From: Clostridia bacterium
Lineage (GTDB): Bacteria > Bacillota > Clostridia > UMGS1883
Assembly (NCBI GenBank): GCA_051866635.1
Contig: JBJDXJ010000006.1
Span: 1-10,186 of the forward strand
DNA length: 10,186 nt
Reading direction: 5' to 3'
Part shown: positions 1 through 10,186 of the stretch, one piece after another
Layout: every line of letters begins with the position of its first letter
Numbering within the stretch: position 1 is the first letter of the stretch
The notes under the pieces: generated by a model
Seen by the model: only the letters and a program-made list of their open reading frames with translations
What the model was told of the DNA's origin: nothing
The model's database searches: none
Made by a program: the position numbers and the translations under genes

Positions 1-350
1 CACGCTGTCGGGGATTGTTATCTCCTTTAAACTGCTGCAGAAACAAAACGCATTATTCCCTATACTCGTCACGCTATCGGGGATTGTGACGCTCGTTAAA
101 CTGCTGCAACTATAAAACGCACCCTCCCTAATAATCGTCACGCTGTCGGGGATTGTTAACTCCGTTAAACTGCTGCAACTATAAAACGCACCATCCCCTA
201 TACTCGTCACGCTGTCGGGGATTGTGACGCTCATTAAACTGTTGCAACTATCAAACGCATTATCCCCTATACTCGTCACGCTGTCGGGGATTGTGACGCT
301 CATTAAACTGCTGCAACCATAAAACGCATACATCCCTATACTTGTCACAC
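1..350. repeat. Intragenic 69-bp tandem repeat (about 5 units visible) encoding the LRR units
   Basis: CGTCACGCT(G/A)TCGGGGATTGT recurs at 67, 136, 205 and 274, is degenerate at 343 and partial at 1; period is exactly 69 bp = 23 codons. Confidence 0.95.
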
Positions 351-594
351 CGCTGTCAATCACAACAGATTTGATAATTGACCGATTTCTGTACCACGGC
401 ACAGATGAAAAAAATTTCCAGACTGTCATACCACCACTGCCGCTTATTGTAAGGGTACCTTCATCGTCAAGTGCCCACGTTAAATTTTCGCCGCAAGTAC
501 CGCTTGCCGTTTCGGCAAATACCGGCATTGGCACTGTCAAAACGATGTTAAAAACCATGCAGAGTATTAGCACCGTACATAAAAACTTTTTCAT
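1..594 (-). CDS. Secreted/surface BspA-like (LRR_5 / TpLRR) leucine-rich repeat protein, 5' part; runs off the left edge
   Basis: Not in the ORF track because no stop lies in the window. ATG at 594-592 with GAGGTG RBS at 607-602. Manual translation: signal peptide MKKFLCTVLILCMVFNIVLTVPMPVFA, cap SGTCGENLTWALDDEGTLTISGSG...PWY, then 23-aa repeats such as SVTIPDSVTSIGDNAFDSCNSLM. Confidence 0.93.
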   Translation of the reverse strand, partial: MKKFLCTVLILCMVFNIVLTVPMPVFAETASGTCGENLTWALDDEGTLTISGSGGMTVWKFFSSVPWYRNRSIIKSVVIDSGVTSIGMYAFYGCSSLMSVTIPDSVTSIGDNAFDSCNSLMSVTIPDSVTSIGDGAFYSCSSLTELTIPDSVTIIREGAFYSCSSLTSVTIPDSVTSIGNNAFCFCSSLKEITIPDSV

Positions 595-702
595 AAAACT
601 TCACCTCACTGAAAACTTGGTTTTAATATATCACAATTTCTATATTTTAGTCAATATAAATATATTATATTATGAATATATTTATAATATATTTTAAAAT
701 AT

Positions 703-737
703 TGATTTATATTATAATAAATCACGAGGTGATTTAT
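703..737. promoter_or_regulatory. Three TGATTTAT boxes in alternating orientation overlapping the RBS of the RHH gene (putative operator)
   Basis: TGATTTAT 703-710 (+), ATAAATCA 717-724 (-), TGATTTAT 730-737 (+); GAGGTG RBS at 726-731. Confidence 0.5.
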
Positions 738-920
738 GTGGCTAAAAATGTTATACGAATAAACAAAAAAGGCGAAGACGGCTACAAAGTAATATCCGTC
801 CGTATAAAAGAAGGTGTATTAAAAAAGATTGACGATTTATCCGAGCAAAGCAACCGTTCCCGAAACGAACTTATAAATATTATCCTGGAAAGCTCCGTTG
901 ACGACGTGGAAATAAACTAA
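738..920 (+). CDS. Ribbon-helix-helix (CopG-like) DNA-binding protein, 60 aa
   Basis: GTG start at 738 after GAGGTG is better supported than the track start at 672. VISVRIKEGVLKKIDDLSEQSNRSRNELINIILE fits the RHH strand-helix-helix pattern. Confidence 0.85.
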   Translation: MAKNVIRINKKGEDGYKVISVRIKEGVLKKIDDLSEQSNRSRNELINIILESSVDDVEIN

Positions 921-950
921 AATCCCAAGCAAAATTTGCTTGGGATTTTT
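919..950. terminator. Probable bidirectional intrinsic terminator
   Basis: AAAATCCCAAGCAAA / TTTGCTTGGGATTTT inverted repeat with A and T tracts, between convergent genes. Confidence 0.85.
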
Positions 951-984
951 AATATGCAAAACAGTAAACGGCTATATTTTTGCC
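947..984 (+). repeat. Imperfect 38-bp direct repeat, copy 1 (copy 2 at 2957-2994)
   Basis: TTTTAATATGCAAAACAGTAAACGGCTATATTTTTGCC vs TTTTAATATTCAAAACCGTAAACGGCAGCATTTTTGTC; 32/38 identical with no gaps, counted by hand. Confidence 0.8.
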
Positions 985-1004
985 GATAAGTTATGATTTA
1001 GTTG

Positions 1005-1211
1005 TTACACAGCTTGCCGTGCGGCAATATATAAATCAATATCCTCTATAATATAATTGCTGCCGGTAGTGTGCAATGCTTCAAAACAGCTTACTATATA
1101 TTCCGAAACCTTATACTTACTAAAAATTTCTGCAACCTGCTTACCTGTGAGATTTTTTGCCGATTTATACTGTTCAATGCAAAAAATTAAAAAATTACCT
1201 TCTTTACTCAC
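1005..1211 (-). CDS. DUF3791-family small protein
   Basis: FxIFCIEQYK..KNLTGKQVAEIF.KY.V.EYI..CFEALHT.G..YIIEDID pattern; GTG start with GGAGGAGG RBS; DUF3990 neighbour. Confidence 0.8.
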   Translation of the reverse strand: MSKEGNFLIFCIEQYKSAKNLTGKQVAEIFSKYKVSEYIVSCFEALHTTGSNYIIEDIDLYIAARQAV

Positions 1212-1213
1212 AA

Positions 1214-1453
1214 TTACACCTCCTCCGGGAATAGAAAGCCGCCCGTTTTCTGTTCTTCGTCAAACATATTGAATAGCGTTAAGGGGCTTAAGTGCCACAA
1301 TTTTGTTTCCTCCTGCTCTAAAGCTTCATACACTTTTGATTTATAGAATATATCCGATGCCTCTATTTCATCCCATGAATAGTTTTTCACAATCAGTTCA
1401 ATTACAGCAGGAACTATTAAAATCAGCATTGCTTCAAACTTTTTCTTATCCAT
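1214..1453 (-). CDS. Conserved hypothetical protein of DUF3990 operons (DUF3791-like, acidic)
   Basis: 79 aa with motif FYKSKVYEALEQEETKLWHLSPLTL; TAATG overlap with the upstream gene. Confidence 0.75.
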   Translation of the reverse strand: MDKKKFEAMLILIVPAVIELIVKNYSWDEIEASDIFYKSKVYEALEQEETKLWHLSPLTLFNMFDEEQKTGGFLFPEEV

Positions 1454-1944
1454 TAAAACTCCTCCTCCGGCACCGTTCCCGTAAATTTCAAATACGAAAA
1501 TGCTTTTTCTGAGGCAAACACCATTTGATCATAAAGCTTTTTTACTTTCAACGCTTCAAGAGTTTGTTCCTTTGTCAACGCACCTGCCTGATAAAGAGTA
1601 AATGTTGTATATACGTCATCATTTGCTACCGGTCCGTAAATTATGTCGTAATTTTCGCCTTTATAATTTCCGGAACGGTTTGCGGCTACAAAGTCGAGCC
1701 ATTCTTCATCAGGTGCATTAAACCTTAAGACTAAACATTCTTCAAATATTTTTTTCTCGTCAACCTCATATATTAAAACTTGCATTTTCCCCTCTTTTTT
1801 TCTTTTAAAAACCTTTTGGGCAAAATTAATCGCTTGCACCTTATTAGTTGTTGTATAAAAACCAAAGCCAAAATCAAGAAATCTGTTCTGCGGTATAAGT
1901 TTTGGTTGCCTGGCAACAATATTACTGCCGTGATAAACTATCAT
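1453..1944 (-). CDS. DUF3990-family protein (putative ADP-ribosyltransferase-like fold)
   Basis: Motifs [43 protein letters not shown] and QMVF; ATGA overlap with the upstream gene. Confidence 0.85.
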
Positions 1945-2240
1945 ATGTTCCCCTCCAATGCCTTTTGTGCAATTTTCAATTCACCTTCAAGTGATTTTAT
2001 CATCACTTCAATATGCTTCCTTTTTTCGATAAGCATTTCGATTTCTCCGGCATCTTTGCCAAGATATTTCGTCACTATTTTTTTACCGTCACGATATTTT
2101 AAGTAATAATACACCTTCCCGTTTTTGTCAACGGACGAAACACTCCCCTTTGGAAGACGGCTTAAAATACCCCTGTATTCATCAAGCATATACTCTATCC
2201 TGTGTTTTTCTTTAAGTATAGTATTAATTATCAAATTCAC
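1941..2240 (-). CDS. Hypothetical basic protein, first gene of the DUF3990 operon
   Basis: Helical ends flank the core LPKGSV...[25 protein letters not shown] at 2240 follows an AGGTGA RBS (2251-2246); the track start at 2249 would be essentially leaderless. Confidence 0.75.
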
Positions 2241-2257
2241 ACCTATCACCTACGGTT

Positions 2258-2286
2258 ATTATATACAACATTTCTAAAAATGTCAA
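2258..2286 (-). promoter_or_regulatory. Consensus sigma-A promoter of the DUF3990 operon
   Basis: TTGACA (2286-2281) - 17 nt - TATAAT (2263-2258). Confidence 0.85.
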
Positions 2287-2358
2287 CCATTGTTGTAGAC
2301 AACGGTTGAAAATCCATAGCTTTTGGCATAACCTTTTGTATAATAACATTTTTTGTAA

Positions 2359-2395
2359 AAAACAATCCGCTGATTACATTTCAGCGGATTGTTTT
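2359..2395. terminator. Hairpin overlapping the 3' end of the Arc-like gene; terminator-like
   Basis: AAAACAATCCGCTGA / TCAGCGGATTGTTTT 15-bp inverted repeat with a 7-nt loop holding the stop codon; T tracts on both strands. Confidence 0.75.
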
Positions 2396-2553
2396 ATTTC
2401 ACCATGTTCTTTTTCAAAAGCGGCTATTCTCTTTTTAATCATTTGCTCAAGCTCTTTATTCTTTGTTCTGCCCTCATATTCTGCTATATAGCCAAGTTTT
2501 TCTAACAAAACAGGATTAATACGCAATGTGTATCTTGCCAAGCAATCTTTCAT
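2374..2553 (-). CDS. Arc/TraY-like ribbon-helix-helix DNA-binding protein, 59 aa
   Basis: ATG at 2553 with GGAGG at 2565-2561; RYTLRINPVLLEKLGYIAEYEGRTKNKELEQMIKKRI is an Arc-type RHH pattern. Confidence 0.85.
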   Translation of the reverse strand: MKDCLARYTLRINPVLLEKLGYIAEYEGRTKNKELEQMIKKRIAAFEKEHGEIKQSAEM

Positions 2554-2576
2554 TTTGACGCCTCCAAAATTAACTA

Positions 2577-2605
2577 TTGACATCATTATAGCGTCACAGT
2601 ATAAT
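2577..2605 (+). promoter_or_regulatory. Perfect sigma-A promoter divergent from the Arc-like gene, with an embedded TGAC-N11-GTCA inverted repeat
   Basis: TTGACA 2577-2582 - 17 nt - TATAAT 2600-2605; TGAC 2578-2581 / GTCA 2593-2596. Confidence 0.8.
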
Positions 2606-2659
2606 TATATGTAATAATGAAGCAATTTTGACTCATAGTTTTTTAAAGGGCTGATATAT

Positions 2660-2732
2660 TTGATTTGCACATTTGGCGGTGCTTACCAAAATGTTACGCC
2701 AAGGAAAAACCGTAATTAATTTGTCGGAATAA
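2660..2732 (+). pseudogene. Probable internally deleted remnant of a SLOG/DUF1273-like small gene
   Basis: TTG start reads MICTF-GGAYQ; after a +1 frameshift it reads MLRQGKTVINLSE*. These resemble the recalled N- and C-terminal motifs (CTFxGHR...GGA...GKxVINL) of a clostridial family often divergent from Arc-like genes. Lies just downstream of the perfect promoter. Confidence 0.5.
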
Positions 2733-2790
2733 TACATAAAGTCATTTTTGCTTTAATGTATAATCAAATACTTTTTTAACAGAAATATGA

Positions 2791-2956
2791 GAGGAGCTGT
2801 AAAAAAAGTCTCTAAAGAAATAAGTTAAGACCATTTGGGACAGCCCCCCTTTGGCAAATTGGGAGATAATTTGCCAAAGAAACCTTGCGAGGTTTTGTTG
2901 GGACAGTCCCGAAATGGTCTTTTTGTTATCTCAGAGCCACTTTTTTTTACAGCCTC
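2791..2956. mobile_element. ~165-bp nested-palindromic MITE-like element, copy 1
   Basis: Near-identical to 7373-7533 (2868-2947 identical to 7447-7526); terminal inverted repeats GAGG(AG)CTGTAAAAAAAGT / ACTTTTTTTTACAGCCTC; no ORF. Confidence 0.8.
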
Positions 2957-2994
2957 TTTTAATATTCAAAACCGTAAACGGCAGCATTTTTGTC
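2957..2994 (+). repeat. Imperfect 38-bp direct repeat, copy 2
   Basis: 32/38 identical to 947-984, offset 2010 bp. Confidence 0.8.
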
Positions 2995-3024
2995 AAGTTT
3001 ATTAAATGGATTTAACAAACTTGA
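2993..3024. other. AT-rich hairpin downstream of sigG
   Basis: TCAAGTTT-A-TTAAAT / ATTTAA-C-AAACTTGA; the single mismatch is a G-U pair on the minus (sigG) strand; no U tail on that strand. Confidence 0.5.
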
Positions 3025-3087
3025 TTTACTTTTAGAGTTTATTAATTTTATATTACATTTTTCCAAAAAATCGCATAAACAATCGAG

Positions 3088-3855
3088 CTACACATACTTT
3101 TTCATATGCTTAATTGCACTTTTTTCAAGCCGTGACACCTGTGCCTGGCTTATGCCAATTTCCTCGGCAACCTCGGTTTGTGTTCTGCCACGGAAAAACC
3201 TAAGGTCAAGTATTTGTTTTTCCTTATCATTTAAGTGGTCCATAGCTTCCTTTAAAACAATATGCTCAATCCATGATTCATCATTCTTTTCATCGGACAG
3301 TTGGTCCATAACAAACACCGCATCACCACCGTCATGGTACACAGGCTCAAACAGGCTTATAGGCTCGCTTATTGCATCTAATGCAAAAACTATTTCCTCC
3401 TTGGGTTTCTCAAGTTCCTTTGCAATTTCGTCTATGGTGGGTTCTTTTCCGTTAAGATTTGTAAGCCGTTCTTTAATGCTCAATGCACGGTATGCCGTAT
3501 CCCTTAAAGAACGGGATACACGTATGGAATTATAGTCACGAAGGTACCTTCTTATCTCCCCTATTATCATTGGTACGGCATAGGTGGAAAACTGCACCCC
3601 CTGCTCCGTATCAAAATTGTCAAGTGCTTTGATAAGCCCAATACACCCTACCTGAAACAAGTCGTCGGGGTTTTCGCCTCGGGAAGAAAACCTGCCTATA
3701 ATACTTAAAACAAGCCTCAAATTTCCATTTATGAACTGTTCCCTTGCTGACATATCGCCTTCTTTTATTTTTACAAAAAGTTCTTCCTTTTCTTTAGCTG
3801 AAAGCACAGGTAATTTGGAAGTATTAACTCCGCATATTTCTACTTTATTTATCAT
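3088..3855 (-). CDS. sigG: RNA polymerase sporulation sigma factor SigG
   Basis: Diagnostic N-terminus NKVEICGVNTSKLPVL, region 2 GNLRLVLS..DDLFQVGCIGLIKA..FSTYAVPMIIGEIRRYLRD, region 4 TQTEVAEEIGISQAQVSRLEK. ATG at 3855 follows GGAGG at 3865-3861. Confidence 0.95.
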   Translation of the reverse strand: MINKVEICGVNTSKLPVLSAKEKEELFVKIKEGDMSAREQFINGNLRLVLSIIGRFSSRGENPDDLFQVGCIGLIKALDNFDTEQGVQFSTYAVPMIIGEIRRYLRDYNSIRVSRSLRDTAYRALSIKERLTNLNGKEPTIDEIAKELEKPKEEIVFALDAISEPISLFEPVYHDGGDAVFVMDQLSDEKNDESWIEHIVLKEAMDHLNDKEKQILDLRFFRGRTQTEVAEEIGISQAQVSRLEKSAIKHMKKYV

Positions 3856-3856
3856 A

Positions 3857-3912
3857 AAATCCTCCATAAGAAAGATATATTAAAATCTTTCCCACAGAGG
3901 ATTTTTTTATTC
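3857..3912 (-). promoter_or_regulatory. Putative SigF/SigG-type promoter of sigG overlapped by an RBS-sequestering stem
   Basis: GAATA (3912-3908) - 15 nt - GGAAAGATT (3892-3884) fits G(A/C/T)ATA-N15-GGnnAnAnT. Stem AAAATCCTCTGTGGGAAAGAT / ATCTTTCTTATGGAGGATTTT. Confidence 0.65.
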
Positions 3913-3951
3913 CAATATAGGAAATTAGAAATTCCCTATATTGGAATAAAA
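3905..3951. repeat. 17-bp perfect inverted repeat
   Basis: TTTTATTCCAATATAGG (3905-3921) / CCTATATTGGAATAAAA (3935-3951). Confidence 0.85.
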
Positions 3952-3965
3952 TGCATTTTATCATA

Positions 3966-4079
3966 TTGCCGTGCGAGAATTTCCTCACATGCTCGGAAAA
4001 TGCAGATGGCGTAACAAAGTGTTTGCTCCTGTGTTCGCTTTAGCTAAGCTAATGCCAAAGGTGAGGAGACACTTTGTTA
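3966..4079 (+). repeat. Two-hairpin element, copy B (hairpin 1 homologous to 9551-9597 minus)
   Basis: Hairpin 1 GCCGTGC..TTTCC..GGAAA..GCAGATGGC (3968-4010), one base, then hairpin 2 TAACAAAGTGT..CTCCT / AGGAG-ACACTTTGTTA (4012-4079), which contains the rarA stop. Confidence 0.7.
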
Positions 4080-5339
4080 TTGTTCCTTACTCTTTACGCT
4101 TTTCCAATAATTCTCATTGGCAGATTCAATTTTATTTTTCCCGTAAATATAGTATTTTTTATTTTTTAATTTATCGGGTAAATACTGTTGCTCAACATAA
4201 TTGTTCGGATAGGAATGAGGGTATTTATATCCAACACCGTGACCTAAACTTTCACTGCCTTTGTAGTGGCTATCCTTTAAATGGGCAGGCACTTCCCCCG
4301 TGTCACCTTTTGCAATATCATTCATGGCTTCATCAATTGCACAAATTGCACTGTTTGACTTTGGTGCTGTTGCAAGCATTATAACTGCCTCCGCCAAAGG
4401 TATCCGTGCTTCGGGAAGCCCCAGTTGCAGTGCCGCATCTACACACGCCTTTGTTATAACTATTGCATTGGGATATGCCAAACCTATATCCTCTGCCGCC
4501 ATAACAAGTAATCGTCTGCAAACACTTTGAATATCACCGGCTGTAAGAAGTCGTGCCATATAATGAATAGCTGCATCTACATCGCTTCCACGGACAGATT
4601 TCTGGAATGCAGAAAGCACATCATAGTGATCGTCACCGTCACGGTCATGGCGGAAGCTTTTTTTACTTGTGGTTTCCTCCACTATTTCAAGTGTAATATT
4701 CTTTTTACCCTCACTATCCCACTTGGCGGAAAGTGCCGCAACCTCCAAGGTGTTCAACGCTTTTCTAACATCACCGGAACAGGTGTTTGCAATATGTTCT
4801 TTTGCATCGGGATTTATAGAGACATTATCCCCCATTTCACCCAAAGCTCTGTCAAGGGCAATAACAATATCACCGGGGCTTACAGGCGAAAATTCAAAAA
4901 CCGTGCAACGTGACAATATGGCATTATAGACATAAAAGTAAGGGTTTTCTGTAGTGGAGGCAATAAGTGTAACCTTGCCGTTTTCAATACATTCAAGAAG
5001 GCTCTGCTGTTGCTTTTTATTGAAATTCTGTATTTCGTCTAAATACAACAGAACACCATCGGTACCGAAAAGCATTTCACTTTCCTGTATAACCTGTTTT
5101 ACATCCGAAACGGAAGCGTTTGTAGCGTTAAGTTTATACAGCCTTTTATTTGCACGCTTTGCCGCAATGTTGGCAACAGTTGTCTTGCCGACGCCGCTGG
5201 GTCCGTAGAAAATCATATTAGGGATATTACCGCTTTCCAAAATGTTTCTTAAAACCTTCCCCTCGTCCAGTAAATGGTGCTGTCCAACAACCATATTCAA
5301 TTCATCAGGACGTATCCTGTCCGCCAAAGGACTGCTCAT
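4077..5339 (-). CDS. rarA: Replication-associated recombination protein A (RarA/MgsA AAA+ ATPase)
   Basis: PLADRIRP, VVGQHHLL, Walker A GPSGVGKTT, LDEI, ASTTENPYF, SAFQKSVRGSD, EDIGLAYP, APKSNS, YKYPH..QQYLP; start MSSPL at 5339 after a GAAGGAAG RBS. Confidence 0.96.
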   Translation of the reverse strand: MSSPLADRIRPDELNMVVGQHHLLDEGKVLRNILESGNIPNMIFYGPSGVGKTTVANIAAKRANKRLYKLNATNASVSDVKQVIQESEMLFGTDGVLLYLDEIQNFNKKQQQSLLECIENGKVTLIASTTENPYFYVYNAILSRCTVFEFSPVSPGDIVIALDRALGEMGDNVSINPDAKEHIANTCSGDVRKALNTLEVAALSAKWDSEGKKNITLEIVEETTSKKSFRHDRDGDDHYDVLSAFQKSVRGSDVDAAIHYMARLLTAGDIQSVCRRLLVMAAEDIGLAYPNAIVITKACVDAALQLGLPEARIPLAEAVIMLATAPKSNSAICAIDEAMNDIAKGDTGEVPAHLKDSHYKGSESLGHGVGYKYPHSYPNNYVEQQYLPDKLKNKKYYIYGKNKIESANENYWKSVKSKEQ

Positions 5340-5366
5340 AAAAATCTTCCTTCTCTTAAAAATCAA

Positions 5367-5392
5367 GCAAACTCAGGCTTACCTGAGTTTGC
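5367..5392 (-). terminator. Terminator-like hairpin between glyA and rarA
   Basis: GCAAACTCAGG / CCTGAGTTTGC stem followed on the minus strand by TTGATTTTT (interrupted U tract). Confidence 0.65.
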
Positions 5393-5408
5393 AAAAAAGC
5401 TGTTATCA

Positions 5409-6641
5409 TTAGTAAAGAGGGTATTTGTCGCAAAGAGTCTTTACTCTCCGTCTGATTTCATCCTGCTTTGTTTCAAATTCACAAGCAGTAAGATACATCA
5501 AGTCCGCAATTTCTTTCATATCCTCTTCTTTGAAGCCACGTGTCGTAACAGCAGGTGTACCAACTCTGATACCGCTTGTAACGCCGGGCTTTTCAGGGTC
5601 AAAGGGGATTGCATTTTTATTAACTGTAATACCAACCTCGTCAAGGCGGTGTTCAAATTCCTTACCTGTCATATTAAATGGACGAAGGTCAACTAACATA
5701 AGGTGGTTGTCAGTTCCGCCCGAAACAAGGTCAAAGCCCTTGTCTAAAAGTGCTATGCTGAGAGCCTTTGCATTTTTAGCAATTTGATGCTGATAGTTCT
5801 TAAATTCTTCGGAAGATGCTTCTTTGAAGCATACAGCCTTAGCCGCAATAATATGCATCAAAGGACCGCCCTGTATTCCGGGGAACACAGCCTTGTTAAT
5901 AGCCTTTGCATGTTCTTCTTTGCACAAAATAAGTCCGCCACGGGGACCGCGAAGAGTCTTATGGGTTGTAGTTGTAACGAAGTCAGCGTAAGGCACAGGA
6001 GAAGGATGAACACCTGCCGCAACCAAGCCTGCAATGTGTGCCATATCAACCATAAAATATGCGCCCACTTCTTTTGCAATTTCGCTAAATTTCTTAAAGT
6101 CAATCTCTCTTGAATATGCACTTGCACCTGCTAAGATAAGCTTAGGCTTACATTCGTGTGCAAGTCGTCTGATTTCTTCATAATCAATAACCTGTTCATC
6201 CTCAGTTACACCGTAGGGAACAATGTTAAAGTATTTACCACTCATATTAACGGGACTGCCGTGTGAGAGGTGACCACCATGTGCAAGGCTCATGGAAAGA
6301 ACAGTGTCGCCCGGGTTTAAAACAGCAAAAAATACTGCCATATTTGCCTGTGCACCACTGTGAGGCTGTACGTTTGCATGTTCAGCACCGAAAAGTGCCT
6401 TTGCTCTTTCTATTGCAAGAGTTTCAACTTCATCAACGTATTCACAGCCACCGTAGTATCTCTTTCCGGGATAACCTTCAGCGTATTTGTTTGTAAGAGG
6501 ACTGCCCATAGCTTCTAAAACAGCTTCGCTTACAAAATTTTCAGAAGCGATAAGTTCAATCTTGTTTCTCTGTCTTCCGATTTCACGTTGCATCGCTTCA
6601 TAAACATCAATGTCAACTTCTTTAACTTTGTTAAATTCCAT
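5409..6641 (-). CDS. glyA: Serine hydroxymethyltransferase
   Basis: [38 protein letters not shown]-lysine motif [31 protein letters not shown] at 6641 after AAAGGAG; the longer track start overlaps the promoter. Confidence 0.98.
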
Positions 6642-6672
6642 GGTAATTCTCCTTTGAAAAAAACTTGACTTC

Positions 6673-6701
6673 ATTATAACTAATAATTCTTTATTTTTCA
6701 A
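6673..6701 (-). promoter_or_regulatory. Sigma-A promoter of glyA
   Basis: TTGAAA (6701-6696) - 17 nt - TATAAT (6678-6673). Confidence 0.7.
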
Positions 6702-6738
6702 GCACTTTGTGATAAAATATTGCATGAGGTGAGAAAAT

Positions 6739-7374
6739 ATGCGAAAAAAAGAACGTGCAACAGAATTTATAAAAATACTGGAGCACTTATATCCCGATGC
6801 AATCTGTTCCCTTGTATACTCCGACCCTTTCCAACTATTGTGTGCGGTACAGCTTTCTGCACAGTGTACCGATGCACGTGTTAACCTTACAACACCTTAT
6901 TTGTTTTCAAAATTTCCCGATGCACTCTCCATGTCAAAGGCAAAATTGGAAGATGTGGAATTAATAATAAAGCCTTGCGGTTTTTACCACAACAAGGCAA
7001 AAAATCTCATAAACTGTGCAAAGCAACTTGTTGAGGAATACAACTGTACTGTTCCCGATAATATGGACGAATTGCTGAAGCTGTCAGGTGTAGGAAGAAA
7101 AACAGCCAACCTTATATTGGGCGATGTTTACCACAAAGGCGGAATGGTTATTGATACCCACGCAAAACGTATATTGTACCGCATGGGCTTAACAAAAGAA
7201 ACTGACCCTGTAAAAGTGGAGTTTGACACTTCTCCCTTAATTCCTACAGATAAGCAATCAGAATTTTGCCATCGCCTTGTGTTATTCGGCAGAGATATAT
7301 GTACTGCAAGAAAAACCTACTGCGACAAATGTCCCGCAAAGGATTTTTGCCCCAAGAATAAGTATAAGAATTGA
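6739..7374 (+). CDS. nth: Endonuclease III
   Basis: [11 protein letters not shown], HhH motif [13 protein letters not shown], catalytic IDTH, 4Fe-4S motif C-x6-C-x2-C-x5-C; GAGGTG RBS. Confidence 0.96.
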
Positions 7375-7533
7375 GGCTGTAAAAAAGTATCTAAAGAAAT
7401 AAGTTAGACCATTTGGGACAGTCCCCCTTATGGCAAATTGGGAGACAATTTGCCAAAGAAACCTTGCGAGGTTTTGTTGGGACAGTCCCGAAATGGTCTT
7501 TTTGTTATCTCAGAGCCACTTTTTTTAAGCCTC
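7373..7533. mobile_element. ~160-bp nested-palindromic MITE-like element, copy 2
   Basis: GAGGCTGTAAAAAAGT...ACTTTTTTTAAGCCTC, flanked both sides by AATT (7369-7372, 7534-7537); fills the whole gap between the convergent nth and comEA stops. Confidence 0.85.
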
Positions 7534-7535
7534 AA

Positions 7536-8072
7536 TTAGTCTACATAAAAGCTTTCGCAAACTGATTTATATGTGCTTTCATTTAAAACACTTTTAAGTT
7601 CAATCACACTTTTAAATCCGCCATGACTTTCACGATATTCTATAATTCTATTTGCATAATTTGCACCTATTCCCGAAACGGACTGTAATTCTTTACTGTC
7701 AGCAGTATTGAGGTTTACGGCACCTGTCAATTTGCTTCCCTTATAAGGCACATAAATTTCCTGACCGTCATACACATACTCCGCCAGATTGATAGAGTCA
7801 AGATCGGCATTTTCCAAAAATCCGCCTACGTATTTATCAACATCCTTAACCCTTGTACCAATGGGAACAGAGTAAAATCCGCTGTTTAAAACTGCACCTT
7901 TTACGTGTATGCCCACAGTAGCCTCTGTTGCATCTTCGTACAATCGCTCCTCCTGTTTGGTATAAACAAAAGCCGTAATTATAATCGCCACTAAAAACGT
8001 TATCCATATTATAGTTTTTACAAGCTCTTTTCTCTTTATATTCTTATCGTCCAAGTCAATTAGTTTTGCCAT
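7536..8072 (-). CDS. comEA: ComEA-family membrane-anchored DNA-binding protein (TM + SLBB + HhH)
   Basis: N-terminal TM segment, IHVKGAV..SGFY, GGFLENADLDSINLAEYVYDGQEIYVP, VNLNTAD..EL.SVSGIG...A.RIIEYRESHGGFKSVIEL. Confidence 0.88.
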   Translation of the reverse strand: MAKLIDLDDKNIKRKELVKTIIWITFLVAIIITAFVYTKQEERLYEDATEATVGIHVKGAVLNSGFYSVPIGTRVKDVDKYVGGFLENADLDSINLAEYVYDGQEIYVPYKGSKLTGAVNLNTADSKELQSVSGIGANYANRIIEYRESHGGFKSVIELKSVLNESTYKSVCESFYVD

Positions 8073-8542
8073 TATATCGTATTTTCGTACACGCTGTCAT
8101 GCTGTAGGTCAGAAGAGTTATACGCCGCTACAGCCAAAGCGTCACACCTTTCGTTATAATCATGCCCTGCATGTCCTTTTACCCAGATAAGCTCCACATC
8201 GTGAATTGCAAGCTGTTTAAGAACCCTTTCCCACAAGTCAGGGTTCAACGCTTTCTTGCCGTCGCTCTTTTTCCAGCCCTTATTTTTCCATGAATATACC
8301 CATCCGTTTTTGATTGCATCAACCAAATATTTGGAATCACTGTATAATTTAACCTTACAAGGTTCCTTTAAAGATTCAAGTCCAACAATTGCGGCAAGTA
8401 ATTCCATGCGGTTATTTGTTGTCAATATAAAACCCTCACTCATGACTTTTTCGTGTCCGTTAAAAGTCAATATTGCACCGTAACCGCCTTTTCCCGGATT
8501 TCCGCTGCAAGCACCGTCTGTATATAAATTTACTTCCTTCAT
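8072..8542 (-). CDS. rnhA: Ribonuclease HI
   Basis: YTDGACSGNPGKGGYG, TTNNRMEL, SDSKY, NPDLW, WVKGHAGH.YNERCD.LA. Confidence 0.98.
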   Translation of the reverse strand: MKEVNLYTDGACSGNPGKGGYGAILTFNGHEKVMSEGFILTTNNRMELLAAIVGLESLKEPCKVKLYSDSKYLVDAIKNGWVYSWKNKGWKKSDGKKALNPDLWERVLKQLAIHDVELIWVKGHAGHDYNERCDALAVAAYNSSDLQHDSVYENTI

Positions 8543-9459
8543 CTGATTACGTTCGCCATAGCCTTCAAAATAGAATTTTCATCGTCACGCTGAGGCTTTT
8601 CGGCTCTTACCAAACTCCAGCTTTCAGAGTGAGTCGTAGTGTCCCCGGCTTCCAAAAGTGTAAGAGGTGACAAACACTCCATTTCTGTATAGCCGTCACA
8701 AGTATAACATTCACAGTTACAGTTATTGTCAGGATACTGTACATTCTTTTCATAATCAAACTTTTTAACAAAAGCAGCATTATTTACAAAATAGACCATA
8801 TATCCATGTTCGTTAATCACACCAAGCTTTGCCGCTTTGTCCGTATTTCTCTGGTCAACTGTGATAAATTCATCACCAATATAGAATCTTTCATCGTTCA
8901 TAGGTGTATACTGCCAGAAGCAAACCCACTTATTTGGGAAAAATCCTGTATCTGTAACATTCTGAGGAATAACACAAAGACCGCCTGTCTGACAAACAGT
9001 AACTGTCCAGGGTGCAATCTTTGTTGCCCACGCACCATTGTTTGTAACGGAATGTTTAATGTCAACATCACCGTTTTCCTTCATGGTGATACATGTTGTA
9101 TACTGCATAAAAGTCCATTCCTGCACAGGTGCTTCCAAAATGGCACCATTTTCGGTTATTGTACATTCAACCTTATAATCATCGGGGTAATATGTTCTGG
9201 GGTGGCGTTCGGGGCTAAGCCAAAGGCGATGACCACCTACAACGCACCAAGTATCACCCTTAAAAGGTGAGGCTGAAACATCGTTTGTATATTTGTTTTC
9301 TGTATCTTCAAAAAACATGTTTTCTTCGCCAACGTAAGCATAACGAACAATATAGGGACCACGTTCCAGCGTTGCAATAAGCTCCTTTTCACCGTTTGTA
9401 ATTTTTAAACATTCACCATAATTTCCGTATGTAACTTTTGAAACTTCAACTTTACTCAT
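8539..9459 (-). CDS. Conserved hypothetical protein, probably DUF4380 / galactose-mutarotase-like beta-sandwich
   Basis: 306 aa; motifs GP.IVRY, GGHRLWLSPE..RTYYPD, YPD..CNCE.YT, EMECLSPL, H.ESW; ATGA overlap with rnhA. Family assignment is from recall. Confidence 0.7.
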   Translation of the reverse strand: MSKVEVSKVTYGNYGECLKITNGEKELIATLERGPYIVRYAYVGEENMFFEDTENKYTNDVSASPFKGDTWCVVGGHRLWLSPERHPRTYYPDDYKVECTITENGAILEAPVQEWTFMQYTTCITMKENGDVDIKHSVTNNGAWATKIAPWTVTVCQTGGLCVIPQNVTDTGFFPNKWVCFWQYTPMNDERFYIGDEFITVDQRNTDKAAKLGVINEHGYMVYFVNNAAFVKKFDYEKNVQYPDNNCNCECYTCDGYTEMECLSPLTLLEAGDTTTHSESWSLVRAEKPQRDDENSILKAMANVIR

Positions 9460-9462
9460 AAT

Positions 9463-9597
9463 AATTCACATAGCCTTTCTGCCACAAATAGTAATGAAAT
9501 TTAATTTTTACGCACTTGTTGTGGCGGACAAGGCGTATAGTGTGAATTGTGTCCATGTGCGTTTTCTAAGCTTGCCGGGAACTTCTCGCATGGACAA
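9463..9597 (-). repeat. Two-hairpin element, copy A, lying between the SD and the start codon of the 306-aa gene
   Basis: TGTCCATG / CATGGACA hairpin (9596-9550), one base, then AATTCACA..GCCTT..GCCACAA / TTGTGGC..AAGGC..TGTGAATT hairpin (9548-9463). Confidence 0.8.
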
Positions 9598-9619
9598 TCA
9601 AATCCTCCTTTAAACTATT

Positions 9620-9656
9620 ATACAGTTATTATAACTGTATTAACTCTTTTTTGCAA
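9620..9656 (-). promoter_or_regulatory. Sigma-A promoter of the hypothetical-rnhA-comEA operon with an overlapping perfect palindrome
   Basis: TTGCAA (9656-9651) - 17 nt - TATAAT (9633-9628); ATACAGTTAT-T-ATAACTGTAT at 9620-9640. Confidence 0.7.
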
Positions 9657-9664
9657 GATAATTA

Positions 9665-9693
9665 TTGACTAAATATTGAATTTGTGGTATTCT
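9665..9693 (+). promoter_or_regulatory. Sigma-A promoter of tadA
   Basis: TTGACT (9665-9670) - 17 nt - TATTCT (9688-9693) with extended -10 TG; AAGGAG RBS at 9704-9709. Confidence 0.65.
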
Positions 9694-9717
9694 GTCTTGG
9701 TGTAAGGAGTTATTGAA

Positions 9718-10185
9718 ATGACTAATCGTTTTATGCAAGAAGCACTGAATGAAGCATACAAGGCACTTGAAGTGGGCGAAATTCCCATTGGTGCGGTCAT
9801 TGTAAGAAATGATGAAATTATTGCACGTGGCCATAATCTTCGCCAGACTATGCGTAATTCTCTTCTTCATGCGGAGATTGTTGCAATACAGAATGCTTGT
9901 AAGGTTATAGGAGACTGGCGTTTGGACGATTGTGACATTTATGTAACTTTGGAGCCTTGCACAATGTGTTCAGGTGCAATTATAAATGCACGGATGCGGC
10001 GTGTGTTCTTCGGTGCTTACGATGCTGAATACGGCGGTGCCGGTGGTAAGATTGACCTTTTTGCCCCGTGCTACTTTGGCAGTAAGACAGAAGTTTACGG
10101 AGGTATCATGGAAAAGGAATGTACAGATTTTTTAAATAACTTCTTTTCCGATATCCGTAACAAGAAAAAGAAAAAATCTGAATAG
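9718..10185 (+). CDS. tadA: tRNA adenosine(34) deaminase
   Basis: FMQEAL.EA.KA...GEIPIGAVIV, HAE, WRL..C.IYVTLEPCTMCSGAI.NAR, FFSDIR. Confidence 0.93.
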   Translation: MTNRFMQEALNEAYKALEVGEIPIGAVIVRNDEIIARGHNLRQTMRNSLLHAEIVAIQNACKVIGDWRLDDCDIYVTLEPCTMCSGAIINARMRRVFFGAYDAEYGGAGGKIDLFAPCYFGSKTEVYGGIMEKECTDFLNNFFSDIRNKKKKKSE

Positions 10186-10186
10186 T

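Follow-up and report, generated by a model that had tools for sequence, protein, structure and literature searches.

The start codon of a 306-amino-acid-residue gene in the window (the whole stretch of 10,186 nucleotides of Clostridia DNA analysed here) is separated from the ribosome-binding site by an insert of 136 bases, and this insert is a 5′-truncated copy that retains just hairpins 1 and 2 and belongs to an undescribed family of structured cassettes. That the segment was inserted at this gene and is a member of a repeat family is, in our judgement, very probable. The membership was overlooked in the sequence-only reading, an earlier examination of the same DNA; its members normally come with an anti-Shine-Dalgarno (anti-SD) hairpin and an SD-like linker of their own, and often with an SD beside the ATG. 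The best explanation overall, to which we give about an even chance, is a cis-acting start-codon cassette that forms a two-state leader and has spread by recombination.

As listed in Table 1, a promoter, AAGGAGG, two hairpins and the ATG of the 306-aa gene follow one another on the minus strand (coordinates read from the window), and all of them were found where the sequence-only reading had put them. The TTGCAA-17-TATAAT promoter is also present at the empty-site orthologues L062, L064, L065 and L069. The distance from AAGGAGG to ATG is 144 nt, and 11 nt of this gap are unpaired, which agrees with its earlier description as almost fully paired; the hairpins are also backed by comparative evidence. 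A single C separates hairpin 1 from hairpin 2, and ATT lies between hairpin 2 and the ATG. The gene is intact and joined to rnhA, as had been read. Its product matched NCBIfam NF052227 with an E value of 2.6e-78 and 263 bits, under the family cut-off of 550, and a Pfam scan of the protein gave no hit. Orthologues were present in 26 of 41 genomes. They align from residue 1, and the start codon of the 306-aa gene is the conserved one.

Table 1. Features of the window around the insert (positions are those of the window).
Feature	Positions	Strand	Remarks
Sigma-70-type promoter, native, outside the insert	9628..9656	-	TTGCAA-17-TATAAT; 10/12 consensus matches
Native Shine-Dalgarno AAGGAGG	9604..9610	-	Predicted mean P(unpaired) 0.68
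Linker/junction ATTTGAT	9597..9603	-	Contains the left border of the insert, which follows ATTT (filled versus empty comparison)
Candidate 29-codon uORF	9508..9597	-	TTG 6 nt after AAGGAGG; TAA in the loop of hairpin 2; read from sequence
Hairpin 1	9550..9596	-	4+5-bp lower stem with AU bulge, purine-rich bulge, variable upper stem; -12.1 kcal/mol folded alone
Hairpin 2, long form	9463..9548	-	Foot 3 nt before ATG; -25.0 kcal/mol folded alone
Alternative local hairpin S′ (ACGCCUUG / CAAG-U-GCGU)	9510..9536	-	Competes with the GCCUU/AAGGC stem of long hairpin 2
AGAAAGG box, candidate internal SD	9474..9480	-	3′ arm of hairpin 2; 14 nt before ATG; P(unpaired) 0.19
Start codon of the 306-aa gene	9457..9459	-	Last 3 nt of the family model
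306-aa gene, intact ORF, TTE1925-family mutarotase-like	8539..9459	-	Match under family cut-off
rnhA	8072..8542	-	Pfam RNase_H, E 3.5e-42; 4-nt overlap with the 306-aa gene upstream

The insertion at the 306-aa gene is real and recent. The site reads GGAGG, 8 nt, ATG, without the hairpins, in all nine same-genus orthologues (G001-G009), several of which retain the promoter; the proposal that the element landed inside the translation initiation region is thus borne out by an empty site in 9/9 congeners. The insert-free site had been reconstructed by deletion between flanking ATT repeats. The exact 8-nt spacing of this reconstruction was present in 9/9 congeners, but the spacer was probably ATTTTACC-like and not ATTTGATT. 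The ATT repeats did not arise by duplication of the target; GGATTTGATT and GAATTATT are part of the cassette consensus and recur in copies at other loci. Presence/absence polymorphism at orthologous sites was seen at the three loci compared, namely those of the 306-aa, wecA-like and glnN-like genes. In the filled and empty pairs of the wecA-like and glnN-like genes, the native SD is retained and the GTG of the cassette stands at the old ATG distance. When empty sites are compared with filled ones, part of the spacer is replaced and there is no target-site duplication. In the window, the native AAGGAGG is fused at GGAGGATTT to the SD-like linker of the cassette, which reads GGCGGATTT in other copies; copies C11, C25 and C1 give GGCGGATTTGATT as the linker consensus.

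The covariance model of the family matched in 47 of 87 genomes of the order, covering 14 of 18 genera, with 0 to 32 copies per genome. The hosts are an order of uncultured gut, rumen and digester Clostridia. Across genome contigs, at least 120 stretches fitted the cassette pattern and the first 80 of these loci were scored with the model, the taxonomic range being a lower bound: 34 were confirmed, all in Clostridia-type MAGs, and the other 46, from other phyla, had no model hit and matched the pattern by chance. Genera with MAG records that have the cassette include those of two named species, Congzhengia minquanensis and Ructibacterium gallinarum. The genome of the window has four distinct full-length copies, which are 89-91% identical and precede different genes; a fifth full-length match, on C41, is a duplicate of the window's region. 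Copies are more alike within a genome than between genomes. The 3′ end falls on the start codon of an unrelated gene in 79 of the 90 distinct copies, with strict orientation and ATG distance. The proteins encoded downstream (77 of 87 scanned) have unrelated, housekeeping functions (DNA repair, nucleotide, amino-acid, cofactor, cell-wall, transport, tRNA and regulator functions), and since they share no common function, no signal can be named. No match to the cassette was obtained from Rfam at E up to 1 with the window and six full-copy loci, nor by blastn against phage and plasmid collections. A literature search judged by titles and the openings of abstracts gave no paper that apparently describes the family.

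A full cassette is about 165-190 nt long and consists of an NTG, hairpin 0, a linker, hairpin 1 and hairpin 2, with the ATG of the gene 0-3 nt after hairpin 2. The NTG sits where the gene's own start codon used to be. The 3′ end of hairpin 0 is CCUCC, which pairs with the native SD of the gene (the upstream GGAG); in 51 of 71 copies, four or more of the five CCUCC nucleotides are paired to a GGAG-like box that lies upstream. The linker, GGCGGAWUU, is single-stranded and SD-like. Hairpin 2 buries either a canonical GGAG SD (subtype B2) or the invariant AGAAAGG box (subtype B1, which includes the window). A GGAG-type box lies 6-7 nt before the ATG in 33/33 aligned B2 copies. Subtype B1, window included, has no GGAG near the ATG; GGCAGAAAGG (the AGAAAGG box) is invariant in 22/22 B1 copies and occupies the position of the GGAG SD in B2. 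We take the AGAAAGG box to be complementary to the tail of 16S rRNA; the 16S 3′ end was searched for in G000 and 31 genomes of the group and was not found. Its distance of 14 nt to the AUG is long for an SD. The hairpin 1 module is also the middle hairpin of a second, intergenic repeat family, and about 15 hairpin-1-only copies are present in the window's genome. Tandem arrays of three identical cassette units, joined as SD-spacer-NTG, were found, as were truncated copies and hybrids, including a B1/B2 hybrid with its joint at GGCGGAA.

Both hairpins form on folding, as had been expected, but the z-score of the whole 191-nt stretch is modest (-2.24) and 7/200 shuffles fold equally well; the single-sequence fold alone is therefore weak evidence. 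The predicted fold is strongly supported by covariation. Among 98 distinct family members, in an alignment fitted to the covariance model, 94.0% of cells pair and 32 of 35 pairs have changes on both sides, a degree of pairing reached by none of 500 shuffles; slid controls gave only 35-45%. An independent MAFFT/RNAalifold analysis of 22 copies returned the same helices, with 15/35 pairs compensated. Helices 1 and 2, in hairpin 1, are paired in 94.9% and 83.6% of cells, with double changes in 11/14 pairs, and helices 3-5, in hairpin 2, in 95-96% of cells, with double changes in 21/21 pairs. On the sense strand, G-U pairs number 137 versus 67 for A-C. The internal loops of the cassette are invariant while the stems covary.

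A second hairpin, mutually exclusive with the long form of hairpin 2, suggests a two-state SD-sequestering switch. It lends comparative support to the idea of a switch, which the sequence-only reading had named as one of several ways in which the insert could be tolerated, and we put the chance that the switch exists only a little short of even. Most of the eight pairs of the alternative hairpin S′ form in the 22 B1 copies, including G-C to A-U and G-U variants; S′ is mostly invariant in B1 and its covariation is thin. The S′-containing fold has -20.0 kcal/mol versus -25.7 kcal/mol for the long fold, a possible pseudoknot not being counted, and by nested-only energies the closed form is favoured by about 5 kcal/mol. 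In subtype B2 (33 copies), AAUCUC is the strand that pairs with GAGAUU, the SD; the outer pair covaries, being TA in 26 and AT in 7, and AAUCUC can pair instead with a decoy, AAGAGA. The inner stem of the B2 long fold covaries richly. The B2 short hairpin has paired indels (UUAUCA/UGAUAA versus UUUCA/UGAAA), and two copies carry a three-way change, CCC/GGG/GGG, both in one genome and possibly from one event.

Orthologous copies are 75-96% identical, versus 40-74% at the 4-fold sites of the adjacent gene, in all six orthologous pairs. By this comparison, orthologous copies are under sequence constraint. A non-orthologous control pair of copies was 89% identical, and because non-orthologous copies are so alike, concerted evolution or recent spread could mimic constraint. 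We consider it likely that a function of the cassette at the RNA level is under selection.

According to the proposed mechanism, the cassette would work in cis, as a leader of the mRNA that has two states and sequesters the SD in one of them. Its 5′ strand would pair with the SD/AGAAAGG region in the closed state, giving long hairpin 2, and with a decoy inside the hairpin in the open state, giving a short local hairpin. For the window copy, the likeliest course is that the exposed native AAGGAGG would serve the 30S subunit as a standby site, with initiation at the AUG once hairpin 2 is in the open form. A ribosome moving along the 29-codon uORF would open hairpin 1 together with the 5′ arm of hairpin 2, and may assist initiation at the main AUG. 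Such standby loading or help from the uORF is offered tentatively for the window copy, with a chance clearly under even. The frame of the uORF is common to copies C11 and C1 and is not conserved family-wide, and in copy C25 a 1-nt indel disrupts a small ORF in hairpin 1. As the frames are not conserved, neither a conserved leader peptide nor designed bicistronic coupling was retained as the general mechanism. The frame of the hairpin-0 NTG was open to the main ATG in 12/50 copies versus 21/100 control frames, with no excess, and a comparison of the three frames from the linker NTG gave no difference.

As to spread, we infer that SD-like boxes recombine with one another and so move the cassette, in register with the initiation region and with no classical transposase involved; the recombination enzyme and the donor are hypothetical. 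Joints that fit recombination at SD boxes are the left joint in the window (GGAGGATTT versus GGCGGATTT), the GGCGGAA hybrid and the SD-spacer-NTG tandems. Mobilisation by RAYT/IS200 was considered and set aside as improbable: the association is weak and unconvincing, and no Y1-like gene was detected in the copy-richest genomes, G041 (32 copies), G009 (27) and G026 (15). A Y1-like gene is present in G000 and in 24/47 genomes with the cassette versus 11/40 without it, these genomes being related and many of them incomplete. A bolder proposal is a portable translational switch, a self-contained RNA cassette that copies itself between ribosome-binding sites and puts dozens of unrelated housekeeping genes under one global signal or RNA-binding factor. 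It would combine three boxes resembling initiation regions, an anti-SD, a decoy and two conserved hairpins, and would copy by in-register recombination at the SD-like boxes. We regard this proposal as speculative and rather unlikely.

The evidence has to be weighed against other ways of accounting for a start codon so far from its SD. The sequence-only reading had suggested that folding may bring SD and AUG together, as in some phage T4 mRNAs. On this view both hairpins stay folded and place AAGGAGG next to the AUG, and the ribosome initiates across them, the SD being split in the way described for T4 genes 38 and 25. In its favour, both helices have good support with only 11 nt unpaired, the native SD is predicted to be exposed (P(unpaired) 0.68), the strong constraint on the sequence of the entire fold at orthologous loci is compatible with translation that depends on folding, and PMC3014915 gives the T4 precedent. 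However, 134 nt would have to be looped out as two side-by-side helices and not as one small hairpin. In full members the equivalent upstream box is only GGCGGA or GGUGGA and comes right behind an anti-SD. With a separate SD 6-7 nt from the AUG in B2 copies, bridging is not what the family is built for, and the B1 copy L080 is entirely without the upstream SD hairpin. In the window copy, SD and AUG could physically be bridged as in T4, but this is not the general design of the family, and we think it unlikely as the explanation. The same improbability attaches to a selfish or neutral passenger, a repeat that spreads into leaders and is merely tolerated, the 306-aa gene now being poorly translated or dispensable. 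A passenger would be compatible with copy numbers from 0 to 32 among related genomes, with tandem arrays and with truncated and hybrid copies, as well as with unrelated downstream genes and copies more alike within than between genomes; against it stand orthologous copies far better conserved than 4-fold sites in 6/6 pairs, invariant internal loops alongside covarying stems, strict orientation and ATG distance in 79/90 copies, and copies that precede genes expected to be essential (trpS, purA, ftsY, lepA).

Two further readings appear very improbable. The insert might be removed before translation, from the RNA by processing or splicing or from the DNA by reversible excision, or an internal promoter might give an mRNA with a short leader. 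Excision from the RNA had been named in the sequence-only reading, and no support for excision emerged. Against removal, neither a ribozyme nor an intron was matched in Rfam at E up to 1, and there are no flanking direct repeats suited to excision. A weak site, GTGGCA-16-TATTAT, with 9/12 matches, lies in the 3′ arm of hairpin 2, but as the -10-like box of this sole candidate overlaps the ATG, its transcript would start inside the ORF, and an internal promoter was rejected. A metabolite-sensing riboswitch class, with a similarly slight chance, would share the conserved multi-helix fold, the invariant internal loops, the SD-sequestering helix and the alternative fold. The incoherent functions of the downstream genes (77/87 proteins scanned) argue against it, as do the 89-91% identity of copies in one genome, loops included, the tandem arrays of identical units and the lack of an Rfam match.

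If the reading as a two-state start-codon cassette holds, a clade of abundant uncultured gut and rumen Clostridia has put core genes, including tRNA synthetase, purine, DNA-repair, cofactor and cell-wall genes, behind a reusable structured leader that hides the ribosome-binding site. The cassette would then be a natural, modular and transferable part for translation control, an initiation region split by more than 130 nt would still serve a conserved gene, and spread by recombination between ribosome-binding sites would be distinct from transposition. The portable switch, if true, would give gut Clostridia a regulon that is mobile and encoded in RNA. In practice, cassette starts will be misjudged by gene callers and RBS models, and the covariance model is ready for annotating such genomes.

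The cassette resembles the expression platforms of riboswitches and RNA thermometers in that, in the predicted folds, an anti-SD strand can pair either with the SD or with an alternative partner, and its start codon stands at the foot of the sequestering helix as in SD-sequestering platforms. Unlike riboswitches and RNA thermometers, it is multi-copy with signs of mobility, and has no coherent regulon and no Rfam match. Bacterial MITEs and modular intergenic repeats include Correia, BOX, RUP and ERIC elements, and REP/BIME elements with RAYT. Like MITEs, the cassette is small, non-coding, multi-copy, hairpin-forming, co-transcribed with its neighbours and polymorphic for presence or absence. 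Unlike them, it has no terminal inverted repeats (by inspection of aligned copies, the 5′ end, AACGTGAAA..., is no inverted counterpart of the 3′ end, ...GGAGATTATT or ...GTGAATTATT), makes no target duplication, and has a strict orientation and position on start codons. A 2024 MITE review (PMC10969869) contains no mention of start codon, ribosome binding, Shine-Dalgarno or translation initiation.

The closest known systems are the REP2-type repeats of Neisseria and the split SD of T4 genes 38 and 25. According to PMC3184786, REP2 are dispersed 120-150-bp repeats with internal stem-loops and without terminal inverted repeats, which lie immediately upstream of many ORFs and provide a ribosome binding site and ATG; Borrelia IR-A/IR-B sequences are likened to REP2 there. 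Going by that description, the cassette is likewise dispersed and multi-copy, with stem-loops and no terminal inverted repeats (about 165-190 nt versus 120-150 bp), and it lies directly upstream of ORFs and supplies the ATG (79/90 distinct copies). In B2 the GGAG-type box (33/33) is a candidate for a ribosome binding site like that of REP2, and B1 has only AGAAAGG 14 nt upstream. REP2 has its own promoter, whereas the window copy relies on the native promoter of the gene. The cassette is further set apart from REP2, as described, by splitting an existing SD-ATG pair and by an anti-SD hairpin that targets the native SD; its own SD is buried, a decoy hairpin is present, units occur in tandem arrays, and the hosts are Clostridia. 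For T4, PMC3014915 reports that folding reduces the distance from SD to AUG from 22 nt to 5 in gene 38 and from 27 to 11 in gene 25. As in these genes, a long stretch of primary sequence, folded at the RNA level, separates SD and AUG in the window. By the same account, T4 loops out about 16-17 nt in one small hairpin, whereas the window has 134 nt in two long hairpins that belong to a multi-copy cassette, and most members of the cassette family, unlike the T4 genes, have another SD-like box beside the AUG.

The 306-aa protein encoded downstream of the insert has the TTE1925-family mutarotase model as its top NCBIfam match (E 2.6e-78, with a score under the family cut-off). Its relatives occur in 26 of the 41 genomes searched, all nine other genomes of the same genus among them, and we compared the upstream DNA at 19 orthologous loci of its gene. 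All nine same-genus loci read GGAGG, exactly 8 nt and ATG (e.g. AAGGAGGATTTTACC-ATG and AAAGGAGGAATTTACT-ATG), and the two hairpins were absent from all 19 upstream regions examined. The TTGCAA...TATAAT promoter was kept at four loci, three in the genus (L062, L064 and L065) and one in the same family (L069). These empty sites indicate a gain of ~136 nt in the lineage leading to the window's genome; on this comparison the insert is real and recent. The sequence-only reading, that an insert separates the SD from its start codon and landed inside the initiation region, was thus confirmed, and the empty site it proposed to seek by aligning orthologues was found. The flanking ATT repeats named in that reading belong to the element's own consensus and are not a target duplication. 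The left joint falls within GGAGGATTT/GATT, and the corresponding place in other copies reads GGCGGATTTGATT, so the native SD is fused to an SD-like box of the element. The orthologue of another genus at L070 (G018:C27) has a hairpin-1-like module, GATTTTATGCGCCGCCGAATTTTCC...GGAAACGGCGATGCGCA, ~25-80 nt upstream of its GTG start and upstream of an ordinary AGGAGG SD; hairpin 2 is absent there.

Features of the window around the insert and the genes that follow it
Feature	Position	Strand	Remark
Promoter TTGCAA-17-TATAAT	9656-9628	minus	promoter scan, score 10/12
Native SD AAGGAGG	9610-9604	minus	from sequence; followed by ATTTGAT
Candidate uORF, 29 codons	TTG at 9597 to TAA 9510-9508	minus	TTG 6 nt after AAGGAGG; stop in hairpin 2 loop
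Hairpin 1, 47 nt	9596-9550	minus	followed by one C
Hairpin 2, 86 nt	9548-9463	minus	followed by ATT
Alternative local hairpin S'	9536-9510		inside hairpin 2
Promoter-like GTGGCA-16-TATTAT	9458-9485	minus	hairpin 2 3' arm; 9/12 matches
Start codon ATG of 306-aa gene	9459-9457	minus	from sequence
Intact 306-aa ORF	8539-9459	minus	4-nt overlap with rnhA
rnhA	8072-8542	minus	Pfam RNase_H, E 3.5e-42

The insert is not a one-off. It is a member of a new, well-structured family of cassettes resident on start codons. A 154-nt query gave five full-length matches in the window's genome (the window's own copy, an identical one on contig C41, and copies on C11, C25 and C1 at 90%, 91% and 89%), one hairpin-2-only copy and ~15 hairpin-1-only copies. 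The full copies end ...GTGAATTATT-ATG, every ATG opening a different gene. Three diverged copies, later five, of a second subtype (B2) were found in this genome, with a hairpin 2 ending ...GGCGGAATGGAGATTATT-ATG. C6:56-10186 and C41:22998-33128 are 100% identical over 10,131 nt. The assembly thus contains the entire window region in two copies, either by assembly or binning redundancy or because a large stretch is truly duplicated. Several staggered places in C41:22291-23290 match the initial ~350 nt of C6 at 80-88%, which suggests a tandem repeat there.

An alignment of 22 copies provided the consensus fold and a covariance model, R1. R1 matched in 47 of the 87 genomes of the order and in 14 of its 18 genera, with 0-32 matches per genome when weaker partial matches are counted. 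A pattern scan of public species genomes returned at least 120 stretches, and R1 confirmed 34 of the first 80 loci scored, giving at least 34 public loci. All 34 records are titled Clostridia, Clostridiales, Clostridiaceae, Oscillospiraceae, Ruminococcus sp., Congzhengia sp. or Ructibacterium sp. (the last two being Clostridia, Oscillospiraceae per NCBI), and most of them are MAGs from gut, rumen or digesters. R1 matched none of the remaining 46 loci, which come from other phyla. Nothing similar to the element was found in Rfam or in the phage and plasmid collections.

At the 5' end of a full copy stands a purine-rich SD-like box, and an NTG lies ~7-9 nt downstream of it (among 50 copies whose SD can be recognised, GTG in 28, TTG in 18 and ATG in 4). 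Next comes hairpin 0, palindromic and variable in sequence, and its 3' arm ends in CCUCC, given in the abstract of PMC10783764 as the conserved anti-SD core; in 51 of the 71 copies having CCUCC, the MFE fold joins at least four of these five nt to the GGAG-like box upstream. A single-stranded linker, GG(C/U)GGAWUU, leads into hairpins 1 and 2, and the ATG stands 0-3 nt after hairpin 2, whose 3' arm buries a GGAG-type SD in B2 and an AGAAAGG box in subtype B1. The window copy, a B1 copy, lacks hairpin 0 and starts within the linker.

Both hairpins of the sequence-only reading were recovered in the window, with separate folding energies of -12.1 (hairpin 1) and -25.0 kcal/mol (hairpin 2), but the single-sequence fold of the whole leader stretch is only moderate (z = -2.24; 7 of 200 shuffles equally good), and the structural case therefore depends on comparative evidence. 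Across 98 distinct sequences, in an alignment fitted to the model and hence biased in its favour, 94.0% of cells pair and two-sided changes occur in 32 of 35 pairs; none of 500 shuffles reached any of the five measures, and slid partners pair at 35-45%. A MAFFT-based consensus fold of 22 copies agrees (35 pairs, 15 with compensatory changes). G-U outnumbers A-C on the sense strand (137 vs 67), a modest sign that the folding molecule is RNA and not DNA alone.

At six orthologous pairs we compared identity of the element, hairpin 0 included, with that of 4-fold-type sites in the first 600 nt of the adjacent gene. The element was 90% identical vs 51% at uvrB, 84-88% vs 53-64% at three cysE pairs, 75% vs 40% at Mn-catalase and 96% vs 74% at nifS, which fits purifying selection on the element at each locus. 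Concerted evolution or recent spread could also contribute, because a non-orthologous pair from two genomes is 89% identical.

In the long hairpin 2, as seen across an alignment of 33 B2 copies, TAATCTC pairs with GAGATTA of the SD region (outer pair covarying, TA 26, AT 7) and CATTCC with GGAATG, and the variable inner stem of this hairpin covaries richly (e.g. TA 19 / CG 12, CG 21 / TA 11). The TCTC strand can instead pair with an internal decoy, AAGAGA, forming a local hairpin of 8-10 bp with paired inner changes (TTATCA/TGATAA vs TTTCA/TGAAA; CTCCTTT/AAAGGAG at L095), and in two copies of one genome strand, decoy and SD co-changed (CCC, GGG, GGG). In B1 the GCCUU/AAGGC stem over AGAAAGG has a competitor in the local hairpin S', ACGCCUUG / CAAG-U-GCGU. 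Across 22 B1 copies most of the eight S' pairs form, and some vary from G-C to A-U or G-U. S' also fits the conservation of GCAAGTGCGT in the hairpin 2 'loop', for which there is no other explanation. Nested-only energies favour the long form in the window (-25.7 vs -20.0 kcal/mol with S') and in a B2 copy (-29.1 vs -24.0 kcal/mol); a pseudoknot between the local hairpin loop and the 3' arm, which lies outside such energies, is possible. The layout is that of an SD-sequestering two-state leader, with moderate support for the second state in B2 and thin support in B1.

The element ends on the start codon of a same-strand long ORF in 79 of 90 distinct copies. In eight others the start lies 1-40 nt beyond the element, including the upstream unit of a tandem array and three cysE copies with their own GGGAGGAC SD downstream; two copies have no ORF in the DNA examined and one is off by a base. 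In the cysE leaders (L048, L083/L053 and L054, from G004, G006 and G008) the terminal NTG, respectively ATG, TTG and ATG, opens a 4-codon mini-ORF containing GGAGGAC, whose stop overlaps the cysE start (ATGA or TAATG). Conserved in three species, this mini-ORF looks like translational coupling from the element's end. An NCBIfam scan covered 77 of 87 downstream proteins and identified, among others, thyX, uvrB, trpS, cysE, nifS, truA, dut, purA, purC, purD, aroC, panD, nadE, hisI, proA, ahcY, metF, lexA, ogt, lepA, ftsY, mnmE, hslO, manganese catalase, transporters and LysR regulators. No shared pathway is visible among the 77, which argues against a metabolite riboswitch.

For an mRNA starting at the likely TSS, the predicted ensemble leaves AAGGAGG mostly exposed, with a mean P(unpaired) of 0.68; the value is 0.19 at the AGAAAGG box and 0.09 over the three bases preceding AUG. 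In the route we prefer, 30S subunits would stand by on the exposed native AAGGAGG, and initiation at the AUG would use AGAAAGG once hairpin 2 adopts its open form. We take AGAAAGG to be a partner of the extreme 3' tail of 16S rRNA in Firmicutes; the 16S end was not found in the window's genome or in 31 related assemblies. The distance from AGAAAGG to AUG, 14 nt, is long. A second possible route is help from the candidate uORF, whose ribosomes would open hairpin 1 together with the 5' arm of hairpin 2: the frame is common to the C11 and C1 copies but is not present in C25, and no frame is preferentially open family-wide. Bridging of SD and AUG across the folded hairpins is possible by analogy with phage T4, where, in passages of PMC3014915, folding reduces the spacing from 22 nt to 5 in gene 38 and from 27 nt to 11 in gene 25. 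B2 copies, however, carry their own SD beside the AUG, so such bridging is not the family's design. Excision of the insert from the RNA, also raised by the sequence-only reading, is unsupported, with no Rfam match at the element. The promoter-like sequence in hairpin 2 cannot yield mRNA for the full-length protein, because its -10 box overlaps the ATG.

Two other genes have filled and empty sites. At a wecA-like gene, congeners read AAGGAG, 9 nt and ATG, and the window's genome reads AGGAGGGAGAAT and TAAC-GTG..., the element and ATT-ATG. At a glnN-like gene, G028 of another family (gene 94% identical) reads AAGGAG, 9 nt and ATG, and C11 reads AAGGAG, 9 nt and GTG, the element and ATG. On these sequences the native SD is retained, the element's NTG stands where the start codon had been, and the former ATG comes after the element's own SD-plus-spacer end. 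The C11 gene (C11:41117-42316, type III glutamine synthetase-like) is 94% identical to G028:C102, which has no cassette, and 61-64% to same-genus genes, and was probably acquired horizontally; a genus-type paralogue lies on C61.

Locus L214 has three nearly identical tandem units before a galU-like gene, and G026 has two full units and the 3' end of a third. The joints between units read ...GGAGATGTAAC/GTG..., and a unit thus extends from an NTG to the base preceding the next NTG. The first L214 unit is a hybrid, a B1 hairpin 2 arm joined to a B2 linker at a GGCGGAA box. Together with the window's joint, these suggest that SD-like boxes recombine with one another, keeping register with the initiation region, and that cassettes spread and rearrange in this way. 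In the upstream flanks of L087 and L103, the 3' end of a preceding cassette is the 'SD' pairing with the next copy's CCUCC, and nested or tandem copies thus chain head to tail. A Y1/RAYT-like gene was found in the window's genome (G000). Of the genomes with the element, 24 of 47 have such a gene, against 11 of 40 that lack the element, and none was found in copy-rich G041, G009 and G026. That at L268 (G000:C38:209307-212549, ORF 1060-1794; HxH and Y motifs, PF01797) has a masked stretch (run of X) near its 5' end, and a copy of an intergenic three-hairpin repeat lies ~1 kb downstream.

This second, intergenic family occupies ~15-20 places in the window's genome (e.g. C6:69135-69180, C14:50973-51024 and C49:43902-43952), usually directly after terminator-like hairpins. 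Its first hairpin is a near-perfect palindrome, TTTTACATTATAGGAAAT...ATTTCCTATAATGTAAAA, followed by the cassette's hairpin 1 module and AACAAAGTGTTTTCTCCTC...GAGGAGACACTTTGTT. The shared module hints at a common factor.

Full-text literature searches, judged by titles and abstract openings, gave no apparent published description of the cassette family, and a 2024 review of prokaryotic MITEs (PMC10969869) does not use the terms start codon, ribosome binding, Shine-Dalgarno or translation initiation. The family itself is new; we infer its mechanisms of action and of spread. The closest published systems found were Neisseria REP2 and Borrelia IR-A/IR-B, in passages of PMC3184786 120-150-bp dispersed repeats without terminal inverted repeats that form internal stem-loops, stand directly before many ORFs and provide a ribosome binding site and ATG, and the split SD of T4 genes 38 and 25. 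Like REP2 and IR-A/IR-B, the cassettes are dispersed repeats carrying translation signals, and as in the T4 genes the SD at the window's insert is far from its AUG, with folded RNA between the two; the cassette family combines dispersed translation-signal repeats with the layout of SD-sequestering leaders.
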